From: Nitrospirota bacterium
Lineage (GTDB): Bacteria; Nitrospirota; JACRHJ01
DNA: 64,000 nt
NCBI GenBank assembly: GCA_049801375.1
Contig: JBARKJ010000042.1
Coordinates: forward strand, 28,703-92,702
Direction of reading: 5' to 3'
The notes under the pieces were generated by a model. The model was not told where the DNA came from and did not search any database. It worked only from the letters and a program-made list of their open reading frames with translations. Of this stretch, positions 1 through 64,000 are shown one piece after another (position 1 is the stretch's first letter; every line of letters begins with the position of its first letter). The position numbers and the translations under genes are program-made.

Positions 1-249
1 GCTCGGTTTCCGAAAGTTCGGTGATATCAACCCCGCCTACATGAATGCTCCCGCTGTCCACATTATCCAGCCCGGCGATTAAGTTTAAGAGCGTGCTTTT
101 GCCGGAGCCGGACGGCCCCATCAGGGCGACGAACTCGCCTTCCGATATATCGAAAGTCAAATCCTGCAACACCGGCACAACCTGGATTCCCCGGCGGTAG
201 GACTTCGTGACGTTACTTACCTGTACTACAGGCTCTTTATTATTCGCCA
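1..249 (-). CDS. ABC transporter ATP-binding protein, MacB/LolD type; partial, extends past the window's left edge
   Basis: Reverse translation from the ATG at 249 gives [21 protein letters not shown]...[20 protein letters not shown]. This is a Walker A/P-loop ABC ATPase N-terminus. It starts 3 nt after the stop of the upstream membrane-fusion gene. Confidence 0.7.
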
Positions 250-252
250 TCG

Positions 253-1551
253 TTATTCCACGGCTTCTTTTATCTTGGAGCCGTTCTTTAATTTGTCCAC
301 GTTGCTTACCGCGACCTTGTCACCCGTCTTCAGGCCGGAGGTTACTTCCACCCAGTCCCCCAGTTTTTTGCCGATGCTTACAGGTGTATAGACCGCCCGC
401 CCCTCCTTTATCACGAAGACCGCCTGCCTTCCGTTCCGGTTGGTCAGTGCGGCGGGGTTTACGGCCAATAGCGGTTTCTCGTCTTCCGGGCTTGGCCAAT
501 GCGCGAGAAACGCCACCTTCGCGCTCATCTCCGGCAGTATCCGCGGGTCCTTCTCCAGGAATTTTACTTTCACCATGACCGAAGCCTTAGTCCGGTCCGC
601 GGTGGGCACGATTACGGATACCTCGCCCTTGAACCTCTTGCCGGGCAGGGCGTCGAGCTGGACCTCGCAAGGCTGTCCTTCGTGAACCAGTTCGAGGTTC
701 GCCTCCGAGACATCCGCCTCCACCTCAAGCGAATTCATGTCGGCGATTGTAACCACCGCGGCCTGGGCGTTGACTGAGGCCCCTATGGGCGTTACGATGT
801 CGCCGATATCCGCGTTTTTCGTCAGGACCACCGCATCGAACGGCGCCCGGATGAGGGTATATTCCACGTTCGCTTCCGCCCCCTTCAGCGCCGCGGCGGA
901 GCCCGATATCGCCGCGCCTGCCTCCTTTTTGGCCGCCTCGTTCGCGCGTATGGCGGCCTTCGCGCCTTCGACGCCGGCGATTGCCTTTTTATACCTCGCC
1001 TCGGCTGAATCGTAATCGGACTTTGCGACGAACCCCTTCTTCAAGAGGTCTCTCTGACGGTCGATGTTCAGCTTCGCGTCGTTTAGTTCCGCCTGTGCCT
1101 GGTCGAGCGCCGCCATCGCGTTTATTACGTTCGCCGAAGCCTGTTTCAGCGCGTCGCGGGAACTGGAGAGATTTGCCTTCGCCTGGGCCTCGGCCGCAAG
1201 CACGTCCTGCTTTTCAAGACGCGCGATTATCTCGCCCTTCTTCACGTGAGAACCCTCTTTTACGCCCAGCCACTCAAGCCTTCCCGTCACCTTGCCCGCC
1301 ACGGCCGCCTTGCGCTGCGCTACGACATACCCGCTCGCGTCCAGGCTGGTGAACGTCTGTGTCGGGTAGATCATTGACACGACGGCGGTCCTGACCTCGA
1401 CTTTAGGAGTAAGGACTCCCGTCGCCGCAAGAACTGCCGCAATGATGATTAACGCGACTACCACCCAGACAAATGGCCGCTTCCGCTTGCGTATGCCCGA
1501 TTTTGTTCCCGTTTTCTCTATCCTTAATTTATTTAAGTCTTCGTCGGCCAT
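253..1551 (-). CDS. Efflux periplasmic adaptor (HlyD/MacA-family membrane fusion protein)
   Basis: 432 aa. It has an N-terminal TM anchor, a long Ala/Lys-rich coiled-coil hairpin and a beta-barrel C-terminus, as in MacA/HlyD. It sits immediately upstream of the ABC ATPase as an operon. Confidence 0.8.
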
Positions 1552-1709
1552 TTATAATAGCTCCGGGGAAAATATTAGGTACCAACCGTTAATTTTACAT
1601 TATTATCAGGGAATTATCAATAAAATCGGGCGGTAGAAACGACGAAAGAGAGACGTGGTAAAAAGGAGTGTGGCCTAGTCAGGGCGGTCTGGCCGTGTTT
1701 ACGGCTTTT

Positions 1710-2939
1710 TTATACCTTGGGCACCGTGAAATAAAAGGTGCTGCCCTTACCCTTGTCCGAATAGGCCCATATCGTGCCGCCGCATTTTTCCACAAGTTTT
1801 TTGCAGATGGACAGGCCGAGCCCCGAGCCGGGAATATTCGCCGCCTCGCGGGAGCGGTAAAGCGGGTAGAAAATTTTTTCCAAATCGTCCGTATTTATAC
1901 CCGGACCGGAATCCTTCACCGAGAACTGATAAAAGATATCCTTTTCCTGACAACCGATCTCAATTACCGGCCTGCGGTCGCCGGGAGTATATTTGACGGC
2001 GTTGCTTATCAGGTTGGACAATATCCTCTTGAGGCTGAACGGAGGATACTCTATAAGCGGGATATTTTCCTCAAACTTTATTTCGACGTCCTCTTTTGTT
2101 GGCAGGTCCATTTCGGAGACGAGGTTCAAAACGAATTCCTTTAAATCTATGGTTTCAGGATGTTCTTCTACGCGTCCGGTCGAGTTCGCGAAATCACCGA
2201 AGCTCGCGATGAGATGCTCGATGTATTCGGCGTTACTGTAAATCCTTTCGACCATTACCGGGACATCGTCTTTAAGCCGGTCCGAATATTTTAAGGTGAT
2301 AAGCTCCGAAAAACCCTTTATCGACGTGAGCGGGCTCCTTAAATCGTGTATTATCCGCTGGACGACAGCCAGCAGCTCGCCTTCCTTTTCTTTACCGGCG
2401 GCAATTGAGTGGATGTAAAGACCAATCTCTGAGGCGACATTTTCTATAAACTGGACCTGTCTTCTCTGAATGGCACTTGCTTCCCTGGCCACGAAATGAA
2501 TTGCACCGAAATACCGGTGGGCAAAACGGACAGGCACAACACCCAGGCATTCCCAGCCGCATCGGACGCACTCACCCCTGAACTTTCCGGTCCGCATCCC
2601 ATCCAGGACAGGCGTCAATGACTGTAAATTATCCGTAAAAAAGGAGCCGTAGGGAGTATAAAATGGCAGGTCGGGGTCGTATTTTCCTTCTATTATTTCG
2701 ATGCATTCGCAACTGTGGGCTCTTACGCTTAAAAAATTCTCCCTGGCCAGGAATTTATCGTTAAAACCGACAGCTACAGCGTATGGAATATTGCCTTGAC
2801 TGTCCTTTATCCTTATTCCAAGCGCTCCGCATCCCAGGTAATCTTTAAGTTTTAGTGCAATCTGCTCCAGGACATGGCTTATCTCTTTTTTCTCATTTAA
2901 AAGATTCAGTATCTCCGCATTAATAAGCTGCTCTTCCAT
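1710..2939 (-). CDS. Cytoplasmic GAF-domain sensor histidine kinase (HisKA + HATPase_c)
   Basis: Trimmed to the MEEQLINAEIL start (ATG 2939). The GAF-like N-terminal domain carries CxC and CxxCxxxC cysteines. The H-box is IHDLRSPLTSI and the ATPase motifs are DSGPGI and GSGLGLSICKKLVE. Confidence 0.75.
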   Translation of the reverse strand: MEEQLINAEILNLLNEKKEISHVLEQIALKLKDYLGCGALGIRIKDSQGNIPYAVAVGFNDKFLARENFLSVRAHSCECIEIIEGKYDPDLPFYTPYGSFFTDNLQSLTPVLDGMRTGKFRGECVRCGWECLGVVPVRFAHRYFGAIHFVAREASAIQRRQVQFIENVASEIGLYIHSIAAGKEKEGELLAVVQRIIHDLRSPLTSIKGFSELITLKYSDRLKDDVPVMVERIYSNAEYIEHLIASFGDFANSTGRVEEHPETIDLKEFVLNLVSEMDLPTKEDVEIKFEENIPLIEYPPFSLKRILSNLISNAVKYTPGDRRPVIEIGCQEKDIFYQFSVKDSGPGINTDDLEKIFYPLYRSREAANIPGSGLGLSICKKLVEKCGGTIWAYSDKGKGSTFYFTVPKV

Positions 2940-3081
2940 GTTTACGAAATTAGCATAAACAGCATGAAATATCAATGGAAAAGCAGGTAAATACGGGCAA
3001 AAACACAATAATAGGAATAAGTGCTATACTTAATAACAGGTGTATCGGCACGGCAAAAAAAGATAGTAGAGGAGGAAGGTC

Positions 3082-4044
3082 ATGAAGATATTCATTGCAG
3101 GGGCAAGCGGCTTTCTGGGTTCGGCCGTAACGAAAGAACTTGCCGACAGAGGGCATAACGTCACCGGTCTGGTCCAGACCGATGAATATAAGTCCATTAA
3201 ACAAAAGGGAGTTAACTATATTAAGGGCGACCTTTTGGAATCAGGGGAGTGGTGCGACAAGATAAGGGAAGCGGATAAGGTAATCAGCCTTATCAACCCG
3301 TTCGATGCCGCCGAAAAAATTCCCAGGGACAAGGTCGAAGCATATTCGAGAAAGCATACCGAAGAGGTGGCAAACCTTATCAAAGCGGCCTCCGACGGCA
3401 ATGCAAAGACGGTCATTGCGACTTTTCATACGGACTGCTATGGCAACCGTCACGGCAAATGGACATCCGATGCCGACGCGGTCGATCCGATCGGGTTCTG
3501 CAGGCCGATTGAAGGCTCACTGAAGGTAGTGGATGAACTGGCGGAGGAAACGGGCCTGAATACGATCAGGGTCTTTCCGGCGATGGTCTACGGAAACGGC
3601 GGATGGTTCAAGGGGCTGATTGAGAACTTGAAGGCGGGTAAGGCGAAGCTCGTAGAGCCTGGCGACAACTACCTGAACCTCATCCACATCGACGACGTAG
3701 CCGGACTATATGCCGAGATAGTCGAGAACGTGAACAACAGCGACGTCTTCACGCTGTCCGACGACAGGCCGGTCACTCAAAGGAACCTGATGAGCCATAT
3801 AACAGCGCTCATGGGCCTGCCGGAGCCGAAGATGGTGGACTTCAACACCTACGCCAAGGAGTTCGGCTGGATTCAGGCTGAGAGCATGTCTTCATCGACG
3901 AGAGTGCCGGGCATTAGGGCCATAGACATGTTCGGCTACGCCATGAAGGCGCGGAGCTATGAACAGGGCGTGTTGATGACCTTAAAATCCATGGGCGTGG
4001 AAGTAAGCGAGGAGGCAATCGAGAAGCTCTTGAAAGCCGCCTGA
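3082..4044 (+). CDS. NAD(P)-dependent epimerase/dehydratase family protein (atypical SDR)
   Basis: 320 aa. The N-terminal Rossmann motif is IAGASGFLGSAV. The RBS gaggagg sits 8 nt upstream of the ATG. Confidence 0.7.
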   Translation: MKIFIAGASGFLGSAVTKELADRGHNVTGLVQTDEYKSIKQKGVNYIKGDLLESGEWCDKIREADKVISLINPFDAAEKIPRDKVEAYSRKHTEEVANLIKAASDGNAKTVIATFHTDCYGNRHGKWTSDADAVDPIGFCRPIEGSLKVVDELAEETGLNTIRVFPAMVYGNGGWFKGLIENLKAGKAKLVEPGDNYLNLIHIDDVAGLYAEIVENVNNSDVFTLSDDRPVTQRNLMSHITALMGLPEPKMVDFNTYAKEFGWIQAESMSSSTRVPGIRAIDMFGYAMKARSYEQGVLMTLKSMGVEVSEEAIEKLLKAA

Positions 4045-4077
4045 AAATGCTTTTTTGAAAAATGCGGGGTGTATTGC

Positions 4078-4614
4078 TTAGAAGAAGCTCTCCGGGACGT
4101 TTATCACGTCGTCCGGCTTGACAGGGTCGCTCATATTGGCGCTCATCGTGGACTCTTGGCCGTCCACCCTGCGAGTTATTTTTGTCCTGCCGGGGGCCGC
4201 TTTATCAGTCAGGCCCCCTGCTAGGGCAATGGCCTTAAGCACAGTCGTATCGGGATCCGCCTTGTACGAGCCGGGTTTTTGTACCTCTCCGGTTACATAA
4301 ACCACGTTCTTCGTCTCAGTGATCAGGATGTTGACATGCGGGTTCCGAATGTAGCCCTTGGACAGTAGATTGGCTATCCTCTTCTCCGCTTGGTGCACGC
4401 TAAGCCCGCCAACATTGGCTTCCCCTATGAGCGGGAAGGTTATTGTACCTTCTGAACTTACTAACGTTTCGGTGGTGAGGTCGTCATTGCCGTAAACGGT
4501 AATCTTCAGGAGGTCACCATTGGAAATGGCGGAGTCCTGCGCCATTCCCGAAATCGGGAACAGGTATAAAAACATTATAGCGAAAGCCATTATGAAGCGG
4601 TATCGTAGTTTCAT
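4078..4614 (-). CDS. Polysaccharide export protein, Wza-like periplasmic (Poly_export/SLBB domains)
   Basis: 178 aa. It has a signal peptide (MKLRYRFIMAFAIMFLYLFPISGMA). The motifs LKITVYG...LSSEGTITFPLIGEANVGGLS and NVVYVTGEVQKPGSY...TVLKAIALAGG are typical of Wza/GumB family exporters. Confidence 0.65.
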   Translation of the reverse strand: MKLRYRFIMAFAIMFLYLFPISGMAQDSAISNGDLLKITVYGNDDLTTETLVSSEGTITFPLIGEANVGGLSVHQAEKRIANLLSKGYIRNPHVNILITETKNVVYVTGEVQKPGSYKADPDTTVLKAIALAGGLTDKAAPGRTKITRRVDGQESTMSANMSDPVKPDDVINVPESFF

Positions 4615-4731
4615 TATGTTTTAAATATATAATGAGATTCATTAGGTTTGTCAAATCCCGTTAATTAAAATTAATTCCGTTTTAATAATTCCTTAATGAA
4701 AACTTGTTATAATAGTACCTAATATCATCAG

Positions 4732-5577
4732 TTGGTCTTAATTTTGAACCTGCTATCTGGGCTGGAAAGGACACCCCCCCCCGTGAAAACCGAAAAAGTT
4801 AAATATGACCCGCCGTCTGAAGTTTCCCCGGATGAGAAGAAATGGGTTGAGCAAGAAAGAAATAACTTTCTGGCCATGGTAACGCATGATTTTAAATCGC
4901 CCCTTACAGTCATGATGGGCTACACCGAGTTGATAGCCACGCATGAAGGTCTGGATAGCAATCTCTCGGAAATGTGCGCTCACATACTAAAGAACGGGGA
5001 AAAGCTGCTGGGAATGGTGGACGATTTCACATTTCATGTAAAACTGCAATCCGGCGTTTTGACACCTGAATTTGCCTCTACAGATTTAAATGCAGTATTA
5101 AAGGAAGTAAAAAAAGAATTCTCTGTCCAGGCTGCTAAAAAGCGCCAGATAATCGAGATGGAGCTTGCAGAAGGCTTCCCATTTGCTTTTCTGGATAGAA
5201 AACTTATTGAAAGAGCGATTGACAACCTTCTGCAAAACGCAATCAATTACACGCCCGAAGGAGGACGGATATCTCTTAAAACCGAATATCACGTAATTGG
5301 GAATCGGAGTTTCCCGGTCATGTCCGTATCGGACACGGGTCCTGGAATACCGCCGGAGCAGATTTCACAGCTTTTTGATATGTATTTTCGTTCTCAAAAT
5401 ACCGGAGGCGTAAGGGGCGCCGGACTGGGGCTTACGATAGTCAAAGCCGTGGCAGAAGCGCACGGCGGGCATGTCGAGGTTGACAGCGAATTAGGAAAGG
5501 GAAGCACATTCTATATCCATCTGCCGTCAGTAGCGGTGGACATGTTCCGCGAGCATAGCGTCACGGCCGCTGTATAA
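4732..5577 (+). CDS. Soluble histidine kinase (HisKA + HATPase_c, no sensor domain)
   Basis: 281 aa. The H-box is VTHDFKSPLTV, the N-box is LLQNAINYT, G1 is DTGPGI and G2 is GAGLGLTIVKAV. No TM segments. Confidence 0.75.
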   Translation: MVLILNLLSGLERTPPPVKTEKVKYDPPSEVSPDEKKWVEQERNNFLAMVTHDFKSPLTVMMGYTELIATHEGLDSNLSEMCAHILKNGEKLLGMVDDFTFHVKLQSGVLTPEFASTDLNAVLKEVKKEFSVQAAKKRQIIEMELAEGFPFAFLDRKLIERAIDNLLQNAINYTPEGGRISLKTEYHVIGNRSFPVMSVSDTGPGIPPEQISQLFDMYFRSQNTGGVRGAGLGLTIVKAVAEAHGGHVEVDSELGKGSTFYIHLPSVAVDMFREHSVTAAV

Positions 5578-5644
5578 CGTTAAAGTTTTAGTTCCATAAA
5601 AATTGCACCACGGTTGTCTCGGTTTTTAGGTGAGTCAAAAAGGG

Positions 5645-7423
5645 TCAAGCCTTCAACATTTCGTGAACCGCGCCGAGAAGTTTCGTAATTTTATAAGGCT
5701 TCTCCAGGATGGCGGTCTTGCCCGGTCCGTTGTTTATTTCCATCAGGTCAATTTCATGGTAACCGCTAAGGAGCAGGATGTTGACGTCTCCCCTTATCCT
5801 TCTGATCTCTTTCGCCGCCTCGTCTCCCCGTACGTGCGGCATAATCAGGTCTAGAATCACGGCAGATATAGTATCTGAATTCTTACCGAAGATTTTGATA
5901 GCCTCTGTCCCGTCCACCGCCGTCAAGACGCTGTAACCCGCGCCCTCAAGCACTTTTTTCGCCATCAACAGCGAGTCTTTTTCATCGTCGGCGAGTAGTA
6001 TAGTGCCCTTGCCGCTCCAGATGTCTTTGGAAATAGGTTTCGCCGCAGCTACTTCCACCGCCTTCGCGGGGACAGGCAGCAGTATTCTGAACGTTGCACC
6101 GCAACCCTCCTCGCTCTCAAGAGCGATGGTCCCGCCGTGCGCGCAGACTATCCCGAAAACTGCCGAAAGCCCAATTCCCCGGCCTGTGAATTTCGTGGTA
6201 AAAAAAGGCTCGAAAATCCTCTTCCGCGTCTCCGGGCTCATGCCGCAGCCTGTGTCCGCGACTTCGACATAAACATATTCCCCCTCGGAGATGCCGTGTT
6301 TGTACAGGCTGTCAAGGTATTTTCGGTCCGCATACATTTTCCCGGTCGAGACCCTTATGCTCCCTTTGCGATCTCCGATTGCGTCCGAGGCGTTGATTAT
6401 AAGGTTCATAACTATCTGTTGCATGCTCTGAGGGTCGGCCATTATTGCAGGAAGGTCTTCCGATAGCCTGAATTCAAGTTCGGCGCTCTTTGTAATCGAG
6501 GCCAGCAGGAAGTGGGCGGTATCGCTTACGACATCGTTTATTTGGACGGGCTCTCTTTTCGCAGGCGCCTTGCTGGTGAAGCTCAGTATCTGTTTGGAGA
6601 AGTTCGTTACTTTATCCGTCGCCTTCTCTATATCGGCCACGTATTCGCGCGCCGGGGAACCGTTAGGGAGCGCATGCAGCGCAAGTCCCGCATTTCCCAT
6701 TACTGCGACCATGAGGTTGTTCAGATCGTGCGCAATCCCGCCAGCCAGCACACGAAGGCTTTCAAGTTTCTGCATTTGAAGCGCCCGTTCCTCCGCGCGT
6801 TTACGCTCTTCGCTCTCGGCCACAAGGGCGGCTGTTCTTTCCTCAACCTTCTTTTCCAGGCTCTCGTTCAGAGATTCCAGTTCCTCCTGGACAGTCTTCA
6901 GCTCGCGGTTCTTCATCACTGCCGTCTCGTATGCGGAAATGAGGAGATCGAGTATCTGTTGACGCTCGGAGTTGATGAAATATTTCTGTCCCTTGAAGAT
7001 TATCTCCACCCCCATCTTCATCTTTGATTCCTTCCTGAGCTCGTCGTTGATCAGGATGTGATGGATCCGCGTGAGCAGATATTTTTCATCGTAGGGTTTC
7101 GTGATAAAGTTGTCGGCCCCGCATTCGAGCCCCCTCAGTATGTCTTCAGGATCGGAAAGGGCTGTCAGGAGAATGACGGGGATTTCCCTGAATCTTTCAT
7201 CCTCCTTGATTTTCCTGCAAAGCTGTAAACCGTCCATCTCCGGCATCATAATATCTGTGATGACGATGGTAGGTTTCCGGTGTTCCATCGCTTCAAGGGC
7301 CTCTCTCCCGTTACGCGCGAGTCGCACACTGTACCCGCCTCTTTCTATGGTGTACTTGAGACCCTCTGCCTGTGTCGGGCTATCTTCGACAATCAGGATT
7401 TCTGGTTTATCTTTACCTGTCAT
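5645..7423 (-). CDS. Hybrid signalling protein REC - coiled coil - HisKA/HATPase - REC
   Basis: Start taken at MTGKDKPEILIVEDS, right after the cheB stop. The N-terminal receiver has D...DIMMPEMDG. The coiled coil is followed by the H-box IAHDLNNLM and the ATPase motifs DTGCGM and GRGIGLSAVFGIV. The C-terminal receiver reads ILLADDE...ILDLIMP. Confidence 0.8.
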   Translation of the reverse strand: MTGKDKPEILIVEDSPTQAEGLKYTIERGGYSVRLARNGREALEAMEHRKPTIVITDIMMPEMDGLQLCRKIKEDERFREIPVILLTALSDPEDILRGLECGADNFITKPYDEKYLLTRIHHILINDELRKESKMKMGVEIIFKGQKYFINSERQQILDLLISAYETAVMKNRELKTVQEELESLNESLEKKVEERTAALVAESEERKRAEERALQMQKLESLRVLAGGIAHDLNNLMVAVMGNAGLALHALPNGSPAREYVADIEKATDKVTNFSKQILSFTSKAPAKREPVQINDVVSDTAHFLLASITKSAELEFRLSEDLPAIMADPQSMQQIVMNLIINASDAIGDRKGSIRVSTGKMYADRKYLDSLYKHGISEGEYVYVEVADTGCGMSPETRKRIFEPFFTTKFTGRGIGLSAVFGIVCAHGGTIALESEEGCGATFRILLPVPAKAVEVAAAKPISKDIWSGKGTILLADDEKDSLLMAKKVLEGAGYSVLTAVDGTEAIKIFGKNSDTISAVILDLIMPHVRGDEAAKEIRRIRGDVNILLLSGYHEIDLMEINNGPGKTAILEKPYKITKLLGAVHEMLKA

Positions 7424-8477
7424 GGTTCTCCTTGTTTCGGGCCAGCGTCTTAAGTGCGGCAATAATTTTATACGGGGGAAGGACGTACGTTGCCGCATCG
7501 AGCTCGACCGCAGCTCCTGGCATTCCGAAAATAAGCGAAGATTCCCTGTCCTGCGCTATCGTCACTGCGCCATTCGACCTCATCAGTTTCAACTCTGCGG
7601 CGCCGTCACTCCCCATGCCGGAGAGCAGGATGCCTACGGCGTTCCTGCCAAATGCCCCCGCTACCGACTGGAAGAGATAGGAGACCGAAGGCCTTGTCCT
7701 GAAGTTCGCATCCCTGTCGTCCAGAAAGGTTCTGCCGTCCGGGCGGACTCCTAAATTAAAGCCGTCTGGAGCGAAGTACGCCCGCCCGGGAAGGAGGATT
7801 TCCCCGCCCGAGGCTATCTGCAAAGGCACGCCGCTTGTTTCGGCCAGCCAATCAACCATTCCGTTTAAGAAGCCGGCCGCGATATGCTGGACTATCAAAA
7901 TCGGAAATGGAAAATCCTTCTGCATGGAATCCAGTATCGATTGTATAACGACAGGCCCGCCGGCAGAGGCGCCTATCGCGACAACGTCAAAGTCCGCAGA
8001 GTCTATTGCCGGATTCATATTGATCACAGGCATATCGAGATATGCTCCCGTTTTTTTATAAGGCCACCGCCTTACGACCTTGACTTCAGACATGAGCTTG
8101 ACCTTAAGGATCATCTCCGCGGCCATTTTATCCGCATCGGGATGTCCGATGCCGGCCGGTCTCTGCAAAATTGTTACGGCGCCCGCCTCCATTGCCTTAA
8201 AAGTGGTCTTTACTTCAGTCGGGTCCCATGCGCCACTCACAATCAATATGGGAAGCGGATTCGTCTCCATGATCCTGCGTGTAGCTTCAAGACCGTCCAT
8301 GACGGGCATGTTGATGTCCATGGTAACCACGTCAGGCTTCAGCCGGACGACAGCTTCCAGTGCCTCTCTTCCGTTGCCTGCCGTGCCGACGACCTCCATA
8401 CCCGGTCCGAAATTCAATATATGGACGAGATACTCCTTAACGACAGGAGAATCTTCGACAACCAGGACTTTTATCAT
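7413..8477 (-). CDS. cheB: Chemotaxis response regulator protein-glutamate methylesterase CheB
   Basis: 354 aa. The N-terminal REC reads VLVVEDSP...DINMPVMDG. The C-terminal methylesterase domain reads VVAIGASAGGP...ILIVQHIAAGF...GMGSDGA. Confidence 0.85.
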   Translation of the reverse strand: MIKVLVVEDSPVVKEYLVHILNFGPGMEVVGTAGNGREALEAVVRLKPDVVTMDINMPVMDGLEATRRIMETNPLPILIVSGAWDPTEVKTTFKAMEAGAVTILQRPAGIGHPDADKMAAEMILKVKLMSEVKVVRRWPYKKTGAYLDMPVINMNPAIDSADFDVVAIGASAGGPVVIQSILDSMQKDFPFPILIVQHIAAGFLNGMVDWLAETSGVPLQIASGGEILLPGRAYFAPDGFNLGVRPDGRTFLDDRDANFRTRPSVSYLFQSVAGAFGRNAVGILLSGMGSDGAAELKLMRSNGAVTIAQDRESSLIFGMPGAAVELDAATYVLPPYKIIAALKTLARNKENHDR

Positions 8478-10741
8478 ATCAGCCTCTTAATCACTTCCAG
8501 AAGGTTAGACTGGTCGAAGCTGCTCTTCACTACATAGGCATTCGCCCCAACGTCGATTCCTCTTTCCCTGTCCTCACGCGATTCGAGGGCTGTCACCAGC
8601 ACTACAGGAATATCTGAAAGCATTTTGTCGGCCCGTATATTCGACGTAAGGTCCAGTCCATTCATTCTCGGCATGTCTATATCCGAGACCACAATCTCGA
8701 ATCGGCCCGTCTTCAAAAAGGTTAATGCGTCTATTCCGTCCACCGCCGTCTGAACATCGTATCCCGCGGCTTCAAGAATATTTTTCAACAGCGTCCGCGC
8801 GGTTATCGAATCCTCAACGACAAGTACGGGCTTTCTCTCTGCCGGCGTTTCCTCCGGAACCGAAGGAGCCTCAATGCCGGGCGATATCCTGACTGCGGAT
8901 TTCAGCAGATCGGATATATTAAGCACGGGCACGACCTCTCCCGTTCCGAGCACTGTTGCACCTGCAATATTACGCACCCTGGCAAGCTGCCTGCCGAGAT
9001 CTTTCACGAGCACTTCCTGCTCATGAAGGATATTGTCGACGCCAAAGGCTATGCGGTTATTAGCCGAGCCAAGCACCGCCGCCTGCATAAATTCCGAACC
9101 GGTCCCGCCTTTTTCCTTGCGCGGCAGTTCCAGTACCAAGCGGAGGGGAATAAGAGGAATTGTCCGGCCTTCAACGGTAATCGTCTCCCTGCTTTCCACG
9201 GTCCTTATTTCATCCCTGCCGACCCTTACCGTGCGGTCAAAGCCTTTAATCGGGATAATAAAACGGCGGTCGTCTATCTGCACGAGGACTCCTCGGAAAG
9301 TTGCAAGGGTCAGAGGCAGAAGGATGCGAAATGTAGTTCCTTTCCCTTCTGTGCTATCGCAGGATATCGAACCGCCCAGCTTTTCCACCTTGTCCTGCAC
9401 AATGGCAAGCCCGAGGCCACGTCCCGAAATATCGGTAATCATCGGGCTTGTCGTCACGCCCGAGTGGAATATGAGGGAAAGCAGCTTTGCCTTGTCCACC
9501 TCGCCCGCTTCCTCCTGCGAAAGAATGCCGAGCCGAACCGCGGAGTTTTTGATTTTTGAGGCGTCCAAGCCTGCTCCGTCGTCCGATACAACGATCTCAA
9601 CCGATTTACCCTCCTTATGAGCGACATCGATTGAGACGGTGCCTGCGGGAGGCTTGTTTATGGCGGTTCGTTCTTGCGGCTTTTCTATTCCGTGGTCGAT
9701 GCAGTTTCGGACAAGATGGATGAGAGGGTCCCGCATTTCATCGAGAATGCGCCGGTCGATCTCGATATCGCCTCCGCGCATTGCGAGCGACGCCTCCTTG
9801 CCCCGGTCATGCGAAAGATCTCGGACGACCTTCGGCATAATTTCAAGAAGCGATGAAAACGGGAGCATCGAGACGGACTTCAAGTCTTCGAGAAGGCTGT
9901 TGGCCATTGTGGCCACAGATCGATTGTCATGCTCCGAAGCCTCGCCGATTGAGACGAGAGTGGCGTGAAGTTTCGCAACGCGTTCACCCTTAGCATCCAA
10001 AAAATCCAGCATCTTCTCCACTTGCGTTCTTTTGCCGCTTAATTCCCCCCAATCTACAATTTTTCGCATTTCGGGCCGGATTTTTTCCCACTCTTTTTTC
10101 AGAGTTGCTGCCTCCGCGATTATTTCATGCAGTTCCGAGATGCGCTGGGCCATCAGCTGCTTTACGGAAAGAAACCCTTCGGCCTGAAGCAGTATGGAAT
10201 CGAGCCTCTGCTTGGATATTCTCATCGTCTCTGATGCTGCCCTCTGGACCGGAGACGCCGCTTCCTCGGAAGAACGATTAGAAAGCTCCGCATGCGTTTC
10301 ATCATCTGCCCGGCTTAGCTTTGGGGGATGCGTTCCTTTTGCCGCTCTGTCAAGCTCATGGATTATGTCTTTAATCCTAGCCTTGCCGGGAGGATGGCCC
10401 TCTTCTCCGATAGAGGATAAAAGGCCTTCAAGTAAATTGACGGAGCTGTGAAGTAGATCCAGCAGTTCCCTGTCGGGCAAAATCTCTTTACGCTTTAGGG
10501 CGGAAAGGGTGCTTTCAAAGGACTGACAAAGGCTTTCAAAAACCGGGAGGTTTACCGCCCGCGCAGCTCCTTTCATGCTGTGGGATTCGCGGAAGACAGC
10601 CTCTATAATCTCCGCTTGCCTCTCAAGGGAAGGCGACTTCTCGATTTCGATTAATCCCGACGAGATCGCGGCGATATGCTCCGCCGCCTCGACCTTGAAT
10701 GTCGCCAGAAGTCTTTTTAAAAATTCGTCGTTTTTATCCAT
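8474..10741 (-). CDS. cheA: Chemotaxis histidine kinase CheA fused to a C-terminal receiver (CheA-CheY hybrid, WspE/FrzE-like)
   Basis: 755 aa. The Hpt domain has the HSMKG phospho-His box. The HATPase_c motifs are DDGAGLD and GRGLGLAIV. A CheW-like domain is followed by a C-terminal REC (VLVVEDS...DIDMPRMNG). Confidence 0.85.
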   Translation of the reverse strand: MDKNDEFLKRLLATFKVEAAEHIAAISSGLIEIEKSPSLERQAEIIEAVFRESHSMKGAARAVNLPVFESLCQSFESTLSALKRKEILPDRELLDLLHSSVNLLEGLLSSIGEEGHPPGKARIKDIIHELDRAAKGTHPPKLSRADDETHAELSNRSSEEAASPVQRAASETMRISKQRLDSILLQAEGFLSVKQLMAQRISELHEIIAEAATLKKEWEKIRPEMRKIVDWGELSGKRTQVEKMLDFLDAKGERVAKLHATLVSIGEASEHDNRSVATMANSLLEDLKSVSMLPFSSLLEIMPKVVRDLSHDRGKEASLAMRGGDIEIDRRILDEMRDPLIHLVRNCIDHGIEKPQERTAINKPPAGTVSIDVAHKEGKSVEIVVSDDGAGLDASKIKNSAVRLGILSQEEAGEVDKAKLLSLIFHSGVTTSPMITDISGRGLGLAIVQDKVEKLGGSISCDSTEGKGTTFRILLPLTLATFRGVLVQIDDRRFIIPIKGFDRTVRVGRDEIRTVESRETITVEGRTIPLIPLRLVLELPRKEKGGTGSEFMQAAVLGSANNRIAFGVDNILHEQEVLVKDLGRQLARVRNIAGATVLGTGEVVPVLNISDLLKSAVRISPGIEAPSVPEETPAERKPVLVVEDSITARTLLKNILEAAGYDVQTAVDGIDALTFLKTGRFEIVVSDIDMPRMNGLDLTSNIRADKMLSDIPVVLVTALESREDRERGIDVGANAYVVKSSFDQSNLLEVIKRLI

Positions 10742-10763
10742 CGGACTTTTTAGATTAAGTTCT

Positions 10764-12398
10764 TTATACCTTAAATTGGTCCACCAGTTGCTTGAGCTTC
10801 TGTCCGAGCTCGTGCAGGCCCCGGGCCGCGGTCTCGGTCTGTCTCGTGCCGGCGACGTTCTGCTCGCTGGCCAGCTTTATATTGTTCATCGCGGTGATGA
10901 CCTGTTCCATGCCCACGAGCTGCTGCTGGCTCGATGCGGCAATCTGCATCCCGGCCTGGGCGGCCTCCGCGATACTTGACTCCAGCGCCTTTATTGATTC
11001 GCCCGCCTGCGCCGATTGCCTAACGCCCTCGTCGACTGTCTTGCTCCCTTGTTCGGTCGCGAGCACGGCTGCGCCCGTCGCCTTTTGTATATCGTTCAGT
11101 ATGGTCCGCACCTGCGTGGTTGCCTGCTTCGACTGCTCGGCCAGGCTCCGCACTTCCTGCGCCACAACTGCGAAACCTTTGCCATGCTCGCCTGCCTTTG
11201 CGGCCTCGATAGAGGCGTTTACCGCAAGGAGGTTTGATTGCTCGGCCAGGTCGTTCACCGTGGAAATGATCTCACCTATCGCCTGGCTCTGCTCGCTCAG
11301 CCTCACGATGCTTTCCGCTATGGATTCCATCTGCTGCCGTATGCGGTTCATTTTCCCCACTGTTTCTTCCATCGCCTTCCCGCCGGTCTGGGAAACCTGC
11401 ACCGCCTTTTTGGCGGCTTCGGAGACATATTCCGCCTTCTGGTTCGAGACCTGAGCGGTCTGTTTGACTTCTTCCACGGTTGTCGTCGTCTCGTTCACCG
11501 CCGTCGCCGTCTCAGTCACGCTGGAGGCGACCTCGGTTGTGGAGGAGAGGATCTCACTGGCCGATGCCGCGAGGACGCTCACAGACTCCTGTATCCCGCG
11601 ATTCACCTCCCGCATGTTCCCGATCATCTTCCTGAATGTCCGCGCGAGATCGCCCACTTCGTCCTTACGGTCAGCGGTAGATACGACGACTGTCAGGTCG
11701 CCGGAAGCTATCTTTTCGGCGGTTTCTGATATCCCCTGCAACGGACCGGCAATAATCCGGCTCAAATAGATTGCAATCGCTGTGCCTATTATAACCACTG
11801 CGATACAGAGTACTGTAAGGATATTTAAATATAGACTCACATTCCGGCTGGATTCGGCTACGGCTGCCTTGGCGTCGCCTTCCGCTCCTACCACAAGCTC
11901 GTCGATAATGGACCCGATCTTTTCATTTCTGTCGGCCTGAATACCGGTCACCACGCCTTTTGCCTCATCGAACTTTCCCGCGAAAACCAATGGCATGACC
12001 TGGTTCTCTCTTGTATCGTTGAACGCCCTCCGTATCTCGTCGAACTCTTTAAGGCGGGCAATATGATTCGGCTCTGTTTCACGTTCGAGGACCTTTTGAA
12101 TCAATTCGTCATTATTCTTCACAAGCTCATCAGCCTTATTGCGTAAGGATGCGAGTTTCTGGGGGTCTTTAAGTACTAACATCGACAGAGTGGTTGACCT
12201 GATACTGTCCTGATTAAACCTGATATCCTGAAGGTCGACCACATTTGCAAATTCCACCTCGGATATTTTTCTTTGCAGGCTCTGCATCTGTTCGAGGTCC
12301 CTGTAAGCCAATACAAAAATAATTAAAAACAGGCCGATCTTGAACCCAAAGCTAAGAAAGAGTTTGGACCGGGTTTTAAGATTGACAAACCAGTTCAT
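10764..12398 (-). CDS. Methyl-accepting chemotaxis protein (two TM segments, periplasmic ligand-binding domain, HAMP, MA domain)
   Basis: 544 aa. TM1 is [10 protein letters not shown] periplasmic region of about 170 aa is followed by TM2 and HAMP. The signalling domain has the conserved tip [40 protein letters not shown]. Confidence 0.8.
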
Positions 12399-12412
12399 TT
12401 TTCCTCCTTGAA

Positions 12413-13042
12413 TTATATTTCTGACGGCTCTCCGTTTATCACGATCTTTTCGTCCGACAGAATTTTTTCGGCATCCAGCACAATCAGGCGGTCCTCCGTG
12501 ACACCCAAAAGATACTCCTCGCGCACGCCCGTAAGCGTGGGAATAACCTGCTGCAGTCCGGCAAGCCGCAGGAGCCGAAAGCCGACGATCACGTCCGCAA
12601 GAACGCCGAATTCCATGGCGTCCGACTTGAGGATGATTACTTTGTTAAAATCGCCTAAGCCTTTCTCGGGGAGTCCGAATAATTTCTTAAGGTCTATTAC
12701 CGAAATGATCTGTCCGCGCACATTGATGATACCAAGGACGAATGGCGGGGTGCACGGAACCGGCGTCAAATCGTTCAGAGGGTACACCTCGCGCACGTGC
12801 GAAGCATCTATGGCGTATCTTTCCTGGGCGAGGAGGAATTCAATGATCTCTATCTCTTCTCCGGCGCCTTTTTTTTCTGGTTCCTTCGCAAGCGCCCGGG
12901 CCCTCTGCCGGAGGATATTCTTCTTTTCTTCAGGACCGGGCACCCATCCCTGTTCGATCACAGACTTGACCCTTTCCAAGCGTTCATGGATTTCATTCCA
13001 GTCGGTGGCCGAGTTAGTGTCGTGTGCCTTTGTGTCATTCAT
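12413..13042 (-). CDS. cheW: CheW-like coupling protein with an N-terminal extension of about 55 aa
   Basis: 209 aa. The CheW core reads [13 protein letters not shown]...[15 protein letters not shown]. It overlaps the cheR stop, so the two are translationally coupled. Confidence 0.75.
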
Positions 13043-14583
13043 GCTATAGATCCCTCAGTCATTGACCTGCTGATAATCTCTACCATCCTCCGCGCTGTAA
13101 TGCCCTCGGACTCCGGAAGGATATTGTCAGGCGGGTATTTTCGCAGGATCGACAGGGCGTTTTCGAAATGCCGCTCGGACTCCCTCTTCATTCCCTTCCG
13201 CCTGGCGAGATTGCCAAGGGCAAAGTGGGCGAGGACAAAGTCCTGATCAAGGTAAAGGGCGCGGTTGAGGCCAATTTTCGATTCGTCTTCCAGCCCCATC
13301 TCAAGCAGAACGGCAGCCAGCAAATATTGATAAGCGGGGTTAAGTTTGCCTGCAGCTATCGCCCTTTCACAAAGTTCGCGAGCCTCTGCGAGCCGTCCCT
13401 GGTTTGCATATATACGTGAAAGAAGCGCCAGCGCGGGAGCGTTTTTGTCAGCGCCGGCTAATAAAGCTGATATTTTCTGCTCTGCTTCCGCATAGCAGCC
13501 CTTTTCAAATAATTTAAGCGCCTCGGCATAAGGGTCTGCATTTTCCCTTGAAAAAGGAGGGACAACGGACGGAGCAGCGTTCAACGTGACTTCTCCTTCA
13601 TCCATTACATCCAAAGGAGGAGTAAAGATATACTCCTCTCCTCCGGCGGGAGCGGACGGCGGCAAGGGGATTTCGCTTATCGTTCTCTCAGTAACAGGAC
13701 AGATTGTGCCCTCGTATTTGAATGCACCTTCCCTTGCAACTTCGTTTTTCCAAAGAGTCGATACTGAAAATTGCGCATGTGATAACGGCAAAGACTGAAG
13801 CGAGGATATTTCTGCCGGACTCACCATTAGCCAGCCGCCTTTTACAAGACAGCGATAAAGTTTTCCGACAACCTTCCTTTGGCTTTTCTCGGTGAAGTAC
13901 ATAAGCACATTTCGGCAAAGTATGACATCCATTCCGTTAGTATTGTTCGTGAGGGACGGATAGGCGTCCTCCGAGAGGTTGAGATAAGAGAAGGTCACCG
14001 CCTTCCGCACCTCGGGGAGCAGCTCAAAAATATCTTTGCCGGACTTTCTGAAAAACTCCTCCTTTACTCCCGAGGGAACATCTCGGAAAGACCATTCACC
14101 GTAAATTCCACTCGCCGCCTTCTGGAGAAAAGAGGCGTTTATGTCGGTCCCGAGGACTGTAATGTTCCAGTCTTTGATATCCGGAATCAGCCTGCGAAGG
14201 AGCATGGCGATTGAATACGGTTCCTCCCCCGTGGCGCAGCCGGCCGACCATATCCGAAGAAACCTTCCAGCCTCGCGTCTCTTCCGGATTATTTCGGGCA
14301 GGATCTCCTCTTCAAGGAGCTTGAAACTTTTTTTGTCGCGGAAAAAATACGTTTCGCCCACAGTGAGCTGGCGCGCCAGAGTCTCGATCTGCTGCTTCGT
14401 CAAAGGAGACAGCAGTAGCCATCTGGCGCATGCCTCCGCGTCCTCGAACCCGAAATCGAGGGCCGCACTCTTTAGGCCCCGCTCCAGGTCGCTCCACCGT
14501 TCCTCCGGAAAATGAAGACCTATCCGTTCAGCTATATAATCGCTAAGCCGGCCAAGAAGCTCTTTGGAGGTTTTTCCGGTCAT
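13039..14583 (-). CDS. cheR: Chemotaxis protein methyltransferase CheR fused to C-terminal TPR repeats (FrzF-like)
   Basis: 514 aa. The N-terminal CheR domain reads YFFRDKKSF...RIWSAGCATGEEPYSIAML...VLCRNVLMYF. The C-terminal 200 aa or so are TPR-like helices (YAEALKLFEKGCYAEAEQ..., LLSRIYANQGRLAEAREL...). Confidence 0.8.
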   Translation of the reverse strand: MTGKTSKELLGRLSDYIAERIGLHFPEERWSDLERGLKSAALDFGFEDAEACARWLLLSPLTKQQIETLARQLTVGETYFFRDKKSFKLLEEEILPEIIRKRREAGRFLRIWSAGCATGEEPYSIAMLLRRLIPDIKDWNITVLGTDINASFLQKAASGIYGEWSFRDVPSGVKEEFFRKSGKDIFELLPEVRKAVTFSYLNLSEDAYPSLTNNTNGMDVILCRNVLMYFTEKSQRKVVGKLYRCLVKGGWLMVSPAEISSLQSLPLSHAQFSVSTLWKNEVAREGAFKYEGTICPVTERTISEIPLPPSAPAGGEEYIFTPPLDVMDEGEVTLNAAPSVVPPFSRENADPYAEALKLFEKGCYAEAEQKISALLAGADKNAPALALLSRIYANQGRLAEARELCERAIAAGKLNPAYQYLLAAVLLEMGLEDESKIGLNRALYLDQDFVLAHFALGNLARRKGMKRESERHFENALSILRKYPPDNILPESEGITARRMVEIISRSMTEGSIA

Positions 14584-15083
14584 TTACCTTGTTCCTTTAA
14601 GGCATCGTTCAGGGCTTTTTCCTCATCGAGAGAAAGGAACCGGTCGAGATCGTGGATAAGGACCATGCCGTCTGCAAGCTTCGCCACGCCTTCAATGTAT
14701 TCCATTTGGGGCATTATGGTCTCAGGGGCTGTAATCCATTCGTCCGGATGTTCAATGACTCCCTCCACATTGTCTGCAATAAGAGCAACCGCCCTCCTCG
14801 CCGTCTGCGCGACGATCAAATGATCGCTCAGGCCAATGTCCCGCTCGGGCAGCCTAAAACGTTTGCGGACATTCACCAGCGGGATAACATTTCCATGCAT
14901 GTTGACTATGCCTGTTACAATATCGGGGGCCTTGGGCAGAGGCGTTGATTCGACTGCGCGGACAACCGTCTGCACGGTGGTAAGGTGAAGCGCATAACGT
15001 TTGTCATCGAGACTAAAGACCAGTAGCAGCACGGATCTTCCCTTGTCAGATTTTTCGTTCTTTGGGTCCTTAAAAAATATCAC
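14580..15083 (-). CDS. cheW: CheW coupling protein
   Basis: 167 aa. The core reads LLLVFSLDDKRYALHLTTVQTVV...GIVNMHGNVIPLVNV. It is the first gene of the che operon. Confidence 0.8.
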   Translation of the reverse strand: MIFFKDPKNEKSDKGRSVLLLVFSLDDKRYALHLTTVQTVVRAVESTPLPKAPDIVTGIVNMHGNVIPLVNVRKRFRLPERDIGLSDHLIVAQTARRAVALIADNVEGVIEHPDEWITAPETIMPQMEYIEGVAKLADGMVLIHDLDRFLSLDEEKALNDALKEQGK

Positions 15084-15366
15084 ATAGATGCTTGAATTTC
15101 AAGGTAAATTACGGGAACTGAATTCTAAACCGTTGTGAACTACTGGCAGTCATAGTTTACTGCGATACTTCCAGAAAGGGTAGCCAGCCCCCGTGCAATT
15201 ATCCCAATACCCGTTACGATTGAAGTCGAGGGGGTCTTCACGCTTTGAAGACTGCGATACGCCGGACGCTTTCCGGCGGAGCAAGTACCAGAGGTGCGAG
15301 ATGGAGGAGCTATACGACCGCGCTGCCGGCGTTGCCTACGTCCACCGCAATGTAGGTGTAAGCCTT

Positions 15367-16059
15367 TTAGAAATTGGATTTAAAACGATAACCGACTCCG
15401 GGCTCGGTAAGGATATAACAAGGGCGGTCCAGATCCGGTTCGAGCTTGTGCCTGAGCTTGCTGATAGTTACGCGCAGGATATGCGGCTGCTCAAGGTATG
15501 TTTCACCCCATATCTGGCTGAGTATTTGGCGGTGCGTGAGCACCTTACCGGCATGAGTGACCAATACCTTCAGCACGTCGTATTCCGTCGGCGTAAGCTG
15601 TAACTCCTTCCCTTTCACGAGAACCCTGCGCTTGGGCAGGTCCACTTCAAGCTCATCAATTTTATATACGGGCGCCGGGGCCTCCTGCACCGAATGCCTC
15701 AAGGCCACGCGCATCCTCGCCAACAGCTCCCCTATGCCAAAAGGTTTCGTAACGTAATCATCTGCCCCGGCGTCGAGGGCGGAAATCTTATCGCTTTCGC
15801 GTTCCCGTACCGTTAGTACGATTACGGGTGTCTTGGCCCACTCACGAAGACGATGTATGACCTCCAAACCGTCCATGTCCGGGAGCCCCAGGTCGAGGAT
15901 GATGAGGTCCGGCCGGAGTTGGGCTGCCGCCGCGAGCGCCTCCTGGCCAGTGCCCGCCTCATGGAGCGAGAACTCCCCCCCGCTAAGCGCGTTCCTCAGA
16001 AAGCGTTGGATGGCCTTCTCGTCGTCTACTATAAGGACTTTCGGCAGGTTCTCGCTCAC
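15367..16059 (-). CDS. kdpE: KDP operon response regulator KdpE (OmpR family)
   Basis: The REC reads VLIVDDEKAI...ILDLGLPDMDG and the winged-helix C-terminus reads LTPTEYDVLKVL...VGYRF. A GTG start at 16059, 10 nt after the kdpD stop, is preferred. The ATG at 16125 would overlap kdpD by 56 nt. Confidence 0.8.
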   Translation of the reverse strand: MSENLPKVLIVDDEKAIQRFLRNALSGGEFSLHEAGTGQEALAAAAQLRPDLIILDLGLPDMDGLEVIHRLREWAKTPVIVLTVRERESDKISALDAGADDYVTKPFGIGELLARMRVALRHSVQEAPAPVYKIDELEVDLPKRRVLVKGKELQLTPTEYDVLKVLVTHAGKVLTHRQILSQIWGETYLEQPHILRVTISKLRHKLEPDLDRPCYILTEPGVGYRFKSNF

Positions 16060-16069
16060 TCGCCTTGCC

Positions 16070-18733
16070 TCACTTTTCCTTCTCAGGTGCCAGAGGAAGC
16101 GCGACTGTAAACTTCGCCCCGCCATCTTTCCTGTTCTCCGCGCGTATCAGCCCGCCATGCGCCTCAACGATGCCCTTGCAGATGGCAAGCCCAAGCCCGG
16201 TGCCGCTGACGCCTTCAGGGCGATGGACGCGGTAGAACTTATCAAAGACACTCTGCAAGTCTTCTTCGGGTATCCCAAGCCCATGGTCGGCCACGGCAAC
16301 CTCCAACATATCCCCTTTTATTCTCGCAGTCAATTCTATATCGGAGTCTACCGGAGAGTATTTGAGGGCGTTGTCCAGGAGGTTGACGAGCACCTGCGTC
16401 ATTAGCACGAAGTCCATCGGCACGAATGGCAGATTTCCAGGGACATTGACGTTAACTTTGGCGCTTGTCAGAAGCCCAAGGGCGGAAAGAGTCGAGCTGA
16501 CCAGATCCTGAACGTCGTTCAGCTCCTTGTGGACCTTTAGCGCGCCGGATTCGATGCGGGTCATGTCGAGCAGGTTCCTGACAAAACGGTTTAGGCGGCC
16601 CGCTTCTCCAAGAGCGGTGTCTATAAGCTCGACTTTAGCATCAAGGTCCAGGCGGCGCCCTTCCTCCTTCAGGCTGCTCAGGGCTCCTGTAATAGAGGCA
16701 AGAGGCGTACGGAGGTCGTGGGATATGGAATTGAGCAGGGACTTTTCCAACTGCTCCGTAGCTTGCATTACTTGCTCTTTACCGGCTTCCTGGGCCATTT
16801 TTCGGCGCTCTATGGCGACCGCGGCCTGATTGGCGAATGCTTCGAGTAACTGGCGCTTTTCAGGGGACAGACCACCCTCTCCAGGGTCTATCCCTATAAC
16901 TCCGACCACATTGCCTGCCGTCTGTAAGGGCACATAGAGCATATTGGAAGACCGGAGCGTGTCCGTAAACCGGCCCGCGGCTTTTCGATGCTCGAATACC
17001 CAAAGCGCCACGGACTTCTCGTTCTCGTCAAGCACTACTCCAGGGCTTGATGCTTTTACATCCAGCCGCCCTTTTTCGGGAAGCAGGATCGCCGTCATCG
17101 AATTAAGATTGCTGCTCACGTGCTGGATTATTACGGCCAGGATTTTTTCAAGGCCTGTTGCGGCAGCCAAATCGCGGCTCAAGGCATAGATGTTGGCTGT
17201 CTGCGCCTCCCTGATGCGAAGCGCCTCAGCTTGATTTCTTGCCCTCGAAACCAGGGTGCTTATGACGGCGCCAACTATCAAGAGCACTGCGAAGGTAATG
17301 AAATACTCGGTGTCCGTCACTGCAAAGGTGAGGTGCGGAGGCACGAAAAAGAAGTCAAAGGCCAATACGCCGATGAGGGCCGTTGCCAGGGAGGGACCAA
17401 GACCGTAACGCAGTGCCGCGAGTACCACGGCCAACAGGTACAACATCACGAGGTTTGTCGGAGAAAGGAACCGGCTTGTAACCTCTCCTATGAGGGTAGC
17501 GGCCGCTACAAGCGCGAGGCTTTTTAAGTAGTCTGGCCAGGACGCCGTTACCTGCGGCATTTCTCTAACGACTTTTTTGTTTTTTCCAGCGGGGGAAGCG
17601 CTCACCACATACACGTCTATCGGCCCGCTTTGCCGTATGACCTTATCTACTACCGCGCCCTTTAAAAGCTCCTGCCACCTTGGTCGAATGGGCCTGCCCA
17701 TTACTATCTTGGTCACGTTGTGCTTTTTCGCGTAATCAATGACCTCTTCAGCCACCTGCGTACCGGTAAGAGTCGCTGTCTTCCCGCCCATGCTCTCCGC
17801 AAGCCTTAAATAGTGCCATACTTTTTCGCGGTTCTCCTGGACAAACTTGTCGCTTCCGGGTGTCTCCACGTAAACCGCGAACCACTCGGCCTTTAACTCG
17901 TCCGCCAGCCTGCGGGTCCTCCTGATAAGCTTTTCGCTGAACGGACTGCCGCTTAAAAGGACAAGGAGCCTCTCTTTAGCGGGCCAGGGGCCGGGAATTG
18001 AGAGGGTCTCCATGTAGGCCCGCATCTGCTCGTCCACCCTATCGGCCGTCCGCCGAAGCGATATCTCGCGAAGAGCCGTCAGGTTCCCTTTTTTGAAGAA
18101 CTTGTCGATCGCCCTCGCAGCCTGCTCTGGGACATAGACCTTCCCCTCCCTGAGACGCTGAAGGAGGTCTTCGGGCGGGATGTCCACGAGCTCGATCTCG
18201 GAGGCTTCGTCAAGCAGGCGGTCCGGGACAGTCTCCCTGACGACGATCTCGGTTATCTGGGCCACGACATCATTCAGGCTCTCCAGGTGCTGGACGTTCA
18301 ATGTCGTATAAACGTCTATTCCCGCGGAAAGCAATTCTTCTACATCCTGGTAACGTTTAAGGTGGCGGGAGCCGGGGGCGTTGGTATGGGCAAGCTCGTC
18401 AACTAAGGCTATTTTCGGTTTGCGCGCAAGAACGGCATCCGTATCCAGCTCAGGCAGAGTAACGCTTTTGTATTCCATCTGCCTTCTCGGGATTATCTCA
18501 AGGCCCTCAAGCATGGCCTCCGTCTCAGTCCTACCGTGGGTCTCGATATATGCGATGACAACGTCTATACCTTCGGCCTTCCGTCGGCGCGCGGCCTCGA
18601 GCATCGCGTAAGTCTTCCCCACGCCGGCGGCATAGCCGAAAAATATCTTAAGCTTGCCCCTCTCTCTGCCTTGTTCCTCGGCTTCGACCCGTGCTAAGAG
18701 GGCGTCGGGGTCTGGACGCGGTTTTTCAACCAT
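16070..18733 (-). CDS. kdpD: Sensor histidine kinase KdpD (KdpD N-terminal domain + Usp + 4 TM + GAF + HisKA/HATPase)
   Basis: 887 aa. The N-terminal P-loop is GYAAGVGKTYAML, followed by a Usp-like domain and a TM cluster. The H-box is ISHDLRTPL and the C-terminal ATPase has GTGLGLAICKGIVE. Confidence 0.85.
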   Translation of the reverse strand: MVEKPRPDPDALLARVEAEEQGRERGKLKIFFGYAAGVGKTYAMLEAARRRKAEGIDVVIAYIETHGRTETEAMLEGLEIIPRRQMEYKSVTLPELDTDAVLARKPKIALVDELAHTNAPGSRHLKRYQDVEELLSAGIDVYTTLNVQHLESLNDVVAQITEIVVRETVPDRLLDEASEIELVDIPPEDLLQRLREGKVYVPEQAARAIDKFFKKGNLTALREISLRRTADRVDEQMRAYMETLSIPGPWPAKERLLVLLSGSPFSEKLIRRTRRLADELKAEWFAVYVETPGSDKFVQENREKVWHYLRLAESMGGKTATLTGTQVAEEVIDYAKKHNVTKIVMGRPIRPRWQELLKGAVVDKVIRQSGPIDVYVVSASPAGKNKKVVREMPQVTASWPDYLKSLALVAAATLIGEVTSRFLSPTNLVMLYLLAVVLAALRYGLGPSLATALIGVLAFDFFFVPPHLTFAVTDTEYFITFAVLLIVGAVISTLVSRARNQAEALRIREAQTANIYALSRDLAAATGLEKILAVIIQHVSSNLNSMTAILLPEKGRLDVKASSPGVVLDENEKSVALWVFEHRKAAGRFTDTLRSSNMLYVPLQTAGNVVGVIGIDPGEGGLSPEKRQLLEAFANQAAVAIERRKMAQEAGKEQVMQATEQLEKSLLNSISHDLRTPLASITGALSSLKEEGRRLDLDAKVELIDTALGEAGRLNRFVRNLLDMTRIESGALKVHKELNDVQDLVSSTLSALGLLTSAKVNVNVPGNLPFVPMDFVLMTQVLVNLLDNALKYSPVDSDIELTARIKGDMLEVAVADHGLGIPEEDLQSVFDKFYRVHRPEGVSGTGLGLAICKGIVEAHGGLIRAENRKDGGAKFTVALPLAPEKEK

Positions 18734-18750
18734 CCTTGCACCTCATGATC

Positions 18751-19500
18751 CTATGGAAAGTTTACATCCAACTGGGTATTGAAAGTCGGCTGGCCGCCGG
18801 TGGCCTTCCTGTTATAGATGTCGTAGCCTACGATAACCGCCACGTTCTTTGTAAAGTTCCAGGAGACGCCGAAATTCAGCGCGCCGAAAAGGTTGTCGCC
18901 GCCCTGATAGTCAACCGCCATCCAGAGCTTGTCGGAAATCTCGGTCATGGTGCGGTCCCAGGATAGGAGCACGCCGTTATTGTCGGTATTGCCGTACTGG
19001 TTCTTAAGAAGCGCGGCGTTGCCGATGTACCACCCGGCGGATATCCTGCCGACAATCGGGAACGTCCTTGCGGCAAGTGCGTACGAGATGGCGTAGTTCG
19101 TCTTGCTGGAGTATCCCAGGTCGTAAGAGCCTACCGCGAAGGCGGGCTGCCCTTTAAAAAAAGAGTCCTCCGGCGTAGCCAGCTTGGCGTTGAAGAATAC
19201 CGGCCTGTCGTCCGCTGCGGCGCTTAAGCCACGGATGTAGTCCACGCCTATCTCCGCCTGAATCTTGTCGAACGGCAGGACGCCCGCAGTGATGCCCGCA
19301 TCGTAAGCTATAGGCGAGTACGTTCCGTCCGGGTTCTTCTCCGTCCGGATATAGTCGTCGATGTCCAGATGGAGCGTCTTGAACGGCTGAATGTCCGTGG
19401 ATGGTATCCATACCTGCGTGGATGGAGTGGCAAAAGCCGTCCCGGTTAAAGCAGCCATTAACACCCCCGCCAGCATGATACCGATAAACGTCCTTCTCAT
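18751..19500 (-). CDS. Outer-membrane beta-barrel protein (porin-like) embedded in the kdp operon
   Basis: Trimmed to MRRTFIGIMLAGVLMAALTGTAFA, a signal peptide. The RBS aaggagg lies upstream. The body alternates amphipathic beta-strands, is aromatic-rich and ends in F (...QLDVNFP). It lies between kdpC and kdpD. Confidence 0.5.
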   Translation of the reverse strand: MRRTFIGIMLAGVLMAALTGTAFATPSTQVWIPSTDIQPFKTLHLDIDDYIRTEKNPDGTYSPIAYDAGITAGVLPFDKIQAEIGVDYIRGLSAAADDRPVFFNAKLATPEDSFFKGQPAFAVGSYDLGYSSKTNYAISYALAARTFPIVGRISAGWYIGNAALLKNQYGNTDNNGVLLSWDRTMTEISDKLWMAVDYQGGDNLFGALNFGVSWNFTKNVAVIVGYDIYNRKATGGQPTFNTQLDVNFP

Positions 19501-19594
19501 CTTTAGTGCCTCCTTTTCGAAATTCAAAACACCACTTCCATCACCTCTGTGATAAATATCTTGTAACCTGAGATATCCGAGTAAATCCCTTAAG

Positions 19595-20629
19595 CTATTT
19601 CGGCTCTCCGTACATCTTGCACAGTTCGAGGTTGACTTCGAGCACATTGACAAACTTCTCGCCCACTATCCCGCCAAACGCCGCGGAGGCATTCTTCTGG
19701 AGTATAGTTTCAATCTCTTTTTTGACGCCGTCCGGGTTGCGTTTCCCGTCCGCCGCCCACTTGGAAGCTACCCGGTCGAGCTGAAGCTCTGCGTTCTGGA
19801 GCGATATGTGAGGGTCGAGCCCGGAGCCGGAAGCGGTCACCATGTCGCCGGGGACGTCCTGTAAATCTGCATCCGGATGGTCCTGCCGCCACATGTCGAA
19901 AAATATGGACTGGATGTCCGACCCTTCCTTGACCGGCTCGATGCCGGTCACACTCTTCCCGTCAGCTCCCGTGTGGGTAACAGCAGACGGGAACCTGCCG
20001 GGATTCTCCTTCGAGAAAGATTCGAAGAACACTACCGCCAGGTCTGCAGACTTAGGCTTCGGTGTGCCCGGGTTGTCCTTGACGAACTGCGCAACGATGG
20101 CCTGGTGCGCTTTCGCCCAAGTGTCCACGTACGCTCCGTTTTTCGGGTCAGCGCCAACCCAGGCCTGGGCGAGGGAGTTGTGCATGTCCGCCCATTGGGC
20201 GACTATATGCGGGCCGCCCTGGAATATGTCCTTCCGGAACCACTCTTCGATGTCAGGCGCGACAGGCTTTCCGGCCTTGGGGCCGCTTTTGTAGTTAACG
20301 ATAGGCCCGAGCATACGGGCGACCCGGTCGCGCAGGGCGTAGTTTGAAGGAGCCAGGGCCGACGAGGCCGAGGCCGAGGCATCATAAGACGCAGCGGACG
20401 GGCGCGGCTGGAAGTATTCGTCCTTTGTAAACGGCTGCGCAATAAGCTTTGAGCCGACCACTTTGCCGTCCGGCCCCTTCAGCATGCTTCCGTTGGCCTG
20501 GAACGGGAAAATGGTCTGCCCGACCGCCCACACCGCCAGCGGATAGATGCAGCAGCAGATGAACACTGCCAGCGCGAGAAGAAGAATACTTTTAGAAAGA
20601 TATTTTAACATACTATTTCTCCGGAACAT
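19595..20629 (-). CDS. kdpC: Potassium-transporting ATPase subunit KdpC, long form with an insertion of about 150 aa
   Basis: Start at MFRRNSMLKYL, 3 nt after the kdpB stop. An alternative ATG lies at 20611. N-terminal KdpC homology runs through YPLAVWAVGQTIFPFQANGSML...KLIAQPF...RPSAA. The C-terminal motif is VTASGSGLDPHIS...VNVLEVNLEL. The two are separated by an extra 150 aa or so that canonical KdpC lacks. Confidence 0.75.
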   Translation of the reverse strand: MFRRNSMLKYLSKSILLLALAVFICCCIYPLAVWAVGQTIFPFQANGSMLKGPDGKVVGSKLIAQPFTKDEYFQPRPSAASYDASASASSALAPSNYALRDRVARMLGPIVNYKSGPKAGKPVAPDIEEWFRKDIFQGGPHIVAQWADMHNSLAQAWVGADPKNGAYVDTWAKAHQAIVAQFVKDNPGTPKPKSADLAVVFFESFSKENPGRFPSAVTHTGADGKSVTGIEPVKEGSDIQSIFFDMWRQDHPDADLQDVPGDMVTASGSGLDPHISLQNAELQLDRVASKWAADGKRNPDGVKKEIETILQKNASAAFGGIVGEKFVNVLEVNLELCKMYGEPK

Positions 20630-20634
20630 TTTAG

Positions 20635-22776
20635 TTAGCTGACCAGATGCAGGCCCACCATGACCATGTCTATCACCTTTATGCCTATAAAGGGTACAAC
20701 CACGCCTCCAAGTCCCCATACCAGCAGGTTCCTCCTTAACAGCGCGTCCGCGCCGAGCGCCTGGTAGCGCACTCCTTTTAAGGCGACCGGGATGAGCATT
20801 GGGATGATGATCGCGTTGAAAATCACCGCGGACAGGATGGCGGAGGTCGGGGAGTGCAGGTTCATGACGTCGACCGCCTTCAGCCACGGCAGGGTCCCGG
20901 CAAAAAGCGCCGGTATGATCGCGAAGTATTTCGCCACATCGTTGGCTATCGAGAAGGTGGTCAGGGAGCCGCGGGTCATAAGAAGCTGCTTGCCGATTTC
21001 CACGACCTCGATCAGCTTGGTCGGGTCGCTGTCCAGGTCCACCATGTTGGCAGCCTCCTTGGCCGCCTGCGTTCCCGCGTTCATGGCAAGGGCCACGTCG
21101 GCCTGCGCCAGGGCGGGAGCATCATTGGTGCCGTCTCCCATCATGGCCACCAGCTTGCCCTCGGCTTGTTCCTTGCGTATGTAAGCGAGCTTGGTCTCAG
21201 GCGTGGCCTGGGCGATGAAGTCGTCCACCCCGGCCTTCTCGGCAATGGTAGCAGCCGTGAGCGGGTTATCCCCGGTTATCATGACGGTCTTCAGGCCCAT
21301 CTTCCTGAGCCGCTCGAACCGTGCACGCATATGCGGTTTAAGGATGTCTTCCAGCACTACGACACCCGCGACGCTGGACCCGTCGGCCACAACCAGGGGG
21401 GTTGCGCCCTTGGATGCGACGGAATTAACTAATTCGACGAGCCCTTCCGGTATGCTGCCATTATTGCCTTCCACGTACTTTATAATGGAATCTGAGGCCC
21501 CTTTGCGAACCTGCCGGCCGCCGGCAAGGTCGATGCCGCTCATGCGGGTCTGCGCAGTAAAGGGCACGAACTGCGCATCCTCCGGCACGCTTATACAGGT
21601 TTTGCTTTCCTTCTCAAAAAGCCTTACGATGCTCTTGCCCTCAGGCGTCAAGTCTGCTGCGGAAGCAAGCGCGGCAAGCTCTCCGACCTCTTCGGCTGAA
21701 AACTTCCCTACCGGCAGGAACTTCGTCGCGTGGCGGTCACCCATGGTAATAGTGCCCGTCTTGTCGAGCAACACGATATCGATATCGCCGGCGAGCTCCA
21801 CGGCCTTGCCGCTTTTGGCTATGATATTGGCCTGCAGAGCGCGGTCCATGCCCGCGATACCGATGGCCGCGAGCAATGCGCCGATGGTTGTGGGAATAAG
21901 GCATACCAGGAGCGCGATAAGAGTCGGTATGTCTGTGCCGAGGCTCTTCAACGGCTCCTGCAGGCCAAGGTAGCCCATCATATACTGCTCGGCGTTCGCG
22001 GCCATGGGCCAGAGCGGGATGACCACTATAAGGAACACGAGCGTAAAGGCCGACAGCACGAGCGTAAGGGCTATCTCGTTGGGTGTCCGCTGGCGGATAG
22101 CGCCTTCGACCAGGGCAATCATCTTGTCCAGGAATGATTCGCCGGCGCCTTGGGTAATGCGTACGACGATCCTGTCGGAAAGCACTACCGTGCCGCCCGT
22201 TACGGCGGAGCGATCGCCGCCCGCCTCGCGGATTACCGGCGCGGACTCGCCTGTTATCGCAGACTCGTTGACAGAGGCGACGCCTTCAATAATGTCTCCG
22301 TCGCCCGGGATGGTCTGCCCCGCCTCGACGACGACGACGTCTCCCTGCTTCAAAACCGCCGAAGATACCTCTTCTATTGCTCCGCCGTTCTTCCGGCGAA
22401 AAGCCACCGTGTCATGACGGGCCTGTCTCAGCGAGTCGGCCTGCGCCTTGCCGCGTGCCTCGGCCAGGGACGTGGCGAAATTAGCGAACAACACGGTCAG
22501 GAAAAGCCATGCGTCAAGCGTTATAAAATAGCTTACAGGCGCCTGGCTCGTCGAGCCGCTTACCGCGGCCTTCACTATATACAGCAAGGTCAGGATGGCG
22601 CCGATCTCCACGACGAACATAACAGGGTTATTCCACTGGAGGTCCGGCCTAAGCATGACGAAAGCGCGCTTCAGCGCCGACTTCGCCGTCCCGGCGTCCA
22701 GCAGCTTTATCTGCCGTGTGCGGCGCGTTGGCTGCGGCGGTCCTGAAAATAAATCAGCCGTATTTGGCTCAATCAT
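20635..22776 (-). CDS. kdpB: Potassium-transporting P-type ATPase subunit KdpB
   Basis: 713 aa. It has [14 protein letters not shown] and [19 protein letters not shown]. Confidence 0.9.
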
Positions 22777-22849
22777 ATCGCACTCCTTTTTGCACTTTTA
22801 TTTATTAAAAGGATCTTGCTATAAAATTCAAAAACATATCGACTCTCCA

Positions 22850-24679
22850 TTAGCCCCCGAACGGGATCGGGCCCAGATGTTCGGCTATGGGGCCCAGTAC
22901 TGCGACCGGCAGGAAGAGCAGAGCGCCGATTATGAGGGTCGTCCCCAGGATCAGGAACCCGAATGTAGGGCTGTCGTCGCGCAAGGTCCCCGGTCCGAAC
23001 GGTGCCTGCTTCTTTGAACCGAGGTATGCCGCCATTGCCAAGGGCGCGATAATCGGGAGAAAACGGCTGAATATTATAACCAGGCCCGTTGCGATGTCCC
23101 AGGGGATAGCTTCAGGCGAGGGAGTCAGGTTGTTATAGAAACCGTAAGTAACCCCCAGTCCGTCGAAGGCCGAGCCGTTATTGGCGGAGGCAGAAGAGAA
23201 CTGATAAAGCATTTGCGAGAAACCGTGCGCACCTGGGTTGCTCACGGCCTTTTGTCCCCAGTCCGTCGCGGCGAAAAGTCCCGTGGGAAGGAGTATCATC
23301 ATAGGGTGTACCAGCAGTGCGAGCACCGCCAGCTTCACCTCGCGGGCTCCGATCTTTTTGCCCAGATACTCGGGCGTCCTGCCCACCATCTGACCGGCCA
23401 GGAATATCGCGATTATTATATACAGCAGCATGTTTATCATACCGACGCCCTTGCCGCCGAAGATGTTATTAAGCCACATCCCCGTCATGGGCGCCAGTGC
23501 GGCAACCGGGTTCAGGCTGTCCGCCTCGGCGTTTACAGCCCCGCACGTCACGTCCGTCGTAACCGCCGCGTAGGTGGCGCCAGCCGAAGTGCCGAAGCGC
23601 ATCTCCTTGCCTTCGAGGTTGCCCGTATGCTGGTCCACCGGCAGGCCCGCGACCGCAGGCAGGGTTACCACGCGCTTTCCGCCTGGAGCCGTCTTGCTTG
23701 GGACGTAATAGGTCCTTGCCGCGGGGTGAGCCGTCAGGCCGGGGTTTGGCTTCAGGGTGTCGAAATAGACAGACCATACTATGGTAGCTGCCATCAGCGA
23801 CAGCATGACGGCAAAGATGACGTAGCCATGCCGGGGCCGCCCGAGCATCCGTCCGTACATCATCACGAGCGCGAACGGGAATATCATCATGGAGAGGGTG
23901 TTTACGAAGTTGGAGGCCGCGGTCGGGTTTTCATACGGGTGAGCCGAGTTCATGCCGTAGAACCCGCCCCCGTTGGTGCCGAGCATCTTTATCGACTCGA
24001 ATGCCGCGACCGGCCCGACCACGATCTTCTGCTTCTTGACCTCGCCTTTGTCCGTGGTCCCCATGGCCGCGGGTTCGAGCGTCGAGACTTCATGGTAGCT
24101 CTTGAAGGTCATCGGGCTGCCCTGGGCAACAAAAAACAGGGCGACGGCAAAAGCCGCCGGCACGAACATATATACCAGCACGCGCCACATGTCCACGAAG
24201 AAGTTACCGATAGTGGATGAGCCGCGTAAGGCCCGGATGATCGCCGTGAGAGCGCACAGGCCTATCGCGGCCGACACAAACAAATTAAATATGCCGAAGA
24301 ATATCTGGCTGAAGTTCGACAGGTGCTGGTCTCCGGAGTAGTGCTGGAGGTCTGTGTTCGTCATGAATGATGCTACGCTATGGAATATAGTGCTCGGTGC
24401 CAGTATAGTCTTCGCGTCGGGGTTAAGCGGCATCCATGGCTGGAGCGACAGCACTATATAGCCGAATACGAACATTAGCGTATTGAAAAGGAGCAACGAG
24501 CCAGCATACTGCTTCCAGTTCTGAGGCCCGCTGTTAAGGCGCCTCTCAAACCAGCCAAATACCGGAATGGGTCGGTACTTTCCGTCCATTATCCAGGCCA
24601 GATACCGGCTCAACGGGAACGCAATCAAGGTCGCCGCGACGAGAAGGCCAATAGGGATAAACCATGTTTGCATGAACAT
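22850..24679 (-). CDS. kdpA: Potassium-transporting ATPase subunit KdpA
   Basis: 609 aa polytopic membrane protein with the KdpA selectivity-filter-like repeats (NTDLQHYSG, TNGGGFYGMNSAHPYENP, ASANNGSAFDG). Confidence 0.9.
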   Translation of the reverse strand: MFMQTWFIPIGLLVAATLIAFPLSRYLAWIMDGKYRPIPVFGWFERRLNSGPQNWKQYAGSLLLFNTLMFVFGYIVLSLQPWMPLNPDAKTILAPSTIFHSVASFMTNTDLQHYSGDQHLSNFSQIFFGIFNLFVSAAIGLCALTAIIRALRGSSTIGNFFVDMWRVLVYMFVPAAFAVALFFVAQGSPMTFKSYHEVSTLEPAAMGTTDKGEVKKQKIVVGPVAAFESIKMLGTNGGGFYGMNSAHPYENPTAASNFVNTLSMMIFPFALVMMYGRMLGRPRHGYVIFAVMLSLMAATIVWSVYFDTLKPNPGLTAHPAARTYYVPSKTAPGGKRVVTLPAVAGLPVDQHTGNLEGKEMRFGTSAGATYAAVTTDVTCGAVNAEADSLNPVAALAPMTGMWLNNIFGGKGVGMINMLLYIIIAIFLAGQMVGRTPEYLGKKIGAREVKLAVLALLVHPMMILLPTGLFAATDWGQKAVSNPGAHGFSQMLYQFSSASANNGSAFDGLGVTYGFYNNLTPSPEAIPWDIATGLVIIFSRFLPIIAPLAMAAYLGSKKQAPFGPGTLRDDSPTFGFLILGTTLIIGALLFLPVAVLGPIAEHLGPIPFGG

Positions 24680-24701
24680 TTTGTTTTAAGCTCCTTTTTC
24701 T

Positions 24702-24782
24702 TTAGAACCACTCAGGCCGTATCAGGGCCGTGACCAGATAAACAAATATAAAGGCCGTTACGGCCACAGTCAGATAAATCAT
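24702..24782 (-). CDS. kdpF: KdpF, the small hydrophobic subunit of the Kdp complex
   Basis: Reverse-strand ORF ATG...TAA encoding MIYLTVAVTAFIFVYLVTALIRPEWF (26 aa). It ends 20 nt before the kdpA start. Size and hydrophobicity match KdpF. Confidence 0.6.
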   Translation of the reverse strand: MIYLTVAVTAFIFVYLVTALIRPEWF

Positions 24783-25260
24783 TAGCTTACCCCCTTTAAA
24801 TTTTCTCGCAGCCCACCAGGAACAGGGCACACAACCCCATCCCCACCAGGCCCAAAAGGAACATTGCCGGAAGCCAAAATAAAAGATTCATTGCAAATCC
24901 TCCGTTTTACGACAATAAAGTGCTGTTTTAATAATTAAAGAGTATAGCTTGCGGTATGTCAAATTGGTGTCAATAAACCAGGAAAGGATATCAAGATTTT
25001 ATCAATTTTTACTTTGTCTCCCGGAATTAGTTAAATTTGGATAGAGAATTAGGGTATCCACCCACCCCCGCATCATCTAACGCACCAACAAGGCTCTAAG
25101 TTGTTGATTTCGTGTAGCTGCAATAGGCTAACACTGCATGAATGTGTCATTATATGCAATTCGATTTGGCGTTATCCGGGTATGATGCATAGTAAAGGTA
25201 GTCTGAAGGGCTACGGTTTTACAAGCCGTAGGTTGTGGGTTCGATCTCCTCCCCCACCAT

Positions 25261-27816
25261 TTAATTCAACCCGTATTTTCCGGCAAGAAAATCAGCAGTG
25301 TACCGATTTACCAGTTCGTCGGAGTGCAACATGGCATCGAGCTGTCTGGTGTAAGATATTAGCCTGCCGAGCTGGTCGAGCAATTCCTGAACCCTGTCCT
25401 GGCTTATATTAGAGAGCCTGGCGACCAGAAGGTCTCCCTTTATGTTAAGGCCGAACCCGTGCTCCTTTAAAACTTCGGCTATGAAGTTCACCCTTCTTGA
25501 GCGCTTCACGATATCGGTGGCGCCTCCGACGAACCTGAAGTAAATGTGGTTATTCCGCGCTTTTTCGCTGCAGTAGCAGTCAATCATGTTGAAGTGATAG
25601 CCGAACCGCAGGTTCAAACTTACATATTCTCTCGAAACCACGGCCAGATTGTATCCTACGTAACTTTCCGCATCGTTCCTGATATCGGGCATACGGACCA
25701 TGCTTGAAAGAAAATCCCTGACATTCAGCGAGACTGTTTCCGAATGCCACACGCCGGGATAGGTCATACCCTTTAATATACTCGCAAGGGGCAGGGACGA
25801 CACCTGCTTGATTCCGACTTTATCTTTCTTGTCAAGAAGAGTGAGTCCGCCGCCGATATCGACCACCATCAATGCCGCCGGTATCGGAAGTTCAAGTCTG
25901 ACGGTTGCCTGACTATTTGTATTTACGCCTCTGTGCCTCGCTTCATCGATAAGCTCGGTAACCGATTTCTCGTGCATGAACCTCAGCACATCGTGGATAG
26001 TACGGCATCCTTCCACCGTAAAGTCCTCCATCAGCGGGTCAACAAGATGAAGGGGCGAGATATATCTCAGAATCTGCCTTTTCTTTCGATACTCGCCGAT
26101 GCTCTCCATGCCGAACACGCTTTCCTTGGAGGCCTTTACCAGCTCTTTGATAAACCCTTCATAAACTCTGGCATTGCCTTCGTTATCGATATGCAGGGTT
26201 ACGACCTGGCCTTCCTTTAGTATTTTTGTCGCATTGCCTGCATTGACCAGAGTCGGGATTTTAAATTCACGGCAGACTGAAGCCATGTGGCTGACAGGCG
26301 CGCCCGTATCCGTAATGATGGCGGAAATGTACGGCATGATTTTGACGAATTTCGAGGAGTCGTTCCTGGCGACCAGTACAGCCCCTCTGGGGATATTTTC
26401 GATCTCATCGTCACGGTTTATTATGAAAACCGTCCCTGCGCCCGTACCTCTCTGAACTACAGTTCCCTTGCCTTCCATTATGACAGCGGCTTCGGCGGGT
26501 ATGGAAATATCCTGGTCCCGTTCCCGGCCCTCCTCAAACCGAAGCGGCCTCGCCTGGAGAATATATATAACGCCATCTTTGTCTGCCGCCCATTCAATAT
26601 CCTGCAACCCTCCAAAATGCCTTTCTATTAAAACGGCCTGGGATGCAAGCTCGTATACCTGCTTGTCTGTCAGGCAAGGCGTATTAATTTTATCGGCAGG
26701 CGTGGCCATGACTTCTATTCCGCCGCCGCTTGTAAGCACTGCCATAGAATTCTTTCTGCCGGTCTTCCTATCCGTTATTTTAAAGGCCGAATTCTTATCA
26801 ACAGGTTTTTTTACAATGAACAGGTCTGGCTCCACCGCCCCATCTACCACCGAGACGCCGAGCCCCCACGAGGCGTTGATCATTATATCCGCCGCGTCAT
26901 CGGGACTGCCCGAAAATATCACGCCGCTTGAAACCGCATCTATCTGCAGGACGCACCCAACTGCCATCTTCATGCTTCCCGCGTCATGGCCCGTATTCTT
27001 TATATATGCGGCCGCCTCGCTGGAAAACAGACTTGCCATTACCTCCTTCCAGGCCGCTTCTACCGAATTTTTCTCGGCTGGCACGTTCAGGACGGTCTTG
27101 AACTGTCCGGCAAAAGTGAATTCGCCGTCTTCGTCTTCCGCGCTGCTTCTCACCGCGACAAAACATGGGGTCTTAAGACCCAATTTTAAAATTTCAAGCG
27201 CGTTGCCTATATCATCCGAGACTGCCGGAGGGATTTCCCCATTTATGACCTTCGCGCGCAGCCTGTCGAGCTGTTCATCCTCCAAAGAGCCCGCGCCGGC
27301 CAAGCCTTCTATTATCCGTCCGAGGTTGTTGTGCTCTATGAATATTTCGTAGGCGTGGGTCGTTATGGCGAAGGCGGGCGGGATGTTCAGTTTCAGATGG
27401 TTTTTCATTTCCGCGAGGTTCAGATTCTTGCCGCCTACCTCGTGCGCCATGTCCCAGCCTATATCATCGTATGATACGACAGCCTTCCCGAAAATGACCG
27501 CCGTGTCTTTTATAGCCGCATTTATCCGGGAGTCTATGCCGTCAAAAGTTTCCTGGAGACGTGAATACTTTTTCTGGGTGAGCGTGTCGAATTTTTGAAT
27601 TGACGTGCCTACGGCACTATTGAGTTTGCGATAGGCCGACTTGATGTAAATTATGTCGAACAGGTAGTCTCCGCCGAGTTTCTCACCCAGGTCGGTGATG
27701 ATATCGAGGGCCCTGTTGTTGCTGTCTATGATTTCTTTAAAAAGTTTGAACAGGTCCTGCCATGGAGTTTTCTTCCCGTTAAACTTTTCAGTTAAAAAAC
27801 TTTTAAGGTTAAACAT
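25261..27816 (-). CDS. PEP-utilizing enzyme family protein (PPDK_N ATP-grasp + phospho-His swivel domain, non-canonical C-terminal domain)
   Basis: 851 aa. The pyruvate phosphate dikinase/PEP synthase N-terminal ATP-binding region reads FVAVRSSAEDEDG. The mobile His domain reads VLVARNDSS...IITDTGAPVSHMASVCREFKIPTLV. The C-terminal 300 aa or so is not a recognisable PEP/pyruvate TIM barrel. Confidence 0.7.
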   Translation of the reverse strand: MFNLKSFLTEKFNGKKTPWQDLFKLFKEIIDSNNRALDIITDLGEKLGGDYLFDIIYIKSAYRKLNSAVGTSIQKFDTLTQKKYSRLQETFDGIDSRINAAIKDTAVIFGKAVVSYDDIGWDMAHEVGGKNLNLAEMKNHLKLNIPPAFAITTHAYEIFIEHNNLGRIIEGLAGAGSLEDEQLDRLRAKVINGEIPPAVSDDIGNALEILKLGLKTPCFVAVRSSAEDEDGEFTFAGQFKTVLNVPAEKNSVEAAWKEVMASLFSSEAAAYIKNTGHDAGSMKMAVGCVLQIDAVSSGVIFSGSPDDAADIMINASWGLGVSVVDGAVEPDLFIVKKPVDKNSAFKITDRKTGRKNSMAVLTSGGGIEVMATPADKINTPCLTDKQVYELASQAVLIERHFGGLQDIEWAADKDGVIYILQARPLRFEEGRERDQDISIPAEAAVIMEGKGTVVQRGTGAGTVFIINRDDEIENIPRGAVLVARNDSSKFVKIMPYISAIITDTGAPVSHMASVCREFKIPTLVNAGNATKILKEGQVVTLHIDNEGNARVYEGFIKELVKASKESVFGMESIGEYRKKRQILRYISPLHLVDPLMEDFTVEGCRTIHDVLRFMHEKSVTELIDEARHRGVNTNSQATVRLELPIPAALMVVDIGGGLTLLDKKDKVGIKQVSSLPLASILKGMTYPGVWHSETVSLNVRDFLSSMVRMPDIRNDAESYVGYNLAVVSREYVSLNLRFGYHFNMIDCYCSEKARNNHIYFRFVGGATDIVKRSRRVNFIAEVLKEHGFGLNIKGDLLVARLSNISQDRVQELLDQLGRLISYTRQLDAMLHSDELVNRYTADFLAGKYGLN

Positions 27817-27841
27817 GGATTGCTCCGGGGTCCCTTTTCAA

Positions 27842-29245
27842 TCATTTTACCACCTTACTGGTTGGAAGCTCTATAGAAAAGGTAGTGCCGGTCCCCAATC
27901 CGCTGTCAACCTTGATATTGCCGCTATGGTTTTTGATTATGCCGTAGCTGACGGATAAACCAAGGCCGGTGCCTCCCACGCCCTTGGTGCTGAAAAACGG
28001 GTCGAATACATGCGGTAGAAATTCCGGAGATATCCCCAGGCCCGTATCCGTTACGCAAATCTCGATCATGTCCTTTTTCTTATTATGTTTTGCCCCGACA
28101 TTCAGCCAGCCGCCCTCCGGCATAGCCTGCGATGCATTTACCATAAGGTTTACAAGGACCTGTTGTATCTGGTGCTGGTCGACCATGACGTGAGGAAGCT
28201 TGTTCCTTAGGTTCGTATGTACTTCTATCTTGTTTATATCCAGCATGTTCTGCACAAGGTTAAGGGAGGTGCGGATAACGTCTTTAATGTCGGCGTCACC
28301 GAAAACCGCCATCTTGGGCTTTGAGAAATCAAGCAGGTTCCTCACTATCTTTTTTATTCTGTCTGCCTCGGACTCGACCTTCTTCATAAACTCGATGCGG
28401 TCTTGCCGGCCCATGCTGTCATAGACCTCGGCATAAGTCTGGGCTATCATGGATATGTTGTTCAACGGGTTTGTTATCTCGTGCGCCACGCCCGCGGTCA
28501 GTATGCCCATCGAGGCCAGCTTTTTGGACTGAAGCAGTTCCTCTTCGTGGGTCTTCAATTCCTCTGACATGGAGTTTACCGCTTTTATGACGGAACCAAG
28601 CTCGTCGTTCGATTCCACTCCGTCGATCTTTTCGAAATTACCCGACGCTATGGAGTTGGCCAGGGCTTCTATTTTTCTGAGCGATATTAAAATTTTTTGC
28701 GAAACCAGATGGCTTACTGCTATCGCGGAAAGGATTATGCCTATTACGGAAAACAGCATAATCTGTTTGGTGCTGGAGAGGATTTTCCCTACCCTTGCCC
28801 GCTCCAAATGGGTCATCGATTCAGAGAATTCCCGAAGTTTTTTGCCCTCGGCCCTGAGCTTTGTCTCGCATTTCCGGTCCTTATTATCGCAAGTTATGAT
28901 GGACTCGCTGACCGCACGGTAGTAATCATCGATGTCTGACTTGATCGTAAGCAGGTTTTCGTTTCCAACCGCGCGGGAAATATCGTTACTCGCTGATTCC
29001 ACGGTACTCTTAGCGGTTTTTAACTTGTCCTGTATTTCGGTCAGCGCGGATTGGTCATTGTAGAGGAAGTAGTTCTTCTCTGAGAGCCGCATCTCCAGGA
29101 AGGAGGCGTTCAAGTCGTCGGCAATCTCCACGAAGCGAAGCTTCGTGAGCACGACATTCAGCGACTGAACGGCAAAAAAGCCTATCAGCATCATGAGGCC
29201 AACATTTACAATGTTGGACGTCACTATCTTCTGCTCTATTTTCAT
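27842..29245 (-). CDS. Membrane sensor histidine kinase (two TM segments, extracytoplasmic sensor, HisKA + HATPase_c)
   Basis: 467 aa. TM1 is VGLMMLIGFFAV. A periplasmic region of about 150 aa is followed by TM2 LFSVIGIILSAIAV. The H-box is VAHEITNPLNNI and the ATPase motifs are DTGLGI and GTGLGLSVSYGII. Confidence 0.75.
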   Translation of the reverse strand: MKIEQKIVTSNIVNVGLMMLIGFFAVQSLNVVLTKLRFVEIADDLNASFLEMRLSEKNYFLYNDQSALTEIQDKLKTAKSTVESASNDISRAVGNENLLTIKSDIDDYYRAVSESIITCDNKDRKCETKLRAEGKKLREFSESMTHLERARVGKILSSTKQIMLFSVIGIILSAIAVSHLVSQKILISLRKIEALANSIASGNFEKIDGVESNDELGSVIKAVNSMSEELKTHEEELLQSKKLASMGILTAGVAHEITNPLNNISMIAQTYAEVYDSMGRQDRIEFMKKVESEADRIKKIVRNLLDFSKPKMAVFGDADIKDVIRTSLNLVQNMLDINKIEVHTNLRNKLPHVMVDQHQIQQVLVNLMVNASQAMPEGGWLNVGAKHNKKKDMIEICVTDTGLGISPEFLPHVFDPFFSTKGVGGTGLGLSVSYGIIKNHSGNIKVDSGLGTGTTFSIELPTSKVVK

Positions 29246-29353
29246 ATATCCCTCAGGCGGCAGGCTATGTTAAAACCCGGCCTGGCTTCAGGAAAGCGGC
29301 CGTCATGCGATACGTGCCAACCACAGGATTAAACTTCCTTCCCGACTAAACCG

Positions 29354-30127
29354 TCAATGCGCACCCCCACCCTTCCCAAAAATGATCCCGACGCCGAAGC
29401 CTGCGGTTATCGCCGAGACGATGGCAAGTATGCCGTACAAAGCGCCCTGGTTTTTGGCCATATCCGCAAGCTTCTTCACAACACCCACCTGCTCCACGGT
29501 CACTTTGGACGAGGCTTGTTCAACTACTTTCTTGTCCTTTACCGCATAGACCGTGACCAGGTAATCTCCGGGGGGCGCCTGATAAGGCCAAGCGAACTTC
29601 ATGGAATACTTCTGCTTGCCGCCTTCGCTGGATATCTGGAAATTGGCGAAGGAATTAGCGAAAAGTTTCTTTGATTCCTTATACCTTATAAATTCGCCGA
29701 ACCACTTGTTCTTTTCCGCCTGGTCTTTTGCCGGCTCCATGTTCATGTGTCGTTCCAGGGCGGGATAGCCGAGCACACAGCGGTCCTGTTCGCATACGGC
29801 CAGCATCTCGTCGAGCTTTCTTGAACAGCGGACGAAATACAGGTTAGGCACCTTCTCGCATTTCAGCTCGCCGACATTCATCCACAGCGCTCCGGCTACC
29901 TTGCCTTTCATCTTGAGTGCCTGGTGGCATTCCGGGGAGGTCACGGCTATTATATAGTCATCCCCCGGGTCGGAGAGGCCTGAGACGCTGACCTCGCTCC
30001 CGGCGTAAAAGAAGCCTATGGATATATGGTCCTGGCTTGTTTCCGCGGTGAGAAACGCAGAAGCCCCCGTCGAGAACGCCCCTATAAATAAAACCGTCAA
30101 AGCAAGAGATAATATTTTAATTTTCAT
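29354..30127 (-). CDS. Secreted, C-terminally membrane-anchored protein of unknown function, translationally coupled to the TauE permease
   Basis: Trimmed to MKIKILSLALTVLFIGAFSTGASA, a signal peptide. The start codon lies 2 nt after the TauE stop. The C-terminal TM helix is ILAIVSAITAGFGVGIIFG. There are no recognisable catalytic motifs. Confidence 0.5.
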   Translation of the reverse strand: MKIKILSLALTVLFIGAFSTGASAFLTAETSQDHISIGFFYAGSEVSVSGLSDPGDDYIIAVTSPECHQALKMKGKVAGALWMNVGELKCEKVPNLYFVRCSRKLDEMLAVCEQDRCVLGYPALERHMNMEPAKDQAEKNKWFGEFIRYKESKKLFANSFANFQISSEGGKQKYSMKFAWPYQAPPGDYLVTVYAVKDKKVVEQASSKVTVEQVGVVKKLADMAKNQGALYGILAIVSAITAGFGVGIIFGKGGGAH

Positions 30128-30129
30128 TA

Positions 30130-31065
30130 TTAATGGCCTCCTCCCATACCAAGAAGCAGTGACGGCGTAAGCGTGAGGTCGAATATCATTTTTACCGTTA
30201 CGATGAGCGCGATCGCCGCGAGCAGTATCTTCAACTGGTCCGCCTTCAGCTTTCTGCCGAAGTAAGTCCCTACCTGAGCGCCAAGTGTCGAACCCAGAAG
30301 AAGCAGGACGGCTAAAACAAAGTCCACGGTGTGGTTTGTGTAGGCTTGCAGGAACGTGACCTCGATACACGTGAACAGTATCTGGAAAAGGCTCGTGCCG
30401 ACAACGACGTGCATGGGCATCCTTAAGATATAGACCATTACCGGGACCATCAGGAAGCCGCCGCCCACACCCATAACTGCAGCCAGGACGCCGACAATCC
30501 AGCCGAAGAAGATCGGAACGATCAAGGAATGCGTGACGCCCGACTTTTCGAACCGGCTCTGGAGCGGAAGACTGGCCAGGAATCTGACCATCCCCGATTC
30601 GCTGGCAGGCTTTGCCTTGCTTGCGTCCGCTGCGGCTGGCGCCTTTTTCTTTTTCATGCTGGAAAAGCTCTCATAGAACATATAGGTGCCGATTATGCCG
30701 AGCATTATCACATAAGTCATTTTGATTACGAAATCCGCGTTGCCCGTGGCCTTCAGTATCTTCATGGCCTGCACGCCGAAAAGGCCGCCGGTGAAGCCGC
30801 CCACCAGGAGGTACGCGCCCATTTTGAAATCAACGTTGCCGACCTTCCAGTGCGCGTAAGTCCCGGAAGACGAGGCCGCCACTATCTGGTTCGAGTCAGT
30901 CGCCGCCGCGACCGTGGAAGGTATCCCGAACATTATCAAGAGCGGGGTCATAAGCCATCCGCCGCCCACGCCAAATAGGCCGGAAAGAAGCCCGACGGCC
31001 AGTCCTAGACCGACCGGGACCAGTATGTTTATGCTTGTGAGTGCGACAGGCAGATACAGGTGCAT
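30130..31065 (-). CDS. TauE/SafE family sulfite/anion exporter-like permease (DUF81), two-repeat architecture
   Basis: 311 aa. It has 7-8 TM helices and internally duplicated GxGGG motifs (FGVGGGWLMTPLL and MGVGGGFLMVPVM), which are diagnostic of the TauE/SafE family. Confidence 0.75.
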   Translation of the reverse strand: MHLYLPVALTSINILVPVGLGLAVGLLSGLFGVGGGWLMTPLLIMFGIPSTVAAATDSNQIVAASSSGTYAHWKVGNVDFKMGAYLLVGGFTGGLFGVQAMKILKATGNADFVIKMTYVIMLGIIGTYMFYESFSSMKKKKAPAAADASKAKPASESGMVRFLASLPLQSRFEKSGVTHSLIVPIFFGWIVGVLAAVMGVGGGFLMVPVMVYILRMPMHVVVGTSLFQILFTCIEVTFLQAYTNHTVDFVLAVLLLLGSTLGAQVGTYFGRKLKADQLKILLAAIALIVTVKMIFDLTLTPSLLLGMGGGH

Positions 31066-31113
31066 GATTTTAATCCTCCATGTTTTTGAGGCCGGTCCCG
31101 AATCCGGGCCCGC

Positions 31114-31479
31114 CTATGCCGATTTTGCCGGCTTGGCGATTGTGACCACTTGCGTAGTCGCTGATTTCAAAAGTCTGTTCAGCTCTCTTGTCGAAAGCCT
31201 TTCATTTCCGGTCACGGTCGCGCCCAGCAGCACCGTCTCGACGTTCAACTGCTTCAAGGCCTCGCGTATCGCCGGGAGAAATTCTTTTTCAGAACTGATT
31301 ATTTCGGTCTTTATTCCGCCGTTGCCGTTACCGGGCGGCCTGGCGCTTGTCTCGGATTCGGACGCGGGAGACTGTATCAAAAGGATCGACAGGTCCTTGT
31401 CGAGAGTCCGGGCAAGCTCTATCGCGTAAGACAGCCCGTCATCGTTCTGGTAAGTTACAAATAGCAGGCTTCTCCTCAT
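31114..31479 (-). CDS. Small hypothetical protein (possible USP- or DsrE-like alpha/beta fold)
   Basis: About 121 aa from the ATG at 31479 (MRRSLLFVTYQNDDGLSYAIELARTL...). The RBS gggaggtgg lies directly upstream. It is the first gene downstream of a sigma54-type promoter. The fold assignment is tentative. Confidence 0.4.
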   Translation of the reverse strand: MRRSLLFVTYQNDDGLSYAIELARTLDKDLSILLIQSPASESETSARPPGNGNGGIKTEIISSEKEFLPAIREALKQLNVETVLLGATVTGNERLSTRELNRLLKSATTQVVTIAKPAKSA

Positions 31480-31511
31480 TCCCACCTCCCGGTTAAACTA
31501 ATCAGTTATGT

Positions 31512-31527
31512 AGCAATAAGGATGCCA
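31512..31527 (-). promoter_or_regulatory. Sigma54 (RpoN) -24/-12 promoter
   Basis: The minus-strand sequence is TGGCATccttaTTGCT. GG and GC are spaced exactly as in the consensus TGGCAC-N5-TTGCW. It lies about 30 nt upstream of the ATG at 31479 and immediately downstream of a gene for an NtrC-type sigma54 activator. Confidence 0.55.
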
Positions 31528-31610
31528 GAATGTAAATAATTGAAAAGACAGGGTTTTACTTAGAAGTACAAGAAGGGGTATTGTTGCAATATGAAACTAC
31601 TTTGAACGGC

Positions 31611-32942
31611 TTATTCGTTTTTCATTATCCTCCAAAGGCTCGTGCGGGATATCCCCAATGCCTCCGCAGCCTTTGTTTTATTACCTCCAAGGATATCCAG
31701 AACCCTTTCTACATAAGCCCGATTCAAAGCGTCGATGGTCTTTATCTCGCCAGGCTCGAATGTATCAATCTGAAACATCTTGAGACTCTGCGGCAGGCTC
31801 TCCGGGGTTATCTCATGGCTTCTTTCAAGGATAGTAGCGCGCTCGATAATATTTTCAAGCTCCCGTACATTGCCCGGATACGTGTAATCCTTAAGGATTT
31901 TCATCGCGGCCTTGTTTATCCCGGAAATTTTTTTGCGGGACTTCGGCAGGTGCTTTTCGAGCAAGAACCTGGCAAGAGGCTCTATATCGTCCTTCCGTTC
32001 GCGAAGCGGCGGGATGAATATTTCCATCACGTTCAGCCGGTAGTACAAGTCCTCGCGGAACCTGCCTTCGGCTATGACGGACTTCACGTTCCGGTTGGTT
32101 GCGGCTATGAACCGGACATCGACGCTTACCGTCTTAGTCCCGCCGACCCGGTAAAACTCGCCCTCCTCGATGACCTTGAGGAGCTTCGCCTGGAGGCTAG
32201 GCGCCATTTCGGCTATCTCGTCTAGAAAAAGAGTGCCGGTGTCCGCAATCTCGACCAGGCCCTGCTTTTTCTTTACCGCGCCCGTGAAAGCTCCCCGCTC
32301 GTGACCGAACAGCTCGCTCGCCAGCAGCTCCTCCGTAAGGGTGGCGCAGTTCAGAGACAGAAAAGGCGCATCCTGCCTCCGGCTCGTATAGTGGATTATC
32401 TTGGCAAGGAGGCTCTTGCCCACGCCGGACTCGCCCGTCAGGAAGATGTTGCATTCCGATTCCTTCAGGCTTTCGATGATCCTGAGGATCTCGTTCATGC
32501 TGGGGCTCTTGGCGATTATGGAAATCTTTCGCTGTTCGCTTGATATTGTGCGGACAGGCAGGCTCTGCTTGACAAGCCCCTTCCGCTCGAAGATCTTCCT
32601 GACCGTCGCAACCAGCTCGTCCAGCACGAAAGGCTTCGTAATATAATCCAGCGCCCCGAGCTTGATCGCCTCCAGCGCCGAATCAATACTTCCGTAGCCA
32701 GTTATTATAATTACATCGACCTCCGGGTGTTTCTCCTTCACTTTGGGCAGCAGGTCAAGACCCGTCATCCCCGGCATCTTTATGTCCGCGATGAGAAGGT
32801 CGAAATCACGCTCCTCGAGCGCCCTCCAGGCGTCCAGCCCGTTATATACGGACATCACCCTGTGGCCTTCCCTTTCCAGGGTGCTCTTCAAATGCTTCTG
32901 CGTTATCTCCTCGTCCTCGGCTATCAGGATGTCATACGGCAT
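31611..32942 (-). CDS. Sigma54-dependent Fis-family response regulator (NtrC-like: REC + AAA+ sigma54-interaction + HTH)
   Basis: 443 aa. The REC reads ILIAEDEE...IADIKMPGMTG. The AAA+ domain has GESGVGKS (Walker A) and the GAFTGA motif, which contacts sigma54. The C-terminal HTH is Fis-type. Confidence 0.85.
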   Translation of the reverse strand: MPYDILIAEDEEITQKHLKSTLEREGHRVMSVYNGLDAWRALEERDFDLLIADIKMPGMTGLDLLPKVKEKHPEVDVIIITGYGSIDSALEAIKLGALDYITKPFVLDELVATVRKIFERKGLVKQSLPVRTISSEQRKISIIAKSPSMNEILRIIESLKESECNIFLTGESGVGKSLLAKIIHYTSRRQDAPFLSLNCATLTEELLASELFGHERGAFTGAVKKKQGLVEIADTGTLFLDEIAEMAPSLQAKLLKVIEEGEFYRVGGTKTVSVDVRFIAATNRNVKSVIAEGRFREDLYYRLNVMEIFIPPLRERKDDIEPLARFLLEKHLPKSRKKISGINKAAMKILKDYTYPGNVRELENIIERATILERSHEITPESLPQSLKMFQIDTFEPGEIKTIDALNRAYVERVLDILGGNKTKAAEALGISRTSLWRIMKNE

Positions 32943-34548
32943 CTGTTCTTGTCTCCTGGATTTCCTTTGGCAACGTTATTTCAAACACTGCGCCGCCGTT
33001 TTTGTTGCCGGCCTTTATCTCCCCGCCGTGCTTTTTCACGATATTGAATACTATCGCTAGACCAAGCCCGGTGCCCTTGTCCTTGGTAGTAAAAAACGGC
33101 TCGAATATTTTTTCCAAGTGCTTCGGGGAAATCCCCGGACCAGTGTCTGATACCGTTATCCTCACGGCGTCCGTGGCGTCCTGTACCGTCACGGCCAGTT
33201 CGCCCATGCCCGCCATCGCATCCATCGCGTTTGCGAAAGTGTTTATGAATACCCGCTCCATCTGGCCGGGGTCCACCGGAATAACGCATGCGAGCGGGGC
33301 CTCAAGCCGGAATTTTATCCCTTCGCCGCTACGTGCGCTGGCATTCTTAGCCAGCCCGTACGCCTCCCGTATCAGAGGCACGATATTAGTCGGCGCAAGC
33401 CTCGGCTCCTGCCCCCGCGCGAACTCAAGGAGGTCCCCGATTATTCCCTTCACGCGCTCGGTCTGTCCTACTATGTCTCCGATTACCTCTTTTATCTTTG
33501 GCGGCGAATCGTCGTTAACCTGTTCCGCGAGCACCTGCGCCGACAGGTATATATTGTTCAGCGGATTATTAAGCTCGTGCGCCACGCCCGATGCGAGAGT
33601 ACCTATCGCGGCGAGTTTCTTCGTCTGCATCAGCTCTTCGGTTTTCTTCGCAAGTTCCCGTTCCCTTTGCGCGAGCTCTTTTTCCATCGTGTTAAACTTC
33701 TCAACCAGAACGTCTACCTCGTCCTTGTGCGTGGTATCCGAAGTGACCTGCGGCACCCTCGGATAGACCCCCTTACCGGTGTGCTCGACTACGTTTGTCA
33801 GCATTTCAAGCCTCAGCGTCACGCTGCTGAGTATCAAAAAAATCGACCCCAGGCCTATCAGAAGGAAGACCGGGAACACGATCAGCAGGGCGCGCTGCGA
33901 GAGCTTGATAGTGTGCTCGACCCTGTCCCTCGCCGCCCTGTCCAGTTCCTTGATGCTGTCTATGATATCTTCGCCTGTCTTCCTGAGCCCCTTGATGTCG
34001 CCGTCTACCGACTTAAGGCCCGCTACAAGGCTATCATCCGGCGGCAGACCGACGTTCTTCGTCAGGTATTCCGAGCTTTCGAGGGGGCGCTCCATGAAAG
34101 TCATCTCTATCAGGGGGATAGCCTTTCCGTATTTCGAATTTGCCGGTTCCCTCCGCTTTTGCATATCCCTGTCAAGCGAGGCGAGCGACGCTTCAATCCG
34201 GTCGAATTGGGCTATGTATTCCGTTGTCAGGGACTGAAGCCTTAAAAATTTCCCTCCCGCGTCCGTCCGCTTCGTCGCCGAGAGGGTATCCTGAATTTCC
34301 TTTAGATATCTGTGCACCTCGGCTGATTCCTCAGCCGATTTCTGCGGGCCGTACAGAAAGAAGTTTTTTTCATGCCTTCTTATCTGAAGGGAATTCGTGC
34401 GAAGGGTATCCGTCAGTTCGAGAAAGATAATCTCGTTTCGCATTTGAACGAAATTGACGTATTCGAAAATAATAAGGAGGGCGATAATGGACGCGCTGAT
34501 GAGGAATCCAAATGTTATTTTCTTTTTCAGGGACACGGAGCGCCTCAT
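32932..34548 (-). CDS. Membrane sensor histidine kinase (NtrB/AtoS-like), cognate to the NtrC-like regulator
   Basis: 538 aa with two TM segments and a periplasmic domain. The H-box is VAHELNNPLNNI and the ATPase motifs are DTGPGI and GTGLGLAIVFNIV. It overlaps the regulator gene by 11 nt. Confidence 0.8.
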   Translation of the reverse strand: MRRSVSLKKKITFGFLISASIIALLIIFEYVNFVQMRNEIIFLELTDTLRTNSLQIRRHEKNFFLYGPQKSAEESAEVHRYLKEIQDTLSATKRTDAGGKFLRLQSLTTEYIAQFDRIEASLASLDRDMQKRREPANSKYGKAIPLIEMTFMERPLESSEYLTKNVGLPPDDSLVAGLKSVDGDIKGLRKTGEDIIDSIKELDRAARDRVEHTIKLSQRALLIVFPVFLLIGLGSIFLILSSVTLRLEMLTNVVEHTGKGVYPRVPQVTSDTTHKDEVDVLVEKFNTMEKELAQRERELAKKTEELMQTKKLAAIGTLASGVAHELNNPLNNIYLSAQVLAEQVNDDSPPKIKEVIGDIVGQTERVKGIIGDLLEFARGQEPRLAPTNIVPLIREAYGLAKNASARSGEGIKFRLEAPLACVIPVDPGQMERVFINTFANAMDAMAGMGELAVTVQDATDAVRITVSDTGPGISPKHLEKIFEPFFTTKDKGTGLGLAIVFNIVKKHGGEIKAGNKNGGAVFEITLPKEIQETRTDAV

Positions 34549-34696
34549 TTTTCAATTTGAAACATTATAGGCTTTAGGGCATAGGAAGTCCAAAAATTTT
34601 TGCTATAGGTAAAATTATCTGATTCGGCGGATTTCAGGCTTGGATAAGATAAGAAATGATATTTTTCCAAGTAATCAATCTGGACAGGACTCCTTA

Positions 34697-34903
34697 TTAC
34701 ATCATCTTGTGCCCAAGGTGCCATTGTTTACAGAACTCACATTTGTATGGCTGAATATCATCTATTTCTTCTCCGTACTCTTGTTGGGTGTTTAACATGG
34801 CCATGGCTTCCGATTCAGACCTGTACCTCTTTTTACCAGTGCAGGATTTAACTCTATATAACGGGTCCGGAGGTTTATTGCGCTGTTTTTTCTTCATGCT
34901 CAC
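34697..34903 (-). CDS. Small zinc-ribbon-like protein (hypothetical)
   Basis: 68 aa. The RBS aggtgag lies upstream. The cysteines are spaced C-x..C ... CEFCKQWH, a treble-clef or zinc-ribbon pattern. No family assignment. Confidence 0.35.
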   Translation of the reverse strand: MSMKKKQRNKPPDPLYRVKSCTGKKRYRSESEAMAMLNTQQEYGEEIDDIQPYKCEFCKQWHLGHKMM

Positions 34904-34979
34904 CTGTTTTTCGTTGCTCGATTACTCGTGAGAACATCTCTCGATCTAACTTTAACCTTCGGAGTGTTACGCCTTACGC

Positions 34980-35645
34980 CTATATCCCCTTGAACGTGAC
35001 CGCTTCCCGAACGGACCTCCTGGGGCTTCGAAACTTGTTCTGCGGGTCTTCGGCGTCTCCATAACCGAGAGCTATCCCGATTATTATCATAAGGTCGTCT
35101 GGAATATTCAGTTCTTTCCGGATAAGGTCGGGATGGGCCACAAGGGTTACGGCCGGGGCAGAATCGAGGCCGAAGTGACGCGCCGCCAGCATGAGGCTTT
35201 GGGAAAAAAGGCCCAGGTCGAATAGCGACCACGGGGTAAGAGTGCGGTCCATGCAAATGTACGCGACCACCGGCGCATTAAAGAAATGATAATTCACTTC
35301 GGATAAGTCTTTCAGTTCACTTTTGTCCAGACAAACCCGCTCAAGGGTCGCCAAACGTTCGGACCGCAGGGTTTCCATCCGTTTCTGGAGCGCGGGCGGC
35401 CACTCCTTGGGTGCGGCAAGATCGAGATTACGCGCCACGCAGTTTTTCAGGTTTGCAACGTAGGCCTCGCGTAGTCTGTTCAAGACCTCGCCGCTGGCCA
35501 GATAGATTTCCCACGGCTGGGTATTGGCCCAGGAAGGCGCCCTGAGCGCCGCTTCCATGACATTTTCGAGCGTGTTGCGGTCGATGGGGTCAGGCTTGAA
35601 AGCGCGGGCCGTAAACCGTGAGTTCAAAGCATCAATGACGTCCAT
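34980..35645 (-). CDS. Nitroreductase family protein
   Basis: Start at MDVIDALNSRFTARAF (ATG 35645). The nitroreductase N-terminal FMN-binding signature is RF(S/T)xRxF...PS..N.QPW (RAPSWANTQPW). Confidence 0.7.
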   Translation of the reverse strand: MDVIDALNSRFTARAFKPDPIDRNTLENVMEAALRAPSWANTQPWEIYLASGEVLNRLREAYVANLKNCVARNLDLAAPKEWPPALQKRMETLRSERLATLERVCLDKSELKDLSEVNYHFFNAPVVAYICMDRTLTPWSLFDLGLFSQSLMLAARHFGLDSAPAVTLVAHPDLIRKELNIPDDLMIIIGIALGYGDAEDPQNKFRSPRRSVREAVTFKGI

Positions 35646-36288
35646 GAAAATTTCCTCCCTGGCTTCCAATACTCTCTACTATTTCTTCCGAGTTTTTTAC
35701 GATGACTACTTTCTCAAGATTTTTCAAAGACCGCAGATTCGCCTCCTGGTCACTCGAAGATACGCAATCGGAGACAACCACCGGATAGAACCCCCTGTTT
35801 GAGGCGTCACGCGCCGACGACTCGATTCCAATCTCGGTGGATATGCCCGTGAATATCAAAGTAGTTATATGCCTGTTACGCATCATATTCTCGAAATTCG
35901 TGCCGATAAAAATGCTTGCCGTCGCTTTCTCCAGAGTGATATCTCCGTGCGCCGGTTTTACGGTTTCAGATATTTCTCTTTCCCAACAGCCTGATGACAT
36001 GAAGTCAGGCAGTTTGTCGACTTCCTTTACATTAAAACGCCGCATAATGTTGTATATACCCCAGGACGACTGAAACTTCCTTGGTAAGGGAGTTATCAGG
36101 GTATAGACGACAGGCATTTTATTTCTTAATGTCTCCACAAGCGGTTTCAAGTTGCTTAAGAATTCCTCTTGATTGAATATTCTGTCCACAAGGCCGTTCT
36201 GGACATCCCATACGATGAGGCACGAATGATTAGGGTCGATAATTTCCGCCAGGTCCTCATACACGATGACGCCATTTGCATTTATCAT
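35632..36288 (-). CDS. Isochorismatase-family (cysteine-hydrolase-like) protein
   Basis: 218 aa. The characteristic motifs are CLIVWDVQNG and ...LIFTGISTEIGIE..A.D..RGFYPVVVSDC. The position usually occupied by the catalytic Cys appears to be substituted here. Confidence 0.6.
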   Translation of the reverse strand: MINANGVIVYEDLAEIIDPNHSCLIVWDVQNGLVDRIFNQEEFLSNLKPLVETLRNKMPVVYTLITPLPRKFQSSWGIYNIMRRFNVKEVDKLPDFMSSGCWEREISETVKPAHGDITLEKATASIFIGTNFENMMRNRHITTLIFTGISTEIGIESSARDASNRGFYPVVVSDCVSSSDQEANLRSLKNLEKVVIVKNSEEIVESIGSQGGNFHGRH

Positions 36289-36490
36289 TATCTATCGGCT
36301 CCTTTCTGAAAACATATCGTATATCCTCATTTTACCTGAGAGTTAACCGACGTGCAACAATGACCCGCTTTCCGGAGAACCTAACAGTAAAACCGGCGCC
36401 CGGCCTGCGGCTCCGGCATGGAAGGTATTCCGGGCGATAACCGGCATGTGAAGAGAAACAGGATAGCGCTTAGAGAATGAAATCGGCATG

Positions 36491-36524
36491 AAAAAAGCCC
36501 CTGAAGGAACCGGGGGCTTTTTTA
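36491..36524 (-). terminator. Rho-independent terminator, bidirectional in form, downstream of tRNA-Asp
   Basis: The + strand reads AAAAAAGCCCCtgaaggaaccGGGGGCTTTTTT. A GC stem is flanked by an A-run on one side and a T-run on the other. Confidence 0.6.
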
Positions 36525-36529
36525 TTTGT

Positions 36530-36606
36530 TGGCGGGGACGACGAGGCTCGAACTCGCGACCTCCTACGTGACAGGCAGGCGCTCTAACCAACTGAGCTAC
36601 GTCCCC
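36530..36606 (-). tRNA. tRNA-Asp (anticodon GTC), CCA encoded
   Basis: Reverse complement GGGGACGTAGCTCAGTTGGTTAGAGCGCCTGCCTGTCACGTAGGAGGTCGCGAGTTCGAGCCTCGTCGTCCCCGCCA. It gives a full cloverleaf. The acceptor is 7 bp, the D-loop is AGTTGGTTA, the anticodon loop is CTGTCAC and the T-loop is TTCGAGC. Confidence 0.9.
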
Positions 36607-36680
36607 CAACTTGGAATTATATCAAAATCCGGAAAGCTCGGAATTTATACTATATTTAGGGGTCTTAGTCAAGACCTTTT

Positions 36681-37316
36681 CTAAGGTATTCTCCAGTATG
36701 TGTGCAATATCCCGCTCGCCTGGAGCCTCTCGATAAAATACGCCAGCGGAATAAAAAGCAAAAACATGGTTCCGTCCAGAAGCGTCTTGGCCATGAGCTT
36801 AGGCTTTGCCGGAGCCTTCTCTCCCGCATGGAAACCAAAAATGTTTGGCAGAAAGGCCGGCACTTTTTCTTTATATGCGGTGAACGCGCTCCCGAAAAGC
36901 AGTTCCAGGCGCTTCTCCTCCGATTTGATAACGAACGGGTAATACAGCGAAAAAACCACGAGGTAAAGGATTATTACCGCCAGGTTCTCTAAGACAATGG
37001 ACGCGCCCAGCCCCCCCAGGAAAGAGAAAAAATAAAGCGGGTTCCTGCACATGGAATACGGCCCGTCCTGTACTAACTGGCTGTTTTTGCGCCCTCCTAT
37101 GTACATGGTGGACCACGCCCGCCCCGCGAGGCCCGCGAATATCAGCGCTGCTCCGCCATAATAGAACGCCCGGTCAATTGTCCCGCCCTCCGGCCAGCCG
37201 TGCCGAATAAAAAGTATCAGCGGAAGCCCGACCAGCAGGAATGCGCCAGTGATTACACGTCTGTTTCGCTCGAAAAAATTAAATGACTTCTTTACAGCGT
37301 CCTGCTCATCTCTCAT
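36681..37316 (-). CDS. Isoprenylcysteine carboxyl methyltransferase (ICMT/PEMT)-family membrane methyltransferase
   Basis: Start at MRDEQDAVKK, just after the tldD stop. There are 4-5 TM helices. The C-terminal motifs are RNPLYFFSFLG and EEKRLELLFGSAFTAYKEKVPAFLP, which are typical of the ICMT family. Confidence 0.6.
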   Translation of the reverse strand: MRDEQDAVKKSFNFFERNRRVITGAFLLVGLPLILFIRHGWPEGGTIDRAFYYGGAALIFAGLAGRAWSTMYIGGRKNSQLVQDGPYSMCRNPLYFFSFLGGLGASIVLENLAVIILYLVVFSLYYPFVIKSEEKRLELLFGSAFTAYKEKVPAFLPNIFGFHAGEKAPAKPKLMAKTLLDGTMFLLFIPLAYFIERLQASGILHTYWRIP

Positions 37317-38701
37317 CCGTGCATACCGCCTACAATTATATCCGTTATCAAAAGCGTCGGCTGGGCATCCGCGACTGGCGCGCCCTGACCGTCCTTGCCG
37401 CATGTCCCGATGGCAAATCCAAGGTCATTTCCGACCATCGTAATGCTGGAGAGCACCTGCGGCCCGTTCCCCACGAGAGTGGCGCCGCGCACCGGCTCAC
37501 CCATCTTGCCCTTCTCTATCAGGTAGCCTTCGCTTACTTCAAATACGAAATCCCCGTTCACCGTGTTGACCTGGCCGCCGCCCATCTTCTTCACCAGCAG
37601 GCCGCTGTCGCACGAGCGCAATATGTCGGAGGGATCGCTGTCGCCCGGCACGATCATAGTGTTAGTCATGCGCGGAATGGGCCGGGCCATGTATGATTCG
37701 CGTCTGCCGTTCCCGGTGGAGGAGGCTCCGTCTTTCATCGCTGTAAGCCTGTCGTACAAGAAACCTTTCAGAACCCCGCTCTCTACCAGCACGGTTTTCT
37801 GCGCCTCGACTCCTTCGTCGTCGAACCGGAATGAGCCGCGCCTGTTCGGGAGCGTAGCGTCGTCTACCACCGTTACGAGTGGCGAGCCCACCTGCTGGCC
37901 TACCTTTCCCGTATAAACGGATAGTCCATTCTGCGAGAGGTCCGCTTCCAGGCCGTGCCCGACCGCCTCGTGCACCATAGTCCCGCCAGCCTCGCTCGAA
38001 AGCACCACCGGCATCCTGCCGCCGGGCGCGGGCCGCGCCGAGAGCATCATCACCGCCCGCCTCGCCGCCTTTTCCCCAATCGAAACGGCAGGGAAATCTC
38101 TGAACAGCTCGAAACCGATATTCCCTCCGGCGGACTCATAGCCAGTCTGCACCGTGCTTCCGTCCTTCGCCACGGCGTTCACCGCCGCCACCAGGTAATA
38201 TCTCTCGTCATGGGCGAGCGTCCCGTCGGAGCAGGCGATAGTTACCTTCTGCAAGGTATCCCGGTACTGCACGGCGACCTGCGCAACCCTCTGGTCCACC
38301 GCCCGCGCCGCCCTGTCCGCTTCCTTGACGAGCGCAAGCTTCCTCTCCACCGCGACGCCTTCCGGCGGGTCGATTATCTTATGCACCACCGGCGGGCGCT
38401 TCTCCCGGAGGTCCAGGACAATGTCCCCGCTCCCGGCGCCCCCGCAGGCGCGCGCTATCTCCGCCGCAAGCGCCAGGAGCGCTTTCTCCGTCATGTCGTT
38501 CGTATAGGCGTAGATCGTCCTGAAGCCCGTAATGACGCGGAGGCCCGCGCCGGACTCGACGCCGGAGATGACCTTTTCCACCTTGCCGTCTTCGAGCGCA
38601 ATCGCCGTGGGGACCGTATGCTCTACGTACAGGTCGGCGTACTCGCCTCCCCGCGAGAGGGCGGCTTTCAGTATTTTTGAATAGTCCAATTCGTTTTCCA
38701 T
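37313..38701 (-). CDS. tldD: Metalloprotease TldD
   Basis: 462 aa. The HEAVGHGLE zinc-binding-like motif, GNGRRESY and the C-terminal GxC of TldD/PmbA are present. Confidence 0.85.
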   Translation of the reverse strand: MENELDYSKILKAALSRGGEYADLYVEHTVPTAIALEDGKVEKVISGVESGAGLRVITGFRTIYAYTNDMTEKALLALAAEIARACGGAGSGDIVLDLREKRPPVVHKIIDPPEGVAVERKLALVKEADRAARAVDQRVAQVAVQYRDTLQKVTIACSDGTLAHDERYYLVAAVNAVAKDGSTVQTGYESAGGNIGFELFRDFPAVSIGEKAARRAVMMLSARPAPGGRMPVVLSSEAGGTMVHEAVGHGLEADLSQNGLSVYTGKVGQQVGSPLVTVVDDATLPNRRGSFRFDDEGVEAQKTVLVESGVLKGFLYDRLTAMKDGASSTGNGRRESYMARPIPRMTNTMIVPGDSDPSDILRSCDSGLLVKKMGGGQVNTVNGDFVFEVSEGYLIEKGKMGEPVRGATLVGNGPQVLSSITMVGNDLGFAIGTCGKDGQGAPVADAQPTLLITDIIVGGMHG

Positions 38702-38710
38702 AATAAAAAA

Positions 38711-38732
38711 GGGGGATAAAATTTTATCCCCC
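38711..38732 (-). terminator. Hairpin with T-run downstream of asd, abutting the tldD start codon
   Basis: GGGGGATAAAATTTTATCCCCC is a perfect 22-nt palindrome. On the minus strand it is followed by TTTTTT and then ATTATG, the tldD start. Confidence 0.5.
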
Positions 38733-38833
38733 CAATTTTAACATAGTTTCGCTTTCTTTTGCGTCACTTTTCTTTCTCGCGAGATGATTTACCTGTCCAA
38801 AGCGATAGCGAAGACAGAAAGAAAAGTGACGGT

Positions 38834-39847
38834 TTATTTTATCAGCTCTTCCGCTATCTGAACCGCGTTAAGCGCCGCGCCCTTCCTCAGGTTGTCTGAG
38901 ACGACCCAGATGTTCAGGCCATTGTCGATGGACTCGTCCTCGCGGATGCGGCCCACGTACGTCGCGTCATGCCCCATAGCGTCGAGCGCGAGCGGGTAGA
39001 TATTCCTGGACGGGTCGTCCATCACTACCACCCCCGGCGCGGTGGAGAGTATCGCCCTCGCCTCGTTAGCCGTGAGCTTCTTCTCCGTCTCGATGTTCAC
39101 CGATTCCGAGTGGCTCCTGAAGACCGGGACGCGCACGGTAGTCGCGGTTACTTTGATATCGGGGTCGAGCATTTTATGCGTTTCGTTGACCATCTTCATC
39201 TCTTCCTTGGTATAGCCGTTCTCCAGGAAGGAATCGATGTGCGGAAGGCAGTTGAACGCTATCTGGTGCGGATAGACCTTCTTCTGGACCGGCTTGAAGT
39301 TTATCAGCGCGACGGTCTGCTCCATCAGCTCGTCCATCGCCTTTTTGCCGGTGCCGGAGACGGACTGGAAGGTGGTGACGACGATGCGCTTTATCTTCGC
39401 TGCGTCGTGCAGGGGCTTCAGCGCGACGACCATCTGTATAGTGGAACAGTTCGGGTTGGCGATAATGCCTTTAGGGATGGACTTCAAGTGGTGCGGGTTC
39501 ACCTCCGGCACTACGAGGGGCACGTCCGGGTCCATCCTCCACGCGCTGGAGTTGTCTATCACGATGCAGTTATCCGCGGCGGCAATCGGTGCGAACTCCA
39601 GGCTCCTCGAAGCCCCGGCGGAGAATAACGCGATGTCAACACCTTTGAAGGAGTTTTTATCCAGCTTGTGGACGGTCAGCTCGTGGCCCTTGAATTCGAC
39701 CTTTTTCCCCTCGGACTTCTCGGAAGCGTAAAGCTTTAGTTCCGATACAGGGAAATTTCTCTCCTCCAGCATGGCAAGCATCTCGACGCCGACCGCGCCG
39801 GTCGCGCCGACTACGGCAACGACATATTTTTCCTTCTTCTTAAGCAT
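38834..39847 (-). CDS. asd: Aspartate-semialdehyde dehydrogenase
   Basis: 337 aa. It has the VVGATGAVG Rossmann fold, the active-site NCSTI cysteine and the C-terminal Asd signature. Confidence 0.9.
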   Translation of the reverse strand: MLKKKEKYVVAVVGATGAVGVEMLAMLEERNFPVSELKLYASEKSEGKKVEFKGHELTVHKLDKNSFKGVDIALFSAGASRSLEFAPIAAADNCIVIDNSSAWRMDPDVPLVVPEVNPHHLKSIPKGIIANPNCSTIQMVVALKPLHDAAKIKRIVVTTFQSVSGTGKKAMDELMEQTVALINFKPVQKKVYPHQIAFNCLPHIDSFLENGYTKEEMKMVNETHKMLDPDIKVTATTVRVPVFRSHSESVNIETEKKLTANEARAILSTAPGVVVMDDPSRNIYPLALDAMGHDATYVGRIREDESIDNGLNIWVVSDNLRKGAALNAVQIAEELIK

Positions 39848-39865
39848 TTCCTAAACCCCCGGGTT

Positions 39866-40927
39866 TTATGCTTCTTTAACGAACTTCGCCACCATACTGC
39901 CGACTTCGCTCGTGCCCATGCCCATCTTGCCCGCGGCAAGGCTGTCCATCTTCGAGATGGCCTTTATAACCGACTTCTCTATCCAGCCCGCCGCCTTCGT
40001 CTCGCCCAGGTGGTCGAGCATCATTTGAGCAGCACATATGGCCGCGAGCGGGTTAATAATATTTAGACCCGTATATTTAGGCGCGGAGCCGCCGATCGGC
40101 TCGAACATCGAGACGCCTTTCGGGTTAATGTTGCCGCCGGCGGCGATACCCATGCCGCCCTGCGTCATCGCGCCAAGGTCCGTAATGATATCGCCGAACA
40201 TGTTGTCCGTAACAATAACATCAAACCATTCCGGGTTCTTCACCATCCACATCGTCGTCGCGTCCACGTGCGCGTAATCCGCCTTTATCTTCGGGTACTC
40301 CTTCGCCACTTCATAGAATGCCCGCTCCCAAAGGTCGAACGCGAACGTCAGGACGTTCGTCTTTCCGCAGAGCGTGACCTTCTTCCTCCCGCTTTTTTTT
40401 GCGTACTCGAACGCATACCGGATGCAGCGCTCCACGCCCTTCCGCGTGTTGATGGACTCCTGAATCGCGACCTCGTCCAGCGTGCCTTTCTTCAGCACTC
40501 CGCCAGCGCCGGCATAAAGCCCCTCGGTGTTCTCCCGCACCACCACGTAATCTATTTCTTTCGGCCCCTTGTCCTTGAGCGGGGTCTCAACGCCGGGGAA
40601 AAGCTTGACCGGACGGAGGTTCACGTAGAGGTCCAGCGCGAAGCGGGTCTTGAGAAGGATGCCCTTCTCAAGAATTCCGGGAGCCACGTCCGGGTGTCCG
40701 ATTGCGCCCAGGAGTATTGCGTCGAACTCTCTCAGCCCATCTATTTCCTTATCGCTGATAGTCTCGCCGGTTTTTTTGTATCGCTCCCCGCCGTAATTGA
40801 AGCTTTTGAAACTGAGCGAAAAACCGCCCCTCTTTGCCGCCGCCTTGACTACCTTCACCGCCTCGGCAACAACCTCCGGCCCTGTCCCGTCGCCGGGCAT
40901 GAGCGCAATCTTATAGCTCTTTGGCAT
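39866..40927 (-). CDS. leuB: 3-isopropylmalate dehydrogenase
   Basis: 353 aa. The isocitrate/isopropylmalate dehydrogenase motifs are NLRP, DVIVTDNMFGDIITD and GSAP. Confidence 0.9.
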   Translation of the reverse strand: MPKSYKIALMPGDGTGPEVVAEAVKVVKAAAKRGGFSLSFKSFNYGGERYKKTGETISDKEIDGLREFDAILLGAIGHPDVAPGILEKGILLKTRFALDLYVNLRPVKLFPGVETPLKDKGPKEIDYVVVRENTEGLYAGAGGVLKKGTLDEVAIQESINTRKGVERCIRYAFEYAKKSGRKKVTLCGKTNVLTFAFDLWERAFYEVAKEYPKIKADYAHVDATTMWMVKNPEWFDVIVTDNMFGDIITDLGAMTQGGMGIAAGGNINPKGVSMFEPIGGSAPKYTGLNIINPLAAICAAQMMLDHLGETKAAGWIEKSVIKAISKMDSLAAGKMGMGTSEVGSMVAKFVKEA

Positions 40928-40954
40928 CCTGAAATTTCTCCCTTCGATTTTTAA

Positions 40955-41452
40955 TTACGCGACCTTTTTCTTTACCCACTCCATCAGTCCGCCCGCGGAA
41001 ATCAGTTCCTGCATGAACGGCGGTATGGGGTTGGCCTGATAGGTCTTTTTTGTCGTGAGGTTCTTTATTATCCCTTTTTCCGCGTCCACCTCGATTGCGT
41101 CCCCTTGCGAAATTCCGTCAACGGCTTCCGGGCATTCAAATATCGGAAGACCCATGTTGAACGAGTTGCGGTAGAATATCCTTGCAAATGTCTTCGCCAC
41201 GACGCACGAGACTCCCGCCGCCTTTATTGCTATCGGGGCGTGCTCGCGAGAGGAGCCGCAGCCGAAGTTCTTGTCGGCCACGATGATGTCGCCCTTGCCC
41301 ATTTTTTTAATGAAATCCGGCTGTTTCGAGTCTTCCATGAGGTGCTTCGCAAGCTCCGACGGCTCCGACGTATTCAGATACCTCGCCGGGATTATCGCGT
41401 CTGTGTCTATATCCGCGCCGAACTTCCAGGCCTTTCCTTTTAATTTCATCAT
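40955..41452 (-). CDS. leuD: 3-isopropylmalate dehydratase small subunit
   Basis: The true start is [18 protein letters not shown], with ATGATG preceded by ggagg. The long upstream extension in the ORF track is rejected. The LeuD/aconitase swivel domain is about 165 aa. Confidence 0.85.
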
Positions 41453-41464
41453 GCCTCCAAGGTC

Positions 41465-41507
41465 CCACTTTCTTTTGGAAAAAAGAAAGTGGACAAAGAA
41501 AACCGTA
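41465..41507 (-). promoter_or_regulatory. Conserved leader hairpin element, copy 1 (12-bp stem, GGAA loop, conserved tail), immediately upstream of the leuD RBS
   Basis: ccactttctttt-ggaa-aaaagaaagtgg followed by acaaagaaaaccgta. It is the same element as at 44387-44431, with compensatory stem changes. Confidence 0.55.
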
Positions 41508-41523
41508 CTAGAAAAGTAACGAC

Positions 41524-42783
41524 TTAAAGTTCTTCCGGACTGCCGATGCGCCCCAATATCGCCGATGCGGCCGCGATTGCCGGGTTGGAGAGATATACCT
41601 CCGACTCCGGGTGTCCCATGCGCCCGACGAAGTTCCTGTTCGTCGTTGCGATTGAACGCTCGCCCTTGGCGAGTATTCCCATGTGCCCGCCGAGGCACGG
41701 CCCGCATGTGGGCGTGGAAACCGCCGCCTGCGCGTCCAGGAATATATCGAAAAGTCCTTCTTTCATCGCCTGCTTGTATATCGCCTGGGTGGCCGGGATT
41801 ATTATCATCCGCACGTCCGGATGGACTTTGCGGCCTTTAAGCACTTTAGCCGCTATCCGCAGGTCCTCGATCCTTCCGTTAGTGCAGGAGCCGACGACGG
41901 ATTGATCGATCTTTATATGGGACAGCTGGCTTACGCCTTTCGTGTTCTCCGGCAGATGCGGGCATGCCACCTGCGGCTCTATCTCCCTGCAGTCGTACTC
42001 GCGCACCTCTGCGTAATTGGCCTTCTTGTCCGACTTGTAGTACTTCGGCCTTCTCTTCGTCCTACCGTTTTCGTAATCCCTGGTTATGTCGTCAGGCGCG
42101 ATGATGCCGTTTTTCCCCCCAGCCTCGATCGCCATATTCGCCATCGTGAGCCGCCCTGACATATCCATCCTGTCGATTACCTCGCCCGTGAACTCCATCG
42201 CTTTATAAAGCGCGCCGTCCACGCCGATGTCGCCGATGGTTGCCAGGATGAGGTCTTTCCCGGATACCCATTTCCTGAGCTTGCCAAAGTACACGAACTT
42301 GATGCTCTCCGGCACCTTGAACCATATCTCACCCGTTATCATCGCCGCGGCGACATCCGTGCTGCCGACGCCCGTCGCGAAGGCGCCGAGGCCGCCGTAT
42401 GTGCAAGTATGGGAGTCCGCACCGATTATGACGTCGCCGGATACCGCCAGCCCCTGCTCCGGAAGGAGCGCGTGCTCGATTCCCATCCTGCCGACTTCGA
42501 AGTAATTCGTCAGGGCGTGCTCTTTGGCGAACTCCCTGAGGAGCTTGGACTGCTCCGCGGACTGGATGTCCTTGTTAGGCGTGAAGTGGTCCGGGACGAG
42601 CACGATGCGAGTTTTGTCGAAGACCTTTTTTGCGCCCGACTTGCGGAACTCTTTAATAGAAATGGGCGCGGTAATGTCGTTTGCCAGAACCACGTCCACC
42701 TTCGCGTTTATCAGCTCTCCCGGTACGACCTCTTTCTTGCGAGAGTGGAAGGCCAGGATTTTTTCGGTAATAGTCATTGGCAT
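41524..42783 (-). CDS. leuC: 3-isopropylmalate dehydratase large subunit (archaeal-type, about 420 aa LeuC)
   Basis: 419 aa. It is an aconitase-family protein with Fe-S cysteines (CTNGR, TCGPCLG). Confidence 0.9.
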
Positions 42784-42819
42784 ATGTATAAAACCTCCGT
42801 TAAACTGCTGATATTATCA

Positions 42820-44364
42820 TCACTCGCACATCTTTTCAACCGTTTTTTCGCCGCGTTTCTTAAGATATGCGAGCTTATTCAGGGCGTTAATATAAGCCTT
42901 CGCGGACGCTACGATGATGTCCGTATCGGAGCCCTGGCCCATCACCGTAAAATCACCTTCCTTTAGACGCACCACGACCTCGCCCTGCGCGTCCGTCCCG
43001 CCGGTGATGGCCTTCACTTCATAGGCGAGCATGGTGCTTCCGGTTTTGACCACCTCCGCGATTGTCCTGAGCGCGGCGTCCACCGGCCCGTCGCCGGTAG
43101 AGGACGTCTCCACCTCTTTACCGTCCACTGCCAGGACAATATCCGCCTGCGGCTTCGTATCCGTTCCGCTCCGCACGAAAAGTTTTTTCAACTCGTACGC
43201 CTGAGGTATCCGGAAAACCTCCTCCGCAATCAGCGCTTCCAGGTCCTCGTCGAATATGTCCTTCTTCTGGTCCGCGAGCTTCTTGAACCGCTCGAACACC
43301 CCGTTCAGTTCATCTTCGGAAAGCGAATATCCAAGTTGAGTCAGCCTGTTCCGGAACGCGTGCCTGCCGGAATGTTTCCCCAATATCAGGGTACTCTGCG
43401 TCAGGCCCACCGACTCCGGCGTCATTATTTCGTATGTCGATTTCTCCTTCAGGAACCCGTCCTGATGTATGCCGGATTCGTGCGCAAATGCATTCGCTCC
43501 GACTATGGCCTTGTTCGCCTGCACGGTCATTCCCGTTACGCTCCTGACCAGGCGGGACGCAGCCATTATCTCTTCCGTCACTATGTCCGTACGCGCCTCG
43601 AAGTAAGCTTCCCGCGTCCGTAGCGCCATCACGACCTCTTCCATCGACGCGTTGCCCGCGCGCTCGCCGATGCCGTTGATGGTGCATTCCACCTGCCCGG
43701 CTCCGCTCAGGACGGCCGCCAGAGAGTTCGACACCGCAAGCCCCAGGTCGTTGTGGCAATGCACCGAGATAACCGCTTTGTCGATATTCGGGACACGGTC
43801 GAATAGGGCCTTAATGCGGTCGCCGTACTCCTGCGGTATCGCATAGCCCACGGTGTCGGGGATGTTAACCGTGGTCGCGCCCGCCGCAATCACCGCCTCC
43901 ACCACCTTGCAGAGATAATCGATGTCCGAGCGTGTCGCGTCCTCCGCGGAGAACTCCACGTCGTCCGTATAATTGCGCGCCCGCTTCACCGCCGCAATCG
44001 CCATCTCCAGAACTTGCTCGCGCGTTTTCTTGAGTTTGAATTTCAGATGTATGTCCGAGGTCGCGAGAAACGTATGTATCCGTCCGCGCCCGGCGGGTTT
44101 TATCGCCTCGGCCGCACGGTCGATATCCTTGTCCGTCGTCCGCGCCAGACCGCATATCACCGGTCCTTTTACCTCCTGCGCTATACGCCTCACCGCCTCG
44201 AAATCGCCTTCCGATGCGATAGGGAACCCGGCCTCGATTATATCCACCTTCATCCTGGCCAACTGCCGGGCGACCATCAGCTTCTCCTCGATATTCATGG
44301 AACAGCCCGGAGACTGCTCGCCGTCGCGTAAGGTCGTATCGAATATTTTTATGATGCGGGACAT
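42820..44364 (-). CDS. leuA: 2-isopropylmalate synthase
   Basis: 514 aa. The HMGL-like TIM barrel reads DTTLRDGEQ...[10 protein letters not shown]. The C-terminal LeuA dimerisation/regulatory domain is present. Confidence 0.9.
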
Positions 44365-44386
44365 TCAATGCCTCCTTATTTCAACC

Positions 44387-44431
44387 GTTACTTTCTTTTG
44401 GAAAAAAGAAAGTAACACAAAGAAAACCGTA
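44387..44431 (-). promoter_or_regulatory. Conserved leader hairpin element, copy 2 (13-bp stem, GGAA loop, conserved tail), in the leuA 5' UTR
   Basis: gttactttctttt-ggaa-aaaagaaagtaac followed by acaaagaaaaccgta. About 22 nt then separate it from the leuA RBS and ATG. Confidence 0.55.
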
Positions 44432-44612
44432 AATGAAAAAATTCAGGATAAGCGGTCATTCCGCGTAGATAAGGAATCTGCGGTTGCTTTAAAAAGTCAA
44501 CCGTGAGTCCCTCAACTGCGGCCGGGACGACAAATTTCAAGCAAGCGCGCAGGCCGACAGGGATCGCCTGAAGGCCATGAACCTCACTTTTTTAACAGAA
44601 GTGTCCATAATT

Positions 44613-44656
44613 AAAAAGCCCCCGCCCATTACTTGATTAAAGTAAGGGACGAGGGC
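44613..44656 (-). terminator. Rho-independent terminator downstream of pssA (end of the ilv-psd-pssA operon)
   Basis: The minus strand reads GCCCTCGTCCCTTACTT...AAGTAATGGGCGGGGGC followed by TTTTT. The stem is imperfect but GC-rich. Confidence 0.45.
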
Positions 44657-44904
44657 TGATAAATTTTCCCCCGCGGTACCACCCTAATTCAACGGTAAAG
44701 TTAATTACCGCCGCGCTTGATTCGTCTTTTACGCAGACTCACGGAGGGAACTAATGAGGGATAGCCAGCGTATTTTTAGTTCGCTGCGTATATGCCCCCT
44801 CGCGCCCCCGGCTCCGAGGCGAGTTCAGCGGAAGTCGGCACCGGTTTACACCACCCACCGGCTCTCTTTGGCCGCTTGCCGCCTACTACTCCTCTTCTCA
44901 GCCT

Positions 44905-45627
44905 TTATGCTTGTGGCCTCATCTTAACCCGTCTTTTTCGGAATGTCAATACCCACTCCACCAGGGCCCAGGCGATGTATGCCATGCTCAGGATAAAAAG
45001 CACCACCGGCGGGTTCGCCGCGACAGCCACCAGAAGGACCACCGCCACCAGGAGCATCCAGAAAGGACGCCTGTCCCGGACGTTCAGTTCCTTTAAGCTA
45101 TGGAAGCGAACGGTGCTTATCATAAGTAATGCGACTATATAGATCATAATGAGGACGAGGAAGTTCTGCGGCGGTATAACGGAAACAACGTCGGTCCAGA
45201 ATATGACAAATGTCGCCAGGGCCGCCGCACCGCCGGGAATGGGAAGGCCCGTGAACCATTTCTTCTCCGAACCAACCTTCTGCACGTTAAACCGCGCAAG
45301 CCGAAGCGCACCGCATACGACAAAAGTGAACGCGCCTACCCAGCCCCAGCGATGGAAAGGCATCAGTGCCCAGATATAGAACATCACTGCGGGCGCAACG
45401 CCGAACGAGACCAAATCCGAGAGCGAGTCCAACTCGACTCCGAACTGGCTGGTGGTCTTGGTCATCCTCGCCACCCAGCCGTCCAGCGCGTCGAAAATGG
45501 TGGCGGTAAGTATGGCCCACGCGGCCATGTCGAAGTCGCCTTTTATGGAGGCGACTATGGAGAAAAAACCGAAGAACATCCCCCCGACCGTCAGGAGGTT
45601 CGGGAGTATGTAGATGCCTTTCCTCAA
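44905..45627 (-). CDS. pssA: CDP-diacylglycerol--serine O-phosphatidyltransferase (CDP-alcohol phosphatidyltransferase family)
   Basis: 240 aa. The CDP-OH transferase motif is DALDGWVAR...G...D..SD.V.FGVAP. It has multiple TM helices. Confidence 0.8.
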   Translation of the reverse strand: MRKGIYILPNLLTVGGMFFGFFSIVASIKGDFDMAAWAILTATIFDALDGWVARMTKTTSQFGVELDSLSDLVSFGVAPAVMFYIWALMPFHRWGWVGAFTFVVCGALRLARFNVQKVGSEKKWFTGLPIPGGAAALATFVIFWTDVVSVIPPQNFLVLIMIYIVALLMISTVRFHSLKELNVRDRRPFWMLLVAVVLLVAVAANPPVVLFILSMAYIAWALVEWVLTFRKRRVKMRPQA

Positions 45628-46265
45628 TTCAGCACCCCGACAATGGTTTCGCCCGCCTTAGTCTTGTCGCCTGGTTTCAGCTTCACTTCGCTCCCCACCG
45701 GCAGATATATGTCCAGCCTGGAGCCGAACATGATAAGGCCGAACCTCTCCCCTCGCCTCAAGTGGTCGCCGGGTTTTACCCAGCAGACTATGCGACGCGC
45801 GACCAGACCGGCGATCTGCACGAACATGATTTTCCGGCCCCTGTCCGTCTCCATCACGAGCGCATTCTGCTCGTTCTCCAGAGAGGCCTTATCCTTGTTT
45901 GCGGAGATGAACTTACCCTTATTATAATGTATTTCCATAATTTTGCCGCTCTCCGGCATCCGGTTGACGTGGACATTGAAGACGCTCATGAAGATGGATA
46001 CCTTAACCGCGCGGCCCTTCAGAATCCTTGGCTCGTCCACCTCGCCCACGTAAATCACCGTCCCGTCCGCCGGAGATACCACGAGGTTCTCACCCGCCGG
46101 CGCATGCCGTTCAGGGTTGCGGAAAAACGAAAGTGCAAAAACGGTCAAGGCCGTCATTATTACGGCGGCCTTGTACCATCCAGCTATCCAGAGGGCTGCG
46201 GTAATCGCCGCAAATACGCCGATTACCGGCAGGCCCTCGAGGGCTATTATACTGCTATGTCCCAA
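45624..46265 (-). CDS. psd: Phosphatidylserine decarboxylase proenzyme (short/archaeal type)
   Basis: 213 aa. It has an N-terminal TM anchor and the C-terminal LIMFGSRLDIY motif, which contains the GS autocleavage site. Confidence 0.8.
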   Translation of the reverse strand: MGHSSIIALEGLPVIGVFAAITAALWIAGWYKAAVIMTALTVFALSFFRNPERHAPAGENLVVSPADGTVIYVGEVDEPRILKGRAVKVSIFMSVFNVHVNRMPESGKIMEIHYNKGKFISANKDKASLENEQNALVMETDRGRKIMFVQIAGLVARRIVCWVKPGDHLRRGERFGLIMFGSRLDIYLPVGSEVKLKPGDKTKAGETIVGVLN

Positions 46266-46274
46266 TATGTTCCT

Positions 46275-47812
<1,538 letters not shown>

Positions 47813-47813
47813 C

Positions 47814-49589
47814 TCACTTCCCCCTCTTCGCGCGTACGCACTTGCATTTGAGTTCCTGCTTCACGGTTTTGCATATCAGCGTCTCGCCAGGCGGGCAGTC
47901 ACGGGGCCGGAACAGCATCTCGTTAATCGCCGCACCGGCGGGCACCATCGGGTAAACCTTTTCCGACTGGTCGCATACGAAATCCATGAACGTCGGCCTC
48001 TTTACCTTTATCGCCTCGCGTATCACGCCTTCCACGTCCGCAGGCTTCTGGGCCCGGAGCCCAACCGCGCCGTAAGCCTCCGCCACCTTCACGAAGTCGG
48101 GCGTCCCGGTGAGGCATGTGGAGGAGTAGCGTTTATTAAAGAACAGCTCCTGCCATTGCCGGACCATGCCGAGGAAGCAGTTGTTCAGTATAGCCACCTT
48201 AACCGGCAGGTTATGGAGCACGGCCGTTGACAGCTCCTGGATGTTCATCTGTATGGAGCCGTCGCCCGCAATATCGAATACGAGCTTATTCGGGAAGGCG
48301 AACTGTGCTCCGATGGCCGCCGGAAAACCGTATCCCATCGTGCCCAGGCCCCCGGAGGATATCCAGGTGCGCGGCTTCTTGTACTTGAAGAACTGCGCAG
48401 CCCACATCTGGTTCTGGCCCACTTCCGTCGTTATGATGGCGTCGCCCTTGGTTATCTCATAAATTTTTTCCACCACGAACTGCGGCTTTATCACGTCCGC
48501 CTGGTCGTAGTCCATCGGATGCTCGGCCTTCCAGTCCTCTATCCTGTCCAGCCAGACCTTACGGTGCGGATTGGCCTGCTCAGCCGCGTCGTGGATGGTC
48601 TTGTTCAAATCTTTAAGCACGTTCTTCACGTCGCCCACGATAGGCACGTCCACCCGAACGTTCTTGCGTATGGAAGTCGGGTCGATGTCTATATGTATTA
48701 TCTTCGCGCTGGGCGCGAAATCCTCCACCCGTCCGGTCACCCGGTCATCGAAACGCATCCCGATGGCGATAAGCAGGTCTGACTCGTGCACTGCCATATT
48801 GGCGAAATACGTCCCGTGCATCCCCAGCATGCCCAGTGAGAGCTTATGGTCTCCGGGGAAGCCGCCAAGGCCCATCATGGTCATCGTAACAGGAAGCTTC
48901 GCCGTCTCGGCCAGGTCCTTAAGCTCCGCCGCCGCCCCGGAGCTTATCACTCCGCCGCCGGCGATTATCACGGGCTTTTTGGATTTGGATATCGCGTCCG
49001 CCGCCTGCTTCACCTGCCAGAGGTTCCCTTTGAAGGTCGGGCGGTAGCTCCGGAGCTCCACCTTGTCCGGGTATTTAAAATCCGCCTTGCCTGTGGAAAC
49101 GTCTCTCGGAATGTCAACCAGGACAGGGCCGGGCCTGCCGGTGGTGGCGATATAGAAAGCCTCCTTTATCGTCCGGGCGAGGTCGCTTACGTCTTTAACC
49201 AGGAAGTTGTATTTCGTGCACGGCCTGGTGATGCCGACGATATCCGCTTCCTGGAAGGCATCGTTCCCGATCAGCATGGTTGGCACCTGCCCGGTAATCA
49301 CCACCATCGGGATGGAGTCCATGTATGCCGTCGCTATACCGGTTACGATGTTGGTCGCGCCGGGGCCGGACGTTACCAGGCACACGCCGGCCTTGCCGCT
49401 CGCCCTGGCGTATCCGTCCGCCGCGTGCGCCGCGCCTTGCTCGTGCCGGGTCAGGATGAGCTGGATGTCCTTTTCGTCATACAGCACGTCGAAGATGTGG
49501 AGTACCACCCCTCCCGGATAGCCGAATATATATTTCACGCCCTCTTTCTTCAGGGACTCTATCAGTATCTGCGCGCCTGAAAGTTTCAA
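47814..49589 (-). CDS. ilvB: Acetolactate synthase large subunit (ThDP-dependent)
   Basis: The TTG start ([27 protein letters not shown]) lies 7 nt after ggagg. The upstream in-frame ATG would run through a terminator hairpin and is rejected. The ThDP motif is [12 protein letters not shown]. Confidence 0.85.
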
Positions 49590-49624
49590 ATCAAAACCTC
49601 CATGAAAATCAACTGTCAAAACCG

Positions 49625-49646
49625 CCACCTTTTTGAAAAAAGGTGG
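49625..49646 (-). terminator. Hairpin with T-run between ilvD and ilvB (terminator or attenuator-like)
   Basis: CCACCTTTTTgaAAAAAGGTGG. On the minus strand it is followed by CGGTTTT. Confidence 0.35.
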
Positions 49647-49702
49647 TGCCAAAAACTTTTGCATTGAAAAGCAAAAACTGTTTTGGGCTAAACCAATAAC
49701 AA

Positions 49703-51355
49703 CTACTTCATAACCGCGCCGGTATTGGCCGAAGTGACGTTGCGGGAATACCGCGCCAGCCACCCGGTTTTTATCTTAGGCTCCGGCTTCTTCCACGCCT
49801 TCATGCGTTTCGCAAGCTCGGCCTTTGTCACTTTTAACTCTATCTTCCTGGCCGGGATGTCTATGGCTATCTCGTCCCCGTCTTTTACGAACGCTATCGG
49901 CCCGCCCTCCATCGCTTCCGGACTCACGTGCCCGATGCAGGGGCCTTGGGTCCCGCCGGAGAAGCGCCCGTCCGTAATCAGGGCTACCGAATCCGCAAGC
50001 CCCATGCCGACTATGGCCGCCGTCGGAGAGAGCATCTCGCGCATTCCAGGGCCGCCTTTGGGGCCTTCGTACCGGATTATGACCACATCGCCAGACTTTA
50101 TCTTCCCGCCGAGGATTGCGGCCATCGCATCCTCTTCCGCATTGAAGCACTTGGCACGGCCTTTGAACTTCATCATCTTTTCGGAGACGGCGGTCTGTTT
50201 GATGACGGAACCCAGGGGTGCAAGGTTCCCGGTAAGTACGGCTATCCCGCCTTCTTTATGATAGGCGCGCTCGACCGTCCTGATTATCTCGTCGCTTTCA
50301 GGCTTCGCGTTCTTTGCTATTTCTTTTACCTTGAACCCGGATACGGTAATCCCGTCCTTCAGGCGCGAGATAAGCCTTGACATCACTGCCGGGATGCCGC
50401 CCGCCGCGTCTAAATCTTCCATATAGTATTTGCCGGCTGGCAGAAGGTCCGTGATGTGCGGCGTCTTTTTGCTTATCTCGTCAATCGCCGATAACGTTAT
50501 GTCTATACCGGCCTCATGCGCTATGGCGGGTATATGCAGACAGGTATTCGTGGACCCGCCAAGCGCCATGTCCACGGCTATTGCGTTCTCGAACGCCGCC
50601 TTAGTTAGAATCTTATCAGGCGTGATGTCTTTCTTTACCAGCTCGACGATCCGCTCGCCCGATTCATAGGCTATCCTGCGCTTTTTGCTGGATACCGCGA
50701 GCGCCGTGGCGCAGCCCGGAAGCGACATCCCTATCGCCTCGGTGACGCATGCCATCGTGTTCGCGGTGTAAAGCCCCTGGCAAGCGCCGGGGCCGGGGCA
50801 GGCGCATTCTTCCAATGCGCAGAGTTCGGCCTCGTTTATCTCACCCTTGCGGAAGCGGCCGACCGCTTCGAACGTGCTGAAGGTCAGGTTCTGCCTCTCC
50901 ATCCCAAGCCTGCCGGACATCATCGGCCCGGCCGTTACCACTATAGACGGAATGTTCAGTCTCGCCGCGGCCATAAGCATTCCGGGCGTAATCTTGTCGC
51001 AGTTCGTAAGGAGCACAAGCCCGTCAAGGGCATGCGCCAGGGTAATGGACTCTACCATATCGGCGACAAGCTCGCGGGAAGGCAGGGAGTAGTGCATCCC
51101 GGCGTGTCCCATGGCTATGCCGTCGCAGATGCCTGGTATGCCGAAGATGAAGGAATACCCGCCGCCGGAATGGACGCCTTTTTCTATGTAGCGCTCCAGG
51201 TCCCTCATGCCTATATGGCCGGGGATAAGGTCCGTGAAGCTGCTCGCGATTCCGATTAGCGGCTTTTCCAGACCCTTCCTGGTTATCCCGGTGGCGAAAA
51301 GGAGAGCGCGGTTTGGAGCTCTCTCCACTCCTTTTTTTATCCTGTCGCTCCTCAT
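49703..51355 (-). CDS. ilvD: Dihydroxy-acid dehydratase
   Basis: 550 aa. It is ILVD/EDD family, with the Fe-S Cys motifs CDGIAMGH and CPGPGAC. Confidence 0.9.
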
Positions 51356-51425
51356 TTGGTACCTTTCTATTTGAAAAAAATCGGGAATTAACTTTTTACC
51401 ATACTTAAAAGACTTAAGTCAACGA

Positions 51426-51465
51426 ATAAAAAAGAAGGGAAGAACCTTGTAAGGCTCTTCCCTTC
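51426..51465 (-). terminator. Rho-independent terminator downstream of the DUF465 gene
   Basis: GAAGGGAAGAACCttgtaaGGCTCTTCCCTTC. On the minus strand a T-run follows. Confidence 0.45.
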
Positions 51466-51492
51466 CCTTCCGGATTCGTGCCGGGCCTATTT

Positions 51493-51720
51493 TTATACGA
51501 CTGCCCTAAGATCGTGTAATATCTCGAACATCCTGTCCTTTTTGGCTAATTTCTGTTTTTGGAGGGTTTTCTTTTCGACTTCTTCGACTGGGGTGAGATG
51601 TTTTACGTTCTCAAAATGCTGCTTAATCTGCTCGTCAAGTTCCCTGTGCTCTTTTTCCAAGCGGCGGAACTCTTCGTTCTCCCGCCTGGCATAACCGATC
51701 AATTCTTCGCTGTCCTCCAT
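51493..51720 (-). CDS. DUF465 (YdcH-like) small coiled-coil protein
   Basis: 75 aa, charged and helical. The motif F..L..EH..LD..I matches the DUF465 family. Confidence 0.5.
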   Translation of the reverse strand: MEDSEELIGYARRENEEFRRLEKEHRELDEQIKQHFENVKHLTPVEEVEKKTLQKQKLAKKDRMFEILHDLRAVV

Positions 51721-51810
51721 CTTTACCTCCTCAATTTTGTCCTTGAAGGTTAAGAGGCTCTTTCAGTCCCAATATTATAGTTGGAAATGTAACACATCTG
51801 TAACCAAAGT

Positions 51811-52281
51811 TCAAGGGCTTTTTTCCAGGACGGACCGGATATCGGAGAGCCACATTATAACGGCGTTATCCCCCGGCGATTCATAGTAATTCTTCCGAAG
51901 GCCAGCCTCCTGAAATCCCATGGATTTATAAAGGCTTATAGCCGCATGGTTCTTTTCCCGGACTTCCAGCGTAGCCGCCCGCGCGCCCCTTTCATAGCAG
52001 AACCGAAGACCCTCCCGCACCAGTTTTGAGGCTACCTTCAGCCTTCTGTAACGCGTCCGGACCCCAAGGTTCAGGATGTGCATCTCGTCGATAAGCATCC
52101 AGAAACATATGAAGCCGACAAGGAAGCCGGACGGCTCGCGCGCAAGAAGTATAAAAGAATAATCCCTGTTCAGTTCGTCAAGAAACAGTTCCTCGGTCCA
52201 GGGCCAGGAGAATATTTCCCGCTCCAGTTCCATGACCTCCGTGAGGTCGTCCGACCCCATTTCGCTTATCGTTATCTCCAT
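51811..52281 (-). CDS. GNAT-family N-acetyltransferase, RimI-like
   Basis: 156 aa. The acetyl-CoA-binding motif is RRLKVASKLVREGL...ARAATLEVR. It is adjacent to tsaB, as rimI typically is. Confidence 0.6.
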   Translation of the reverse strand: MEITISEMGSDDLTEVMELEREIFSWPWTEELFLDELNRDYSFILLAREPSGFLVGFICFWMLIDEMHILNLGVRTRYRRLKVASKLVREGLRFCYERGARAATLEVREKNHAAISLYKSMGFQEAGLRKNYYESPGDNAVIMWLSDIRSVLEKSP

Positions 52282-52356
52282 GCGATATACCTACCAGAAA
52301 ACGCGGGAATGTTCAAGGGCCTTGAAAAGGAGGGCGAAATCTGGCATTCTAAATTC

Positions 52357-52914
52357 ATGGACATATCAAATTTCATATTGGACAAGGACGATTCCCTCCT
52401 GCTCATCGTGGACATCCAGGAACGTCTGGCGTCTGTAATGAAGTACCGCGAGCAGGTAGCAAAAAACGTGAACCTGCTTGTCGAGCTTGCGCGGATGCTG
52501 GACATCCCGGTGGTGGTATCGGAGCAGTACCCGAAAGGCCTCGGCCACACAGTCGCTGAAATAAAGGAGACGCTTCCCGTTTACGCGCCGATTGAGAAAA
52601 TATCATTCGACTGCTGCGGCGAGCAAGGCTTCGTTTCCGAGATTAAAAAACGCGGGAGAAATAAAATAATCGTCACCGGCATGGAGAGCCATATCTGCGT
52701 GCTCCAGAGCGTCCTGGGCCTGCTTGGTTCCGGTTATGTTCCCCACGTCGTATCGGACGCCGTATGCTCGCGTACGAAAGAGAACTGGAAGACCGGTATA
52801 GAGATGATGCGAGACACGGGAGCGGTAATCACTTGCACGGAGGCGGCGCTCTTTCAGCTGCTGAAAGAGGCAGGGACGGAAGAATTCAAGGCGATATCGA
52901 AATTAATTAAATAA
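52357..52914 (+). CDS. Isochorismatase-family cysteine hydrolase
   Basis: Start at MDISNFILDKDDSLLLIVDIQ (ATG 52357). The catalytic-triad context is D19, K and C in GMESHICVLQS. It is about 186 aa. Confidence 0.7.
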   Translation: MDISNFILDKDDSLLLIVDIQERLASVMKYREQVAKNVNLLVELARMLDIPVVVSEQYPKGLGHTVAEIKETLPVYAPIEKISFDCCGEQGFVSEIKKRGRNKIIVTGMESHICVLQSVLGLLGSGYVPHVVSDAVCSRTKENWKTGIEMMRDTGAVITCTEAALFQLLKEAGTEEFKAISKLIK

Positions 52915-52937
52915 TAGAGGGCGGTCGGATATCGCTG

Positions 52938-53618
52938 TTAACCCACCTTCTCCTCCGCGTCCGACTTCCGTATATATAACGGCGTCAGCGACATCGGGTC
53001 CGCGGCATTTCCCGCCTTTATATCCTTCAGTCCCCTGAAGGCCACCGTCGCGCCCGATGGGTATCCGTATGCCTTCGGAGCGAAAAGCGCCTGACAGCAT
53101 AACTGTCCTCCCAGAAGTTCCCGGTAGACGTACGCACCCTCGCCAAGGAAAACCGTAGGCTCCTCTATCGCGTCCACCAGTTCGTCCGGAGTAATCACGG
53201 ACGGCGGCAGGATGACCCTTCTCACCGTATCCGTTATCTTGTAAATTGCGCAATATACCATCTTTTTCCGGGCGTCCAATACTGGCGCGACCTGGTGGCG
53301 GCAATACGGAAGGTTATCCGCCAAAGCCTCCAGGCTGTTCACCGCCGCGACAGGTTTCCCCGAAGCGTACGCCATCGCCTTAACCGCCGCAATACCGATG
53401 CGAAGCCCCGTGAACGAGCCGGGGCCGACGCTTACCGCAAAGCCGTCGATGTCGTCCAGCGTCAGGCGCGCGGATTTCAGGAGCGTGTCGATATGCTCCA
53501 TCAGCCGCTCCGAATACGTCAGCGAGATATTCGTCCGCATCTCCGCAATAAGCAGCTCATCGTCCACTATCCCCACCGCGCCCATCATGGTGGAGGTGTC
53601 TATGCCTAAAATTTTCAT
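52938..53618 (-). CDS. tsaB: tRNA threonylcarbamoyladenosine biosynthesis protein TsaB (YeaZ)
   Basis: 226 aa. MKILGIDTST...AVSVGPGSFTGLRIG is the Kae1/YgjD-like fold without the metal-binding His pair. Confidence 0.8.
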   Translation of the reverse strand: MKILGIDTSTMMGAVGIVDDELLIAEMRTNISLTYSERLMEHIDTLLKSARLTLDDIDGFAVSVGPGSFTGLRIGIAAVKAMAYASGKPVAAVNSLEALADNLPYCRHQVAPVLDARKKMVYCAIYKITDTVRRVILPPSVITPDELVDAIEEPTVFLGEGAYVYRELLGGQLCCQALFAPKAYGYPSGATVAFRGLKDIKAGNAADPMSLTPLYIRKSDAEEKVG

Positions 53619-53690
53619 ATGCGGTGATGGTATAGGAAGCAGGAACCATTTTCAAGCACAAAGGGCAAGCGAAGTGGTCGGACAGGTACT

Positions 53691-54929
53691 TTATACCCGC
53701 CCGATAACCAGCGCCGCGTTCATCCCGCCGAAGCCGAAGGCATTGGACAGCACGTAATCCACTTTCGCCTTGCGTCCGGTATTCGATATGTAGTCCAGGT
53801 CGCAGTCCGGGTCCGGGTCGGTGAGGTTCAGTGTCGGCGGGAGGTATTCGTTCTGAATCGCCAGTGCGCAGATGGCGGCTTCTATCGCGCCGGTCGCGCC
53901 CAGTGGATGCGCGTGGAAGGGCTTCGTCCCGCTGATGGGGACTTTATACGCGTGTTCGCCAAGGGCTCTTTTTATGGCGGTAGTTTCGTTTTTGTCGTTC
54001 ATCATTGTAGAACTTCCGTGGGCGTTGACATAGCCTATCTGTTCCGGTTTAATACCCGCCTGACCGAGCGCAATTGTAACAGCACGCGCCGCGCATTCGC
54101 CGTCGTCGCGCGAAGAAGTCATGTGGTAGGCGTCGTTGGTGAGGCCGTAGCCAAGGACCTCCGCATATATCCTCGCGCCGCGCTCCATCGCATGACCCAT
54201 CTCCTCCAGAATCAGCGCCGCGCTCCCCTCGCCCATTATAAACCCGTCGCGGCCGCCGTCGAACGGGCGACACGCGCCTTCCGGGTCGTCGTTCCTTGTA
54301 GTCATTGCCTTGATTAACGTGAACGAGCCGAATGTAAGCGGAGAGAGAGGCGCTTCCGCCCCCCCCGCGATAAGCACGTCGGCACGGCCCGCGCGGATCA
54401 TCTCGAACGCCTCTCCCACGGCCATCGTCCCCGATGAGCAGGAGTTCGAATTGGTGATATTCGGGCCGGTCAACCCAAGCTCGATAGCTATATGGCAGGA
54501 GGACGACGCGCCAAAGACAAGTGTGGCGAGGGCAGGATTTACGCCCTTCAGGCCCTTCTCCCGGTACACGTCGTGCTGGCTCTCCGCGAATGCTAAGCCG
54601 CCCAGGGCGGAGCCTATGACGATGCCTGTCTGCGGGTTGCGTGAGACATCGAGATTAGCGTCCTCGATTGCCATCCGGGCGGATGCGACCGCGAACGCCG
54701 CAAAGCGGTCGATCCTTTTCAAAACCTTTCCGCGTACGAAATCGGAGGCGCTGAAGGCCTTTATCTCGCCCGCGACTCTCGTCCTGAAGCCGGAGGCGTC
54801 GAATGAGGTTATCCCGCTTATCCCGGAGCGGCCCTGGAGAATACCGTCCCAAAGCCCGGAAACGCCAAATCCTATTGGCGTCAACGCGCCGATGCCGGTA
54901 ATTGCGACCCTTCTCCTGCCGTCAGGCAA
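53691..54929 (-). CDS. fabF: 3-oxoacyl-ACP synthase II
   Basis: 412 aa. The Cys-His-His active site is present (SSCSSG, YVNAHGSST, NAFGFGGMN). Confidence 0.9.
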   Translation of the reverse strand: MPDGRRRVAITGIGALTPIGFGVSGLWDGILQGRSGISGITSFDASGFRTRVAGEIKAFSASDFVRGKVLKRIDRFAAFAVASARMAIEDANLDVSRNPQTGIVIGSALGGLAFAESQHDVYREKGLKGVNPALATLVFGASSSCHIAIELGLTGPNITNSNSCSSGTMAVGEAFEMIRAGRADVLIAGGAEAPLSPLTFGSFTLIKAMTTRNDDPEGACRPFDGGRDGFIMGEGSAALILEEMGHAMERGARIYAEVLGYGLTNDAYHMTSSRDDGECAARAVTIALGQAGIKPEQIGYVNAHGSSTMMNDKNETTAIKRALGEHAYKVPISGTKPFHAHPLGATGAIEAAICALAIQNEYLPPTLNLTDPDPDCDLDYISNTGRKAKVDYVLSNAFGFGGMNAALVIGRV

Positions 54930-55395
54930 CTTGTTCTCTCCCGCCGCCTTCGGCGATTTCCTTTATTTTTTTCAGTGTCTTTGAAGCGATATTATGGACG
55001 AAGAAACGGCCGACGATATATTTTGCTACAAACGTCCCAAGGACAGGCCCCCAATCCGGGTCGAACTCGTGGATTATCCTGACCTGCGTCACCTTCCCCC
55101 GCTCAGTCGTCTTCTCTTTGATGATCCATTCCACGTACATTCCGGTGGTGGGGCCGCCGATATGCCGGAAGATTATCTTGCCCATCTCAGGCAGAGGTTT
55201 CTGGATGGATATCCATCTCACTGGTATGCCGTCCCGGCTCGCCGCCATCTCCACCACTCTGTGGTCTCCCTCTTCTTTAAGGAGCGTCACCCGCCGGTAA
55301 TGAGGGAGCCTCGCCGGCCATTTCAGTACGTCCCAGGCAAGGTTATAAACATCTTCCGCCGACGCGTTTATGCTGATGGTATTTTCAGTGAACAC
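54922..55395 (-). CDS. SRPBCC-superfamily ligand-binding protein (Coq10/polyketide-cyclase-like START fold)
   Basis: 157 aa. The stop overlaps the fabF start by 8 nt. The helix-grip signature reads ...WDVLKWPARLPHYRRV...VEWII...; it is similar to Coq10-type quinone or lipid binders. Confidence 0.6.
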   Translation of the reverse strand: MFTENTISINASAEDVYNLAWDVLKWPARLPHYRRVTLLKEEGDHRVVEMAASRDGIPVRWISIQKPLPEMGKIIFRHIGGPTTGMYVEWIIKEKTTERGKVTQVRIIHEFDPDWGPVLGTFVAKYIVGRFFVHNIASKTLKKIKEIAEGGGREQVA

Positions 55396-55442
55396 GGCGT
55401 CCTCTCCTCGTCTCCACGTTCTTCCAGTCTATCACCCGCAAC

Positions 55443-56666
55443 TCAATAAATTCCCCACGTCCGCCCGGAATCCATATCGTCAAAAATTTTGCTGTACTCC
55501 TCCAGAACTCCGGTCCTGAACTCTTTCTCGACCCTTACGGCTTTACGCATGTAGCGCTCGCAGTGACCGCAGTTGGAACAGTCGGTCGTACGGCAGTCTT
55601 TGTCCCTGAACCCCCCTAAAAACCCGTCCAGCTTTTTATTGTCGATATAAACCGGCTCGCCTTCCGGAGCGCCAAGAAGTCCGCGCTTTAGCGCGAGCCC
55701 CCTTATTTTCATAAGCCTCGTGAGCTTCACATCTCCGGGGCGGAAAAAATATTTCCAGAAATGCGCGGCCTTTTTAATCCCGCCAGCCGGCTTTTCTTTA
55801 TAGCCGTATGGCTGGATGAGGTCCAGCAGGTTTCCCTCGAAGCTTCCTCCGGCGTATGCCCGTATCCTTTTCAGCATCGCCGCCGCCGGAGCGCCCCGTT
55901 CGAGTATCTTAAAGTTATTATAACCTAAAATCCGGTATTGTCCCAGGTCCTCCGGGCGGATGAATTCCGAACGCAGGAAGTTCACCGGCTCCCGGAGCTT
56001 CAGACAAGAGCACTTTAGGGCGCACCAGTCTATCATAAACCCCCCGCTCCGGTGCCCTTTCTGGGAAGCGTGGGACAGGTTTACCATGTGCTGGCCGGAT
56101 AGCGGGCAGAACATCAGGCAGTTGGAGTTCGCGATAAGCTGAAGCTCCAGGCCGACGGCTTTCCGGATTGCCGTGAGTAGCTTGAAGTTCCTGTTCACGG
56201 AAATGGATTCCAGCGTAATGCAGTCCGCGCCCATCTCCTCCCAGAACTTAGCCTTGGCAATGGAATCCACCCGCGCATAAACCCCAACTCGTACCGTCAG
56301 GGAGGGGTTATGCCGCTTTATCACGGGCAGGATCGAGGGCAGGGATATCGTGACGCTCCGGGCGCCTATGGACTCCGCGAAATCCAGCGCACCCCGCAGG
56401 GCCTTTTGGCCTTTCCGCGTATACTCCATATTGTCCATGCAGGCGGCGTTTAAGAGGTAGTTGAAGCCGATGCCTTTTTTCTTCGCGGTTTCAATATAGT
56501 TACGAAGGGCGCGGGCCGAGAGGGGAGCGAGCATGAACGAGGCCCTGCCGCCGCCGACAGGGTCTGAGGGGAGCTTGCCGAAAAGCTCCGAGACCGGCAG
56601 CCCGGAAAGTCCCTCTAAAAATCCTTCCTCGAAGCAGGCCGCGACGGAAAATTTTAGATCGGGCAT
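55443..56666 (-). CDS. Peptidase U32-family protein with Fe-S-type Cys clusters (UbiU/UbiV/RlhA-like O2-independent hydroxylase family)
   Basis: 407 aa. The TIM-barrel-like core reads RSVTISLP...GADCITLES...ELQLIANSNC. The cysteines are C-x3-C...C-x3-C-x-C, plus a C-terminal CRTTDCSNCGHC motif (C-x4-C-x2-C-x2-C). The family call is made by eye at moderate confidence. Confidence 0.5.
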   Translation of the reverse strand: MPDLKFSVAACFEEGFLEGLSGLPVSELFGKLPSDPVGGGRASFMLAPLSARALRNYIETAKKKGIGFNYLLNAACMDNMEYTRKGQKALRGALDFAESIGARSVTISLPSILPVIKRHNPSLTVRVGVYARVDSIAKAKFWEEMGADCITLESISVNRNFKLLTAIRKAVGLELQLIANSNCLMFCPLSGQHMVNLSHASQKGHRSGGFMIDWCALKCSCLKLREPVNFLRSEFIRPEDLGQYRILGYNNFKILERGAPAAAMLKRIRAYAGGSFEGNLLDLIQPYGYKEKPAGGIKKAAHFWKYFFRPGDVKLTRLMKIRGLALKRGLLGAPEGEPVYIDNKKLDGFLGGFRDKDCRTTDCSNCGHCERYMRKAVRVEKEFRTGVLEEYSKIFDDMDSGRTWGIY

Positions 56667-57457
56667 CAGATGAACCCCACAAGGGACATCCTCCAGAAAT
56701 GCCGCCTTCTGACCATGAATTCCTTTAACCCCGAAGCCTGGGCGAGCCTTTTCATCTCGCCTGGAGTAAAGGACCTGCGGACGGATAACGGCCCGTCATA
56801 GCGGGTGTACTTATTGCTCGTGAAGAGCCTGGAGATTATCCAGATGAGCGCCCAGGGGATAAGGTTTCGCCTCAAGTCCCCCGCGATTACGGCAAAACGT
56901 GAAACACGCGCCATCTCCTTGAGGAAACGTAACGCGTCTTCCTCGCTCAGATGGTGCAGGACCAGCGAGCAGTGGACAATATCGAAACTATCGTCGGGAA
57001 AAGGGAGACTGAGGCCATTCGCCAGAGCGTATGAAATTTCATGAAACTCACGGTTCCAGGCCCTCCCTTGCCCGAGGACGGATAAATTTAAATCTGCCGC
57101 GACGGCAAGTACCTTGAAGCCCATCTTCCCGGCATGTCTTGCCATCGCGGCGGTTACGTCCGCCGAACCTGCAGCAACATCCAGGATTCTCAGATCTCGC
57201 CCGGCCTCATTTTTGTATTTCAAGCCCCACTTGGTACTATTTTTCACCTCGTTTATTTGCCATTCTGCCCCACTTTTTCTTTTTACTTCCCTCCGGCGAA
57301 GGACGAGATCCAAATCGCGCAGGGCGGAATTTATCCCTCCCAGCCGCAGATTCACCTGGCGGATGTCCATCAGGCTGCCTGATAGCTGACGCTCATCCTG
57401 CGCCTCTAAAGGCAGGTCGAGTAGCTCCGGGTCCGTACGCCTGCGGGGCGCGAACAT
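56666..57457 (-). CDS. Class I SAM-dependent methyltransferase, UbiE/MenG-like
   Basis: 263 aa. Motif I is RILDVAAGSADVTAAMA (compare UbiE LDLAGGTGD). The post-I acidic and hydrophobic motifs are present. Its 1-nt start/stop overlaps with mdh upstream and with the U32 gene downstream. Confidence 0.65.
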   Translation of the reverse strand: MFAPRRRTDPELLDLPLEAQDERQLSGSLMDIRQVNLRLGGINSALRDLDLVLRRREVKRKSGAEWQINEVKNSTKWGLKYKNEAGRDLRILDVAAGSADVTAAMARHAGKMGFKVLAVAADLNLSVLGQGRAWNREFHEISYALANGLSLPFPDDSFDIVHCSLVLHHLSEEDALRFLKEMARVSRFAVIAGDLRRNLIPWALIWIISRLFTSNKYTRYDGPLSVRRSFTPGEMKRLAQASGLKEFMVRRRHFWRMSLVGFI

Positions 57458-58389
57458 CAGAAACCGGTGGTTTCCTGGCCCTTCTTGACCGCCTCGACAG
57501 ACTTGTCGAAAGCCTCGCGCTCCTCTTCCGTAAGAGTAACCTGGAGTATCTCTTCCACACCGTCCATGCCCAGGATAACCGGCACACCTGTGAATGCGCC
57601 GGAGACGTTATATTCTCCTTCCAGGAGGACGGAACATGGCAGTATCCTCTTCTGGTCGAGAAGTATCGCCTGCGCCATGGCTGCTGCGGCTGCGGCCGGG
57701 GCATAATAGGCACTGCCGGTCTTGAGCAGCGAGACTATCTCTGCTCCGCCGTTCCTGGTCCTTTCAACAACGGAATCGATGGACTCCTTGTCCATAAGTT
57801 CGGTAATGGGTATCCCGGCGACGGTGGTATAACGGGGGAGCGGAAGCATCTGGTCGCCATGCCCGCCCAGAACAAACGCCTGGATGCTGTCCGCGGAGAT
57901 GCCAAGCTCGATGGAGATGAATGTACGGAACCTTGCGCCGTCCAGCACGCCCCCCATCCCGATGACGCGCTCCTTGGAGAAGCCGCTGACTTTCCACGCC
58001 ACGTAGGCCATGACGTCCATGGGGTTGGTCACGACTATTATCTTGGCATCAGGTGAGAGAGGCGCGGCGGCCTTCGTGACTTCGGATACGATTTTGACGT
58101 TCGCGGCCAGCAGGTCGTCCCTGCTCATTCCGGGCTTGCGGGCCATCCCGGCCGTGATGATTATGAGGTCTGAGCCGGCAGTTTCATCATAGGTGTTCGT
58201 CCCGACGATATCTCCGCTTATTCCCACAATCGGCGCGGACTCAAGGAGGTCGAGGCCCTTTCCCTGGGGCACCCCCTCCACCACGTCCACCAGCGCCACG
58301 TCGCCCAGGCGCATTTCCAGCATTTTTTGGGCCACGGTGGCTCCGACATTACCGGCGCCAATTACCGTTATTTTGTTTCTTTTCTGCAA
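57457..58389 (-). CDS. mdh: Malate dehydrogenase (LDH-like, NAD-dependent)
   Basis: 310 aa. It has [10 protein letters not shown], the catalytic His in VLGGHGDQM and the Arg for substrate binding. Confidence 0.85.
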
Positions 58390-58407
58390 GGCCGCCTCCT
58401 TTTTGAA

Positions 58408-59676
58408 TTACGGTTTCGTGATTTTTACGCTTCCAATCTTCCTCTCATCCATCTCAAGCACTTCAAATTTCAATTCCTTGTATTTCAGGGTCTCGCCAGG
58501 GTGGGGCATCCTGCCGAAAAGCCCGAAGACGAAGCCTCCGATGGTGTTAAAGTCCTTTGACTGGATGTTTATCCCCGTCTCCTTGCTCACCTCATCGAGG
58601 TCGGCGGCGCCTGATACAACGAAGTTCTTCTCGTCGACTATCTGGACTTCGCTCTCCTCCCTGTCGAACTCGTCGTGTATGGAGCCGACTATTTCCTCCA
58701 GCAGGTCTTCGAGCGTTATAAGCCCGGCCGTGCCGCCGTACTCGTCTATGACGATGACCATCTGTATCTTCTGGTCCTGCATCTCCGTAAGGAGTTCCCG
58801 TACCCTCTTTGTCTCCGGGATGAAATAAGCCGGCCGGACCATTCTTTTTATTGTATCATTTTCATCCAGTTCGCCGCGGGATAATGCGATAACCAGATCT
58901 TTTACATAAAGGACGCCCTGCACATCGTCCACGGATTCCTCGATTACCGGATAACGTGAATGCCCGTGCTCCGCCACGAGGGAAAGCGCTTCCGAGACCT
59001 TCGCGTCGTTAGGGATAGAGATTATCTCCGTCCTCGGGCGCATGGCCTCAAGGGCAAGGGTATCGCCGAACTCGAATACCTTGTGGAGCATTGCCTTTTC
59101 CTCCACGTCCAGCGCGCCCTCCTCCTGCCCTATGGATATTATAGCCTTTATCTCGTCCTCGGTCACGAAAGGCGATTTCTCCACCTTTCCGCCCAACAGC
59201 CTGATAATCACATTGGTAACGCTGGTAAAAACCCAGACGATTGGATGCATCAGGGTTATGACAAATTCCATCGGCCTGGCAACCATAAGCGCCACCCGCG
59301 AGGCGTTGGAGGCGGCAAATGTCTTTGGAGTTATCTCGCCGAACATGACGATGAAGACCGTCATTACGACCGAGGCGATCACCGTTACTGGCCGGTATGC
59401 CGGGAAAAGAGATATGGCGAGCGCGGTGCCCAGGGAGGATGCCAGGATTATAAAGAAGTTTTCCGTAAGGAGTATGGTGCCGAAAAGCCTGCCGTGCTCC
59501 TCCCTTATCCTCTGGACCGATTTGGCGTTCGGGTTCCCTTTCTCCACCATGCTTCTTATCCGAAGACGGTTGACTGAGATCAACGCCGCCTCGGAGCTGG
59601 AGAAAAAGGCCACGAACAAAACGCATATTACGATGATTATAATGCTCAGAACGGGGGGGATTGCCAGCGATTCCAT
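58408..59676 (-). CDS. CNNM/CorC-HlyC family transporter (DUF21 + CBS pair + CorC_HlyC)
   Basis: 422 aa. The N-terminal 4-TM DUF21 is followed by tandem CBS domains and the C-terminal transporter-associated domain. Confidence 0.8.
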   Translation of the reverse strand: MESLAIPPVLSIIIIVICVLFVAFFSSSEAALISVNRLRIRSMVEKGNPNAKSVQRIREEHGRLFGTILLTENFFIILASSLGTALAISLFPAYRPVTVIASVVMTVFIVMFGEITPKTFAASNASRVALMVARPMEFVITLMHPIVWVFTSVTNVIIRLLGGKVEKSPFVTEDEIKAIISIGQEEGALDVEEKAMLHKVFEFGDTLALEAMRPRTEIISIPNDAKVSEALSLVAEHGHSRYPVIEESVDDVQGVLYVKDLVIALSRGELDENDTIKRMVRPAYFIPETKRVRELLTEMQDQKIQMVIVIDEYGGTAGLITLEDLLEEIVGSIHDEFDREESEVQIVDEKNFVVSGAADLDEVSKETGINIQSKDFNTIGGFVFGLFGRMPHPGETLKYKELKFEVLEMDERKIGSVKITKP

Positions 59677-59804
59677 TTACTCCTCTTGCCATTTTCCAAA
59701 AAAACGAAGGGGCGCAAGAATCTTACGCCCCATCCCTTGCTGCGATTTTAAAATTATAGCATAACAACATAATTTTTTTAATAAAAAAATACTTTCGGCA
59801 TATC

Positions 59805-59837
59805 TTTTTGCATATTTCCAGATGAAATATGCAAAAA
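59805..59837. promoter_or_regulatory. Perfect 14-bp inverted repeat (operator-like) in the divergent CNNM / H-NOX-like intergenic region
   Basis: TTTTTGCATATTTC-cagat-GAAATATGCAAAAA. No adjacent T-run, so it is not a terminator. It sits about 108 nt upstream of the H-NOX-like start and about 130 nt upstream of the CNNM start. Confidence 0.4.
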
Positions 59838-59944
59838 TAAATAAAACTAATATTTTTATTTTATTTGACAAAATATTAAATGTACTATATTAATTTATTA
59901 ATCCATTTTAATCTTAGAGAAAACCATCATGAGAAAGGAGCGAG

Positions 59945-60526
59945 ATGAAGGAATTAGTCGGAGGGATGCTGAATGGGATGAAGGACGTGCTGGCTGCGAA
60001 AGCCGGTGAGGGCTCATTGGAGAAAATTTTAATGCATTCCGGTATAACCGATTTTTCGGTCCTCGATTCGCCCGAAATCCCGGCAAAGGCACTATTGGAA
60101 GTACTGGAAAACCTTTGTAGAACGTTAAATATTCCACTTGGAGAGACCGCGGAAGTCTATGGCGAGCACTGGTTCAGGCATTATATCCCCAGGATTACGC
60201 CCTATCTCGGGGCGGATATTAATAACTCCAGATCTTTTTTATTAAAATTAAACGAGATACACTCGCTGTCCCCGACCGACGGCAAGACCCTCCCGTTTTT
60301 TCATTATAACTGGAAGGATGAGAACACGCTGATGCTGAGCTGCATCGGCTTCGACGAATGGGAAGACCTGCCCTACTACCTCTTTAAGGGCATGGTCAGC
60401 GGAGTGGCGAAATTCTATAACGAAGACCTGCGGATATTCACGGGCCCTTCAAATGACTTCATCATAATTTTCCCGGAATGCGAAATCAAAAGAAGGAAAG
60501 TCCGACAAGCAGGAAGCTCGAATTAA
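59945..60526 (+). CDS. H-NOX (heme NO/O2-binding, HNOB)-like domain protein; conserved proximal His, but the YxSxR propionate motif is absent
   Basis: 193 aa. The alpha-F helix signature LGADINNSRSFLLKLNEIHSLS aligns with sGC/Tt H-NOX LGxNxxxFLxNLDxLHxxL. The conserved Pro in TLPFF follows. Where the YxSxR motif would be, the sequence reads LMLSCIGFDE. The RBS aggag sits 5 nt upstream. Confidence 0.5.
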   Translation: MKELVGGMLNGMKDVLAAKAGEGSLEKILMHSGITDFSVLDSPEIPAKALLEVLENLCRTLNIPLGETAEVYGEHWFRHYIPRITPYLGADINNSRSFLLKLNEIHSLSPTDGKTLPFFHYNWKDENTLMLSCIGFDEWEDLPYYLFKGMVSGVAKFYNEDLRIFTGPSNDFIIIFPECEIKRRKVRQAGSSN

Positions 60527-61094
60527 TGCTCGAGTTGGGGGCTTTTATATGGGCGTTGGAGATGTGCCTATAGCGGTACTGGATGTTTATGGCCCGCTTA
60601 TCGTCCAGGAAATACTGCACTCCGAGCCCGGTCTGGATTATGAAATTGAAATCCGTCCCCTGCACCTGGTGCCCTATCGGCTCGTAAATCGCCCCAAAGC
60701 CAAACGTCGAATAGGGCGACCACCTGCTTTGAAGAGCTGTGAAGTTGTACTTGAAACCGGCAAACGAAAGCCCTGCCTCAACCTTTCCGTTCGGGTGCGT
60801 TATCACCCCCACTACTGGCTCCGCCTGGTACTGGACCAGGCCCCGGAAAAATGAAGTCCCCATTTCTTTTTTTGTCAGGAGAATAGATAACGACGGCATG
60901 AATACCGCGTCCTCTATGCACGGCTGGACGGCGTGGTGGTCCATAGCCCAGCCATACCCGGCTAAAAAGCCGATTTCATAGGGGCTTTTGAGGAAGATGT
61001 CTTTAGAATCCAGGTCCGCGGCGAAGGCGGGAGTCGCCGTAATGGCAAAAAGAAGTGCGACTAAAAAAAATTTTCGCATAAAGTGTTTAAACAC
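60486..61094 (-). CDS. PagL-like outer-membrane lipid A deacylase / acyloxyacyl hydrolase family beta-barrel
   Basis: 202 aa. The signal peptide is FLVALLFAITATPAFA. The 8-strand-like body has the C-terminal ...YRYRHISNAHIKAPNSSINS (His/Ser pair of PagL) and ends in ...VGLSFF. Confidence 0.5.
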   Translation of the reverse strand: MFKHFMRKFFLVALLFAITATPAFAADLDSKDIFLKSPYEIGFLAGYGWAMDHHAVQPCIEDAVFMPSLSILLTKKEMGTSFFRGLVQYQAEPVVGVITHPNGKVEAGLSFAGFKYNFTALQSRWSPYSTFGFGAIYEPIGHQVQGTDFNFIIQTGLGVQYFLDDKRAINIQYRYRHISNAHIKAPNSSINSSFLLVGLSFF

Positions 61095-61099
61095 CCCCC

Positions 61100-62035
61100 C
61101 TATACTCCCAATTTTTTCTTGAAATAATCGAGCGTCTTGAGTAAACCTTCTTCAAGCCCCACCTTCGGCTCCCAGCCAAGCAGTGCTTTTGCCTTGGTTA
61201 TGTCCGGCTGGCGGACCTTCGGGTCGTCCTCCGGCAGAGGCTTGAATACAATTTTGCTCTTGGAGCCGGTAATTTTAACGATAGTCTCCGCCATCTGAAG
61301 CACGCTCATCTCCGCGGGGTTTCCGATATTTACCGGCGTGTCCACGTCCGAGAACAAAAGCCTTGTAATCCCATCGACTTCATCTGAAACGTAGCAGAAA
61401 CTCCTGGTCTGAGAGCCGTCGCCGTAAACGGTAATATCTTCATTTTTAAGGGCCTGACACATGAAATTCGGCACCGCCCGGCCGTCCCGTATCCTCATTC
61501 TTGGGCCATAGGTGTTGAATATCCGCACGATACGGGTTTTGACCCCGTGGTAACGGTGATACCCCATCGTCATGGCCTCGGAAAAACGCTTCGCCTCGTC
61601 GTAGACTCCCCTGGGACCGATGGGGTTCACGTTCCCCCAGTAGTCTTCGGTCTGCGGATGAATGAGAGGGTCTCCATAGACTTCGGAGGTGGAAGCGATC
61701 AGGAATACCGCGCCCTTTTCCTTTGCCAGCCCCAGGGCCTTGTGCGTGCCCAGGGAACCGACCTTCAGCGTCTGGATGGGCAGTTCCAGGTAATCTATCG
61801 GCGATGCCGGAGAAGCGAAATGCAGGATATAGTCCAGCGGACCATCCACGAACAGGTAATTCGTGACGTCGTATTTCATAAAGGTGAACCTGTCGCTCTT
61901 GATATGCGAGATATTCGCGACGTCGCCGGTGATCAAATTATCAACGCAGATTACCTCGTGCCCGTCCGCCAGAAACCGGTCAGCCAGGTGAGAGCCAATG
62001 AAGCCCGCCCCGCCGGTAATTAGTATCCTTGCCAC
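61100..62035 (-). CDS. UDP-glucuronate decarboxylase (UDP-xylose synthase), extended SDR
   Basis: 311 aa. It has [22 protein letters not shown] and the YDEAK catalytic motif. The match to UXS/ArnA C-terminal domain homologs is close. Confidence 0.8.
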
Positions 62036-62055
62036 TTTAGCCTCCTTTTAGCGTT

Positions 62056-63360
62056 TTAATGCCTGCCGACGCATGCGTATCTGAAACCTTCCGCCCTCAT
62101 CTTCGACGGCTCGTAGACATTCCTCAGGTCTATGACTATGGGGCTTTTCATGCTGTGCTTGAGCTTCTGCAGGTCCAGTATACGGAACTGGTTCCACTCG
62201 GTCATGAACACCAGGGCGTCCGCCCCCTCCGCGCACGAATAAGAGCCGTCGCAGTACGTGATATCAGGCAGGAATTTCTTCGCCTCTTCCATCGCCACCG
62301 GGTCGTACGCGCGGACTGAGGCGCCTTCTTTTTGAAGGGCCTGTATTATGACCACGGAAGGCGCATCCCGCATGTCGTCGGTGTTCGGCTTGAACGAAAG
62401 CCCCAGCACCGCGATGGTTTTCCCTGCAAGGCTGCCGCCCAGAACGCCGCGTATTTTATCCACCATCTTCATCCGCTGTGCGTAGTTCACGTCCAGCACC
62501 GCCTGAACTATCTTGAAATCATATCCGTGTTCCCTGGCTATCTGTACGATGGCCTGGGTATCTTTCGGAAAACAGGAGCCGCCGAAACCGGGGCCAGGAT
62601 GCAGGAACTTTGAGCCGATGCGGTTGTCCAGCCCCATGCCCACCGCCACCTTGTGCACATCCGCCCTCACCAGTTCGCAGATGTTGGCTATCTCGTTTAT
62701 GAAAGATATCTTGGTGGCAAGGAAGGCGTTGGAGGCGTATTTTATCATCTCGGCCGTCGCCACATTCGTCAGTACGAAAGGGGTCTCGATGAGGTAGAGC
62801 GGGCTGTACAGGTCCTTCATGATCGCCATCGCCTGGTCGGAGTCCGCGCCGATTACTACTCTGTTCGGGTGCATGAAGTCCTCTATCGCCGAACCCTCGC
62901 GAAGGAACTCCGGGTTTGATACGATATCGAAATCAACCTTCTCGCGCTGGCTCTGGCTGATTATGGCGCGTATTTTCTCTCCCGTCCCGACTGGGACCGT
63001 GCTCTTGGTAACTACCACCTTATAGCCGTTCATGTTCTGGGCGATGCTCTCGGCCACCTTTTCCACGTATGAGAGGTCCGCGGAGCCGTCATCCCTGGGC
63101 GGCGTCCCCACGGCGATGAAAACCACCAGCGCCTTCTGTACCGCCTCTGCCAGGTTGGAAGTGAATGAGATATGCCCCTCCTTCACGTTCTTCTTGACCA
63201 TCTCCTCAAGTCCCGGCTCGTATATCGGTATTATGCCCTGCTTCAGGTCGGCTATTTTCTTTTCGTCGTTATCGACGCAGGTTACCTTCAGTCCGAATTC
63301 AGCAAAGCAGGCGCCCGTGACAAGCCCTACGTAGCCGGATCCAACGACACATATATTCAT
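62056..63360 (-). CDS. ugd: UDP-glucose 6-dehydrogenase
   Basis: 434 aa. It has ICVVGSGYVGLV and the catalytic Cys in GFGGSCFPKD. Confidence 0.85.
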   Translation of the reverse strand: MNICVVGSGYVGLVTGACFAEFGLKVTCVDNDEKKIADLKQGIIPIYEPGLEEMVKKNVKEGHISFTSNLAEAVQKALVVFIAVGTPPRDDGSADLSYVEKVAESIAQNMNGYKVVVTKSTVPVGTGEKIRAIISQSQREKVDFDIVSNPEFLREGSAIEDFMHPNRVVIGADSDQAMAIMKDLYSPLYLIETPFVLTNVATAEMIKYASNAFLATKISFINEIANICELVRADVHKVAVGMGLDNRIGSKFLHPGPGFGGSCFPKDTQAIVQIAREHGYDFKIVQAVLDVNYAQRMKMVDKIRGVLGGSLAGKTIAVLGLSFKPNTDDMRDAPSVVIIQALQKEGASVRAYDPVAMEEAKKFLPDITYCDGSYSCAEGADALVFMTEWNQFRILDLQKLKHSMKSPIVIDLRNVYEPSKMRAEGFRYACVGRH

Positions 63361-63465
63361 CTATAAAGGGCCCTCCGATAAAAGAAATGGATATAATTAA
63401 CCGCTGGTTCTTAGACAGAATAGCACAAATTAAAAAAATTTTATTTAATCCGCGTTTCTGAACTT

Positions 63466-64000
63466 TTAAACGTCTCTGTGTTTCAAATAATCTTTCAGGG
63501 CCTCTTCCCAATACCGGGGACGGTGTCCGGTGACATCTTCGTATTTCTTTTTGGAAATGACCGAATATGCCGGGCGAAGCGCCGGCCTTCCAAGTTCCGC
63601 TGTGGTAACAGGCTTCACCGTTATTCCCTCCACCCCGTGCAGCCTGAGTATCTCCTTCGCGTACTCAAACCATGAGCAGTGCCCGTTATTGGCGGCGTGG
63701 AAAATACCGGAGGCGTCCACCTCGACAAGTCTCGTCAGGGCATCCGCCAGGTCCACCGTATACGTCGGGTTGCCGACCTGGTCCGAAACGACAGACAGCT
63801 CGTCCTTCTTTCCTATCTGCGCTAGTATGGCCTCCACGAAATTGGGACCGTTCTTGCCAAAGAGCCAGGAAGTCCGCACTATCAACGCATCGGGGAGGAC
63901 TTTTAAAACTTCCTGTTCCCCTTTCAGCTTCGATTGTCCATAAACGTTCAGCGGCCCGACAGGGTCCGTCTCGACGTAAGGCTCTGTTTTTTTACCGTCG
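63466..64000 (-). CDS. rfbD: dTDP-4-dehydrorhamnose reductase; the N-terminal portion lies beyond the right window edge
   Basis: The reading frame stays open to position 64000, and ...YGQSKLKGEQEVLKVLPDALIVRTSWLFG...NNGHCSWFEYA matches the RmlD YGxSKxxGE catalytic region. The TTG shown in the ORF track is internal. Confidence 0.75.
   Translation of the reverse strand, partial: DGKKTEPYVETDPVGPLNVYGQSKLKGEQEVLKVLPDALIVRTSWLFGKNGPNFVEAILAQIGKKDELSVVSDQVGNPTYTVDLADALTRLVEVDASGIFHAANNGHCSWFEYAKEILRLHGVEGITVKPVTTAELGRPALRPAYSVISKKKYEDVTGHRPRYWEEALKDYLKHRDV

Follow-up and report, generated by a model that had tools for sequence, protein, structure and literature searches.

One gene in the window (the whole stretch of 64,000 nucleotides of Nitrospirota DNA that was analysed) encodes a small protein that is, judged by profile and predicted fold, a true H-NOX homolog, and in which the clamp for the heme propionates has given way to an acidic loop. 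The leading explanation, which we hold at about an even chance, is that this protein is a bacterial 'pseudo-H-NOX', lacking canonical heme binding and working with a partner to which its gene is not linked. If a variant with a non-heme ligand is counted as well, loss of canonical heme binding becomes fairly likely. The heme-loss reading rests on the change from a basic clamp to an acidic loop, on a relaxed proximal loop, on fast evolution, and on erosion seen in both a probable ortholog and a paralog. The protein is probably no longer a classical heme gas sensor, and it would sooner be expected to bind a different ligand or none, as the sequence-only reading had cautiously suggested.

H-NOX is the model for heme-based NO sensing in bacteria and in human soluble guanylate cyclase (sGC), and its YxSxR clamp is a site that is also occupied by heme-mimetic sGC activator drugs. 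A stand-alone bacterial H-NOX protein that has lost this clamp and turned acidic there, has kept its histidine and its hydrophobic pocket, and is under purifying selection would be a natural experiment on the fold without canonical heme binding, and the protein of this clade might give the sGC α 'pseudo-H-NOX' its first counterpart in bacteria. Membership in the family is already public through the NCBI annotation: an exact-sequence look-up retrieves an entry with the identical protein (MGC2423591.1, 'MAG: heme NO-binding domain-containing protein [Nitrospirota bacterium]'). No paper on H-NOX in Nitrospirota, or on any bacterial H-NOX without YxSxR, came up in literature searches, and the variant itself (bacterial, stand-alone, with the His kept, YxSxR turned into an acidic loop, and purifying selection) was not found in the searchable literature. 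It serves as a warning that the label 'heme NO-binding domain-containing protein' does not guarantee heme or NO sensing. However, the practical impact is limited, as the clade is small and uncultured.

Family membership and predicted fold

59945..60526, + strand: H-NOX-like open reading frame, 193 aa (ORF listing, HNOB match, exact-sequence look-up, dN/dS)
59966..60436, + strand: HNOB domain, residues 8-164 (Pfam, AF2 model, Foldseek)

The gene had been described from its letters alone as coding for a stand-alone H-NOX-like protein, a description that has held up in every testable respect: the product is a 193-aa single-domain protein, and the Pfam family HNOB (PF07700) is recovered well above its curated gathering cut-off (50.1 bits versus 25.5 bits; E=3.9e-13). 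The match spans residues 8-164 of the protein and positions 4-161 of the profile, and thus covers 158 of the 163 positions. No NCBIfam model matches the 193-aa protein, and a profile search with V4R (PF02830), a related small-molecule-binding fold, gives no match to it at E<=1. When the single sequence is used in a phmmer search of the PDB, nothing is found beyond marginal matches of the N-terminal part to Shewanella H-NOX (E about 0.5), and consequently a family profile is needed. With such a profile, the solved structures of stand-alone bacterial H-NOX proteins are matched at E=1e-22 to 1e-35, including Nostoc Alr2278 (2e-35), Tt H-NOX (5e-30), and Shewanella H-NOX (about 1e-23), and sGC β1 is matched at 9e-27.

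Structure prediction leads to the same assignment. An AlphaFold2 (AF2) model built on a 96-sequence alignment (pLDDT 78.7, pTM 0.73) has the H-NOX fold, with helices αA-αG and four strands; a model built on a 10-sequence alignment (pLDDT 62.7) was too uncertain for use. In a Foldseek search with the predicted model, the top 44 PDB matches are all H-NOX (TM 0.59-0.73, probability 1.0), and every PDB match at E<=1e-3 is an H-NOX domain.

Retained and lost determinants of heme binding

60170..60172, + strand: W76, distal-pocket Trp, aligned with Tt N74
60260..60262, + strand: H106, proximal histidine on helix αF, codon CAC, aligned with Tt H102
60263..60298, + strand: post-His loop, residues 107-118 (clade entropy, alignments)
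60341..60355, + strand: C133-I-G135-F-D137 at the YxSxR heme-propionate site (MAFFT alignment)
60341..60379, + strand: acidic, lengthened strand-to-helix αG loop, CIGFDEWEDLPYY (alignments)

The heme pocket was compared in a MAFFT alignment of 102 related cluster representatives with the variant clade (nine representatives). A Tt H-NOX sequence served as a ruler, and its numbering reproduces the published positions H102, P115, Y131, S133, R135, and Y140.

Part of the pocket has been kept. The αF signature noticed in the sequence-only reading is present (YLGADINNSRSFLLKLNEIHS), and within it H106 takes the place of the family's proximal His, a residue found in 98% of the 102 clusters and in 9/9 clade representatives. 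The distal Trp is present in 95% of the family and, as W76, again in 9/9 clade representatives; by residue count of the Nostoc sequence, W76 presumably corresponds to Nostoc W74. The Tt pocket residues I5, W9, I75, F78, M98, Y140, and L144 correspond to M8, M12, F77, Y80, L102, L146, and M150, all of them hydrophobic, and these positions are invariant in the clade except for M12 (8/9). Three of the residues are bulkier than the family norm (I to M at 8, V/I to F at 77, and L to M at 150). However, 39% of all alignment columns are invariant among the nine clade sequences, which are close to one another, and thus the invariance of the pocket is weak evidence either way.

The YxSxR triad, in contrast, has been lost. 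A survey of homologs gives Tyr in 98%, Ser in 97%, and Arg in 96% of the 102 clusters. In the clade, the Tyr position reads F in five of the nine representatives and C in the other four, the Ser position reads G in 9/9, and the Arg position reads D in 8/9 and E in 1/9; the sister subclade has F-x-G-x-D/E. The earlier claim of a missing triad therefore stands, but the exact C-x-G-x-D register that was given with it depends on the placement of gaps, and a canonical-only HMM sets the gaps in the window sequence slightly differently. Residues 133-143 (CIGFDEWEDLP) include four that are acidic but not a single R, K, S, T, or Y, and the loss is therefore independent of the alignment register. The net charge at the triad site is about -4. 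The acidic loop is four residues longer than that of the family, and its W139 and P143 do not vary within the clade.

The loop that follows the proximal His has changed as well. It is 2-4 residues shorter than in the family, depending on the alignment, and it is the most variable segment of the clade, with an entropy of 1.33 versus a mean of 0.48 and 8% invariant columns. Its Pro-Pro doublet, present in the family at 96% and 97% for the two positions, reads L116-P117 in the window protein. The downstream Pro that had been pointed out from the sequence is thus confirmed, with P117 (60293-60295) aligning with Tt P115, the Pro by which the heme is distorted. Among the clade representatives, the first Pro is replaced by L, S, or N, and the second is found in 7/9; some members retain PP. 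Such variability would be the pattern expected from relaxed constraint on the proximal face of the heme.

Candidate metal sites were also considered. Heme-free Vibrio cholerae H-NOX can still signal through a zinc/Cys redox site, in which three Cys and a Gln or His of the C-terminal subdomain take part (PMC7108781). A site of this type was rejected here because the conserved Cys are lacking: the only Cys of the protein are C58, C133, and C179, and the 70%-identity subclade, half of the clade, has neither C133 nor C179. A His75-x3-His79 metal site on a helix was another candidate; H75 is Arg in one relative (P0005) and H79 is Cys in another (P0173).

Distribution, descent, and selection

The variant is confined to a narrow group. 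A word-index homolog search returned nine close relatives only, 69-87% identical, and the GTDB genome set holds five species-level relatives, all Nitrospirota MAGs. When 1.84 billion cluster representatives were searched exhaustively with an HMM, 119 clusters were matched at E<=1e-3, most of them stand-alone proteins of about 173 aa, and the cluster of the protein itself (E=1e-113) stood far apart from the next match (E=5e-23). At 50% identity the variant clade forms one cluster, every member of which comes from a Nitrospirota MAG. In a crude NJ tree, it is monophyletic and nested among canonical members, with a stem of 0.27 versus a median internal branch of 0.014; its position within the canonical members indicates that the loss of the motif is derived.

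The gene is evolving rapidly but is maintained by selection. Pairwise dN/dS is 0.08-0.14 (0.32 for the closest pair), and synonymous sites are near saturation between the subclades, a combination that argues for selective maintenance. For the same genome pairs, dN is 0.17-0.19 for the H-NOX-like gene versus 0.03-0.06 for Mdh, UXS, and Ugd, so that its rate is 3-5 times that of its neighbours, the highest of any gene in the neighbourhood. Protein identity between loci is accordingly 70-74% for the H-NOX-like protein, 81-85% for PagL, and 89-95% for Mdh, UXS, Ugd, and CNNM.

L018 457-1041, + strand: P0011 gene (ENA ERZ21869494, contig of 1086 bp)
L011 10754-11335, + strand: tandem second H-NOX-like copy, 193 aa (Nitrospirota MAG MFD00991.bin.2.105, CAVTDB010000001.1)

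Comparison of the subfamily clusters suggests that loss of the triad is rare but not unique, as it is at least partly lost in about 4 of some 107 clusters (the clade, P0011, P0096, and P0108). P0011 is the closest relative outside the clade, at 31-35% identity. It reads YSLRW for YxSxR and TP for PP, it keeps the His, and it has a W-x3-P feature in common with the loop of the clade. Its gene convergently overlaps a gene whose C-terminus is identical at 15 of 21 positions to that of the UXS-like epimerase/dehydratase of the window, and no PagL gene lies between the two at this locus. Because of this overlap with the end of a UXS-like gene, P0011 is probably a distant ortholog, at what would be an intermediate stage of motif erosion. 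A metagenome scan with the clade and P0011 revealed no further intermediates, only clade members and canonical YxSxR relatives.

The tandem copy at L011 is 50% identical to the first copy of that locus, and it has replaced the proximal His with Tyr (LNELYF) and W139 with Arg. The overlap with PagL has been inherited by the second copy, and the first keeps a tail that now overlaps nothing. However, the second copy is a singleton in a database of 5.8 billion protein sequences, and it comes from a long-read MAG in which both CNNM and PagL are split by frameshifts; as a sign of continuing erosion it is consequently suggestive only. At another locus, L014 (10001-10580, MAG MFD00008.bin.1.129), the H-NOX-like gene itself is frameshifted near codon 119. 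Long-read assemblies are prone to indel errors, and this MAG is, to judge from its name, presumably such an assembly, so that the frameshift is probably an assembly error rather than the mark of a pseudogene.

In a separate observation, the gene for P0108 (L017 5001-5522), a triad-less relative with the His, is flanked on one side by genes for a DAGK-type lipid kinase and an acyltransferase and on the other by a spermine-synthase-like gene, and all of them share a strand.

Gene neighbourhood and expression signals

58408..59676, - strand: CNNM/CBS/CorC_HlyC transporter, divergent neighbour (PF01595, 175.8 bits; CBS; PF03471)
59865..59891, + strand: promoter-like TTGACA-N15-TATATT, 5' of the H-NOX-like gene (intergenic alignment of the clade)
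60486..60526, no strand assigned: convergent 3' overlap of the H-NOX-like and PagL genes, 41 nt (ORF coordinates)
60486..61094, - strand: PagL-like outer-membrane lipid A 3-O-deacylase, convergent neighbour (PF09411, 62.9 bits)

The surroundings are as they had been described from the sequence, with the CNNM transporter on one side, PagL and its 41-nt convergent overlap on the other, and no adjoining kinase, GGDEF, or MCP gene. The H-NOX-like gene is monocistronic, being divergent from a CNNM-mdh-... operon and convergent with a ...-ugd-uxs-pagL operon. Its ATG start codon is preceded by a ribosome-binding site (AAGGAG, 59935-59940), and both this site and the promoter are kept in the clade. 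The promoter-like sequence is almost invariant across the clade, and the rest of the intergenic DNA diverges. A consensus promoter scan did not list it, since the scan demands a spacer of 16-18 nt. An Rfam scan of the intergenic region gave no match.

The overlap with PagL is the same at L001, L002, L003, and L005, and the synteny, overlap included, is kept in every relative. As a result, the C-terminal tail of the H-NOX-like protein, about 14 residues (approximately 181-193), is antisense to the last strand of PagL (...LLVGLSFF). An ending in ...SFF is typical of the last β-strand of PagL, and the PagL Pfam match extends to residue 199 of 202. In the AF2 model the tail has a pLDDT of <50 at residues 185-191. 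Thus, the overlap with the last strand of PagL explains why a tail that is disordered is nevertheless conserved. No terminator-like site was found between the H-NOX-like and PagL genes, so that the two might be coupled in their expression through convergent transcription.

The conserved neighbours are CNNM, Mdh, PagL, UXS, and Ugd, with LptD further along, and the conserved +/-8 kb contains no kinase, cyclase, or MCP gene. The 15 kb upstream carries housekeeping genes (ilv/leu genes, phospholipid synthesis, and tsaB). Signalling genes do lie 7-8 kb away at L002 and L005, but they are not conserved. A functional link to CNNM or PagL through synteny was considered and set aside as uninformative: the flanking genes are 81-99% identical among the loci, and the synteny consequently reflects close relatedness rather than functional coupling. 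Canonical members of the subfamily are themselves often orphans, located beside FGE-sulfatase, PALP, FtsH, or pantothenate genes, and some canonical relatives are found in NO/c-di-GMP contexts, with PilZ-Hcp (L016) or with a response regulator and GAF-GGDEF (L021).

Comparison with known H-NOX proteins

The nearest relatives are the stand-alone H-NOX proteins of the subfamily of about 173 aa (for example, proteins of Omnitrophica MAGs), at 25-31% identity and E=1e-23 to 1e-10. They have the same length and topology and are often orphan genes, but they keep the His, the PP, and the YxSxR almost without exception. The well-known bacterial stand-alone proteins (Nostoc Alr2278, Shewanella SO2144, and Vibrio cholerae H-NOX) likewise have the same fold, a similar size, and a single domain, and they have in common with the Nitrospirota protein the proximal His on αF, the distal Trp, and a non-polar residue at the Tyr140 position. 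Unlike them, the Nitrospirota protein has no YxSxR, an acidic loop longer by four residues, a shorter and variable proximal loop, and an eroded PP; it also has no adjoining histidine kinase or diguanylate cyclase gene, and it carries the tail of some 14 residues within the PagL overlap.

A closer parallel in one respect is provided by the α subunit of sGC. The YxSxR motif stabilises the heme propionates, and no heme is bound by the H-NOX domains of sGC α, from which the His (human) or YxSxR (moth) is missing (PMC8196705). The Nitrospirota protein resembles these, and especially Manduca sexta α1, in being an H-NOX fold that is missing a heme-binding determinant, here YxSxR. However, in sGC α the domain belongs to a cyclase heterodimer of several domains, with an N-terminal helix filling its pocket (PMC8196705), whereas the protein described here is a bacterial protein of a single domain, not included in a PAS-coiled-coil-cyclase polypeptide, with only 3 extra N-terminal residues relative to its family. 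The losses in sGC α and in the Nitrospirota protein are independent.

Explanations for the loss of the clamp

Taken together, these results have led to a model in which the protein would descend from canonical stand-alone heme H-NOX sensors within one narrow, uncultured Nitrospirota lineage. In this model, the machinery that anchors the propionates of heme b would have been lost. Y, S, and R have become C/F, G, and D/E in a lengthened acidic loop, one of the two conserved prolines has also gone, and the loop that wraps the proximal face of the heme is shortened and evolves freely; the hydrophobic lining of the pocket, the distal Trp, and the proximal His remain. The gene is under purifying selection, with its own conserved promoter and no operon partner, and it would specify a protein without canonical heme binding, operating in a heme-independent mode comparable to that of the heme-free sGC α H-NOX domain. 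It may thus be a small adaptor or regulatory protein that acts by protein-protein contact with a partner encoded elsewhere.

However, it should be noted that the invariance of H106, W76, and the pocket is what would be expected if a planar hydrophobic cofactor were still bound, and that in many heme proteins the heme is retained with no buried clamp on its propionates. Both points count against a pseudo-H-NOX, and the first favours another explanation, possible but on balance doubtful, in which the protein is still a heme-based gas sensor. Heme would then be held through the Fe-His106 bond and hydrophobic packing, its propionates would be exposed to solvent or contacted by other residues, and the partner would again be encoded elsewhere. 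The Leu at the position of the O2-binding Tyr140 of Tt H-NOX, as in NO-type members, fits with such a sensor, for which NO would be a likelier gas than O2. In addition, the orphans of the canonical subfamily make a missing linked partner not unusual, and the NO/c-di-GMP contexts noted above belong to the nearest canonical relatives. What argues against a heme sensor is that all three propionate ligands have been lost and that about four carboxylates and no basic residue are found at the site; in mutagenesis of sGC β1 by Schmidt et al. in 2004, Tyr135 and Arg139 were reportedly needed for heme retention. Furthermore, constraint on the proximal loop is relaxed, some members lack one proline of the doublet or both, and the paralog at L011 tolerates the change of His to Tyr.

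An unlikely alternative, well behind retention of heme, is that the hydrophobic pocket now accommodates a ligand other than heme, such as a lipid or acyl chain, a carboxylate-free tetrapyrrole, or a cationic or amphipathic molecule drawn by the acidic rim. Related folds, V4R and Bet3, bind small hydrophobic molecules or palmitate. The lining of the pocket remains hydrophobic and, M12 apart, invariant, with some residues bulkier than usual, and the new rim is acidic; moreover, envelope-lipid genes (PagL, UXS, and Ugd, with LptD at a greater distance) adjoin the gene, and the triad-less P0108 also has a lipid-related context. The argument from context, however, comes from two loci only, the synteny within the clade, where neighbours are 90-98% identical, reflects close relatedness, and the gene is monocistronic and convergent to PagL, and thus not co-transcribed with it. 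A more specific form of this idea, in which a bacterial H-NOX fold that once sensed gases through heme now serves as the receptor for a lipid, an acyl group, or a tetrapyrrole lacking carboxylates, is at most equally improbable; given the PagL/UXS/Ugd/LptD neighbourhood, the function of such a receptor might be tied to remodelling of the outer membrane or of lipid A. The idea that the gene is a decaying, non-functional H-NOX remnant could appeal to its being the fastest-evolving gene of the neighbourhood, to the loss of hallmark residues, and to the frameshift at L014. But dN/dS is about 0.1 across pairs with near-saturated synonymous sites, the 193-codon reading frame is intact at all loci but L014, whose MAG is a likely long-read, indel-prone assembly, and the promoter and ribosome-binding site are conserved. 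A remnant is consequently very improbable, and the selection data essentially exclude a dead gene.

Other features near the gene

The leader of the divergent CNNM gene (59709-59781, - strand) contains a conserved promoter-like TTAAAA-17-TGnTATAAT at 59781-59753 and, 3' of it, a conserved 10-bp GC hairpin followed by a U-run at 59731-59709. The stem is kept among relatives and the loop varies. The hairpin matches no Rfam family, and it may be a candidate attenuator.

Elsewhere in the window, a T-box leader (RF00230; 114 bits versus a gathering score of 93) lies at 44642-44908 on the - strand, just upstream of a leuA-like gene for 2-isopropylmalate synthase (42820-44364, - strand). T-boxes are known mostly from Firmicutes, and this one is in a Nitrospirota genome. 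Beside mdh, a string of genes that is conserved at L001, L002, and L005 (53691-57457 in the window, - strand) encodes a ketoacyl synthase, an SRPBCC/polyketide cyclase, a peptidase U32, and a UbiE-like methyltransferase, and may represent a candidate module for oxygen-independent quinone biosynthesis.
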